From the NCBI GenBank assembly GCA_051294905.1, contig CM119372.1, positions 21,516,001 to 21,576,000 on the forward strand: a stretch of 60,000 bases of DNA, read 5' to 3'. Below are positions 1-60,000 of the stretch, in pieces. The notes beneath the pieces are model-generated. The model searched no databases, was not told the DNA's origin, and saw only the letters and a program-made list of their open reading frames with translations. The stretch comes from Botryllus schlosseri. Lineage: Eukaryota. The position numbers and the translations under genes are program-made. Position 1 is the stretch's first letter. Each line of letters starts with the position of its first letter.

Positions 1-499
1 CCAAGTAATCTTTTCTCACTTCGTAAGGATGTTAAAAGTTCTGAAAATCTATATTCCAAGCCCCAAAGCCTATGTCAGATCAATAACTTGTGTTGATGGA
101 CTACTCTACATTTTGAATCATCTTCAATTTCAAAATCTACATCATTAGGCCTACTATCCCTAAGATCTTCATCTTGATCCAAATTATCGAGCATATATCA
201 GTTTTAAGTTACACTGGATAAGCTGAATGGGGCATTGGACCTATAGCTGATAGCAAATGTAATGTTTATTTTTCTTGCCATATCCTGCAGTTTGCATCAA
301 ATATGTGTGTGAAATATCCTCGGATGGTTGCATCCTCTAACCAAAAATGGGAGAAAGCATCGACCTATAGATCGATACCACTACCTTTATTCTTAATAAT
401 TCAATTGAACCCTTGGCTAGATAACTTATTATATGGTAAAAGTGTGGATTTCTGTATGGTATAGAAAAGTAATATGGCTAAATTCGTGAAAATTTGCAT

Positions 500-642
500 G
501 TTTTGGGCATCTGTCGTAGAGCAAAAACTTGATGTGATGGAAGAAAACCAGGGGCATTTCTGGAATCAGCACGCCAAAATTAGCCTAAATCAAGTGCAAA
601 ATCGAAATCAACAAACTTTTTGTTCAAAATTGTTGCCCAGTA
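500..642 (+). mobile_element. 3' terminus of a Sola1-like DNA transposon
   Basis: Ends ...aaaattgttgcccagta, resembling the reverse complement of the cactggtcaacaaaatg start at 4349; internal aaacttgatgtgatgg...aatcagca block. Confidence 0.3.
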
Positions 643-2206
643 TTATGGTTTCAATGCCTTTTTTAAAAATATTGTGTTTAACTTGAAAAGTTGTAGTATT
701 ATGCCACAATTGTATATATACTTTCCAAAAACATGTGGTATGAGCCGACGGACGATTTGCACTCGATAGTCGACGTACACGTTATGGCATGGTCAGAACC
801 GTCATGGCCTACTAAAAACATGGCCATGGAACCCTCGAAATTGTCACCGGTTCAACAGTTATAGCACGTAGATATAGATGATTGGTACGGAGTGGATGTT
901 CCGATAATGATAACCGCCGACCGTAAAAATGCTGCATGACGATATAGTCCTGGTTAAAGATATTTTGGTCCGTTTATACCTGGGGCCTAGTTCGTCAAAA
1001 GAACCATATTTACCCTACATCTTCCACTGTCAATGGCAATCCACTATGACGTCACAGTTTAATATTCATGACGTCATGACCAAAAAACAAACAATAAAAT
1101 CTCGTTTTAAACAAGGGCCATGTTTTAAACATGTTTGTTTTAAATTGATTTTTGTTTTAAATGCAACCCCAAGACGGATGAGCATAAAACGCATACTTCC
1201 AAAGAAAAATGATTTTAAAATACGAAGAAATAGTGAAAGCAGAGCCCCTTGAAAAACATACCCTTTTTGGTCAGGTGGGGGAAATTAAAACAGTATAAAT
1301 ATTCAACACCACATCAGTTAGCAAGAAACTGAGAATTGTTAAGAAAAGGATGGTTCAGCAGGTGTCCAAGAACAGTTTTAGTTTACATCCCTAATTGGGA
1401 CATTGTAATGAAACTTGCATGAAGTGTTAGCTTCGCAGAAACGTATAAATGGGTGTCCTGCTTAAGTGATTTTCTAGGCTCAATACTCTGATATTCATTT
1501 CCTTCGGCCTCATGCTCTTAGCACGACGTGTGTAGTATAGTGATTTGTCAGGCTTAAATTGGTTGTATCTAGACCTTTATATAGTTAGTATATGATTGAT
1601 TGTTTGCTTCTTTCTGCATTATGTTATAGTGTAGCGACATTTGGTGTACCACTTAAATTTGATGCTTTTTTCATGTAAGGCTGAGGTCATACACAATAAA
1701 CGGTTACCCTAGAACAGGGGGAGGGCAAATATTTGTCTCCACTGGCCAAATGATTAACAGAAAATATGTTGACGGGCCGAGTCAAAATGTTTAGCTATAT
1801 TCTCCAGCGTATTAATTTTATTTCTAAATTGAAATCAGTAAACTGCATTGTTAATAAATGCTGCTCAGTGGATGCGATGATATTAGATACTGAGAAAACG
1901 ATGGTTAATTAACAAAAAGCAATATTCTATTTGCTTTCCGTCATAATTCGAAACAATGGTAAACATGATACATTTTGAATTCTGTTTAATCCACGTTTTC
2001 ATGTGGTAGCCTATTTGGGTTAGCCTACTACAAAGTTTATTGTCTTGATCGCTACCTTCCAAACAGTTTCGGCTTAGCGAAATCGATATAGATCGGTATA
2101 TATCGAATTAGATTGACCGAAATGTTTATGAAAACATATTGGTCACTCCATGATATTGATCTCTTTCAGTCTGCACTTCGTTACTGACCACCTCTGTTAA
2201 GAACTA

Positions 2207-3168
2207 GGGGAGATGTGGTACCGATGGATCACTGGGACCGAAAATACTTGAAAAATTCTCCATGATAATTCGATGATTACACTCCGTGAATTTGTCGACA
2301 GTTACATGCTGCCAGAATCTTTCCCCACATGCAAAAAAATTAGACCTGCGTGAGTTATGGGGTCTGTGACGAATGATTTACGTTTTAGGGGGTGTAAAGT
2401 AAATTTGGATCGACATTTGCATTTTTCTATATCACCTTTCAGACTAACAAACCCGCCATTATTTTTGATGTGAAGTATAGGGCTTGTATCAGGGTATATA
2501 ATGGCACATATTTTTTTAATCAATACCATCCTCGAGTGAACTATTTTCAATTCAATTACAATATTTATGGGGTGGGGGACCTATGGTACCATAGCCAAAT
2601 CAAGCAAAATAGATGGACCAACTAATCACTTAACAACAGAAACTCGCCTACATATATATAGGCTGTAAATCATAGTTACCTATGGTGTTTTGTCGCTATT
2701 ACGGGTTATTTGAAAGTAAAAATGTCGATTTGCGGGTAATATGTATGTGGCATTAATTTTGTTAATTTGGGCGTAAATCAAAACATTATTATATGCCAAC
2801 ATTTGAGTTGATATAATCTATTTTATTCTTGAAGGTCGTGACGAAACATTCTTCATTGACTTGCTGTAGCTTAGCTTATGGTACACAACAAAACAAGTTA
2901 ACAAATTTGAGTTTTTGAGCGTATGTCTCATAGGTCCCATGGTCGTGTGCCTTCGGACCCACCGGGTGGGGACCGATGACACGTTCGAGCAATAAATTTT
3001 AAACGTGCATAAATATTTTTTGAAAGGGCGGATATCCATGTTAATGTCCGCGATAGGTAGATCTTGTATCGAAGTGTTGAGATAGCAAAAGATCTGCTAT
3101 TCTCGGCTGAAGATTTGAGGGCCAGAGATCATTTTGCAATTTTTGATCCATCGGTACCACATCTCCCC
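2207..3168. mobile_element. MITE with TA target duplication (Tc1/mariner-pogo-like)
   Basis: Perfect 25-bp TIR ggggagatgtggtaccgatggatca; TA at 2205-2206 and 3169-3170; second copy at 42141-43064. Confidence 0.85.
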
Positions 3169-3593
3169 TACTTCATCAACGATCCCTGATACTCATACGC
3201 TTGCATAGACATCGTTAAGATTTTCGTAACTTCAACCATTCAAGTCAAGTATGGTGATCTCAAGTCAGACGCAATATAGCTGCCATATTTTATAGCTAAC
3301 CCGTGTCTTGATACTTCAGTTTCACTGCCTGTAGCAATAAATTTTGGAAATTCCGCGTCAACTTGCGAATGAGAAAAGCACCAGCAGGCGAATCAACTAT
3401 ATAATGTGCCGTGAAATGTCAATCGGAAACTTGCTTTCATATCACAACTGAACCTACAGCAAATGTGTGATTACGTCGCTTAAATTTCGTCCTTGAGGTG
3501 AAGTTGTGTCAGAGTTTCGAACCTTAACAGAGTCGCAGAATGTTGGGCTCTACGGCCAGATTCTTCGAGGTGGAATAACTTCACCTTAAGAAC

Positions 3594-3750
3594 CAGAGGT
3601 GGTCAAAGTAGTCAATTAGGCTACTGAAGTAGAAGTAGAAGTAGCCGCGCAGAATTCTAGTCAAATGCGAGTGGAAGCAATGCTTTTCGAAACAGTCTAA
3701 AACTACTACAAGTAGAAGTAGAACTGGCTGTCTTCAAAAACTACTCAAGT
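3594..3750 (+). mobile_element. Left part of hAT-type MITE (cagaggtggtc family, AGTAGA repeats)
   Basis: Same terminus as the intact copy 28948-29207; preceded by ttaagaac. Confidence 0.7.
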
Positions 3751-3861
3751 ACGTTTGAAGTTCTGAAAATCTCAAATACGATCTCATGGTCCGTCAAAAG
3801 CTGAAAACTGACACATGCTAACGGTGTTGACAACTGGTTTCGCGTTGCTACATCCAATGTA

Positions 3862-4340
3862 GGGAGAGGAGGCAAAGATGAGACAAGGGGCAAGATGAGA
3901 CATGCAATTTTTTCATCAAACAATTTTCTAATGAACAGATTCCTTCGACTATGTTGTTCCCATAATGTAATTCTATAGCCCTACCATATTAACAAGGCAA
4001 ACAGACTTGAGGTCGTGCAGAAAAATACCAACACATATATTTCTATAGTCTCTGTAAGTTATGTGGATTCATGTTTGTAATGTAAGGGCATACCGATAAT
4101 AATATTTCATAACATAAAACGACATTACTGGAGCTGGTACAGTACGATATTATCAGTGTAATCATGCGCTCACCTCTGAAAAGTAATAGACATGAAATTT
4201 TTTATTGAAGTTTACACAATACTTGAGCTGTGGGGGTAAGATGAGACAAAGCCATGGGGGTAAGTTGAGACATGGGTATCGGAGTACTTTTCCATTGAAA
4301 GCCTCGCAATATTCCAAATTTATTGTTCACAGCACACATA
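3862..4340. mobile_element. Truncated MITE (gggagaggaggcaaagatgagaca family)
   Basis: Reverse complement of ~54720-55189 of the fuller copy. Confidence 0.7.
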
Positions 4341-4348
4341 TTAGATTA

Positions 4349-5640
4349 CACTGGTCAACAAAATGAAAAAAAAATTGGCAGAACATCTGAGAGCCGTTTC
4401 TGGGGTTTTCGAGGATGCTGATTACGAATATCACATTAGTTTTGCCAGATTGGCTCTTGTTCATAAGATACTTATACCCATAAAAAAAGCCCAAAATTAC
4501 TGTATTTAAACTTGAATATTTCACTTGGTAGGAAGAAAATCGTAGTTTTTTCTAATTTTATACTGCGCATAAATAGATAATTGACAATAAAGAACCCTCT
4601 TGACGTTCTCAGTCATTCTATCAATATTAACATGACCTGATTCGAAATATTTGTTTGTGAAAAAAGCAGGCCTAAAATTGTACTTTAGCACAACGGAAAT
4701 ACATATTCTCCTGCATTAATTGGTCATTCTACCAAGATTAAAGAGGAGTATAAAGCTATAAAATTTGTCCTTGAAAAGCTTAACTACAATACGCATATGC
4801 ATCTCATTTCTTTTGACTTGCAAATGGATAATTTTCCGCTGAGCTAACAAACCTAGTATCCCTATCAAACGAGAAGCTTAAATCTGGTATCCTTGATAGA
4901 TTTTAGATTCGAATACGGATGAAAGATTCCAATTTCATAATAGGAAGGAGTTCACTAAATGGAATTTCTTCTAATTTGTAGTAAATAAAACGCTTACAAA
5001 GCACCCAACTACAAACAGTTGATCCGAAAATTCGTATCTGAATATGGAAAACTTGGAACAAAAATGAACATGATCATCAAGGTTCACTTTCTGTTCAGTC
5101 ATCGTGATATATTTGCCGATCATCTTATTGATTAGCAATGAGAGAGTGTCCACCAAGACATCGAAAAAACAACAAAAAAGATATCAGGGCAGACGAGATG
5201 AACATATTATGGCAGACCATTGCTGGGACCTTTCGAGAAACTGCACTAAACTGCTTACAGTCGAAAATCGTACAAAAACAATTGTGCTTTAAAATAAACG
5301 AATAATATTATATTCCAACTGATTATTTCAAATTTACAATAGGTGGTGGACGTAAATCTGATTGAATTAATGCCACGTTATTTGAGTATATAAGTAAATA
5401 CTTATATACATGACTGTAGTTCATTTATGTACATGATATCCCTGAATGTCTATAACTATGTTAAATCTAATACTGTACCCCTAAATATAGTGCTGTTGCT
5501 GGATTTTGATTTAAAAGAGTCTTCTGTGTGTAAAAATAAGAAGTAGATTGAATTTTTAAACTTTATAGCACGGCTGAGCTGATTTTCTATACAGCCATTA
5601 CAGCGAAAACGGGAGATTTGTCGAATGCGGACCGCACTAA
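4349..5640 (+). pseudogene. Decayed Sola1-like DNA transposon with transposase remnants
   Basis: Frame-broken peptides NGN..IGHSTKIKEEYKAIKFVLEKLNYN (~4692-4790) and KVHFLFSH..VHQDI..RYQGRRDEHIMADHCW (~5078-5230); start cactggtcaacaaaatg; Sola assignment from motif recall. Confidence 0.65.
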
Positions 5641-6157
5641 ACTTTGGTAAAGTACAGTTAAATTTGACCGGTCATGTAGCCGCTGATGAAAAATAAATGA
5701 ACAAGTCCGCTTGCTCTGAACTTGAATTGAATCGATGAATTTGGTATGTTTTTCACGTTAGCTTATATGTTGGCTTAAAAAGTTGAACAACTTCACTAGC
5801 TGGCTTCTTGCTGAATTCGGCTTGACGTTTTCCTGGTTAGTAATAATTTGGTCGAGAGGCTGTTGCGTGCCAAACGAAATCGTGTCACGAGCCTCCATTT
5901 ATCAGGGGGTGTAATATATCTACGGAAGGCATTTAAACATACACCTAGCTTGAAATCCGCCAAAGAAACATACAATTCTTAAGAACTAATTTCTACTTAA
6001 CAGTTCTATACCATCTAAAAACCTTGTAAACCCAGTGTATCTTCCGATACAATGCCAAAGCCAGATTCCCCCTAAAAAAATTAAGCCAGATTCCCCCCTA
6101 AAAAATTTCAAAATTCCCCCCAATGGGGGAATTCCCCCCGGTTGGGAGCCACTGTAT

Positions 6158-7283
6158 TAGGGTTACCATATTTGTGTGAAACAAATTCCGGACACTCTTT
6201 AGCGCCAACTAGCGGATTCAGAAATGAGCAGTGACACGTTGTCTGTCAATATGACGTCACACTAGCAAAGCATTGCCCATCGACTGTATGCGAATGGAGT
6301 GGAAAATAGGTCATGAATTGGGTCATCTGTAATGTGAGCTCTGGTGATTGCTACTTGCTAGGGTCTGCAATATATTTCTCCACGGGCCGAATGAAATCGT
6401 CTGGCGGGCCTTGTCTGGCCTGTCGAGATTGTGTTTGACAGCCCTGCTATACGGTTAGGTCGGTGCGGCTATCTGGTTGTTTGTGTTAATCAGGTCCGAA
6501 ACAACATTTTTTTCTGCCCCCTTCCGCCACTCAAAAAAACACTGATGTTGGGCCCAACATTGGGTAATCGATGTACCGTCTTGCGAACTTACTATATGCA
6601 TTTGGCTGTTAAAATTTATGAATGAATTCTGTCAATAATATTGATTTTTCCATATATTAGGCTACTATAAAATGCACCAGCAGGTTGCACATCCGGTGAT
6701 TTCCAACTTTTTATGGTCGCGGCCTCATTTCCAACTTGAAAATGTTCCGTGGCTCAGCTCAAAACTTGATAAGCTGAAGCTGATTACTAAAAAATTTCAA
6801 CTTGCCCAAACTTATTCACGGACTAGGAAGCTGACTACCTCCAACATCATCGCGATTCCTAGATGAAGGCAAACGACCCCAAGATTTGGAACCACTGTCT
6901 GTGACTGAAGCATCCAATCGGCCTTAACCAACTCTAGGAATATACCGTTAGCTTTTCATTGTGATTACAATCGGACTTATTTCAGTACATGATGGTTATT
7001 TATATTGATTATGATTGCATTTTTGGCGAGGGTGATGCCTGGTGCCCATACTAATCTCAATATACGCTGCATTAACTCGCGCGCGACACGATGAAGAATT
7101 TTTAATAGCATAAATCTGCTTGAAAATAATATCGTTTATGTTGAGTTACGAAAAAAATTTGAGCCCACTTCAAGCGTTCAAAATTCCAGACATTTAGGCA
7201 TATTTTAGAAATTCCTCCCGGACGCAGATTTTTCAGTGAAATTCCGGACATGTCCGGGAAATTCCGGACGTATGGCAACCCTA
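6158..7283. mobile_element. hAT-like MITE (tagggttacca...tggcaacccta; CCGGA repeats) with smaller nested MITE fragments
   Basis: TIR pair; inverted second copy at 37852-38658 lacks the ~6359-6447 and ~6694-6897 inserts. Confidence 0.75.
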
Positions 7284-7358
7284 AAATATATTAATATTTA
7301 TTCTTGAAGCTTTTCGGCAGACACTCACCGGGGAATACCGTTAGCAATAATGCGAGTG

Positions 7359-7382
7359 TATATATATATATATATATATATA
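7359..7382. repeat. (TA)12 microsatellite
   Basis: Direct reading. Confidence 0.95.
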
Positions 7383-7501
7383 AATAATTTTCTGAGTAGA
7401 ATTTCAGGAATGTTGGAGTCGGATTTGAGTTGGAGTTCCGTAAAACAGTATTAGAAGTCGGAGTTGGATACAGTGGCAAAGTGATCCGGCTGCTGTTAAC
7501 C

Positions 7502-9724
7502 CAGACTTGTACAAACTAACCATTTAGTTAGTTGGCGGTCAACTAACTAACGGTTTTGGGGTCGAAATCTCCACCATTTCAAACTTGAAATCCCATCCTT
7601 TTGAATTGTCGATTCTATGTGTGATATTTCCTACAAAATTATATTTTTGTGTTGTCTAGGAGAATGCAATAAAGTTCAGTACAGTTCTTGACATTAAATG
7701 AATTGGGATTTGAGAACCACTACGCCAGAGGTTGACAACAATCTTTCGAAGAATGAGAAGTAGGACATACGTTAGCGGGTTCAGTCAAAAGTTTACATTA
7801 AATTCTGCGGTTCATTGATTTCCAATCATTTTTGAATTAAAAGCACTGAATTACGTTGGTAAAACAAGCTTCTGAGTGGATGTGTTACTAGTAGGCAATC
7901 AGAAAGTTAGAGTCAATATGCAAAAATATTATTTATCCCACGTAATTATTCAAAGCAATTGTAAATAAGCAACCTTGTTAACTCTTTTTATCACACCAAC
8001 CCCCAGACACGTCATTCTACAAAATGTATGGGGTATTAAAGCTTGGTTGCTACATCCCTAGCGATGTGTAGCTTGGTCAAATAGCCTTGTTGTGTTGGTA
8101 GTTTAGCGGGCAGGTTTTTCCAAATTCGCCTCCTCGCAACCTCAGCCGAGTAACTGCATGTTTATGTCATAATTCTGACTTAAATTAATCCATGTTATAT
8201 CGACTTTATTTTGAATCCAGACTAGCCTACGCATACGACGCCCGCAGGCTCCTTAACCACGGTGCATAGATAAGTACTAAATACTAAACAGCCTTCACAG
8301 TGTTGGGATGACTCGAGTCAGACTCGAGTCAACTTTCTCGTATGACTTGACTTGACTCGAGTAACTTTGTAAAAATGACCTGACTTGACTTGACTCGAAG
8401 CTTCAGAAATGTGCATTGACTCGTGACTCGGAGCAAATTTTACGAGTCAATTTCAAGTCACCAAGTTAACGGTGTCGATTAAATTACTGTATCTTGTATA
8501 TGTTCGAATTGTTCGATATACGCCGGTGTCATTCGTGAGAGCCACTAATCATACACTGATCGTACGTTACACTGATTCTCCATTGTTATCACAAATAAAT
8601 TGACCGCAAAACGATCACATATCTTACGACTTACGTTGTCGTAGTAGTAGTAGATTAATCTAATAGCTATGTGTCTCTGTTTTTTAGACAGCTCAATGCT
8701 TACGTTGGGCAGTGCTCACTGCTCATGCTCACCTTTACCAACCCTCTTGTATGATTTAAATCCAACAAATATAATTTGTGCGTTCATATTCTCACGGACG
8801 TGTATAGATGGGTAGTGTAGGCTATTCTACCATTTCAATTTGTTTCAACTTCTCGAGACTTCGTATTCGGTTCTATATTTTGGCTGATAATAACTGACTG
8901 TAGCATTTAGCTGTACAGTTACTCACGTGTTTTATTAGCAATTCTACGTGTGCGCGAGTGATACAAATTCTTCTTGCATGTATATTTAACTGTATATTCG
9001 CTATTTGATTCGAGATAAATGGCCAATTAATCGGTCTTTCAGGCAGCTAGTAAAATGTAATGACTTTGAACCATCACTCATACTTCAAAAATCAATTTGA
9101 CTTGAAATGTGACTTGACTCGTGACTTGACTTGACTCGAGTCACCTCCAAAAAACGAGTGACTTGACTTGACTCGAGTCACCTTTGAAAATCGATTGACT
9201 TGACTTGACTCGAGTCAAAATGGGCAATGACTCGAGATGACTCGTGGCTCGAAGGTAGTGACTTGATCCCAACACTGAGCCTTCAAAGTAAACGCATTTC
9301 CAGTTCAATTTATACAGCCCATGGTTTCAGTACGCATTCAAATGTATAGTTTAAAATTCCAAGCAACTTTTAGCGGTCCGGATATGGCCATAAAATGTCC
9401 TAGTGTGCCCTACAAGCCTTCGTGGAACCCCTAATTTTCAGGGAGTCACAAAAACGAAAATCTACCACATTATACATCTTACTGCACATTTAATACATTT
9501 CTTACATTGTCCGCCCGGAATCACTGGTCAAGAACCACTGTTTTAGTTAGTTGTATTTTAGTTGGTTGTTGATTTTTGAAGTTCGTTAGTTCTTGGTCAA
9601 GTTGTGGATTTTGAGAAGTGAGTAGTTCTAGTTCTAGTTCTAGTTGCGAGTTTTAAAAAATAGAGTAATTCTAGTTTTAGTTGTAGTAGCGCTCTTTGAA
9701 AATCCAATAGTACGTACCAGTCTG
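7502..9724. mobile_element. hAT-type MITE with TAGTT subterminal repeats, hosting 8298-9277
   Basis: TIR cagacttgtac/gtaccagtctg; perfect 8-bp TSD tgttaacc (7494-7501, 9725-9732). Confidence 0.85.
8298..9277 (+). mobile_element. hAT-type MITE family A (GACTT / GACTCGAGTC repeats)
   Basis: TIR cagtgttgggat/atcccaacactg; perfect TSD agccttca; further copies at 12366, 15202, 36316. Confidence 0.9.
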
Positions 9725-10535
9725 TGTTAACCCTGTTTCGGGGATAGTATAATTTTGCGCCATGGTGGTATAGTCCACCGATGGGTGGGACCCAAGAAGT
9801 TGCTCACTTGGCATCGATAATAATTGGCGAAAAGGAATATAATTATATCGAAGTTGCACTGAGATTTCTCTGCAGCTTGCTTGGAGAAAACGTATATACG
9901 AGTGACAAACATCGCGCCGAAGTATATCAGTAGCGGCTGATTTTGTAGGACTCGAATTGAATCCATATATTACCTTATGTCAAAACCGTAGACAATAAAA
10001 CCCATAAAACCGTAAAGCATGAGAAATTATTTTTAGACGATCCACGATCCATTCCGGAAAGTAGTCTAATTGAGTTTAATCGTTTGGAGAGCTTCTCTGT
10101 AGCATGAGCAATGTGATGCCTGCATGATGTTAACCAAAGTTACTAGATATTCAAATGATTCCACAGATGAGATATCTTTACCACCTATAGAGGGAAGCAG
10201 CAAAGAGCCATAGACCACCCCGGTTTGCACGTACGCATAAGATTATGGTGGCTACCAGCTGATCACAGTTTCATTTGTCGTTCATCAATGAGATATTGTT
10301 GAGCGTGTGAAGACCTCGCCAGCTTGCGACGCCTAGCCATCCGACATAGATCGCATTTCGCCCGAGACTTTTACTGTGTATTTGTATTCCGACTCAGCGA
10401 CGACCAGAAGTTTTAACTTTTGGTTTGGCCGTGTTGGCGGCATTTAAGCGGAAAGATAAGAGAGACCAGTTGCCCGGAGAAAGTCGTTTTGAAATCTTTA
10501 CGAAAACACTGCCTTAATTACGAAATGATCTATAG

Positions 10536-11242
10536 CAGGGCCGGCCAACCTTTTCAGCCAAAGGGCCACATTCGATTGACGAAATACTGCGCGGGCCACT
10601 TACCGCGCCAAGCGCGAAAAAAATTTGAAGTTCATAGGTCAATAATATTGTCACTTGACTATATTGCGGGCCTGCCGTATATCGCTAGGCTAAGTTTGCG
10701 AGGGCTATTCGGCGCATGGACAATTGGACATATCGATATCGAAAACTGCGACCAACATGCGTCAATCTTTCCGTGCCTAGGTTTCATAGTCAACGATCTT
10801 ACTGCGAGCGCAAACGCAAAGTCGCGTATGTTGAACGACACTTTGTCCGGTAATCGCGAATATAGTTAGACTCAATCTGATACATCAGGCGTTCTTCCAT
10901 TTTCACAAAAAGGGCAACAACATTAAAAACAAGGAATCGAGTGACAACATGTAGCGCCAAGCTTGCAGAAAATTTTTACTTTTGATAAATCTATCGCAAA
11001 TTATTCTGCTTTATTGTAGTGTACGAAGATATACCAATATGTCACTGGCTGATGGATCTGTCACTGCGTCGGAACTGATATTTTAGTCATCACATCTCAA
11101 GTGTTGCGGCCAAACTGATCAAATTTTTGGTTGGCCTTGCAAGTTCACAATCTGTGCAATCCATTTTTGATATTAGAAATTTCGGAAATGACCTCGCGGG
11201 CCGCTCAAAACCTTCTCGCGGGCCACGGGTTGGCCGGCCCTG
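10536..11242. mobile_element. hAT (Charlie-like) MITE
   Basis: TIR cagggccggccaacc; TSD atctatag/atctatac; related inverted copy 22490-23330. Confidence 0.85.
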
Positions 11243-11437
11243 ATCTATACAGTCACGCTCCCCGACTATTTCTGAAGCACTGTAGTCTACCTTTCGGCTA
11301 CCTTGAACAACTTTTAACTTGCCTATCCATCGTATAGCTTGCATCGCTTAAACTTTGTTTCTGATTGGAGTAGTTATTTTAATATTTCACATAAATCATG
11401 CATAAAGTTCCAAATCCAAGTTCAATACTTTAAAACA

Positions 11438-11443
11438 TTTATT
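11438..11443 (-). promoter_or_regulatory. Candidate polyadenylation signal of gene 1
   Basis: AATAAA on minus, ~455 nt after the stop at 11898. Confidence 0.5.
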
Positions 11444-11897
11444 TTGGAGGAGAGTAAATAGTCAAGTTTACAGTGAATAAATTAGCTAGCAAAACGTGCA
11501 TCATTATATAGCCTTGAGGTCATTTCCAAACCCTGAACGGTTTCCATAAAATGCTGAATGCGTGGCATATCGAACAAGGTTGCTATTTTCATACGGTGAC
11601 ACGCTAATCCTATGACATACTGAACTCCGTATGAACTAGTGTCACCGTACGGAGTGTCATACGGAGTTTTGTATGTCATAGGATTGCAACGCTCAACTGA
11701 TTGCTAGCGGGACATTTTGTTACGGGCACGTGCAGGCCACCAGTAACATTGAAATGTTGCCATAATATTCCACGGCGGTGACGCAAGGACGTTTTCATCA
11801 TTATACGCCATACACTGTCGAACTTTGAGTAGGACATATGTTTCATTTTTTCTTCCAACCCAGGCAAGCGCAATCCAGTCCTGTTTGTTCAGGATCA

Positions 11898-12171
11898 TCA
11901 TATAAATTTAAACATGATTGTCATCACCGCAACATTTAGGAAGTAGCTTGCTTGTGCCCTTGCAGAATAACTAGTCGTAGTGCTTGGTACAGCTGTCGTA
12001 GCAACGCCCGTGACATTTGCAGCTTCTCCTAATTTACGATCAAATGACAAATGTTCTTCCTTCTCTTCCTTTGACTTGGTGGAATCACGTGCATTCTGCA
12101 TTTGAACCATGCTTGATATCTTCCTGTGTGTGTTGCACAAGCTTGATGAGCACGCATTGTAAACGCAGGAT
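11898..12171 (-). CDS. Gene 1 exon 4 (last): LU-type end motif SCVYNACSSSLCN, Thr-rich stalk, GPI-like hydrophobic tail
   Basis: Acceptor ttatttgcag|A completes CG+A (Arg) from exon 3; TGA at 11900-11898; ends TTTSYSARAQASYFLNVAVMTIMFKFI. Confidence 0.8.
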
Positions 12172-12724
12172 CTGCAAATAAGTAGGACTTCTGATAATAG
12201 CTCGTTGTGTAAATTGGTGTCCATAATAATAAACTGAAAAGTGTTGATCAGAAGTGGAAGTAGTCCTATGTCTTAATAGCCTGAGGAAGTACTGCAAGTA
12301 GGCAAACCTACATGATTACTGCGAAAAAGTAGAGTTACTTCGTTACTGACCACCCCTGCGTACTGCAGTGTTGGGATGACTCGAGTCATGACTTGACTCG
12401 AGTCAGACTCGAGTCGACTTTTTCGTATGACTTGACTTGACTCGAGTCACTTTGCAAAAATGACTTGACTTGACTTGACTCGACGCTTCAAAAATGTGGA
12501 TTGACTCGTGACTCGGAGCAAAATTTACGAGTCAATTTCAAGTCATCAATAAGCTAACTGTGTCGACTAAATCATTGTGAACGTTCGGATTATTCGCGAT
12601 ACGGCGCTGACACTTGTGAGAGCAACTAGTCATTCACTTATTGTACATTTCACTGGTCCTCCATTGTTACATCACAAATAAATTGACCGCAAACGAAATG
12701 ATCACGGCTTACGTTGTCGTAGGC

Positions 12725-13836
12725 CAGGGGTGGGCAAACTACGGCCCGCGGGCCGCATGCGGCCCGCCACGCCGTTTTGTGCGGCCCGCGAGAGTCTAAA
12801 GAAACTTTTTTTAAATTTTGATAAAATGCGTACTAAAAATCGAATTAATGCAAGGACTTGATTAACTTTTTCTTATTATATTTCACCATGATAATTCTAA
12901 GACAGTGGTTTTCAAACTCGTGGGCGCGCCCCCCTTGGGGGCGTGAAAGCATCTGAAAGGGGCGCGAAGCTGAGCTCGACTGAAAAAAGTTTTCGCGCTC
13001 CGCGCGATTTTCATGGAATTCATAGTTATTGCTATGTATTTAGTCTGAATTACATATTTAAAAATCTCTCATCCACAGTCGTAACCTTCCACGCCATCAA
13101 ACTACCCGTTAGGTTTGCTAGCATCCTGGTTGCGTTTTGTGATATGACGATAAGGGTGCGCGAAATCTTTGACCATCATAAGGGGGCGGGGCGTGTCTTA
13201 AAAAGTTTGAGAACCACTGATGTAAGGTAAATACTTGATATCACAGCGGGATAGCTGCAACGAGATTGACATAATTTGGATCACCAGTGAGATTTCAGAT
13301 TGCCCACTTCATTTTTAATTATTTGAGTGATGTGCTTATAAAAAACCGATTCGGGCGTGTCTTAGGTACATTCGTTGTCTGTATGCGTGGATTGGGGGTA
13401 TTTATATTTTATCTACACATAGTAGAAGCGTGTTTGAAGCTATGGTTATGATGCTGTCAGCATTGTGTGTCCTGGAACTGAGCCAAAAGTGGAATTACTA
13501 AATCTATGAACAGATCATTGCTCACAGATTTATATTTCAATCCTATTCTAAGAATCGGGCCAACCGCCTTTTATCTCTATAGTTTTGACAAATTGGTTAT
13601 TGAGGTCCGCCTGCCTATGAAATCTCGCCACTATATGTTTCTGACGCGTGTACGATATCATCAAAGCAATATTTGGCTTGCTTTAAATAAGCACATATAT
13701 TGTCTCCATGTCCTCACTATATAATCATATATCAATATTGCGTTTTGGTTTATGATCCCAATTTTATATAGTGCGGCCCGCGAATGAATTCAGATGTTGA
13801 ATGCGGCCCGCGAGCTCAAAAGTTTGCCCACCCCTG
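12725..13836. mobile_element. hAT MITE (caggggtgggcaaact; GGCCCGCG repeats)
   Basis: TIR plus perfect TSD tcgtaggc. Confidence 0.9.
12903..13219 (+). mobile_element. Short hAT MITE family C (cagtggtt.tcaaac)
   Basis: TIR pair; related copies 31022-31303, ~24690-24988 and split 56061-58095. Confidence 0.8.
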
Positions 13837-14445
13837 TCGTAGGCAGTAGTAGTAGTAGAGTGATAGAAACGTATCTCTGTTTCTTAGTCGACTCAGCGCT
13901 TACATTGAGCAGTGCTCACCTTTACCAACCCTCCTCTATGATTTAAATCGAATGATATAGTTAATGCGTTTATATTCTCACGGATGTGTGTAGATAGATG
14001 GGTAATGTATTGTACCATATCAATTTGTTTAAACTTCTCGAAGCTTCGTATTCGATCCTCTATTTTGGCTGATAATAACAGACTGTAGCATGTAACTAGT
14101 TAATCACGTATTTTATTAGCAGTTCTACGTGTGCGTGTGCGATACACCGCCTGTTTTCTTGTATATTTAACTTTATATTCGTTATTTGATTCAAGCTAAA
14201 TGGCCAATTAATCTGTTTTTCACGCAGCTGGCAAAATGTTATGACTTTGAATCATGACTCATATGTCGAAAATTCAATTTGACTTGAATTATGACTTGAC
14301 TCGTGACTTGACTTGACTTGACTCGACTTGACTCGAGTCACCTTCGAGAATCGATTGACTTGACTTGACTCGAGTCACCTTTGGAAATCGATTGACTTGA
14401 CTTGACTCGAGTCAAAATCTGCAATGACTCGAGATGACTCGTGAC

Positions 14446-16978
14446 CAATGTTCCCTCTAAGCTGCGCACGTGCGCAAATGCGCAGTGCTGAGACGGTCTC
14501 TGAGCACAGAAAATCTAGGTTGCGCACAAAAAATCTGAAGTGATGACTTTTTTTTTTAGTCGCTGTGCACTGTTCTTTAAGGGACCGCGCAAGCGCGCAG
14601 ACTCGTAAAAAATTAGAGGGAACATTGCCAGGGGCAAATAGTGTTATCGCTGAAGTCTGAAACCGAGGTACAAGCGTGGCTCGTAAAGGTAAATATTGCG
14701 CTCTGTGAAGAAATGATAATTTGCAATGACGTGCGCCTCACGAAAGAAATTTTTCTTTTAGTATATGGTCTCGTACGCGTGAGCGATACTGATATCATTT
14801 CAATAGCGCAATCTTAACTAGGAATGGCGAAATAACATGGTTTAACAAAGTTATAAATAACAACGGGCTAGCTCGAAGTTAATCATCGAGAAACTAGCGA
14901 ATAGTATTCTCCCCGTGGCATAAACATTGCACAAGATTTGCTGTACAATTGCATGCCGTGAATTTTCGAAGTCATCACTTACATATGGCAAATCTGATCA
15001 CGCATGGTGACATAGGATCCATCCCCTTGCAAACGTTGATCGGGAAATGCTTCAACTGCACACTGTAGGGCGTTGAATTACATCAGCTTCTCAGCAGCAC
15101 AAATTTTGATTTTATTCTATTCGTTTGAACGGGAAGCTTCCGTCGATAAGGTCATACGCTAATATTGTTCTTGCGTCAGTCATACTTGAATATTCGTATC
15201 ACAGTGGTGGGATGACTCGAGTCAACTTTTTCGTATGACTTGACTTGACTCGAGTCACTTTGCAAAAATTACTTGACTTGACTTGACTCAGCGCTTCAGA
15301 ATTGCGGATTGAATCATGACTCGGAGCAAAATTTTTGAGTCAATTTCAAGTCATCAATAAGTAAACGGTGTCGACCAAATCCCTGTATCATGTGTATATT
15401 CGGATTATTAGCGATACGCCCGTGACACTTGTGAGAGCAACCAGTCAGTCACATACTGTACGTTTCACTGGTCCTCCATTATTACATCACAAATATATTG
15501 GCCGCAAAGGAAATGATCACAGCTTAGGTTGCCGTAGTAGTTAGTAGATTAATTTAATAGCAACGTATCTCTGTTTCTTAGACGGCTCAGTGCTTACATT
15601 GCGCAGTGCTCACCTTTACCAACCATCTTGTATGATTTAAATAGAATGAATATAGTTCATGCATTTATATTCTCATGGATGTATAGCTGGGTAGTGTATC
15701 GTACCATATCATATCAATTTGTTTGAACTTCTCGAGGCTTCGTATTCGAATTTCTATTTCGGCTGATAATAACATTAATAACAGACTGTAGCATGTAACT
15801 ATACAGTTACTCACGTATTTTATTAGTAGTTCTACGTGTGCGTGTGCGATACAATGCAATTTTGCATGTATATTTAACTTTATATTCGTTATTTGATTCA
15901 AGATAAATGGCTAATTAATCTGTCTTTCACACAGCTGGCAAAATGTTATGACTTTGAATCGTCACTCTTACTTCGAAAATTCAATTTGACTTGAATTGTG
16001 ACTTGACTCGTGACTTGACTCGAGTCAACTCTAAAAATCGAGTGACTTGACTTGACTCGAGTCACCTTCGAGAATCGATTGACTTGACTTGACTCGAGTC
16101 AAAATCTGCAATGACTCGATTTGACTCGTGACTCGAAGGTTGTGACTTGATCCCAACACATGACTGTTTGTCTTGATAGTAATGAGTGCATTGCCGGTAT
16201 TAAGACATCACATCAGTGTTATATTTCGGTAGGCCTACATCGATCGCCTGTAAAGTATTGATTTGAAGTGCGTTCTCGTGCGTGTATGTCTACTAGTAAT
16301 CTATATGTCACCACATGTACGGATTTTTGTGACATCATAGATGGTTGCACAAAATTACGAATCGCCGTCTTTGCGGTTACAAGCGTCCATTTGTGTCACT
16401 ACAAGTGTTTGGCTAGCTGCTTGCCTGTGTGGTCAACGTTGAGTGAATACTTGCTAATTATGCTTCTCACTGTTTATAATGATCGCTATTAATGATGGCA
16501 AAACGAATGGGTAGTTTCTCATGCTCATCCCCTCACCAAGTCAAATTAACAAATAAGTGCGATCCGTTTAACATGGAATGGTTGTCGGAGCATGTAAAAA
16601 CGGAAGACAAAGCTAGGTAAGCCCGAAGACGTTCAACTATTATTTAGGGGTCCTACCTTTTGCAACACACCTGACTCGATCAGCTCTACCGGTAAATCTG
16701 ATTACGTGAGCAGAGGAAGCATAAAAATTGATAGCAATATAGGCTACCTACTCAATCGTGTATTATATAAAAAATGTTCGCGCTTCGCGCGATCATGCTC
16801 TACACCTACCGAACGGATAGCGTATTTAGATGATTAGCAGCGGCAAAAATCGCATAGACCGAGGGGGGTCTGGGGGGCGAAGCGCTCTCTGGGAGCCTAT
16901 TATAGCACTGTTGTCCAAGGGCCTGCGCAGTGAGTTGGCGTGTTTGCGCAGACTGGCGAAAAATTAGAGGGAACACTG
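14446..16978 (+). mobile_element. Composite hAT MITE family D (long form)
   Basis: caatgttccctcta...tagagggaacactg; perfect TSD ctcgtgac; extra internal right TIR ending 14628. Confidence 0.85.
15202..16161 (+). mobile_element. Family A MITE nested in D
   Basis: Colinear with 8298-9277; slightly degenerate TIRs; no clear TSD. Confidence 0.8.
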
Positions 16979-17030
16979 CTCGTGACTCGAAGGTAGTGAC
17001 TTGATCCCAACACTGCTGCGTAGTACTCAC

Positions 17031-17263
17031 CGTGGAGTGAAGCGTTCTCGCAATTCCGCAATGGAAGATCCTAGTTTGGTTGTAATTTTCGATACAGTCC
17101 CATTGAAGGCCCAGGCGAGACTGTCGAAAAATCCGACGTTTCGCTCGCTCGTCACAATGATCCACTTGAAATAATCTTTGTAAAGCTGTTTGATGTCTTC
17201 GCGACCCAGAATTCGCATTAGTCGAATGTAGAATGAGAAATCCGGGAAGGCATTCAATATCTC
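17031..17263 (-). CDS. Gene 1 exon 3 (EILNAFPDF...RERFTP)
   Basis: Acceptor tttctatacag|GAG phase 0; donor CG|gtgagt phase 2; 233 nt open. Confidence 0.85.
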
Positions 17264-17417
17264 CTGTATAGAAATAGTTCAATTGGTTTGATGTAGTGTA
17301 TAGTCAAATGTGGTATCGCTTAACTTTTGTGGGGCAAAATCGTTTCTTGGCAACAGCAAGTTTTCAAAAATGTTCCATGGGGCCTCTATAATTAGTCGTG
17401 TGATTATAATTACTTAC

Positions 17418-19075
17418 ATGGTAGATAGTTCCATTTATGGTATTAATTTCATTGGCGAGAGCAAATGGAAGGTCCACATTGATGTCTACGACATATGAAT
17501 AGAGCTGTTTGGAGAAATCCTCATAAGCCTTGTACTGTTTCGCATGGCACTCTTCATACGCATCGTCGTACATGTAATAACAGTTGTAATACTCGGGTCC
17601 GTGATATGAGAGATTGAAGTATTGAACGACGCTCATTGCGATTCTAGGGTATTCCGATTTAGGGTACAGTAACTCATATGTTTCGACAACATTTTGAGCT
17701 ACCTTCAAATGCACACTTGCGTTATTCACGGGCGTCATGATTAAATCCTGCAAGTTATTTAACAACGGTTTCGCCAGCCGCGGAATGGCGTACCCCAGTT
17801 TTATTATGACGCGTTCCAAGACGTATCCAAGATCGAAAACAGGCCAATCACTGAATCCATCCTGCAACGTTGTGAAGATGATATCAATTTCGTGTTTACG
17901 ATCGCTGAATAGCGTATATGTTGCTCGCGATAGATTGATAACCAGTAAGTTGATTCGTGGATAGAGAGGACTGAACTGTGGCTGAACAAGTACCGTTTTC
18001 TGCAAGATGAAATGTACGAATTCGCTCATGTTAGATTTCTTCGCAGTAATATTCGGCATGCTGAAGTCAATTGATTCAATTTCTTCCGCAAGCGTGCTGT
18101 AGATTTTACCTATTTCCGTTTCCTCGCCAGGAAAAAGCTTGTAGTAAATTCCTGGCAGCCACGTGATAAGCAAATCTATGTCAACAGTCGGGATTTGTCC
18201 AAACCACGACACATATAGCTTGTTGAAAGCTCCTGACAGCTTTTCAGTATCTGCGGTTACAGTGCTTTCATGTGATAAAAGCACTGCGGCCCAGTGTATT
18301 ACGTTGCCATAATTCCCATTTACCAGATTTTCCACTAAATCGGGTGCGCTGTTCAGAATTGGGTTCAGATAATGTGAGTATTCATCAGGGATTTTGACAT
18401 TGGCTTGAATAGTGCTGGTAATGTTGACAATGGATTGCTTGGGTTGGTGTCTGTTTAGATCTCCAAGAAGTTTATAGGCCATCTCATACCAGTCATCGAC
18501 GCTCAAATACGTCGGTAGCACGGATTTGATTAAACCTGGCAAATGAGTAGCCAGAGGCAAAAAGTCAGAGTCCTGAAGGTCCTGTATCGTTTGCTGTGTC
18601 ATGAAATTCCCTAGAAATGAGTAGATTTGAGATGCTACGTCCAGGTCTGAGGTTCCAAGTTCACCTAACGTAGTCATGAACTCTTTTACTGTAGGATCAA
18701 CATGTGGCACAGCGGGCCAGTTCCTGTCTTCATAAGGCTCTGTGTACCCCGGTGGTTTAAGTGCCAGATTCATCAAGTTCGCGAATTTGTCTTTCAGAGG
18801 CAATGCCTTTCCCATGTTGAAACCTAAATTTTCCAAGAATGTGTAGCAACCGGTTATGAATGATTCGGTTCCGGTTCCGTTTGAAAACAGGGTTCGTAGA
18901 CTTTCGGTAATATTTTCGTTCATGTCTACGCTGAACGCACGTAATTTATCGTCCATGCTGGGAAGCATGTTGAGTAAATCGGTTGGATCGAGGTCACTGG
19001 CACCGCCAAACAATTTCTCGCAAGTAAGCGACGGAGAATATGACTTCGTGATACACCCGCCGTAACGCATTCCCA
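17418..19075 (-). CDS. Gene 1 exon 2 (1658 nt): LU Cys4-Cys5 followed by a large helical, N-glycosylation-rich region
   Basis: Lies within the 583-aa ORF; acceptor ttccttttcag|TG phase 1; donor CAT|gtaagt phase 0. Confidence 0.9.
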
Positions 19076-19157
19076 CTGAAAAGGAACAGTAAGTGTTAAG
19101 TCTGTTTCTATGCAAACTCTATATATCGCGTATCGAAGTATGAGTCCGACTATATAA

Positions 19158-19709
19158 CAGGGACGGGCAACTTACGGCCCGCGGGCCGGATCCGGCCCGG
19201 GAAGGGATTTTGATCGACCCGCAGAGAGTTTCTACCCTAAAAGTGAAATTCTATTCTGAAAGTATTGACCAATTTTATGCGTCACAGAATGAATCCATGT
19301 TTGCCAACCTGGGTAAGACGGACATGAAACTACTTATTGTTCTGTATGGGCTTGCATACATTTTTGACCATTAACATAAACGAGACAAGGCTGCGTTCCA
19401 ATATAACTGATGTTCTCGTGCAGTCGTTAATGAGGGTTTCTATTTACGACATGCAGCCAGAGTTCAAACAACTTGTTGATAACTTTGACCGACCACATAT
19501 ATCTGATTGACTGCAACAGCTATTGCTAACAAATTCATTAAATACTGTTTTGGTCTCTATGCTTTACACTTTAAGTTTACATTAAATACGATTTAGTCCT
19601 TGGATAGGTGGATAAATACGCGATTAATGTAAATATTCTGTAATCCGGCCTGCCGAGCACTTCATTTTTTCATATCCGGCCCACCGACCGGAGAAGTTGC
19701 CCGCCCCTG
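19158..19709. mobile_element. hAT MITE filling most of gene 1 intron 1
   Basis: TIR caggg.cgggcaactt; TSD ctatataa/ctctataa; inverted copy 57176-57719. Confidence 0.85.
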
Positions 19710-19735
19710 CTCTATAAGAATACATATTTGCGTAC

Positions 19736-19931
19736 CTTCCAAATCAGTTCGCGGGATTTGAACCATAACCTCTTGCATGAAGCAGTCGCTGTTGTCTTTG
19801 CAAGCCTTTTCACTCCAGTGATACAGCGGAATGCCTGACACAGACATGTTGAAACCTTCGTGACATTGTAAGCCGTCGATGCCGCGCGCGCACAGTGTTC
19901 CTACCAATAACAGCAATCGGTACAATTTCAT
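19736..19931 (-). CDS. Gene 1 exon 1: signal peptide and start of Ly6/uPAR-like domain (LQCHEG...KAC...DCF)
   Basis: aaaATG; MKLYRLLLLVGTLCARGIDG|LQC; donor GAA G|gtacgc phase 1 matches exon 2. Confidence 0.85.
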
Positions 19932-20676
19932 TTTAAAGCTATCAGCCTATGCTCAATTAACAATCTGTGGATAGTAATAAATAGCAGAATCTTCACGTTT
20001 TTCCAACTCTACACAGGCATCGTTGAGATTTTCGCAACTTCAGCCATTTCAGTCAAATAGTGATCTCAAGTCAAAGCCAATAGTTAGCGTATTTTATAGC
20101 TAATCCGTATCTTGATACTTCAGTTTCGCCGCCGGGAGCAATAAATTGTGGACATTCCGCGCTAACTTGCTAACGAGAAAAGCGCCTGCAGGCGAATCAA
20201 CTATACAATCTTCCGTGAACTGTCAATCGGAAAATTGCTTTCATATCTGATACTGATGCGTGTCGTTCGACATCCTCCTATCTGTTCATGACATCGCATT
20301 GTGTCTTATCGCATTGTACATTGTGTGTGACTTGTTCAGATAAAAATTATAACCCAACGATGTTATCACAAATGAACCGGGAGAACATGTATGATCACGT
20401 GGCGTAAATTTAATCCTGGAGGCGAGGCGAAGCTGTGTCAAAGGTTCAAACCTTAACAGAGTCGCAGAATGTTGGTGCTCCACGGTCAGATTCTTCGAGG
20501 TAAAATTACTTCACGCTAAGAACCAGAGATGGTCAAAGTAGTCAGTGAGGCTACTGAAGAAGTAACGACGCAGAATATTAGTCAAATACGAGTAGAAGTA
20601 GTGCTGTTCGAAGGAGTCCAAAACCACTTCAAGTAAAAGTAGAATTTGCTGTCTTTAAAAACTACTCAGATAAGTA

Positions 20677-21590
20677 AGTAAATCTTTAATCCTAAATCGT
20701 AAATCTTCAATACGCTATCATGATAGATAACTGTTACCTGAACACGTCATCAACCGCGGCATAGAGAGGAAATTAACGCAATTCAACGCAGAAAAGTCAA
20801 CAGAGCCGAACAAACGAACAATCAAAGATGTTTAGCCTATATCCATCTACCTTGGATTGGTCTCATTTCCACCCGCTTTGAAAAACAATTGATTTCTGCG
20901 GTCAGTAAGTGTCACGACACAGTCAGAACTCAGAACCGGTGTGATTTTCTACGAATACACAGCTGCTCCCTTCAACGCGCCAAGACCCTGCACTTCAACA
21001 AAGTAATGTAGTGTTGGAATATAAGTGCCACCGTGATTGTGGCTACGTGGGAAGAACGTCAAAGCGTCTGCAGAAACGCATAAACCAGCGTGTCTCCAGA
21101 TTTGTCAGAACACGTGCATCAGGCTCGGTGAGAAGCTCACCCTTAACTCATCCGCTTAAGCTTGATGCCGACCGATCGAAGGCGATTAATTCTGCCATCG
21201 GCAAACATCTCTTAGAAAATCCGATTTGTGCGAATAGTTATCGAGACGACAGATTTCGCGTCGTTGGGAGGGGACGTTCACACTACCATTTGTGTGCCTA
21301 GGAGTCGACTTTTATCAAAATACACCAACCCAATCTCTGTCAACAAAAAGAGTTCGTGTACCACCTAAAAATGGTACATTGAACGCTCTCTCATTCGAAA
21401 TTGCATGCTGGTGACGTCATATTTTGTGATAAGATTGTTGATATACAATGTTCTTTCCAATTCTCTACTAGTTGCTGACGATTACCCCTGACGAGCGTCA
21501 GCTGAAAATATTGGGTTTATTTCAATATGAATGTACTATTCAATTGTATATTGAAGTTCTGTACGTCCAAAAAGTCTTCAAATATTTGAT
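20677..21590 (+). mobile_element. 5'-truncated Penelope-like retroelement (RT tail/linker, GIY-YIG endonuclease, pLTR)
   Basis: Frame-broken NCYPEHVI..HLPWIG..NVVLEYKC..YVGRTSKRLQKRI..SAIGKHLLENPIC..*ESTFIKIHQPNLC. Confidence 0.9.
21474..21516 (+). ncRNA. Minimal hammerhead ribozyme motif, degenerate
   Basis: accc-CTGACGA-g-cgtcagc-t-GAAA-atat-t-gggt; the C at the cleavage site in other copies is absent. Confidence 0.55.
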
Positions 21591-22489
21591 TATTTGAACC
21601 ACGCAACCGCTACATAAATTATTTACATTGATCAAAACTTTTTTGGAAAATACTGCTCTCTCGCAGTCTGCACTTCGTTACTGACCACCTTTGTCAAGAA
21701 CTATATACTTCATCAACAATCCCCGATACTCATACGCTTGCACTACCGTTGCAGAGTGGATTCATTGCCAATGTTATTCATTATCAGAGGCCGTCTGTAG
21801 CCTGTCTCCAATTGATCAACGTGCTCAAGTGAATACGGTTTACTGCATATACTTACCCATGTCGTTACATTTTAGAATTCTTCCATCCATATATATACCT
21901 CAACAGTTGTTGGAGTCAAACTATACTTACTTTACTTGTTTCGATTATGTCAAATATAAAGTAGACAAGTGTATGGACAGATTTACATCACTTTCACGAG
22001 TTAAATTGTCACAACAGCTGCAGACCATGCATGATGGGAAAGATTTGTAAGGTCGTGGATTGGACCTATTTTCATCGCCGCTGTTCATTTTACGTCAATG
22101 AAAAAAGTGCATCTTACAATTTTGCAAACTGTCACCGAGCGACTGACAGACCAAATTCTTCCACGGCTCGTACCAATATACATTTCAAACCAGGGCTGTG
22201 GAGTCGGAGTCGGAGTCGGTGGAGTCGGAGTCGGAGTCGGGGTAATTTTCGCTTGATGGAGTCGGAGTCGGAGTCGTGAAAACTATAATAGCTGGAGTCG
22301 GAGTCGGAGTCGGAGTCGGTGGGAAAATACAGACTGGAGTCGGAGTCGGAGTTTGTGAGAATGACTATGACTTCGACTCCGACTCCGACTCCGACTCCAA
22401 CTTCTCTATCATGAAAACGTTTGCTTTCAAAGAATTTTCAATAGAATTTTTATGTACCACCAATCACTGTTATTATTAGCCATACAGAT

Positions 22490-23330
22490 CAGGTGCAGCC
22501 AGCCCGTTGCGCGCAGGCCAAATTTGGCACACGAGAAGGTTAGGTGTGAACTGCGAGGTAATTCTCGAAATTATTTATGACATCAGGTACAATTGCAAGG
22601 CCAACCAAAATTTGATTAGCATGACCGCGAAATTTGATAATGACTAAAACAACAGTTCTGACGCATTGACGTATCCAGGGGTCAGCCGTATTTATCCCAG
22701 ATCTTCGTATATGACCATGAAGTAGAATATTTCATAGCAGATTTATTTGACTTGAAATTTTTCTCGGTACTTCGCATGATTCATTGTCACTAGATTTCTT
22801 GCATGCAGTAATTGAGCCCCCTTCTGAAAATTATAAATACATATTTTTTCACAGAATTGAGTCGAACTATATTCGCAATTAGGAGATACGGCTTCGCTTG
22901 TGCACTCGCAGCGAGATCGTCGACAAAACATTTGCAAAAAATGATAGAGGCATGTTCACTGATACCGTCGATTTTGCTATGTCTAAACGTCGAATAATCC
23001 TGTCCTTGCCAAATGAGCCCAGTGGTATACAGATGCGACCCCCAATGTATGTTAGCGACATCTTTATTGACATAGCTATAGCCTAATTCAGTCGTTATCT
23101 TGCAAAAAAATTTCGCGCTTCGCGCGACCAGGGCCTGATTGCGCACTGCACAGTTGCATGACATATTGTTATCAATTTTAGAGCGTATTAATATAAGTCT
23201 TGTTTGCAATGTTATCTAATTCGGTTCGCTCCTATCGATGACTAAAAAAAGGTTATCAACGTTCCAGTTGCCCGCGCAATGGCTCGTAAATCTCAGGTGT
23301 CCCTTTCGCCGAAAAAGTGGCCCACCCCTG
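22490..23330. mobile_element. Nested hAT MITE, relative of 10536-11242 (inverted)
   Basis: TSD atacagat/atatagat; shared internal sequence. Confidence 0.8.
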
Positions 23331-23644
23331 ATATAGATAAAATTAGACATTAATTGCAAATTACAACTCAGTTGCAGAGGGGAAGAAAATCGCAAGATGC
23401 GTTTTCGCGATGCAGTCAAAATTGATGCAATATTTGGAATTATACCATGATACTGTAACAGAGCAAATGCATCGGCTGGTTTTGTAAATTTGTAAAAATG
23501 ATGTAAATATGACCAAACGATGCTTCCCACTTGACAAATTAAAAATATTTGTAGTGTAGCTTAGCTGTTTGGGTCGAACAAATGATTAAGAAAGACTGCA
23601 AGTCCCAATCCTTGAATACTTGATTAAGTACATGTAGACTAGAC

Positions 23645-25251
23645 CAGTACTCTTCAACCGGGGTTTTCGTACACCCTAGGGTGTACCAGAATTTGCAAAG
23701 GGTGTACCACTCGGATGGGGTGTACAGGGGTGTACCAGATCCGAATTACAATGAGCCGATGGCTAGCTATCACAAAGGCAGGTTTATGCGTCAGTACAGG
23801 TTGACCCACGGGTTAATGAGCAATATGGGACGATGTTACCTCAAGTGTAATACTGTACACCGCTAGATTGTGATGTCATAAGCAAATATTTCTCCTATTC
23901 ATTCAGCCGTCGGCAATGGACCAATGGTTCCTTTGGGTCTTGGAAAGGATGCAGTTAGCAAACATGTGTTCAGCTAGCGATTTGTCTTTTAGTGATTATT
24001 GAGGAGACCGCCGCGATAGCTCAGACCTCTTGAATCGGTACTTCCTACCCAACGTTAATAAATGCCGCAATGCACGTAAATGAAAGTGACGCAGCCAGCC
24101 AGTGTCGAAACTGCTTCCATGTTGAAATCGAAACTCTATTGTTTTAAAATGCCGATTTTATGTCCAATATTTCGCCATACATTTGCAATTTAGTATTTTG
24201 TTATTAGTGATGCAAATTAGCGGCAATCGACTGTGTATAGCGGCAGACGATCTGAGGTTACTGACATCTCTTGCAGCCCGTGTGCTACCATCGACTGTGT
24301 GTGGGGCAGTAGACTAGTGCGCCTGCTTTCATCGCTGTTCTGAATTACCGCTTCTGCAGCAGTAGCTTTTTACCTGCTCTCTCCCCAATACTGTTACATT
24401 TAGGTTGATTATCGTTCGTAATGTCATGCTGTTTTTGGGCTGACACGAAATAATTCCAATTTGCGTGGCGGGCGGCCTAACTGGCTGTGAATAGACTCTG
24501 AATCCCGTAGTTGATTTGAGCTATTACTAAAACACTTCTTAAAATTCCAGAGTATCAAAATCTGAGTCGAAATGCGCTTACGATTCTTGTTCGCATGCCT
24601 ACGACATATCTTTGCGAGCAAGAATTTTCTGCACTTATTCAAATTAAATCGAAAAAAAAGAAATTGCATGAAGGATGTTGATATCCTTTTTGTAGACACG
24701 CCGCCATTTAGGATAGTGAAAAATTTCGCACCCCGCTTATCGTCATATCACAAAATCTAACCGGGATGCTAGCAACTCAAACAGATTTTGTGATGGCATG
24801 GAAGATTATACCTGTTGATGAGAGAATTAAAAAAAATATGAAATTCGGTGTATATATAGAGAAACACGCGTGAATTGGAGGTAAATCGCGCTTTGAAATT
24901 TTTCTTCGGTTGACCGCTTCTTCGCGCCCCCCTTCCGAGCTTTCGCTCTCCCCCAAAGGGGGCGCGCCCCCCAGTTTGGGAACCACTGGCCTAGACAATT
25001 TAGATTTAAAAAAGCATGTACAACACATTTTTAAAAGTGACAGAACAGACATGTGTCGTTACGCTTTATCGATATATTAGATAGTACGGTAATCTCGAGC
25101 CCTAATTAGTATTTAGCAGTTCCTATAGCTTGCTAATCCTTATGATTATTAGGTCCATTACCGACTTGGTTGTTTTATGTGAACAGGGGTGTACGAGTTT
25201 TGAGCAAACGGTAAAAGGGTGTACCACGTCGAAAAAGGTTGAAGAGCACTG
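23645..25251. mobile_element. Nested hAT MITE (cagt.ctcttcaacc; GGGTGTAC repeats) containing a family C fragment at ~24690-24988
   Basis: Perfect TSD gactagac; single gactagac at the empty site near 40335. Confidence 0.9.
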
Positions 25252-26476
25252 GACTAGACATAGGCTATGGTCTTTGACTACTTAACTAAATTCCATTTAT
25301 GACCAATGTATATTATTAGTAGTAAGAGTGTTTGTGCTTGTAATCAGGATAGTGTGCAATGACAAAATTAGTAAGTTCAATTTCTTTATTCGTTGTTGAG
25401 TCATACACAAGAGCTTCACGTGTTTTTTTTTATCTACATCTTTATTATACAGGATTGGATATCTGCCATATTTGAATGATTCATGCATTTCAGGATATTA
25501 GAGAGTCCACGTTATAAAAAAACTTGAATAAGGAAGGATATTTAGCAAATCTTTATTTCATGTTAATTGCATAGTGGATAATTCGAGCTGTGCCACAATT
25601 AAACAATATAGCATGCCGCATTTATTGATATGTTTGCATATGTTTGATGGTTGTATGATAGTCATTCAACCGACAATGTGGCATATAATTTCGAAGTAAA
25701 TTGATAATAATGCTGGAGTCGGAGTCGGGAGTCGGAGTTGGAGTCGGTACGTTTAAAGACCCGGGAGTCGGAGTCGGAGTCGGTACGTTTAAAGACTCAG
25801 GAGTCGGAGTCGGAGTCGGAGTCAGTATATTTAAAATGTGCGGAGTCGGAGTCGGAGCCGGAGTCGGTGGTAAAATTTACCGACTCCACAGCCCTGTTTC
25901 AAACTACAACTTACTTGAGTACTTCACAGATATTTAGTCTTATACTTGACTTGAAGTAGATTTGACATGCTCCGAAAATCGTTACTTCTATTTGTAATTC
26001 CTTGTAGTTTCACTTGTGTAAAATCAATGAGTACATTGCTGACCATCTCTGTAACCATTAATTCATAATGGGGTGTGCGGTTGTCGCCAGAGAAAGCTGC
26101 AGGAAAAATATGTTGTGTGTTGCGAACGGAATTTATGCAGTCACGATCACGGCCGCGAGACGCCGTATTAACGTATGCATTTCAAAGTATTGCGAATGTT
26201 TGACGAGATAATCATTTCAAGTATTTTATCAGACAATGCTTCTATGATGATGTCATTGCCGTTTCTCATAAATCTAAAAATTACCCGCGGCGTCAAAAAT
26301 CAAGGTATCGCACGGGGATGTTCCGTGACAGCGTGCAAAATACCTTCGATCTAAGATCATAGCAATCATAAAATTGTTTTTTTTTGGAGCCCGAGCCGAA
26401 TTTATCCGAAACATTTACACTTGCAATGCGAGTGTCCGGAAAATGACTTTATCCATGCACGCAACTGCATTAAAAA

Positions 26477-26567
26477 CAGAGGTGGTCCAAGTAGTCAAGA
26501 AAGCTATTTAAGTAGAAGTTGAAGTTGTTTAGTAAGTAGAACACTACTTCGTTACTGACCACCTCTA
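26477..26567. mobile_element. 91-bp internally deleted cagaggtggtc MITE
   Basis: Both TIRs with almost no interior. Confidence 0.7.
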
Positions 26568-28947
26568 CTAAAAACGTAAGGAAGTTCAACTTTGTCGTGA
26601 AATTGAATAATTGAATATATTTTTAAACGGTTAGAGTTAGGCTACCGCCGGATTATTTTAAGCCATTCCTGTAGAATATAGTTAACGATAAGCAGTATTT
26701 CCACACCGGTTGGTCACTAAGGCACTTGCGGTAGATCACAGAGCTCCTTGGACCCTTGCTGCAATGTAAGATCTGTAATATTGTTTTCTTGAAATATTTT
26801 ATATTATGTATCGCGGAAGATAGAAGTTGCTTACTTAGATGCTTTTCACTTGCGTATGTATGAGGCTCAAGTTGAAATCCATATCATACGACAACGGACC
26901 TAATACCTAATTTTAGGTGCCCCTCTGGAAAAACTAATTACTTGCATTGATAATTGTGACTGCCAGATTCTCAGATGAAAAATCATGTGAGTGTATTATC
27001 GTCAGTTTTCCCTAAAATTTACTATTGAGAAAATACTGGAATTTGTGATATATCAAATCACGTAGGTTTTGTCGTCTGTACCACTAATCCATTTAGCGCC
27101 GTTGGTCTACTGCAGTAAGAGATGGTTTTAAAACGGTGTTTTAAAACACTTTGTAAAATTTCAATGACATTTCAAGAACAAAATTTTTTCTTTGTATTTT
27201 GAAAAATTGTATAATTACGTCATAATTGTGTGAATACTTTTGAAAAACATGTAGATTATATTTCGGCGACCTGTAATAGAAATAGTCGACGTATTAGACA
27301 TGGAATGATTGGAACCATAGACATTGTCGGCATTTGAGCAGTTATAACACTCTTGAACCGAACGGAAGTTTTGATGATGATGGCCAACCGTAAAATGCTT
27401 CATGACGATGTAGTCCTGATCAAATTTGCCATCACCGTTGAAGATTCGTGATGTTATATGACATAAAATCGAAGTTCACTATACATGGAATTCGCCGTGT
27501 GCGCCATGTTATATGTGTATATTAGTAACGCTCTTGACAATGGTCGCTATGCGCTTGGAAAGACTATAAGCATTCAGAAATCCCACGACGATGCTAATGT
27601 AATTGAATCGAGTTATTGCAGAGGGGCGGGATCTCGTGAAATTATTATTGAAATCCTTGAACCTGAAGACGTTCCGAAGTCACAATACCCTGCCACTCTT
27701 GAGTCGTGTGGATAGTGTCTTCAATAACCTTACTTGGGGTGACGATTTTGCAAATCCCGCCCTCGCGTAGGATGGCCTATTTGGGTATAGCATTGTGAGG
27801 AAAATGTGGGAAAGGTCAAGCAGTTATTGCTCTATGCAAGCAGTATGTAGTCTACTCATCTCAGTGATTTCGTAGCGTGAAAATATTTGTTGTATACATG
27901 AACCACATTCGAGAACAACATGCTGTGCACTCGGTGGAACCACTGTATTGCAATTTCGGATGTTAGGAAATCGCGGCTAAAAAAAATAAAACAATTGTTA
28001 CTGCATGGATCTGCAATAGTAATTATCTAGTAATTAAGTGCTGCGTAATTCATCCATTACATTTGTTGGTCGGGCGTTGCCTCTTTAGTTCAGTCAGATT
28101 TGCTGTTGGTACGAAGTGAGTTACGCTGAGTTATGTGTGGTCGCAGTTGCTGACTTCTGTTTCTATTATGTTGCTTTGTCTTTCCTACCACAGCCGACCA
28201 CTATTTTAAAACCTAGTTTCATGGCCTACCTCAATTTATTTTAGACATTATACTTTGTTACGTCTTTCATTTGAATACATGATATTTCAACTTTCATCAA
28301 CGGCCGGATCATCGTTTGTCAAGATCGGTCGTTGATTGAGTTCAATTTAAAAAGTGGCATCAATAGCTCGGGAAAGATGCATTTGCACGCAACGATTCAC
28401 ATTTTGGTACCATGAAGTCACATTGTTATTATATTATTATAAATTATGCATCAGGGAAACGGTAGCTTCCGCTCATTGTTGAAAAGCTAATTCTCATTCG
28501 AATTGTCATTTCTGCTGCCACCATGCGATGCCACATCTGCCTGAATGAGAAATCCTGGTATGCAGATAAAAGGTTGCGAAATTAGGGCCGGGTTGTAACT
28601 TCTTACGAAACCGCGCATACCGAGAGACAAGTATCGCCGGCATAACCGGCGGCATTTCAATTCGAACGCATCTCGAAAGTATTTCAGTTGTGAAACCTGC
28701 CTGTCTTTGCACGAGTCAATATTTCGTTGGAATGACCAAAGAATGTCATATGTTGTAAACCATTTTGCAGTTTATGGTTTCAATGACGTAAAGAGTGAAT
28801 GGGCGATATGTTTTGACACCGTTTATTACAATACCGCGCTCGATATCACTAATCAACGAGATGCTATCGAATAAGAAAAATAGATGCAATTCATGGATAT
28901 TTATACATTATAGACATATTCACATAGTTAACACGGCCTATACATAT

Positions 28948-29207
28948 CAGAGGTGGTCAGTAACGAAATACTTCTACTTTTCAACTATATTTTGCCGACT
29001 CGCACTACTTATTAAGTATTTATGATTTTAGACAACTTCAGCTTCTACTTGACAGTTTTCAGTTTTTTAGGCTAAAATAGGCGTAGAATACCTACTTACT
29101 TACTTACTTACTCGTGAACCGCCACTCCTATTTCTACTTGAGTATAAATTCTGGCGTTACTACTACTTCTACTTGAGTTGCGAAGGTGGCTATTTTGACC
29201 ACCTCTG
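28948..29207. mobile_element. cagaggtggtc-family hAT MITE
   Basis: TIR cagaggtggtca; perfect TSD atacatat. Confidence 0.9.
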
Positions 29208-30374
29208 ATACATATACAACGTAACATAATTGTGCGCATAATTTTGTATACCAATTACATCATGAATCATCTCACTGGACCAAGCCTACACACACCAGCA
29301 AGTGCATAAATGTATTTCACCATTACCTGCATTGTGATTTTAGAGCACGCATCATTCATTTCACTTTCGAGCATTTCTCAAAGCAAACTTGAAAATGTTC
29401 TTTCTAAAGGAAATTTTGAGATTACCCAACAAACACAGAACCGTGAAAGGATCATCCGGGATCATCTCGATTAGGTTCTGATTTTCTAAGTGTCGAGGGA
29501 ATGTCTAAAATACGTAGTAGGATGGTCTTGTGGTTATATTCAATCAGAATAAATTCATACTCGGTGTTGTTCCATCTCATGCATTAGGCTTCGTTATATC
29601 CGGTAGTTAACCTAATAATGCAAATTTTCTATCTCTCGTTGGTATGACTAAAATACGTAGAAAGGATGACTTTGTCGGTACATTCAATCACGATGAATTC
29701 CTATCCGGTTTTGTTCGATCTCATGCGGTAGCTTCGTTCTATCCATTAGAAAACAATGTTCTCCCTTCGTTTTATTGCGTGAGGATGTCACCGGTGTTGT
29801 ATATTCGTGTTGTTGCTCTAAGGTCGAACAGTTTTGTTTTCTTCTGATATATATGATCTTCATTATATATATATTCGCTCTTTCGGTAATCTCGCATGTT
29901 CAACGAGTATGGCTAATAGTTTTTATTCAGAGAATAACTAAATAAGTGAGATGTTGTACCATAGCAATTTACAGCGTAGCTGGCATGGAGAGTTCCATCT
30001 GACTACAATCGATGTTGTGGTTTACAGCGACACCTATCGCTAGCGTAATACTTTTTCGTCGTCATCCAGAACAGAGATGTAAAAGTAGCCGTAGTGAAGC
30101 AATCTTCCGATACTTGCGGAGATCATTCCATAATTTGCTAAATTAGGATATATAAAAACATTGTTTTCTTCTATAGGACGATTGCATCCATTCTGCTGAA
30201 GCAGATTCCGAGTGTAAATTATTCCAACGAGTGAAAGCTGCCTGATTTTTTTACAGTCTGTGTAGGGTAGGCCTACTTATTTCCAGTTATTGCAAATACT
30301 TCGGAAAGAACATATTTACAATGGCAATAACTGACAACTTGATAAAGCAGTGAGCACATATGTATGAACTACAG

Positions 30375-30786
30375 ACTGACAATATGTGAACCATCAAATA
30401 TGCCGGACCTGATGTGTGGAACAGTATCCCGCCGGCCATCCGACAGTCGACGAGCATGTCCACATTCAAGTCGAAATACAAGCAATTACTACTAAATAAA
30501 TACAGTCCATCCTCAAGATTACCGGACCACGACTGACCTATCGATCTCGCTTCCCATGACATGCCGCCCTATTTCTTGTCGCATTCTTTTTCTATACTAT
30601 CTTCTTTACTTTCATTCAGTGTGCATGCCTCCTCTTTGCATCGCCTAGGCCAAGGTGGGTGTCAGATTCCATAGACTACTCCTTGTCGCTTCGACATCTT
30701 CCTGTCTTTTCATTGTATCGCATTTTTGTGGTGTATTGAACTGATAAAATTGCTAATAAACCAACGATGATGATGATGATGAATGA
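30375..30786 (+). mobile_element. 3' end of a CR1/L2-like LINE
   Basis: TIKYAGPDVWNSIPPAIRQSTSMSTFKSKYKQLLL matches the ORF2 C-terminal WNSLP..FK pattern; followed by 3'UTR, aataaa and a (GAT)n tail. Confidence 0.75.
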
Positions 30787-31021
30787 GTGCAAATTTTGCT
30801 GACCTAACTATAGCAGTTGAAATTCCAACTACAACTCCATAAGCTGACAGATCAGTGACATCATTTATACAAAAATAGTGAGTAATTTCTTCTACGATAA
30901 CTCCAGAAGAAATCTCAAAAACTGTCCTGGTATGACAATGATATCTAAGTCGACGTTCTCGTTCTGTAGCATTTTATTCGGCGCGTTATCACGTTACTGA
31001 AATAGTGATCTATCATTAGAG

Positions 31022-31303
31022 CAGTGGTTCTCAAACGGAGGGCGTGAAAGCATCTGATGGGGGGCGCGAAGCTGCGATTCGCGAGATGTCCTTCAAATTC
31101 GTGTTATTGCTCTGTGTGTAGTCCGAATTTCATATTTGAGAATTCTCGCATCAACAGTCATAACCTTCCCTTCCGACAAACTGCCTGATTGGACTGCTAG
31201 CATTCTGGTTGAATTTTGACATATCACGGCAAAGGAGGGGGGCGCGAAATTTTTCATTGTCATAAAGGTGTGTGTGTCTAAAAAAAAAGTTTGAGAACCA
31301 CTG
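31022..31303 (+). mobile_element. Family C MITE
   Basis: TIR cagtggttctcaaac; perfect TSD cattagag. Confidence 0.9.
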
Positions 31304-31651
31304 CATTAGAGTCATATGTCAATATTATCGAGAGGTGGTCAGTAACTTCACAGTACGAAAAGTGGCCAGTACTTCTACTTTGTCGAATTAATCAAGGAGT
31401 TTTCTTTTACTTGCAGTATTTGATCAAGTAAATCTAATTTTCCACTACTTTTACTTCTACTTCATAATATTTTGTGATTTACATACTTACTTTTCGCTAT
31501 CTACATTTTGTCAAGTACGAGTATTATATTCTTCCAATGCTAAAGAGAGAAAAAAGATAGGGTCTGTTTTCAGGGAGTACAAAAAGGGAATTTTATCTTC
31601 ACAAGGTTAGTAAAATCCAGAATTTTCGTTGTGCTTCGCATGAAATAGATG

Positions 31652-32076
31652 CAGTGGTTCTCAACCTTATTGTCTTCGTGGACCCCTTTTGAACCGTCAC
31701 GGAACCTCGCAGACACACTCGCCTTTCAGTTCAAATTCAGCTCAATTATCGTGCAATCATCATCTGTCCCGTGCAAATACAAATTGTAGGCTTGCGATAA
31801 ACAGCGACAAGATGACTTTTCATGAAAACATCATCACACTATATGTAAAAAGTTGGTAGGCTTTTATTATTTCAAAGCAAGTTTTGCAGCTGAAATACGT
31901 GTCGTGTCTTGAAAATCCGCGTCTTCGATTTGATATGAACGACTGCGGAAAATCCATTTCCACAAATATCGGTGATGGCGAATGTAATCTTTACGCGTAA
32001 CGTTTCTGACAACACCTTTTGGTGTGATCGTGACATGGCACCAAAATTGAGAAAATATTTTTTCATGAAGATATCA
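31652..32076 (-). mobile_element. hAT/Buster element end with transposase dimerisation-domain remnant
   Basis: FAITDICGNGFSAVVHIKSKTR resembles F.TTYLCE.GFS....IK.K.R; terminus cagtggttctcaacc. Confidence 0.65.
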
Positions 32077-32084
32077 CGTCCAGC

Positions 32085-32569
32085 CGGCGTTGTAAATAAG
32101 TCACAAGGCTCCGAGTCACAAGTCAATCTCACTTTTATAGTTTTGACTTGAGTCAAGTCGAGTCATTTTCAATTGACCACTGAGTCAAGTCCGAGTTCAA
32201 GTCAGCGAACAGAGGGTCGAGTCCGAGTCCAAGTCATTGTTTTGAATGCTCAGTTTTCGGTTAAAGTCTTGTTACACCCACTTTTTATAATTAAGTTTGG
32301 TGATATCGAATAGTTCGCATTCATAATATACCAATTTTCTTCCCTTTTAGCAGTTTCTGGACGCATTTTTATGTACCAGTACCAAAACACGAAATCCCAT
32401 TAGGGTGGCTACTTTCCTATTCTTCGGAATTACAATGAAATGTCGGTCTTGGCCGTCTGAGTCTCGAGTCATATGACTTGGTTCGAGTCATGCGCAATGA
32501 CTCGAGTCTAAGTCGAGTCAATACACAAATTGACTCGAGTCGGACTCGAGTCGAGTCATTACAACCCTG
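32085..32569. mobile_element. hAT MITE with GAGTC/AAGTC repeats
   Basis: Right TIR ttacaaccctg; TSD cgtccagc/cgtccagt. Confidence 0.75.
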
Positions 32570-33249
32570 CGTCCAGTCTAGTCATTTCTGTCTAACATCT
32601 CATGCTGAAGTTATTGTGGAACAGTGGTTATGAATGTTTCCTCTAATTTTTGACGAGTCTGCGCGCACTCACCAACTCACTGCGCGGTCCCTTGAACAAC
32701 AGTGTGTAACGACTAAAAAAATAAAAATAAAAAAGGTCATCACTTCGGCTCTCTTGTGCGCGCCATAGATTTTTCTCGAGCTTCGAAACATTGATCACTA
32801 GTTGTTTAATGCTATGCCTTAGTTCTTTCCATCTAGTGCGCATGTACATCTCACTTACATCTCATAGGCCCAGGTAAGCGTCTGATTTCAAAGACTACTC
32901 CAAGTCCTTCCGAAACCAGTCTTGTGATTATATATTTCGAAATGATAAAATTATCAATAAACTGACACAGATACCGATAGTGCGGTGAATGCAATTAGGT
33001 GTTTTGGAAACCCGACCTACGTGCACAATTCTACAGCTTTATCGGCTGTTTTCAGTGGTTATACCTGTGAGAATTTTTTGAGATAGAAGCGATTTAAATC
33101 CGTCCACCTCATCAAACATGTTTCCCAGAGTAGATGACACTCGTTTAAAATGCACCCCCAATTTTGGCCCATTTGTAGCTTCAGCGCATTATCACGACTC
33201 GTAATTGATTTAATATTTACAACTGGTCTCCAGTATTTTCAACCACTTC

Positions 33250-33660
33250 TTTGACACCAATGGTTGCTGGTTCGAGTCTCGGCTTTGCCATGTTTCTATG
33301 TGTCGGAGGTTTATCTGGGCTCCTCATTGCCGATCCCGCTGTAAATACAGCGCCTTGAAAAGCCCAGAGGAAGAGAGAGCCTAAAGATGGCAGCTAAAGA
33401 TCACGTTGAAGGAACAAAAGCAAAAAGACATCTGACATTAATGAAATTCATGTACTGGACGCAAATGACTGTAATATCGATAAGCGCCAATGATGTGTTA
33501 ATAAAACAGGGCCGAACTCTAGAAAGATGGCAGCTAAAGATCACGTTGAAGGAACAAAAGCAAAAAGACATCTGGCATTAATAAAATTCATGTACTGGGC
33601 GCAAATGACTGTAATAGCGATAAGCGCCAATGATGTGTTAATGAAACAAACAAACAAACC
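33250..33660 (+). mobile_element. tRNA-derived SINE, 5'-truncated, with internal 140-bp-period duplication and (CAAA)n tail
   Basis: B box ggttcgagtct; shares acaccaatgg..ggttcgagtc..ggaggttta with 37736-37851; repeats 33383-33508 and 33523-33648. Confidence 0.65.
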
Positions 33661-33864
33661 TCAAAGAACGGTAAGGGAGATTTGGAACTTACCACCCAAC
33701 TTATTCAGAATCTTCGCGTTACACGCCTCCATATACGATAAGAGAAATTGACTTCATGTAAGAGCCATATTTGTATTTTATCGTAAGATTTAGCATTATG
33801 GTATTCTACTGTAGGTTTGTCGAATTTGATTTAAAAAATGCATCTAATCAAGGAACCATAATAA

Positions 33865-34092
33865 TCATTCCAGTCTCTTATAAACAGAGACCAGCGCCGT
33901 CATTGGTTTTCCCGTCTCTCGACATTCGCGGTTAACGTACGGAGCCTCTACACTCCTGACAAGGGCTATCCTTCCCTGCTCAACCTGACCAACCAAAATT
34001 TCCAACAAAATCTCCCGATATTTTGCGTTCTTCTCCGTGCTACGGCTGTTGAAAATCAGTAGACCGCCGATTTTCAGTACGTTTATGATGTG
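33865..34092 (-). CDS. METTL27: METTL27-like methyltransferase exon 5 (HIINVLKIGGLLIFNSRST...VSVYKRLE*)
   Basis: Acceptor gattgcattcag|CAC phase 0; 75 codons then TGA; absent from the ORF track. Confidence 0.85.
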   Translation of the reverse strand, partial: HIINVLKIGGLLIFNSRSTEKNAKYREILLEILVGQVEQGRIALVRSVEAPYVNRECRETGKPMTALVSVYKRLE

Positions 34093-34178
34093 CTGAATGC
34101 AATCAAATCATAATATGGAACACAGCTTATTGCAAAACATAATAAAGTGGTTGTAGATGACAAAATCGTCAGACTTAC

Positions 34179-34299
34179 TGGAACACATGCTTGCGGCAGA
34201 TGGTTTTCAATAAACGCTCCACCTACGGTGACGAAGTCGTAGCAGTTTACTTGCACTGGGAGAGGGTCAGTTCCAGTGACTGCTTCGCAAATTGCATTC
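34179..34299 (-). CDS. METTL27: METTL27-like exon 4 (NAICEAVTGTDPLPVQVNCYDFVTVGGAFIENHLPQACVP)
   Basis: tttgcag|G phase 2; CCA|gtaagt phase 0; YD....GAF...H motif. Confidence 0.85.
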
Positions 34300-34738
34300 C
34301 TGCAAATCAATACCGATAAGAAGCCCGGGTTCGAGTCGGAAAGGATTGAACCGCTTTGGCAACCCCATATACTGAAGAAACGGCCAAAGACATTCTACAT
34401 TACATAGTAAGTTTGATCACACTTGCCGTACTTACTATAGTGCATGGGTTGAAATAACATAATTTTGAAAATCACGCCGATTTGTGGTACTATTATTCAT
34501 TCTGCAATGGTTGGCAAGGATGAGTCTTATAATTTTAAAAGCTCTCATCAGCATTAAATAACCAGCAATAGCTTAAGTCCCGATCTACTTATAACAATCA
34601 ATTTCGTCACTAATTTGCCAGCCTTTTCCATGATTTGCTCCATAAAATTTTTGCTCGTCCTAGAAATAGTTACCTCTACTTATTGAACATCATCAATGAC
34701 TACTTTGATCACAACTGCCTACTCGAAAGACCAACGAG

Positions 34739-34931
34739 CAATGTTCCCTCTAATTTTTGACGAGTCTGCGCACTCTCACCAACCTACTGCGCAGACCCCT
34801 GGACAACAGTGCGCAACGACTAAAAAAAGGTCATCAGTTTAGATTTTTTGTGCGCAACTTAGATTTTCTGTGCGCATAGACCATGCCAGCACTGCGCATT
34901 TGCGGACGTGCGCAGTTTAGAGGGAACATTG
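34739..34931 (-). mobile_element. Family D short MITE (193 bp)
   Basis: TIR caatgttccctcta; perfect TSD ccaacgag. Confidence 0.9.
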
Positions 34932-34983
34932 CCAACGAGTAATCAATTAACAATATATGTCATAGATTCTATGACTCGGTCAC

Positions 34984-35095
34984 CTGTATATTCTTTTCTG
35001 TTTTGCCATCTCCAACATAGTTGCATTGATATCTATAGCATCACAAATCCCTTTGTACCCAGCGTTTTTGAAAACAAGTGCAGTGTTACCAGTGC
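34984..35095 (-). CDS. METTL27: METTL27-like exon 3 (TGNTALVFKNAGYKGICDAIDINATMLEMAKQKRIY)
   Basis: ctcacag|GC phase 1 completes motif I LDIAAGTG; AG|gtgacc phase 2; acidic motif II DAID. Confidence 0.9.
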
Positions 35096-36315
35096 CTGTG
35101 AGTTATAATAATACTGGATGTAATTGATGCTCTAAAAAGATTTTAAATCTCTTTTCATATTTCCAAGATCAATATTTCCGATGCGGCTTGTCCTTAAAAG
35201 GGCACTGCGCTCTAAAAGTGTTGTCACAAATTGAGGCACAGATCGAAATTTTTTTGGGCCGCAGACATTTCTTCAGAAAGCCACCGTAGTGAGTGAATCT
35301 TAGATTAGCCCCGTTCCACTCATGCTGACGCAGGTGCGCTTCATCGTTTCTTAACCCGTTGCGAAACTTCTGGCGCGATATCTTCACCGTCTCATTTACT
35401 CGATGCAACCCCCATATATTGTACCCTCAATCTCTTATGTAGTTTGTGGGAAACATATGCTGCGTCACTCACTTTTCTTTCACATGATACAGCAGCACGG
35501 ATTCTCAATGCCACTCGCAGCATATGCATAATCACCATACTGTCAAGGTTCGGTTTAAGCTACCGGTACCCTGCTGTGCAAATGCCGTCCGATCGAATGG
35601 GGAATTAATGTAGATGTGTGTTGTGTATTAACGAATGCACAATTCACAAGAATGATACAACGAAGGAGGTGCCGGTTGTGCCTCATTCACTGGTCAACAT
35701 ATATTTTTAGGCAGACAATGTAAAAGTGGTTATAGGGGTTATGAAGGGCAGTGATACCGAATAGGACCTTCGTTTTTTTTTCAAATTGGCTCTTGTTTTG
35801 TAGATAACCCATGGGGCAATTTCGACCGAAATCTCTCATTTTCGCTGTAATGGCTAGATAGAAAATGGGCTATATAAGTATTTATCTAGATACTAAAATA
35901 ACGTGGCATTAATTCAATCAGTATTACGTCAACCATCATTGGATTATAATATTATCAATTTACTTTAAAGCACAATTATTTAATGTACGATTTTCGCCTG
36001 TAAGCAATTTAGTGCAGTTTCTCGAAAGGTTCCAGCAATGGTCTGCCATAATATACAAACTAATATAACGAATGCTTATTGGTCAGTGAAGCTATATGCG
36101 TAGGCGAATTTACTTGATCAAACCGGGTTAAATCCACAAAAACTGTACAATGCAACAATTTAAATAGCCTAAGCCTACCCAAGAAGCCTCAAAGACACGG
36201 ACAACAATAAAGTGGGCGAAAGCACGCATTTCGGTGGATATTCCAACCCCAAAGAGAATATGTCCTACACGACCTACAGTTAGACACAGCAGAGAAGTTC
36301 TCAACTGCCATACAG

Positions 36316-37263
36316 CAGTGTTGGGATGACTCGAGTCATGACTTGACTCGAGTCAGACGCGAGTCACCTTTTTCGTATGGCTTGACTTGACTCGAGTCCC
36401 TTTGCTAAAATGACTTGACTTGACTTGACTCGGTGTATCAAAAATGTGGATTGACTCGTGACTCGGAGCAAAATTCACGAGTCAATTTCAAGTCATCAAG
36501 TAATCGGTGTCGATAAAATTCACTGTGTATTGCATATGTTCGGATTGTTCGCGAAACGCTGATGTGACTTGTGATAGCGAACAATCATGCAATGATCGTG
36601 CGTTTTACTGACCCTCTATTGTTCTCTCACAAATAAATTGACCGCAAACGAAGTGATCGAAGCTTACAGCTTACGTTGTCGTAAACTAGTAAATAGTGAA
36701 GTAATTTAATAGCAAAATGTCTATTTCTTTTCTGTGTTCTTACCTTAATCAAACCTATTGTTTTATCGAATTTGAATTCGAATATTGTTATATACTCTTC
36801 AACCATTAGCGCAGGCACGAATTGTATCATACGTAAATGAATAATGTATTGAATATTATCAATTCGTTTCTCTATTCTCTATTCTCTAATTTGACTGGTA
36901 ACTATAAACTGAGTTTTACGAATATGCGAGTGATACAGCGCCTTCTTCGGTGTATAGTCAACTCTATATTCGTTCATCGGTTCAAAATCAATGACTTCTC
37001 AATCTGTATTTGAGACAGCTAGTTCAATGTAATGACGTAATTATGCCTCATACTTCAAAAAGGCAACTTGACTTGAATTGTGACTTGACTCGTGACTTGA
37101 CTTGACTTGACTCGATTTGACTCGAGTCACCTCCAAAAATCGAGTGACTTGACTTGACTCGAGTCACCTTCGAGAATCGATTGACTTGACTTGACTCGAG
37201 TCAAAATGTGCAATGACTCGAAATGATTCGTGACTCGAAGGTAGTGACTTGATCCCAACACTG
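36316..37263 (+). mobile_element. Family A MITE
   Basis: TIRs; perfect TSD ccatacag. Confidence 0.9.
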
Positions 37264-37735
37264 CCATACAGTGATCAGTACAGTGATTCGACTGGATTTT
37301 TAACAAGGATGCAGACTTGCCGCACCCCTGCCTGTTTAACCAGGCTTCTGACCGACACAGACTTAAAACTTCAACAGTCAAGTTTTGGCTAAGCACTTAG
37401 CGCGGATTGAATCCCAAACTTCACATTTCTCTGACAAAAGGTGTAATCACTAACAATTGACCACAGATGCCAATGCTGGTGCCGTGTATTTTATGGATTT
37501 GTGTGGAGGGGTGTATCTTGCTTATTTACACCCATTAGCTTAGGTGTAAATGAAAAATTTAGTACCAGGGAGGTGTGATGACTCAGAACACACCCTACGC
37601 CAGGGAGTGAATTGCGAAAACACACCATTTTCGTTTACAGTGTATGTTCATCTCATAGGCCTTGATATCTTTCTTTAGTTGTTTTGATGTATTGGTGGAA
37701 CCTCTCTCCTTGCTAATCAACAAGATGATCAGGAA

Positions 37736-37851
37736 GTGGCGAGATAGCGCAGTAGTACGATCCGCGGCGGCAACACCAATGGGTGCGGGTTCGAGTCCGA
37801 CCGAGGTCGACTTCAGAATTCCGATTCCTAAGTGTTGGAGGTTTACCTAGC
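37736..37851 (+). mobile_element. tRNA-derived SINE head, interrupted by a MITE
   Basis: A box tagcgcagtag and B box ggttcgagtcc; body resumes ggctcctc after 38658. Confidence 0.65.
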
Positions 37852-38658
37852 TACGGTTGCCATACCTCCGGAATTTCACTGTCAAAACTGCGCCCGGGAG
37901 GAATTTCTAGAATATGCCTAAATGTCCGGAATTTGAAGGAAGCTAATAATTTTTCCTAGATCAACATAAACAATACTATTTCGGGGCAGATATGCAACAT
38001 TAAAAATTTTCTTCGCGCTGCGCGCGATTTAGTGTCGTGGATATTGGTTTTAACATGGGGACTACTACTAACCTCGCAAAACTGCGATCAAAATTAAATA
38101 AAAATAACATCCAGTTACAGAAATGAGTCTAATTATTATTGCAATTACAAGATAACGGTATGTACAATTGTACATAGAGTCGGTTTAGGCCGTTTGGACT
38201 TTGGACATGACTTTAACGATGTACAATTACGCTCCTTGCATTTTCGAAGTCATCATCCTCATCCTCCACCTGCTCTACCGCTGACTCTGATCATATGGGC
38301 GCAGAGGGGATCAAATTATGTAACATTATATGGAAGAACCGATATTATTGACATAATTCATTCAAATCATTTAACGACCAGATGCATAGAAACCAGATGC
38401 ATATAGTAAGCTTAAGATCAGTGTTCATTGTTTATTTGGGCGGTAGGATACTGAAAAATGTGGCTACGGCCCTGGTTACATCCTACAACACACAACCACA
38501 TACTCCTAAACCGGATCGTGACCACCTCTAGTCAATAAACAAAGCTTTGCTGGTGTGACGTCATATTGATCAACAATGTGCTCATACCTCATTTTGAAAT
38601 CCGCTAGTGGGCGATAAAGAGCGTCCGGAATTTAAATTACAAAAATATGGTAACCCTA
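37852..38658. mobile_element. hAT-like MITE, inverted relative of 6158-7283
   Basis: tacggttgcca...tggtaacccta; near-TSD acctagc/acctaggc. Confidence 0.8.
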
Positions 38659-39059
38659 ACCTAGGCTCCTCCGTTTTTCTGTCGTGCAAAAGTGCAATTT
38701 TCAGGCTTGACTAACTGCTTTTTTGACAAACAAATATTACGCATCAGGTCATGTTAATATTGATACAATGACTGAGAACGACATGAGCGTTCTTCATAGT
38801 CAATTATCAATTTATGCGCATTATAAAATTTAAAAAAACTACGATTTCTTCCTACCGAGTGAAATATTCAAGGGTAGGCTAAATACAGTAATTTTGTTTT
38901 TTTTAGGGGTATAAGTATCTTCTGAGCAAGAGCCAATCTGGCAAAACTAATGTGATATTCGTAATCAGCAACTTCGAAAACTCCTGAAACGGTTCTCAGA
39001 TGTTTTACCATATTTTTTCATTTTATTGACCAGTGTTTTATATCGATGTATTATTGTAG

Positions 39060-39720
39060 TGCATACGATACAGTAATGCGACAATATCCATTGGCCAAGA
39101 ACGTATTCGGTGGCTGTCACTTCAGTTCGTAAATCACTGCAGAGGCCTGTTTCCAATATTTATGGTGAATTTGAATGTGTCCTTGAGAATGTTCAATCGT
39201 GGCTAGTGTCAGATCATAAGACATTAGCATAGCACTGCACAATACTGGTAGCGTACAACCGAGCCTCGGCCAGTATGGTGATTATATACATACTGCAGGA
39301 TATCCCTGATCTTCCAACCATGAATTGTATATCTCGTATAATATCGTGCCGTACTCTGGCAATCGATAGACATCCTGTCGTAATTTACTTCTAGTATAGA
39401 ACGCCATGATTCGACGGAATCTAGGATATTCATTTCTAAACATACTTGCATCAACGTCTGAAATATATCCGTATGTCTTGAGTACTATCTGTGTTTAAGA
39501 AGAGCTATATAGACCAGCAAAAAGGAACTTCTCGAGTTAAGTATTCAGAGGGCTAACCTACAATATTGGACAGCTATACTTCTGAGTTGTACTTCACAGA
39601 GCATATACCTTTACTGCTGCAATAAATATGTTGCAGATATCGTTGAGAGTCCGTGCTGTTGTACCATATGGATTGGGGAAGCAAAGTAAGTGACGCCCAT
39701 GTTTTCCAAGGACTACAGAA
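39060..39720 (+). pseudogene. Possible decayed TPR-repeat coding fragment, antisense in METTL27-like intron 2
   Basis: Frame-broken DISIALHNTGSVQPSLGQYG (~39220-39280) and TYNIGQLYF*..AAINMLQISLRVR (~39555-39655). Confidence 0.35.
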
Positions 39721-39841
39721 ATAAATGAAGCTGGAATATGGAGATCGCGTCGACCAAGTCCGACGGTGAAGATATCGCGCCAGAATTTCCACAACCGGTT
39801 AAGAAACGATGATGCGCAGCCGCGGCGGCTGGATTGAAACG

Positions 39842-40982
39842 CAGGGCTGAGGAGTGAGGAGTCGGTGAAGTAGGAGTTTTACTGATTTTTTGTTTGATGG
39901 AGTCTGAGTTTGAATCTCAAACATTTAGCACGCCTTGGAGTCAGAGTGGTAATACTATAGTGGCTGGAGTCGGGGTCGTAGTTTGTGAAAATGACCCGGA
40001 CTCCTACTCCAACTTCTTTATTATGAAAACAATTGGACATTATTTGCAAATTGCAATTCATAGTTGCATAGAAGTAGAAAATCGCAATCTGCATTTTTGT
40101 GATGCAGTCAAAAATTGATGCAATTTAGGAATTATACCATGTTACTGTAACAGAGTAAATACATCGTCTGGTTTTGTAAAATTCTAGAATTGATGTAAAC
40201 ATAACCAAACACTTCATTTCCACTTGACAAAATTAAAAATATTTGTAGTGTGTAGCTCAGCTGCTTGGGTCGAACAAATGACTAAGAAAGACTGCAAGTC
40301 CTAGTACTTGAATACCTGACTAAGTGCATGTAGACTAGACATATGCTATTTGACTACTTCCTAAATTTCGTTTCTGACCAATGTTTATTAGTAGTGAGTG
40401 TGTGTGCTTGTAATTAGTATGATGTGTGATGAGAAAATTATTATTGTTACATCTCTGTATTAGTTGCTGACACATACACAAGTGCTATATTTTAATTGTT
40501 TTATCTACATTTTAATCGTAGATGATTGGATATATGTCATGTTTGAACTTTGGATGATTCCTACATACCAGGGTATTAGAGCGTCCGCATTATAAAAAAC
40601 TTATAAAATATTTTTAAAAAAATATTTAGAAATGCATTCTTCCATGTTAATTTCATAGTGAATAATTTGAGCTGTGCCACAATGAAACAATTTTGCATGC
40701 AAAATTATGGCATGCATGCCATCGTTAATTATATGTTTGCATATGTTCAATGGTTATATGATAGTCAGTGAACTGTCACTGTGGCATATAATTTTCAAAG
40801 TAAATTGGTAACACTGTTGGAGTCAGAGTTCTCTTAAGAAAATAGTCGGAGCCGGAGTCGGTACGCTTAAAGACTCGGGAGTCGGACTATTGAAGAAGTC
40901 AGGAGTTGGAGTTGGAGTCCATGGATATCTATAGATATCGCTGTTGGAGTCGTTGGTAAAATTTACTGACCCCAAAGCCCTG
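39842..40982 (+). mobile_element. Older (GGAGTC)n MITE copy
   Basis: cagggctg...agccctg; colinear with 22191-25896 minus its inserts. Confidence 0.8.
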
Positions 40983-41653
40983 GTGGAACTGGGCTTATCC
41001 AAAATTGATTCAACTGCAGCTTCACGACGGTGGCCAAAACTTTTTACGATCTATGCTTCAATTTGATACCACATCATTTTTAGAGCACAGTTCCCCTTTC
41101 ATATGATTTCAGCGTAATGTTTGGGATAACGAAATCGATGTGGATCTTGTGACAATTTAGTAAGTAGAAGTAAGAATTTTAAGGCATTCCGAAACTATGG
41201 TTTAAGTAGATGTACTATTAAGATGTCTGTTAATTACTCAAGTGGCCTCAAGAACTAGGCGGGGATGCGTCATCACTGACTTGTCAGACAATTGCCGGTG
41301 ACAGCTTTCAAAATAGTTCTATGGACCGTCGCGAGATAGTCAGAATGACTAAGGGAACTAAAAGGGGTGCAGTTTTTGAAAGTATATTCTGTTACCATCG
41401 TACAGGGATAAAGCGCCTTGTTGTCATGACATCTTCACCCTAAAAAATAACGCAAATTAACCAATATTTTTTATTGGGCTTACTTGACATAATGTATAAC
41501 GCAGTAAGCAGTTTAGCGGTAAATCAGTAGAAGTTGAAGTTGTCCAGAAACCAAACCGCTCACTCTCGGACACAAGTGGTGGAAGTACAAAGCGGGAGTG
41601 GTCTGTTACGAACTGCCTTGACGTTACAGAAAGTAAATATCGAATGGGTTTAC

Positions 41654-41789
41654 CAGCTGCAATGTCCAACATGAGGCTCAACTCGTCATTACTGATCAAA
41701 TCCAATGAATGCTCCACGAGCGACTCATTTGCAACGGCTTTCAGCGCGGACTGATCTTTGTCGTAATTCTGAGCCAATTCCGTATATGC
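41654..41789 (-). CDS. METTL27: METTL27-like exon 2 (AYTELAQNYDKDQ...SLMLDIAA)
   Basis: ctttgcttcag|GCA phase 0; GCT G|gtaaac phase 1; Y...A..YD.D motif and first half of SAM motif I. Confidence 0.85.
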
Positions 41790-41849
41790 CTGAAGCAAAG
41801 ATCCACTTAGGTCACGCTCAAACTTGTCATGTGATTGAAAACATTAATT

Positions 41850-43161
41850 CAGTAGTTCCCAACCTTTCTAGACTCATCGCCCCCTTGTCAAGCGCGACAT
41901 AAATTTTCGCCCCCCAATAATTACAGATTCGAAAAAGAGGACATATATATACGGGAAATTTATTCAATTAACTCTGATCGCTGGTGAATTGACAAAAAAG
42001 TTCATTTATTCGAGTAGGTGCTCGAAAAGACGGTTTTCCCGTCTACCTTCCGTTGAGTTGACCTTTTTTAGTCAACTTTCGCGTCATATGCAGAATAAGC
42101 CGCGTCTTCACGTGCATTTTTTGGCTGTGTTAATTAAATAGGGAAAGATGTGGTACCGAGGAGACACTGGGACCGAAAATACTTGAAAAATTCTCCGTGA
42201 TAATCCCATGCTTACACTCCGTGAATTTGTCTACAATTGCATGCTGGCAGAATCTTTCCTCACATGCAAAAAACTTCGACATGCTTGAGTTATGGGGTCT
42301 TTGACAGATGTTTTCTGTTTTGGGGGGTGTAAAATAAATTTCGATCGACGCATCCATTTTTCTTTGTAACATTCAACACGAACAAACCAGAAATAATTTT
42401 TAATGTGAAGTGTAGTGCTTTTACCATACACGTAAAGGCACATTGTTGTTATTCAATACCATCCTTGGGTGGACTTTTTTCAATTCAAATACTTAATTTA
42501 TAGAATTGAGTCCAACGATACCAGAGCCAAATCAATCAAAATAGTTGGACAAACTAGTCATGCAACAACAGAAATACGCCTACACAGATAGACGCTGTGT
42601 TCAACAATTACCTGTGATGTCTTATCGCTCTAATGAGCTATTTGAAAGTCAAAATTTTGATTTACGGACAATGTGTATGTACCCTCAAATTTGTAAGTTT
42701 GTGCCTGAATCGAAACGTGATTACATGACAACATTTGAGGTAGTATTTATCCTATTTTCTCGACGATTGCGACCAAACATTCTTTTTTTGGCTAAGAATA
42801 GTTGGAACATTTAGCTTTTTCAGCGTATGTCTCATAGGTTCCCAGTTCGTGTTCATTCCTAGATTTCCGACCCACCGGGGGGGACCGACGATACGTTTAA
42901 GCAACAAACAACGTTCATCGATATTATTTTATTGGTGAATATTCATGCATATAAATCCGGCAGGTAGAGCTTGTATCAAAGTGTTGAGCCAGCTCCTATC
43001 GGCTGAAGATTTGGAGCCCAGTGATCATTTTGCAATTCTTGATCCAACAATACCCCATCTCCCGTATATGTCAAAGGACGTTCTAACATTTTCACCCCCA
43101 TCGCCCCCTTGGGTGTTTTCACCCCCCTGTTTCTCAAAATCGCCCACGTTGGGAACCACTG
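41850..43161. mobile_element. hAT MITE hosting a TA-type MITE
   Basis: TIR cagt.gttcccaac; perfect TSD cattaatt. Confidence 0.85.
42141..43064. mobile_element. Diverged copy of the 2207-3168 MITE
   Basis: Colinear; TA on both flanks. Confidence 0.8.
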
Positions 43162-44826
43162 CATTAATTCATAATCTTATTTGCGATCATCTCGTGATTG
43201 AGCTTGCAATTAAACTGAGAGGTCTGCTATTCCAAAACATATTCTTATCTTTTCGTCGTTTAACTCGCCGGAGCAATGATAGATTCATGTGAAGGACTCG
43301 AATTGCAATCAGGTATCAAATAATTTTGTTTAAATTTGAGGGACCATAATTTTGACTGGAACGAAGGAGATCCCACGGAGATTAAACGGCTCAGATGATG
43401 AGATGAACATCACAGACAGACGATCACACTAGGCCTACTTTATAACTGCCGTCAAAAACAACAATGGTATACCGCTATAAAGAGTGGTTCCCAAAGTGGG
43501 CGATTTTGAGACGCAGCGGGCGAAAATTACGAAGGAAGTGGGGGGGGGGGGGTGAAAACTTTAGAACGTTCAGTCAATTGTAATTACTTAACATAACAAA
43601 TTTGCTTCACATTACACCCAGGCGTGTAGTCAGCCCCAAAAAGGAGGGGGTTCGCAAAATAGATGGAGTTTGGATATTTTTCAAATTTACCAGTGTGGCA
43701 TCAATTCACTAGGATTATGCAGAAATGACAATAATGCATGCTTCTCGTGTTGACGAACTTGCGCGCATGATAAGTTTAGCAGCTAGTTCCGCAGTGTTGT
43801 CAATTAGCGATCCTTGATCTCTCGTCAACAATTAGCGTAAAACGCAAGCTCGTCGATGATTTTCGCAAATCTAAATGTCCAAGTCTGTTGTGGAATCTGT
43901 TCTACCACGCTGTTATAAGCACCAAACCATGGTTTTACTGATAAATAATAATAATGATAATAATAATGCTCTGTAACGACACCGATTTAATGTGTTTCAG
44001 ACCTTCCACATCTTTGATAACTCGAGCCTTGGCACACATTTTCTTTTATCGGTTTGTTTTAGCATTAGCGGAAATCTATATACGCACGTTGGAGTCTGTT
44101 AGCGGTGATTTGATGTCTCGATGTCACTTTTGAACCAGTATGACATAACAATTGCTGATCAGTAGGCCTGTGCTGGGCTGGGCAATGGACATGGACCGGG
44201 CCGGATTAGATAACCGACCGGATTCTCTCATTTTTGGCCCGATCAGTAATTTTTTTTGATACGGCTGGAGTGGGATCGGAGCTCCCGGATCAGTACATTT
44301 GACTAAGAAGAAGACAGCCACCCTCGAGTCAATAGTTTTTTTGTTTTTGTTTTTGAGGTATTCATGGTGTTTGTCGACTGGAATCCGTCCTAGAAGTCGG
44401 GGCCGGATTCGGAATAGAGCTTTAACAAACAGGATAGGAGTAGGACCAGAGAATTAGGCTACTGGATTCGCCCAGCACTAAGGCCTATGCACCTGTCACT
44501 TGTCTCCACCAATATACCAGTGTTACCCAAACTTTTGTATGCGTGTACTATTTCGAGCATTTTACTCAGCTCACGTCCCTCCTTGTTTTCTCGGCCAAGA
44601 CAGAGGCAATTAACTCGAAAGTGCTGACGGCCCCTTTTTTAAGATTGATTAAAAGTTGACAGCAAAAATAGTTTGATAGGATGGAAAGATTTGGTTCGGA
44701 GTATTTTGAAATTGTTGCATGGCTTGATAATCACTAATACCTAAGATGGCAAATCACGCGTAGAGCAGGAAGTATTTTCATGGATTTGATATATTCGTTC
44801 AGAAAATTTCTTGTAATTGTAATAAA

Positions 44827-45675
44827 TAGGGCGTTTTTTTACCTAAAAACGGAAGATTTTGACCTAAAGAATAAGAATTTTGACATTTTTTTACCTAAAA
44901 AAACTTTATTTTAACCAAATTTTTACCTAACGTATGCAAATTAGGTGTTTCTCCCACATAATGTTAGAATCGTACTACCTATCTTAATTTCCGGTAGGAA
45001 CTGTCTGTCCTTACGAAGTAGTTTGGCATGAAAAAACTTTTTTGACTCGAAACCTGACAAAATTTATATGAAAAACTTTATTTAACAATATCTGGCCCTA
45101 TGAGGAATTCTAGTAGCTACATCACCTATTATGGTAGAAATAATTGAAATTAATTGTAGTACAATGAAAGATACTTTCCTACATTCTAAAGTAGAAAGTG
45201 TCTGTCCTTACTAAGTAGCTTGCCAAGAATGGAAAAAGAACGTTCAACAGCAGCAGTTGTTGGCTGACAACGCTGAAGTTGTGCGTACACTGCTGGTTAC
45301 ACAACGTGTTGCTTCGTTGTGACAATGGTATACACACAGTGTACAATTTTTCATCATGCGCTTCTTAATATAAGAGCCATGCAATGTTCACGCAGTCTTG
45401 ATTCAGTTAGGATATTGCGGTAGGTTGAGCATAACTCATTGTCAAGCAATTTGTTTCATTTGAATGTGTATGATTCACAATGAGCAAACAATGGGCCGTC
45501 TACAACGGCAGTAGGTCTATAAAGTAGGCTACAAGCTGTAAAATGTCAAATGATAAGTTTACCAACAGTGAAAAATCTACGATACAAACCAAATGCAGGC
45601 TGCCAAAAAAATTTGACTTTGTAAACAATTTTGACATTTTTTGACCTAACGCTACAATTTTGACAAAGTTTTGAC
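44827..45675. mobile_element. Truncated tagggcg MITE (TTTTGAC/TTTTTAC repeats)
   Basis: Reverse complement of 49994-50882; right end replaced by a Penelope fragment. Confidence 0.8.
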
Positions 45676-45958
45676 TTCGAATCGTTGGGCGGGGCCGTTC
45701 ACAATTCCATTTGTGTGCCTTGGAGTCGACTTTTATCAAAATACACCAACCAAAACTCTGTCATCAAAAGGAGTTCGTGCACCACCTAAAAATAGTACAT
45801 TGAACGCTCTCTCTTTCATGCTGGTGACGTCATATTTTGTGATACGATTGTTGATATACAATGTTCTTTCCAATTCCCTACTAGTTGCTGACGATTACCC
45901 CTGACGAGTGTCAGCCAAAAATATTAAGGTCCATTTCAATATGAATATACTATTCAAC
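45676..45958 (+). mobile_element. Penelope-like 3' fragment with inactivated hammerhead (45887-45930)
   Basis: FRIVGRGRSQFHLCALESTFIKIHQPKLC; core GAAA reads AAAA. Confidence 0.85.
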
Positions 45959-47962
45959 TATAAGAAAACTGAAAGAAAAACTTTCGTGAGACGCACACAC
46001 AAAATGTCATTTCTTCACGGGGCGCATCATTTTTCTCTTTGGGTGCCCAGGATGTCATTTGTATTGTGGGACTCAAATTGGGAGGACAGGATCATTAGTC
46101 ACCCCCATCCAGCGCGATTATGGACAATAGACAACGAACGTTTTGGCCAAAGTAGCACACTTCGTGGAGTCACATGTTGGCCGAAACTGCTTATGTCTTG
46201 GAATGTCGTGGCGCGCACCGAAATACCCATTTCTATAAATTACGCATCTTTTTCTTAGGGAGAAGATATTTAGATATTTAGCGACACTAAATCGCTAAGC
46301 GTGAACAAAATTTGCAAGTTCACTAAATCTCTCGAAAATACTCTCTATGTCAGGGGTTCTCAGCCCTTTCTTGGCCGTGGCCCATTTTCCGGTTTAAAAA
46401 TGTGCTGTGGCCCACCTGATATTTTAGAGTCATATTCCTGTTTAATGCGTGGTCATGGACAGCGCTGATATGCCTATTTCTCTAAAATATGTGCATTTTT
46501 CTTTAACTGATGATATTTAAATCTCGATCTTCCGGGATATGAAATCGCGCAAAGCGCGAAAAAAAATTCAAGTTGAATAAATATCCTCCAACAAACGACC
46601 ACCGAAATAATCTTGGGCCCCTTCGAGTTCCCCCAATTTTGGGTGTGGATGCGGCAATTACGGCCCTGGTAGATCATCAGCTAAAACTCCTAAGTAGATT
46701 ATTTTTGTCCGCTGCTTCATTCGCGTCGCGAAACACAATGATCAGATCCCCACACTGCGTGATTGGGACTTTAGTGATACTATTGTGGGGAATATTATAA
46801 TCGTTCTGGGCCAGCATCGAACAATTCGTTGGTGAATGGGGTACTACAGAGAAGTGACGAAAGATTTTTCAATATGCATGCATGATGTACTTTGTATGTC
46901 TTGTACCAAAACAACTGAAGTTGCGATGTCAGAATATTCAATCCAATGATACAATTTATTCCTGTGACTCTTTCATTATGTACAATGATTTCCAGGCCGG
47001 ACATTTTAAACCGACTTCAAAGATTAATGCGCTCCGATAAATCCTCAATCCATTAAGATTTGTTGCGGTGGTGCAGTATACCTCCGCCAGAAGTTGCTAA
47101 TAATTTGCAGTTATGGCTATTTTTAGCTTACAATAATACGGCCTGCCGTAGTACAGTAAATCTGTACATCAATTGCACTTCATTGCGAGTTCATTGCATA
47201 CCCCTTTCAACGGCATACGACATATGACCCAGCCAGAATACTTGGTTACTTCAGCATTATCTTCCAGTTATTATACGCTTGAAATTATTTTAGTTGCTGT
47301 TAGCCGTAGGTTGTCATAGCCAATGTTCCCTCTAATTTTTCAAGAGTCTGCGCAAACACGCCAACTCACTGCGCAGGCCCTTGGACAACAGTGCGCAACC
47401 ACCCTCCAATAGGGTGATAAGACTAACTACTGGGGGGCTTCGCCCCCCAGACCCCCCTACGGCTCTAGGCTTCTTCCGGTACTTATCATGTACATTGGGT
47501 GCCCATGCGTCCCTAAACGCGCGAAGCGCGAAAAAGTTTCTATAATTCATGATTGCATCGGCCAATATGATTGGGAATTGCATATATATTGCTGTCAATT
47601 TTTATCTTCTCCCTGCTTACATAATCAGATTTACCGGTAGAGCTGATCCAGCGAGGTGTGTTGGAATAGATAGGCCCTCTAAATAATAATAAAACATCTT
47701 CGGGTGTAGCCGTTGATATGATGACTTCGTTACGTGATGCTATTTCGTGACCCCCTATCTGCTATGTCAAAAGATATTGAAATCGCCAAAACGTACTAAA
47801 GTAAAAGACGTACACGATTTCAAATTGGTATTTCTTCACTGGGAAATGATTTTCCCACGATATGGCATTTGTCTTGTTGTGGGACTCGGATCGCCAGCAC
47901 AGGAACATTCGGCGCCAGCCATTTTGGCGCCCATGGACATGAACAATTACACATATATTTGT

Positions 47963-48247
47963 ACAGCTTCTTCAAGGTACAGAACTTCAATATACAATTG
48001 AGTAGTCTATTCATATTGAAATGAACCCGAATAGGCTGTGTCAACAAAAAGAGTTCGTGTATCATCTAAAAATAGTACATTGAACGCTCTCGTATTCGAC
48101 ATTTCGTGCTGGTGACGTCATATTTTGTGTTACGATTGTTGATACACGCTGTTCTTTCGAATTCTCTACTAGTTGCTGACGATTACCCCTGACGAGTGTC
48201 AGCCGAAAATATTCGAGTTCATTTCAATATGAATATACTATTCAATT
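47963..48247 (+). mobile_element. Penelope pLTR fragment with inverted 5' segment
   Basis: 47963-48033 is the reverse complement of the pLTR tail; flanked by direct repeat acatatatttgt; absent from the sister D copy near 51115. Confidence 0.85.
48175..48218 (+). ncRNA. Minimal hammerhead ribozyme motif (core intact, one stem I mismatch)
   Basis: accc-CTGACGA-g-tgtcagc-c-GAAA-atat-TC-gagt. Confidence 0.7.
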
Positions 48248-49421
48248 ACATATATTTGTTTATATCGAAGTTTTCGGTCAGCACCAGGGCAATCTTTTTC
48301 GCCCGAGGTTTTCTCGCTGCTGATCGTTCTGGCGCACTTCTTGGATTCGCATGTTACATAGCCTTTAACTTCATATGTCTTGGCGCGTCATGGTGCGGTA
48401 ATGGCCGACGCCCAACTGCCCATTTCTTTAAATCATTCCTAATTTTTGTTGGGAAAGGGTACCCAATAATCAGATATCTTACAATAATAAAACGCGCGTA
48501 GCGCGAAAAAAAATTCCTGAAAAATTTCAAAAAATACACCATGATTTGTGTAAATTCTCGAAATAATTTTGGACCCCCTTCGAGCTCGGCCCCTGTGATT
48601 GGCGGGTTTGGGGTGCGAAAGTTACGGCCCTGAGTAAATCTTACGCAATGTTCATGCCACGCGGAGAAGACTATCATTCGTTAGTTTCTCGCAGATTAAC
48701 TTCGAGCTAGCCCACTATTTATAACTTTGTTAAACCATGTTATTTCGCCATTCCCTGAGGCCATACTAAAAAAATATCTTCCTTGAGGCGCAGGTGATTG
48801 TGAACTCTTCACGGAGCGCAATAGTTACCTTTGCGGGGAGCACTTGTACCTCGGTTTCAGACTTCAGTGATAACACTATTTGGCCCTGGCAATGTTCCAT
48901 CTTAATTTTCACGAATCTGCGCGCCTGCGTGGTCCATTGGACAACAGTGCGCAACAACTATAAAATAAAACATCATTTCTGATTTTTTGTGCGCAGCGTA
49001 GATTTTCTGTGCGCAGAGACCGTTTCAGCACTGCGCATTTGCGCACGTGCGCAGCTTAGAGGGAACATTGGTCATAGCCACTAGAAGAAGCCACCGTTTC
49101 TCCCTAACGTTTTCGATTTGTACATGCTGACTTCGTACGTGCCACTGTACGTCTAGTCAGAGTCGGATGAACAACTTTATGTAGCCTACGTATAATTAGA
49201 TAATATGAATATATTTTTAGCGAATAACGTAAGAAATATAACTAAACCTACATTAATTTTGAAATTTTCTAAATAGCTCTGTGGCCCACCTCAAAATGCT
49301 CTGTGGCCCACCAGTGGGCCATGGCCCACCCTTTGAGAACCCCTGCTCTATGTTGATTTACGAAATAATTTTGTGTCTCCTTCGAGCTCGCTCCCAGTAT
49401 ATTTGGAGGTTTGGTTACGGC

Positions 49422-51754
49422 CAATGTTCCCTCTAAGCTGCGCACGTGCGCAAATGCGCAGTGCTGACACGGTCTCTGCGCACAGAAAATCCAAGCTGCG
49501 CACAAAAATCCGAAGTGATGTTTTTTTTTAGTCGTTCCGCACTGTTGTCCAATGGACCACGCAGGCGCGTAGGCTCGCGAAAAATTAGATGGAACATTGC
49601 CAGGGCCAAATAGTGTTATCACTGAAGTCGGAAACCGAGGTACAAGTTCGGTCCGCAATTGTAAATATTGCGCTCCGTGACGAAATGAGAATTTACAATC
49701 ACGAGCGCCTCACGAAAGAGATTCTTTTAGTATGGTCTTGTACGCGTGAGCGATATAGATATCATTTCAATAGCGCATTATTTTCTGGGAATGGCGAAAT
49801 AACATGGTTTATCAAAGTTATAAATAACACTGTGCTAGCTCGAAGATTTACTCAGGACCGTAACTGCCGCACCCCAAACCCGCCATTTGGAGGGCCGAGC
49901 TCGAATGGGTCCCAAAATTATTTCGTTAAATAACATAAATCATGGTGTATTTTTCGGTACTTTTTTGCGCTGCGTGCGATTTAATATTATAAGTAGGGCG
50001 ATTTTTTTTTGACATATCAAAAAAAGTCAAAATTAGGTCAAAATTGTAGCGTTAGGTCAAAAAATGTCAAAATTGTTTAAAAAGTTGAAACTTTTTTGCA
50101 ACCTGCATTTCATTTGTATCGTAGATTTTGCACTGTCGGTGAACTTATTATTTGACATTTTACAGCTTGTAGCCTACTTTATAGGCCTACCGTTGTAGAC
50201 GGCCCATTGTCTACTCATTGTGAATCATAAACATTCAAATGAAACAAATAGGCTGACGTGGTGTTTGGTCAATGTGCCTCATTATCCCAACTGAAGCAAG
50301 ACTGCGTGGGCATTGCATGGTTCTTATATCAAGAATCGCATGATGAAAAATTGTGATGTAGATAGCATTTTCAAAATGAAGCATCACGGTGTGTCACCAG
50401 CAGTGTACGCACAATTTCAGTGTTGTCAGCCAAAAAGGCTACAACTGCTGCTGCTGAACGTTCTTTCTCCATTCTTGGCACGCTACTTAGTAAGGACAGA
50501 CACTTTCTACCCGAGAATGAAGGAAAGTATCTTTCGTTGTACTACAACAAATTTAAATTATTTCTACCATAATTCGTGATGTAACTACTGGAATTCTCCA
50601 CAGGGCCAGATTTCGTAGAAATACTAGTTTTTTCATGTAAACATTTGTCAGTTTTCAAGACAAAAAAGTGTTTTCAGGTCAAAATACTTCGTAAGGACAG
50701 ACAGTTCCAACCAGAAATGAAGATAAATAGTACAATTTTCACATTATGTGCGAAAACACCTCATTTGCATACGTGAGGTCAAAATTTGGTCAAAATTCAG
50801 TTTTTTTAGGTCAAAAAAAGTCAAAATTTCGATTTTTTAGGTCAAAATCTTTAGTTTTTTAGGTCAAAAATAAATCGCCCTAATTATAAGATATCTTGAA
50901 TATTGGTTACCCTTTCCCAACAAAAAATGCGCATGATTGAAAGAAATGGGCACTTGGGCGTCGGCCATTACCGCACCATGACGCTCCAATACATATGAAG
51001 TTGAAGGCTATGTAACATGTGACTCCGAGAAGTGCGTCAGAACGATCATCAGCGAGAAAACCTTGGCCGAAAAACACTGCCCTTGTGCTGATCGAAAACT
51101 TCGATATATATATACATATATGTTTAATTGTCCGTGTCCATAGGATGGCTAAATGGCTGGGGCCGAATGTCCCTGTCATGGCGATCCGAGTCCAACAACA
51201 GGACAAATTCCAAATTGAGGTAACATTATTTTCCAGTAAAGAAATTCCAATTTAAAATCGTGTACGTCTTTTAGTTTACCACGTTTGGGGGATTTCAATA
51301 TATTTTGACATAGCAGATAGGAGGTCACGAAATAGCATCATATAACGAAGTCATTATACCTACGGGTAGGCTACGCCCGAAGATGTTTTATTATTTTTTA
51401 GAGGGCCTATCTATTCCAACACACCTCACTCGATCAGCTTTACCGGCAAATCTGATTATGTGAGTAGGGAGAGAATAAAAATTATGCAATTCCCGATCAT
51501 ACTGACCTATGCAATCATTAATTATATTTTTTTCGCGCCTCGCGCGTTCAGGCGGCAACAAACACTAAACGGTAACCCAATTTGAATGACAAGCACCGGA
51601 AAAAAGGCCATAGCTCGAGGGGTGTCTTGGGGGCGGAGCCCCCAGAAGTTAGTTTTATCATCCTATGGTAGAGTGGTTGCGCACAGTTGTCCAAGGGCCT
51701 GCGCAGTGAATTGGCGCGTTTGCGCAGACTCGTGGAAAATTAGAGGGAACATTG
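49422..51754 (+). mobile_element. Composite family D MITE (long form)
   Basis: Perfect TSD gttacggc; internal TIR ending ~49599. Confidence 0.9.
49994..50882. mobile_element. tagggcgatt MITE nested in D
   Basis: TIR tagggcgattt; perfect TSD attataag. Confidence 0.9.
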
Positions 51755-51965
51755 GTTACGGCCCTGGTTGGAATACAAATCGTTGGGTGCGAGAAATCGT
51801 CAGCTATAAAGTAGACTAATGGGTGTATTATGACGTAAACATGGCATGACGTCATAACGTCTCATTTAAAAAGAAATTAGTTTTCTTATGAGGCCTTTTC
51901 ATCGCAATCGTTATGTTGTCTTCCATAATGTCTTTGAAGATAAGTTCTAAGAGGCAAAATAAATG

Positions 51966-52112
51966 TAGTCATGAGTAATCTTGGTTACTTTTCCAATGTA
52001 ATCGTAATCGTAATCGACTACTTCCAGATTTTGCTGTAATCGTAATCGTAATCGCGAGATTCAGAAGTAATCGTAATCCTAATCGCAATCGATTGCATTC
52101 ATGAAGTAATCA
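51966..52112. repeat. (GTAATC)n array, probable MITE remnant
   Basis: Several gtaatc runs; no partner TIR found. Confidence 0.55.
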
Positions 52113-53244
52113 TCATTAAATACGCATATTATTGGTGCTACGGCCCGCGGGGCCATCAAAAACTAGGAAATTGGCCCGCAAGCACATTTGAGTTTGAGAC
52201 CCCTGCTTTAAGGCAAGCTATATATTTTTGAATTACAATGATGGTGATGTCAAATAGATATTGCGTGCTGATCATCCTACCAAAGCGTAGAAAATTATTT
52301 CGAAGTTCACAAATTGATAACAATATTTATGTAACTTTTACATTCTCAGACTCTACGATTTTAAAACTTCCTTGGTAGTCTACGGAGTGGAAGTTACGAA
52401 ATGCAAGTTATAAAGCGACAGCGGTCAAATATCATTCGTTTTTATGATATATCAATTGGAACTATTATTAATATTATTATTATACTTCATATGCGCGTTG
52501 CGCAACTTTGTTGTCTTCAAGTAGATGTCGACCGGGGGGGGGGGGAGTAATGAATCGCAATTTGAGATATGTGCAGAACATATTCAGTATGAGCGATTTT
52601 ATGAGGTATGCAATCAATTTTACAAATCGAAAGTAGGATCATTGTCATGTTCTGGCAAAACTGTTGAAGTATGCCAAAAGTATGAAAGTGTGGAAAGAAC
52701 ATTCCATACCATACCATACTTGCACTTCCTCTATTCCATAACGAAATTTCGTTTCATACCATACTATACCATACCGTGCCCTGCCTAGAATCCCCAAAAA
52801 TCAGCCTCGAATTTCGCATTGTGATACAGTTCAGCATTGTGACACAACAATGCTGTCTGACAAATCGAGAGTGCAACTCACGAGCAAGAGCAAGACATCA
52901 TTGTTGCGTTGCAATGCCAAAATCCCTAACAATGGAAAATTCGAGAGTGATTTTGGAAGGGGGGTTCCAGGGCCATAGGCAGAATACAATTGATAATTTT
53001 GTGATCAGTACAGCAGCAGCTTTCCATTGATAACCGTTTTATCAAATTCGACGCTCGGAAAGCCGGTCAAAAATGGCTGTAAAATTGCCTTTGGCCAAAT
53101 AAAAAGTATGAAATAACCCAAATGCAGTGAGCTGTTCAATCTCGCTGTGTCCAGACCATTTAGGACACTATGATTTTTTTCCGCCTGCGGTCATCATCAT
53201 CATCTGAACGTCCCTTTGATCAAGTAATCAAGTGACCTGTGTGT

Positions 53245-54131
53245 TAGGGCAAGTTTTTGTTGCACTAAAATCGCGAGAAAGTTGCATATAATTTTACCAA
53301 AAGTTGCAGTAAAGAGTTGCATTTGTAATTTTTGTTGAATTATTAGGGTATGAGATACTCGAAAAGCTCCGTTGTATAACCTAATGCCTGCAGAGCTATC
53401 GAATTTGTTACTTCGTCAGTTAACGGTCTGACGAAACCGCCAAAAATTACATTTTTCTCGGCACACAGCAAGATAATTACGCAATGCGGGAATAATTTTT
53501 CCCTAAGAAGCCAAACAGCATAGCGACAACCCCTCCACCTGAAACAAATCGAATAACACACCCCAAACCCCCTTGGTCTGCAGACTTGATCCAAGGCATT
53601 GCAAAAAATCTCACTCTTGACGAATTTAACAAAATCAATAGCGTGAAAAAGGTGACCCAGTGGAAATGTAATTTTCAGCGGTCTCGCCTGGGCGTTCGTG
53701 AAATGGGAAACCATATGAAATTTAAACGACGGAATTCATAAAGCGATCTCTATTTACATATTGTTCGGGCACGGTCTTGCTTGGCAGGGGTAGTTGAACT
53801 TCTTGCTTGCAAGCCATTGTGTCACAGATAACAGTAAGATGCAACTAACCCTTCTTATAGCTCTTTGTTAAGCAAATCAAAGAGAATAGAACCATACTAG
53901 AAATAGTTTATAGCATGTTTTAAAATCACTCCTATACATTTTAACGCAATGTTTGTTATTTGATCAAAGTTACGGTAAGAATTGGCATGAATAATAGAGA
54001 AAAGTTGCAAAAAGTTGCATTATAAAATCCCTCCAAACAGCTTAAACCATCATAGTACGTAGATTTTGGGTATCTAGGAAGCTGTCGGAAGGTGTAAAAA
54101 AAGTTGCAAAAGCTGCAAAAAACTTGCCCTA
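53245..54131. mobile_element. MITE with AAGTTGCA repeats
   Basis: TIR tagggcaagttttt/aaaaacttgcccta; no clean TSD. Confidence 0.7.
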
Positions 54132-54274
54132 GTTATAACTACTTTACCGACAGCGATGTAGGGCGTTCTGATCGTTTCATATCGTATATATCGACTATTT
54201 CCAGTGTAAAGTCGTCCGAAGGTAAATATGCTACATACTTTTCGGAGGTGTTTATTCAATTATGACATAAATGG

Positions 54275-55189
54275 GGGGAGAGGAGGCAGAGATGAGACAC
54301 CCGGGCATTGATTTTGGTGCCGATGGACAGCCAAGTGATCTGTACTCTTCATACGTTCGCTTTGAGTTATATTGAACAATATACTCCTGGATTTCTTGGC
54401 CACCAAAAATCCTTGCTCAAATGTCTCAACTTACGCCCATGTGAGGGTAGCATGAGACACACTGTGTTCAAGAAGCAGCAGCACGCAATTCTTGTTCATT
54501 ATACCCCCAATTCACCCCGAAATGATGAATCAACTAGCGACATCATGAATGAAATATAATAATCATGAAATAGTTAACTTTAAAGGAATTTGTACATCAT
54601 ACAAATTCAAATGACATCGAAAACAAATTAACCATGGGATCCAGCAAAAATAAGTGTTTCGTTATTATTTTGTCATGTAATGTCACATCTGGTCAAGTAA
54701 TAAATAATAATGTATAATGTGTGCTGTGAACAGTTAATTTTGAATATTACGAGGCTTTCAATGGAAAAGTCCTCCGATAACCTTGTCTCAACTTACCCCC
54801 AATGATTTGTCTCATCTTACCCCTGCACCTCCATTGTTGTATGAACTTCAATAAAAAAAATTCTGACTATTACTTTTAAGAGGTAAGTGCACGATAACAC
54901 CGCTAACATTGCACTATGCCAGCCCTAGTAATGTCATTTTATAATATGAAATATTATGATCGATATGCCCTTACAAACATTAATCCACATCACTTGAACA
55001 GACTATAACAATATATTTTTGGCATTTCTCTGCCCAACCTCAAATCTGATTGCCTAGTTAATATGACAGGGCTATAGATGGACATAATGGAAACAACCTA
55101 GATCAAGGAATCTGCTCATTGGAAAATTGTTCTATGAAAAAAATGCACGTCTCATTTTGCCCCGTGTCTCATCTTTGTCTCCTCTCCCC
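54275..55189. mobile_element. ggggagaggag MITE
   Basis: Imperfect ~27-bp TIR ggggagaggag.ca.agatgagacac; partial copy at 3862. Confidence 0.75.
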
Positions 55190-55303
55190 AATATAACTTT
55201 TGAAAAACAAACAATTTTTTTTAATGGCACTTGTTTAAGACATGTTTTTGCAAACACCTCTTGTTTCAAATGCAACCCTACATACCATATTTAATAAATT
55301 TAC

Positions 55304-55375
55304 CGCATCAGCTCTTTCCAAGGACTCCGCATAAACAACCTTCGCCAAGCGGTCCCACTCTTCCAATTCCGTCAT
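55304..55375 (-). CDS. METTL27: Probable METTL27-like exon 1 (MTELEEWDRLAKVVYAESLERADA)
   Basis: ccaaaATG context; GCG|gtaaat phase 0 joins exon 2; gives a 222-aa product; link across a 13.5-kb intron is inferred. Confidence 0.6.
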
Positions 55376-56669
55376 TTTGGCAAGCACTTTGCTAATGATT
55401 TCCTGTGCTGGGTGAACAGCTAATAATTCAAGATATATGCGAGCACCACCAGCTCAAAATATGACAAGTTCCGAATAATCCTCAGCTCTGAAATAAGGAA
55501 GCTGCATACATTGCTTTTTTGGAATATCATCATCGGCATCATTGATGAAAACAGCATAATCTAAGGAAATGTCACCGCTCTGAAGATTACACTAATCTGG
55601 ATTGTAGTGTGTTATCGATAGTACTGGGTATGGACATGATGTGCGAGTTGTCACACATGTGCATTGTGCAATGTATTGGCAAGCAACGCATTATATATTA
55701 CAATGTACTTGCACCAACTTCATATACTCACAATTTATTTACATCATGAGCCATATTAATTATATGCCCACATACACACCATTACATTTTGTATGAAGAC
55801 AGGTAGGCATGCCGATAAAGCTCAGTTATAGTCACCACGTAGCATTATACACGCGATAACAATATAACAATATTCACGTACGTAACATTTAGGCAAACTC
55901 AGCTGATTAGGCATACCTGGCAACAACAATAGTTCTCTAACCTTCTGAGAGTTTATGGGAACAAAGCATTGCGGTTTACATGGCATGGCCTAAGGGCAAT
56001 GGAGTCTCAGGTGATGACAACCACAGTCAATGCATGTGGCATGTTCTGTTCGTGATAGAGCAGTGGTTCTCAAACTTTTTCAGGCACGCCCCCTTGATGA
56101 TAATGAAAATTTTCGTCCCCATCACGCATTATCGTCCTATCAAAAAATACTAAAAAGAGCAACAAGAAAGTTTGCAATCCCAATGCATAGCTTGAGGGCA
56201 TGCAAGGTTATGACTAAATGTCTGTCGAAAGACGCGAAATTCGGACTATACACAGACGAATAATGAAGAGCTGGTGGTAAATCGAGCCGAGCGCGAATAA
56301 CTTTTTAATCGAATAATTTGTCAAAAACAATAACGTGTAATAATAACACGTACCATATACAATATACATGGGCTATTTTAGCAATTAACATAGCTTCTAT
56401 TTCGTGACTTGCGCTTGGGCTCAAACGTAGGCTACCTGTCTGTAAGCAGCCCAACATTCAAACTTGGCACTTTTGCATTAGACAAATCTTTCTGTGCGGG
56501 TCGCAGGTATTCGGCAAGAGACTTGAGCTGCCATAAGATGCCTTTCCTCAGAGTGGCATTATACAGAAATGCGTCCTAATTGAGCATATAGACCTACTAG
56601 GAGTCGCTGTACTTCGACGTCCTACGAAACTTCGATTTACAACCTCGTTTCTTAGATCCAAATGTCATT

Positions 56670-57151
56670 TTGAATAGTATATTTATATTGAAATGAACCC
56701 GAATATTTTCGGCTGACACTCGTCAGGGGTAATCGTCAGCAACTAGTAGAGAATTGGAAAGAACATTGTATATCAACAGTCGTATCACAAAATGTGACGT
56801 CACCAGCATGAAATTTCGAATGAGAGAGTGCTCAATATACTATTTTTAGGTGGTACACGAACTGCTTTTGCTGACAGAGTTTTGGTTGGTGTATTTTGAT
56901 CAAAGTCCACTCCAAGGCACACAAATGGAAGTGTGAACGGCCCCTCCCGACGACGCGAAATGTGTCGTCTCGATAATTATTCGCACAAATCGGATTATGC
57001 AACAGGTGTTTGCCGATGGCAGAATTTATGGCCTTTGCTCGCTCAGCAGCAAGCATGACGACTGTCAGCCGAAAATATTCGGATTCATTTCAATATGAAC
57101 ATACCATTCAATTGTCTATTTAAGTTCTGTACCTCCAAGAAGCTCTTCAAA
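56670..57151 (-). mobile_element. Penelope-like 3' fragment with inverted pLTR piece (57063-57151)
   Basis: ORF 56832-57056 SAIGKHLLHNPIC..HLCALE..HQPKLC, paralogous to ~21165-21382. Confidence 0.9.
56697..56740 (-). ncRNA. Intact minimal type I hammerhead ribozyme
   Basis: Minus strand: gctgacgatt-accc-CTGACGA-g-tgtcagc-c-GAAA-atat-TC-gggt; stem I accc/gggt; AATATT palindrome; loop II complementary to upstream gctgacg. Confidence 0.8.
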
Positions 57152-57175
57152 AGTAATTTTATACTTTGCATATGA

Positions 57176-57719
57176 CAGGAGAAGGCAACTTCTCCGGTTG
57201 GCTGACCGGTTATGGGAATATGAAGCACATGGCGGGCCGGATTACAGAGTATATGCACTAATCTTATTTTATCCACCCATACAAGGAACATATCGTCTTT
57301 AATGTAAGCTTTAAGTTTAAAGCACAGAGACCAAAAACAGTATTTAATGAATTTATTATCAGTAGCTGTTGAAGTCTATCAGACATCTGTGGTCGGCCAC
57401 AGTTGTCAACAAGTTATTTGATCTCTGGCCGCATGTGGTAGCCTCTGTAGGAACCTTTAGTAAAGACTGCACGTGAATATCAGTTATATTGGAACGCAGC
57501 CATGCCTCGTTACTGTTCATGGTCGAAAATATATGTACACCCGAAAAGAGCAAGTAGTTTCATGTCTATCTTTCTCAGGTTGACAAACTTGGATTCATTC
57601 TGTGACGCATAAAATTTGTCAATACTTTCAGAATAGAATTTTACTTTCAGGGTAGAAACTCTCTCAAAATCCATTCGCGGGGCGGATCCGGCCCGCGGGC
57701 GTTATGTTGCCCGTCCATG
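57176..57719. mobile_element. Inverted copy of the 19158-19709 MITE
   Basis: Colinear in reverse; TSD gcatatga/gcatataa. Confidence 0.85.
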
Positions 57720-58565
57720 GCATATAACATGACCTTAAGAAAATATATTTCTCCGTGACTATGTATCTTTCTATGCACTTTGTACAGATGCTTGACAAAC
57801 ATAGCATAAAAGCATCAGCTCTACGAACACCAACATCAATTCACTGGTTACTACTAATTCTGAGACATCTTCTTATCGCTGCAATGTCCAGCATCAGTCA
57901 GATTCTAGCATCGATGTATTATGGATGGTGCGAGGCAACTATAACATTTAAAATCGTAATACAATTAGGATTATTGCCGCTGTTGAAACTTGGACTTTTT
58001 ATTACAAATTAAACCCATTCCGAAACTTCATTTCGTTCAAGCGACTTCGCAACCCCCTTCAGATGCTTTCACGCTTCCTAGTTTGAGAACCACTGTGCTA
58101 GGTACTTCTAAGTCCTAATCGCTTGCTAGTTACAGCAAGAGATTAAATTTAGGCATCCGCTGAGAATAATGATGTAGGCCTATAAAAATTGTAAGTATCA
58201 GATCTACTATCCATGCGCTGCGCCAGTCTTCATGACTACCGAGACGGGCGAGGCCTGTAACTATAGCAGGAGCAGTACCTTTAGTGCAGCCTTGTCCTAT
58301 TATTTTACACCGTTTAGTTTTCGTGGATATTTGTGGACTAATACTATCCAATGCACACGGTTGGCTAACGGAGCCCGGTCCGTATGTCCGCAACTGCGCG
58401 AGTCGATGTAACGTTTATCTTTGCGCTCTGCACCGTGTTTTGTTTACTATTGATCGCAATATCATCGAACCGTTGCTTATCACACAAATACGATTATTAG
58501 ATTTTTCTTCATCACCATTTTGATCAATCCAAAGCACCGGGAGATTGCGATACAATGGCGGGCAA

Positions 58566-59489
58566 TAGGGATGGTGTGAACCTCTGAAAGGTTCAGGTTC
58601 GTGTGAACGTGAACCTTTTTGTAAGGTTCTGTGTGAACGCGAACGTGAACCTCATGACGTCACGTGACGTCATATTGCTAATTCCAACCCTGCATTTCAG
58701 TGAAGTAATAGCCTATATATTAATGTACACGACTCGGTCCACATAACGCCACAATGCTAAAGTACATATTGACGTTTTAAACGTCACCAGTTCTATCAAC
58801 TGGGGCAATCAATTGATATAATCACCCCAGAAAATCAGTATCTTCCATCGCTTTGCCAACAATTTGGACGAGGACTTGCAATGTAATAGATGCTTACGCC
58901 TTAACGGTCAAGGCCAGGCCGGAAAATGTGCGTTCGGCGTCCGAGTATTGCTATACGTTGATATTGAGCAGAGGTTAACAAGTTATACAGCAGTAGCCAG
59001 CATCCCAATCGCACGGATTTGGTTTTTATGATACAATAAACATATGAAATTAAGATTGACCCCGTACGCCTGCTAGATTTTTTACCTCAGACAACGACAT
59101 CAATTTCGTTAATTGGTTGAATAAGCATCATTCGCTGAAGTGTATTTCGCTCTTGATTTTGTGAGATTGCGGGTCAAGCTCACAGAAGAGAGTCACTAAA
59201 TATTCACAAACCGAAAGCTGGATATTTCGAGCAAACGTTTGTAACAAACCAAGTAAAATTGTTGAGATGGTCAAGGTGCATGCTCTTTTAGTGTTGATTT
59301 TTATGCTGCCAACGCCATGCATTGAATGGCCCGTAGTTGAAATGCAATAAATTTCAACCAAAGATGATGTGATATGAAAAAGGTTCACAGTGCAGAACAT
59401 ACCTAGGTTCGTTTGTGAACGTGAACCTCTAAATATCGGAGGTTCACACACAGAACGCGAACGTGAACCTCACGTTCACACCATCCCTA
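58566..59489. mobile_element. hAT MITE with GTGAAC repeats
   Basis: TIR tagggatggtgtgaac; TSD gcgggcaa/gcgggtaa. Confidence 0.9.
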
Positions 59490-60000
59490 GCGGGTAACGA
59501 AAGGAGTCGCATCGACTTGGAATAGTCTTTCAATCAAATACCTCCTTGGATGAAAAAATAATAATAGAGTAGCTTCAAAGTGGACGTTACGGCAGTAACA
59601 GGGCATATATCGGTAAGGAAAATCGATACACAAAGACCGTGACCTGAAACTTCAAGCGCAGAAAATGATTTGAGTAACTCGGTAATTCAGTAGAATCTGC
59701 AAGCTTGTATTTTGTCTTGAAGGTGGATAATGCTGTTTAAACAAAAAACCGTTTCGCCTAATGTTACTGACATAGTGCAGCTAGAATTACCACGGGATGG
59801 TGCAAGCCCCTCAAAGAAGGTTCTTCTTCATGTGAACACGAATTTAATAAAAGGATCGTTGTGTACACGAACCATTGACGCTACAAAGCTAATTTCAAAC
59901 AATACTTTTCCAACTTTTCGAGAGACAAACGTACAGTAGTTTTCTAAAAAGCAAGTACCGCAGGGGTTAAGCACGAACGTGTCAACTTGATCTATGCGGA

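Follow-up and report, generated by a model that had tools for sequence, protein, structure and literature searches.

Whether a small three-finger domain can be split by a very large helical region is the question raised by a gene on the minus strand of the window, the whole 60-kb stretch of Botryllus schlosseri DNA analyzed here, within which all coordinates are given as positions. LU (Ly6/uPAR) or three-finger domains rank with the most thoroughly studied of the small extracellular folds, as represented by snake toxins, CD59, uPAR, Lynx proteins, and TGF-beta receptors, and their known variation consists of loop sequence and tandem duplication. The eight core Cys of LU domains are paired 1-3, 2-4, 5-6, and 7-8. 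According to passages of PMC4839075, the mature chain carries an N-terminal Leu-X-Cys-X-X-Cys motif and a C-terminal Cys-Cys-X4-Cys-Asn motif, and the gene plan assigns the signal peptide to the first exon, the mature chain to later exons, and the GPI signal to the last exon. The first-pass annotation had proposed that the gene described below encodes such a domain in two halves, separated by several hundred residues.

The gene model was verified by splicing. When the four minus-strand exons were joined (196 + 1658 + 233 + 274 = 2361 nt), 786 codons with a TGA stop were obtained, with phases 1, 0, and 2 and GT..AG at all three introns, exactly as had been predicted. Exon 1 (19736..19931, ATG at 19931-19929) codes for a predicted signal peptide (residues 1-20) and the first 45 mature residues, in which L21-Q-C23 directly follows the hydrophobic N-terminus and is followed by C44 and C50, and it ends in phase 1. 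After intron 1 (19076..19735, 660 nt), the start of exon 2 (19020..19075) adds R-Y-G-G-C73 and then T-C84-E, completing the five-Cys N-terminal half, while the remainder (17418..19019) codes for residues 85-618, the main part of the predicted all-helical region. Exon 2 lies inside a 584-codon open frame, and because the next longest frame in the window has 165 codons, its frame is not a product of chance; a Pfam search of 24 other open frames of at least 100 codons in the window gave no match. Intron 2 (17264..17417, 154 nt) precedes exon 3 (17031..17263, residues 619-696), which carries the last insert helices and ends in phase 2. Intron 3 (12172..17030, 4859 nt) is enlarged by two copies of a high-copy repeat of approximately 1 kb, one copy itself being interrupted; its direct repeat families D1-D6 are 85-91% identical, and read depth on these repeat stretches was very high in all four runs. 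The equivalent intron is approximately 0.5 kb in both tandem paralogues. Exon 4 (12171-11898) contains the C-terminal half of the LU-like domain, S-C698-x4-C703-x4-C708-N709 (12132..12170), a stalk (11976..12131) that is charged and then Thr/Ser-rich with one N-x-T sequon (N748), and the C-terminal end (11898..11975), which consists of a small-residue stretch and a 15-residue hydrophobic C-terminus before the stop codon at 11900-11898. Cys were located at 14, 23, 44, 50, 73, 84, 142, 564, 575, 698, 703, and 708. Thus, the translation reproduced the Cys positions claimed earlier, the mature start LQC, the 613 residues with three Cys from C84 to C698, C708-N, the Thr-rich stretch, and the hydrophobic end.

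The gene is real and expressed. The joint 19736/19075 across intron 1 ('skips 660') was present in one spliced contig each of runs X16 and X1, and that across intron 2 ('skips 154') in a single X16 contig whose shorter side spans 180 nt; an X16 contig extended to 19965, giving a 5' UTR of at least 34 nt. The proposed junctions were therefore borne out at introns 1 and 2; the 15 joints listed, of 36 from reads mapped on the window, did not include the one between exon 3 and exon 4. This absence would suit a gene model with the wrong 3' end, in which the protein stops at exon 3 (..T-P-R-stop) and 12171-11898 is part of a different transcript. An in-frame TGA follows immediately when the exon-3 donor is read through, and the predicted proteins P0011 and P0013 end exactly at the exon 3 boundary. 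However, such a read-through stop is expected at any phase-2 GTGAGT or GTAAGT donor, and homologues, to which exon 3 aligns up to '..LR..F.P', continue from there without a gap into 'SC..C..CN'. In one of them, P0009 (762 aa, on a 2489-nt contig), the N-half, helices, and C-half are encoded in one uninterrupted ORF. Moreover, in both tandem paralogues a phase-2 intron interrupts the same codon and is followed by a homologous last exon, and five of six paralogue C-half exons come after 'ag' plus one base. In a 3'-biased single-cell RNA run, the reads on 11700-12261 were sense-strand only, with a depth of 1.6-2.5 compared with 0-0.64 on exons 2-3. On comparison with the homologues and the two tandem paralogues sharing the phase-2 intron, the exon 3-exon 4 joint is supported, and a wrong 3' end is considered highly improbable. 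As the stop past the exon-3 donor is immediate, exon 3 could also terminate a shorter product.

Relatives of the protein were collected by several searches. HMMER over 1.84 billion representatives gave 13 matches at E <= 0.001, of which the best was 37% identical and began at its residue 69, in agreement with the exon 1 prefix. Homologues of exon 2 reached down to E 1e-102 and exons homologous to exon 1 were found upstream of each paralogue, whereas a word-based homologue search with exon 2 found none, and one with alignment A1 gained only one new Styela protein. The relatives were 'uncharacterized' Styela clava proteins, unnamed transcript contigs, and paralogues at 11 or more loci of the same genome; as far as these sequences reveal, the protein family is tunicate-only. 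The full-length set comprised the window protein and six distinct homologues (P0005, P0025, P0006, P0008, P0009, and P0024), P0021 being left out because it repeats the module of P0008. In all seven proteins, L-x-C-x-E/N-G and five Cys are present at the N-terminus and C-x4-C-x4-C-N occurs exactly once; alignment A1 also shows conservation of the YGGC and TCE motifs. It had been anticipated that homologues would differ in insert length, and the helical region between the Cys clusters indeed ranged from about 360 to about 2450 residues across relatives, with both clusters kept. In P0010, the clusters are 2447 residues apart and one internal Cys pair is added, while P0008 has only eight Cys, exactly 5+3. 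As each half thus has an odd number of Cys, this argues for one inter-half disulfide.

For the LU assignment of the N-terminal half, profile and structure searches were compared. Profile searches had been expected to miss the gene, and they did: no LU match at E 1 or better was obtained with Pfam on the four exon translations, and UPAR_LY6 (PF00021) and CD59 (PF25152) remained below the gathering threshold on the window exons and on nine homologues. Over the whole genome, PF00021 matched four other loci, none of the split-Cys family, and PF25152 gave two weak matches elsewhere. Modelled by itself with AlphaFold (pLDDT 67.6), the N-half shows two hairpins built from four strands. When this model was compared with 48,161 chains by VIA-align, which is independent of Foldseek, structures that we take to be of the LU/three-finger class occupied every one of the first ten rows and 28 of the 50 listed. 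GPIHBP1 was the best match (Z 5.3, rmsd 2.7, 61 aligned), Lynx1 (Z 4.2, chain residues 1-61 of 74) and CD59 (Z 3.2, residues 0-58 of 78) also aligned, and all Z values were at most 5.3, a range that according to VIA-align can reflect a common arrangement. Among the rows listed, TEX101 and CD177 were within the top four, and several receptor ectodomains were included. The alignments covered the first 50-62 residues of the LU structures and left their C-terminal Cys-Cys..Cys-Asn part unmatched. Foldseek of the same model gave no LU match, its best rows being ribosomal protein chains (E >= 0.12), and the best ESM Atlas score for the N-half was 0.76, below the meaningful level. By hhalign, a TGF-beta-receptor-type ectodomain encoded in the same genome matched the family's Cys 1-4 in register (P 0.0092, probability 4.4%), and no meaningful alignment was obtained with a second LU-type ORF, L018 (P 0.16). 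The second Cys (+3) of Leu-X-Cys-X-X-Cys is absent in the window protein and in all six distinct full-length homologues, so the single-Cys L-x-C start agrees with the 8-Cys and not with the 10-Cys class.

These results bear on the possibility that the LU resemblance is convergent and that the gene encodes a Cys-capped helical-repeat protein that is specific to its lineage and evolutionarily unrelated to Ly6/uPAR. The lack of a significant sequence match to any LU profile and the low structural Z values would be expected in that case, as would the outcome of a word-based search in which the first 100 residues were compared with shorter proteins and no unsplit relative was found. However, the LU hallmarks coincide in one protein (L-x-C after the signal peptide, Cys order, C-x4-C-N, and a GPI-type tail in the last exon), LU proteins fill the top of the N-half structure search, and hhalign places Cys 1-4 in register. 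Consequently, convergence is regarded as improbable.

In the case of the C-terminal half, all seven of the genome's seven C-half exons keep C, C, C, and N without exception. C698 and C703 stand four residues apart, as C-x4-C instead of adjacent Cys-Cys; this spacing, raised as a caveat in the first-pass annotation, holds in all seven exons and in the full-length homologues. Pfam on the seven C-half exons found nothing relevant, and sub-threshold CD59 matches were obtained on the C-half of two of nine homologues, with E values of 0.048 and 0.5 and scores of 13.8 and 10.5 bits, the cut-off being 33.9 bits. The C-x4-C-N was aligned by hhalign to the C-C-x4-C-N of a three-finger receptor ectodomain, not significantly (P 0.092). 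In the full-length AlphaFold model of the homologue P0005, the C-half (residues 715-725) has a pLDDT of 34-44 and no strand and is not confidently placed; the expected packing of both Cys clusters into one fold was thus not seen. Complex prediction of the N-half (P0005 residues 21-100) with the C-half (residues 690-730), in which the alignment was not used, gave an ipSAE of 0.35 (0.35, 0.36, and 0.35) against 0.02 for the best of three controls, with partner pLDDT of at least 53 and agreement of the runs in at least 67% of contacts; passes at or below 0.60 comprised 5 of 78 solved complexes and also all four mismatches that passed. Docking of the two halves is therewith weakly supported by the prediction. 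Taken together, the split-LU interpretation is partly supported: the N-half model best matches LU structures and the 5+3 Cys are conserved, whereas the full-length model leaves the C-half unplaced.

The unplaced C-half also suits a different arrangement, in which a degenerate LU-like module of two hairpins, complete in itself, is formed by the N-terminal 65 residues, and C-x4-C-x4-C-N is a separate small knot or disulfide staple; the ends may be joined by one bond, and the canonical three-finger fold would not be rebuilt. The non-adjacent C6 and C7 and the four-stranded sheet that the N-half forms by itself in the model are in line with such separate modules. However, the 5+3 Cys are retained over inserts of ~360-2450 residues, with just these eight in P0008, and the terminal C-x4-C-N matches the canonical LU end, for which the hhalign match to the receptor was not significant. 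In addition, what the LU structures aligned to the N-half lack as a match is exactly their C-terminal segment. Two separate modules are therefore seen as a rather unlikely arrangement, albeit one to be taken seriously.

The region between the halves was analyzed similarly. In the AlphaFold model of P0005, the insert region is helical with a pLDDT of about 80-93, and one clear unit of ~115 residues was detected by a repeat-unit HMM at residues 291-404 of the window protein. Foldseek of the full-length model found nothing at E <= 0.001, and VIA-align reached a best Z of 7.5 with long-helix proteins only, covering residues 496-711. A PDB sequence search with profile A1 gave four matches at E >= 0.12, all in the helical part and none LU, and the best ESM Atlas score for exon 2 was 0.81, below the meaningful level. 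Judged by these models, the helical region is without a recognised fold, the structure search being mostly confined to residues 496-711 with the rest barely probed.

The mode of membrane attachment was evaluated from the C-terminus. A GPI attachment signal is made up of a cleavage site with small residues, followed after a spacer by a hydrophobic end that has no cytoplasmic tail behind it. By hydropathy only, the best 12-residue window of the protein (1.87) is at residue 772 of 786, with S/A-rich residues before it. A hydrophobic C-terminus without a cytoplasmic tail was found in the window protein and six of seven homologues, T-T-S-G-S precedes the hydrophobic tails in homologues, and the GPI-type tail shares the last exon with the C-x4-C-N end. 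The C-terminus is accordingly a predicted GPI-attachment-type signal. Three paralogues end in K-x-E-L with no hydrophobic tail; therefore, not every family member can carry a GPI anchor. In the Styela clava RefSeq model P0021, the whole module without the hydrophobic tail is placed before GPS and 7tm_2, a fusion that is known from automatic annotation only and was two separate genes in an earlier annotation.

The explanation of the whole that we favor, and hold to be somewhat more probable than its contrary, is an LU-core clasp around a helical array on a tunicate-restricted cell-surface glycoprotein. Once the signal peptide is cleaved, the chain would start with L-Q-C, and its first ~65 residues would form two long beta-hairpins corresponding to fingers I and II of the Ly6/uPAR three-finger fold, with exon 1 supplying finger I and finger II's first arm and the start of exon 2 supplying its second arm. 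Past C84, the fifth Cys, the chain would exit the core into an all-helical array of ~610 residues made of diverged units of ~115 residues, and it would then come back to complete the core with S-C-x4-C-x4-C-N. We infer that C698 pairs with C84 as the canonical finger-III disulfide and that C703-C708-N is the canonical C-terminal mini-loop. The Ser/Thr stalk and the putative GPI signal would hold the protein on the outer membrane leaflet, where the LU core would be a disulfide-locked, membrane-adjacent clasp tying both ends of the helical array. The array would provide a variable surface, presumably ligand-binding or adhesive, and among paralogues the clasp would stay constant while the number of helical units changes. 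Extended to the family, this reading would have a tunicate LU clasp hosting a foreign helical-repeat array of ~3 to ~20 units that replaces finger III, with ends that vary among a GPI anchor, a mucin stalk, K-x-E-L, and possibly an adhesion GPCR fusion; for and against this extension, our judgment is evenly divided.

An LU-type domain split by a very large helical region is an arrangement new to the literature searched: full-text searches returned no paper on an LU domain with a nested insert or on the tunicate split-Cys family. If true, the three-finger fold tolerates a nested domain and can serve as a membrane-proximal clasp, and the protein would be the first case of an LU architecture with a nested domain and would stand for a surface-receptor family that is new and lineage-specific. 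HMM-based LU censuses would then miss such members, for example the invertebrate survey of PMC13719153, in which a term search found no mention of tunicates, inserts, or split domains. As the paralogue clusters are sizeable, the split-Cys family likely matters for ascidian cell-surface biology.

Compared with known systems, the split domain looks like a small Ly6/uPAR three-finger domain. With the single-domain GPI-anchored LU proteins CD59, Lynx1, PSCA, and GPIHBP1, it has in common L-x-C after the signal peptide, eight core Cys in order, the C-x4-C-N end, a Ser/Thr stalk, and a GPI-type C-terminus in the last exon. In contrast to LU domains of ~80 residues, the window protein has 613 residues between core Cys 5 and 6, a distance that reaches 2447 in a homologue; fingers I and II are also longer, the extra finger-I disulfide is absent along with the second Cys of L-x-C-x-x-C, and Cys 6 and Cys 7, adjacent in LU, are four residues apart. 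Unlike single-domain LU genes, the gene also encodes the beginning of the domain in the same exon as the signal peptide. TGF-beta, activin, and BMP receptor ectodomains have an 8-Cys-type three-finger fold, likewise without the second L-x-C-x-x-C Cys, but their domain is contiguous and is followed by a transmembrane helix and kinase, and their alignment to the family is weak. P0021 resembles adhesion GPCRs in its use of an N-terminal module, and this placement, if the annotated sequence is correct, fits an extracellular binding role; the window gene, unlike P0021, has no GPS or 7TM part. The multi-domain LU proteins uPAR, C4.4A, CD177, and TEX101 likewise build larger GPI-anchored ectodomains around LU folds, but in these, growth has come from whole LU domains duplicated in tandem, whereas the window protein would have grown by a foreign helical array nested in one.

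In-silico splicing of the minus-strand gene at 11898–19931 joined exon 1 (19931–19736, 196 nt), exon 2 (19075–17418, 1658 nt), exon 3 (17263–17031, 233 nt), and exon 4 (12171–11898, 274 nt) into 2361 nt, that is, 786 codons, with introns in phases 1, 0, and 2 and GT..AG borders in all three. The first-pass annotation had proposed this in-frame gene with its Cys layout, and the splicing, frame, and Cys positions were confirmed as written when rechecked. In all, Cys lie at 14, 23, 44, 50, 73, 84, 142, 564, 575, 698, 703, and 708. The hydrophobic N-terminus is followed by L21-Q-C23, and C708 by N, then by Thr/Ser-rich sequence and a hydrophobic end of 15 residues. Exon 2 lies in a 584-codon open frame; all other frames of the 60-kb window were of 165 codons or fewer, and the 24 of at least 100 codons gave no Pfam match at E 0.01 or better. 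By this crude frame and Pfam test, the window appears to hold no second recognisable gene outside 11898–19931.

Transcript evidence came from four sequencing runs mapped onto the window; none recorded as RNA covered it. Contigs of two runs, X16 and X1, skipped 19076–19735 (intron 1) exactly, and one X16 contig skipped 17264–17417 (intron 2) exactly. Thus, both introns are confirmed as real, and spliced RNA of the gene is present in X16 and X1. Of the junctions proposed earlier, these two were seen in reads, and the exon 3–exon 4 joint (17031/12171) was absent among the 15 joints listed, of 36. X16 depth was 8.8 on exon 4, in line with 6–10 on exons 2–3. In a 3′-biased single-cell RNA run, reads over 11700–12261 lay solely in the orientation of a minus-strand transcript, at a depth of 1.6–2.5 compared with 0–0.64 on exons 2–3. 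Intron 3 measures 4.86 kb because it contains a ~1-kb high-copy repeat in two copies. These copies (12406–14482 and 15214–16170) are 85–91% identical and have many GACTCGAGTCAAGTCAAGTCA-like tandem motifs; a further insert at about 12723–13862 breaks one of the two copies, and the very high depth on the element in all four runs indicates a high-copy, transcribed repeat family. Read-through of the exon-3 donor meets TGA immediately, which is normal for phase-2 GTGAGT donors; a shorter, tail-less product ending at exon 3 is possible.

Among the rows listed, X1/X16 contigs differed from the window at at least 22 exonic sites in exons 1–2 (17418–19931), with ~3–4% divergence in some contigs. The 22 sites comprised 9 synonymous and 13 non-synonymous changes, compared with 21.7% synonymous expected at random, a count of the listed rows alone, with 154 additional rows outside it. 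These listed sites suggest that the protein, though quite polymorphic, is under mild purifying selection.

Pfam gave nothing in translations of the four exons, and a word-based homologue search gave no match. With a cut-off of E 0.001, HMMER against 1.84 billion representatives returned 13 proteins, of which the best had E 1e-102 and was 37% identical. Ten of the hit clusters were examined: their named members were all Styela clava records, nearly all 'uncharacterized', and five of the ten were unnamed Logan contigs. A single architecture ran throughout the alignment: after a signal peptide come L-x-C-x-E-G-F-N .. C .. C-F-x-Q-E .. Y-G-G-C .. T-C-E-x-L-F-G, at least 600 helical residues, P-[DE]-S-C-K-x-x-x-C-x-x-x-L-C-N, and a Ser/Thr stalk, often with T-T-S-G-S, before a hydrophobic end. 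In homologue P0009 (762 aa), whose contig measures 2489 nt, the entire architecture is thus one uninterrupted ORF. At the exon 3/exon 4 border, '..RERFTP / RSCVYNAC' of the window protein aligned without gaps to '..RNMFAPDSCKYEHC' of the homologues. The Styela clava RefSeq model P0023 (3513 aa), with a second N-terminal five-Cys half at 2654–2780 and C-x4-C-x4-C-N at both 2536 and 3432, looks like two adjoining family genes merged by annotation.

The window is C2:21516001–21576000 of a 495-Mb assembly. Exon-2-like ORFs flank the gene, one at a distance of 23 kb (55% identity) and one on the opposite side at 50 kb (28%); four family genes cluster at C2:3.08–3.17 Mb, and a 2494-codon family ORF lies at C2:13.44 Mb. 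Searching with the spliced model by tblastn found all four pieces in the tandem paralogue A; in paralogue B it found three, namely, exon 1, exons 2 and 3 fused into one, and the last exon. The last intron is in phase 2 at an identical codon in the window gene (CCA CG/gtgagt .. ag/A TCC TGC), paralogue A (CCA CA/gtaagt .. ag/A TCC TGC), and paralogue B (CCT GA/gtaagt .. ag/G TCG TGT). Thus, homologues and paralogues, rather than reads, make the exon 3–exon 4 join very likely, and misassignment of the 3′ exon (12171–11898), to which the absent joint could point, is highly improbable.

Exon-1-like sequences occurred upstream of exon-2-like ORFs and at four additional loci, three of them (L011, L013, and L014) followed by an x-R-Y-G-G-C exon; the stretch fetched at L012 held an exon-1-like ORF alone. 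Seven paralogue genes were scanned for the C-half motif, L003 and L010 counting as one: six had C-x4-C-x4-C-N downstream on the expected strand, and no match came from L012, where the stretch covers exon 1 alone. The bases 'ag' plus one precede five of six paralogue C-half exons, and all seven C-half exons share the invariant C, C, C, and N. In three divergent paralogues, at L011:5505–5600 (-), L013:9226–9360 (+), and L014:7314–7400 (+), a stop follows 16–32 residues past this motif, and the endings are K-T-E-L, K-S-E-L, or K-L-E-L, with neither stalk nor hydrophobic tail. From these KDEL-like endings, some members of the family may be soluble proteins that reside in the ER rather than surface proteins. 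The giant paralogue at C2:13.44 Mb (L015:6878–7477 (-), with L016 and L008) has its N-half exon at C2:13446784–13446909, an ORF of repeated helical units with no intron ahead of the C-half, and then a mucin-like Ser/Thr stalk of ~170 residues, closed by a hydrophobic end; Styela P0010 (2634 aa) has the same build.

The window protein and six distinct full-length homologues each carry five N-terminal Cys and one C-x4-C-x4-C-N. P0008 has eight Cys in total, all core ones, and P0010 has ten, namely, five at 25–89, two at 2165 and 2199, and another three at 2536–2546. Since the conserved number is odd on either flank of the helical insert, the count argues for a single disulfide bridging it. A search for homologues of variable insert length had been proposed, and such homologues were found, from a ~364-codon helical exon at the C6 locus (L011) to P0010, where Cys 5 and Cys 6 are separated by 2447 residues. 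An HMM of a ~115-residue unit gave about 17–21 end-to-end matches in the giants, where the rows used to build it match by construction, and one strong match in the window protein (291–404). Thus, the insert is read as an array of diverged helical units, variable in number; it gave no Pfam, PDB, or fold match.

Likeness to the Ly6/uPAR-type three-finger (LU) domain is weak at the sequence level. With hhalign, Cys 1–4 fell in register (P 0.0092, probability 4.4%) with a three-finger ectodomain of the receptor type encoded in the same genome, and C-S-S-S-L-C-N lay opposite C-D-K-D-Y-C-N (P 0.092). The contiguous three-finger comparator here, a TGF-beta/activin type I receptor-like gene (L017:3–980 (-), C7:23.36 Mb), encodes in one frame a signal peptide, then a three-finger ectodomain with C-C-D-K-D-Y-C-N at its end, and after it a transmembrane stretch and the beginning of a kinase. 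Pfam CD59 gave sub-threshold matches on the C-half of two of nine homologues, and PF00021 over the whole genome had no match in the family. Convergence could account for so faint a likeness, and is considered unlikely beside the Cys register and the structural matches of the N-half.

These came from a model of residues 1–100 (pLDDT 67.6), for which Foldseek returned noise alone. In a VIA-align search against 48,161 chains, which does not depend on Foldseek, proteins that we take to be of the LU/three-finger class filled all ten top rows and 28 of the best 50. GPIHBP1 (Z 5.3), TEX101 (5.2), and CD177 (5.0) were among the matches, as were Prod1, Lynx1, Lynx2, PSCA, kappa-bungarotoxin, bucandin, CD59, uPAR, C4.4A, and TGF-beta-family receptor ectodomains. 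The Z values are low and, per the tool's warning, may come from a common arrangement; it is the consistency of the list that gives the match its weight. The model covers approximately the first 50–62 residues of the matched domains, leaving their Cys-Cys-x4-Cys-Asn end unmatched. In the full-length AlphaFold model of P0005 (17-row alignment; mean pLDDT 75, pTM 0.48), strands were placed at 22–31, 34–43, 48–59, and 64–75 (pLDDT 57–71) and about 30 helices between 84 and 710 (mostly pLDDT 80–93), and the C-half was unplaced (pLDDT 34–44). Docking of the two halves gave weak support. The unplaced C-half would suit two Cys clusters linked without rebuilding the canonical LU fold, a reading that we hold possible though clearly second to the one that the N-half list supports. 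This most likely reading, favoured modestly, is a GPI-anchored surface glycoprotein in which an LU core, split at finger III, would clasp the variable helical array.

In the Styela clava RefSeq model P0021 (1398 aa), a complete module lacking the hydrophobic tail is fused, at the level of annotation, to GPS and 7tm_2 (adhesion GPCR); an earlier annotation has two separate genes there, P0008 and P0022. Together with 12 N-glycosylation sequons in the window protein, this annotation suggests an extracellular binding or adhesion role. No description of a nested-insert LU domain or of this family was found in the full-text literature, nor by term search in the accessible text of a 2026 invertebrate LU survey (PMC13719153). 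As described in PMC4839075, known LU domains are marked by L-x-C-x-x-C, C-C-x4-C-N, and five disulfides, and their genes have three exons, the last of which encodes the GPI signal.
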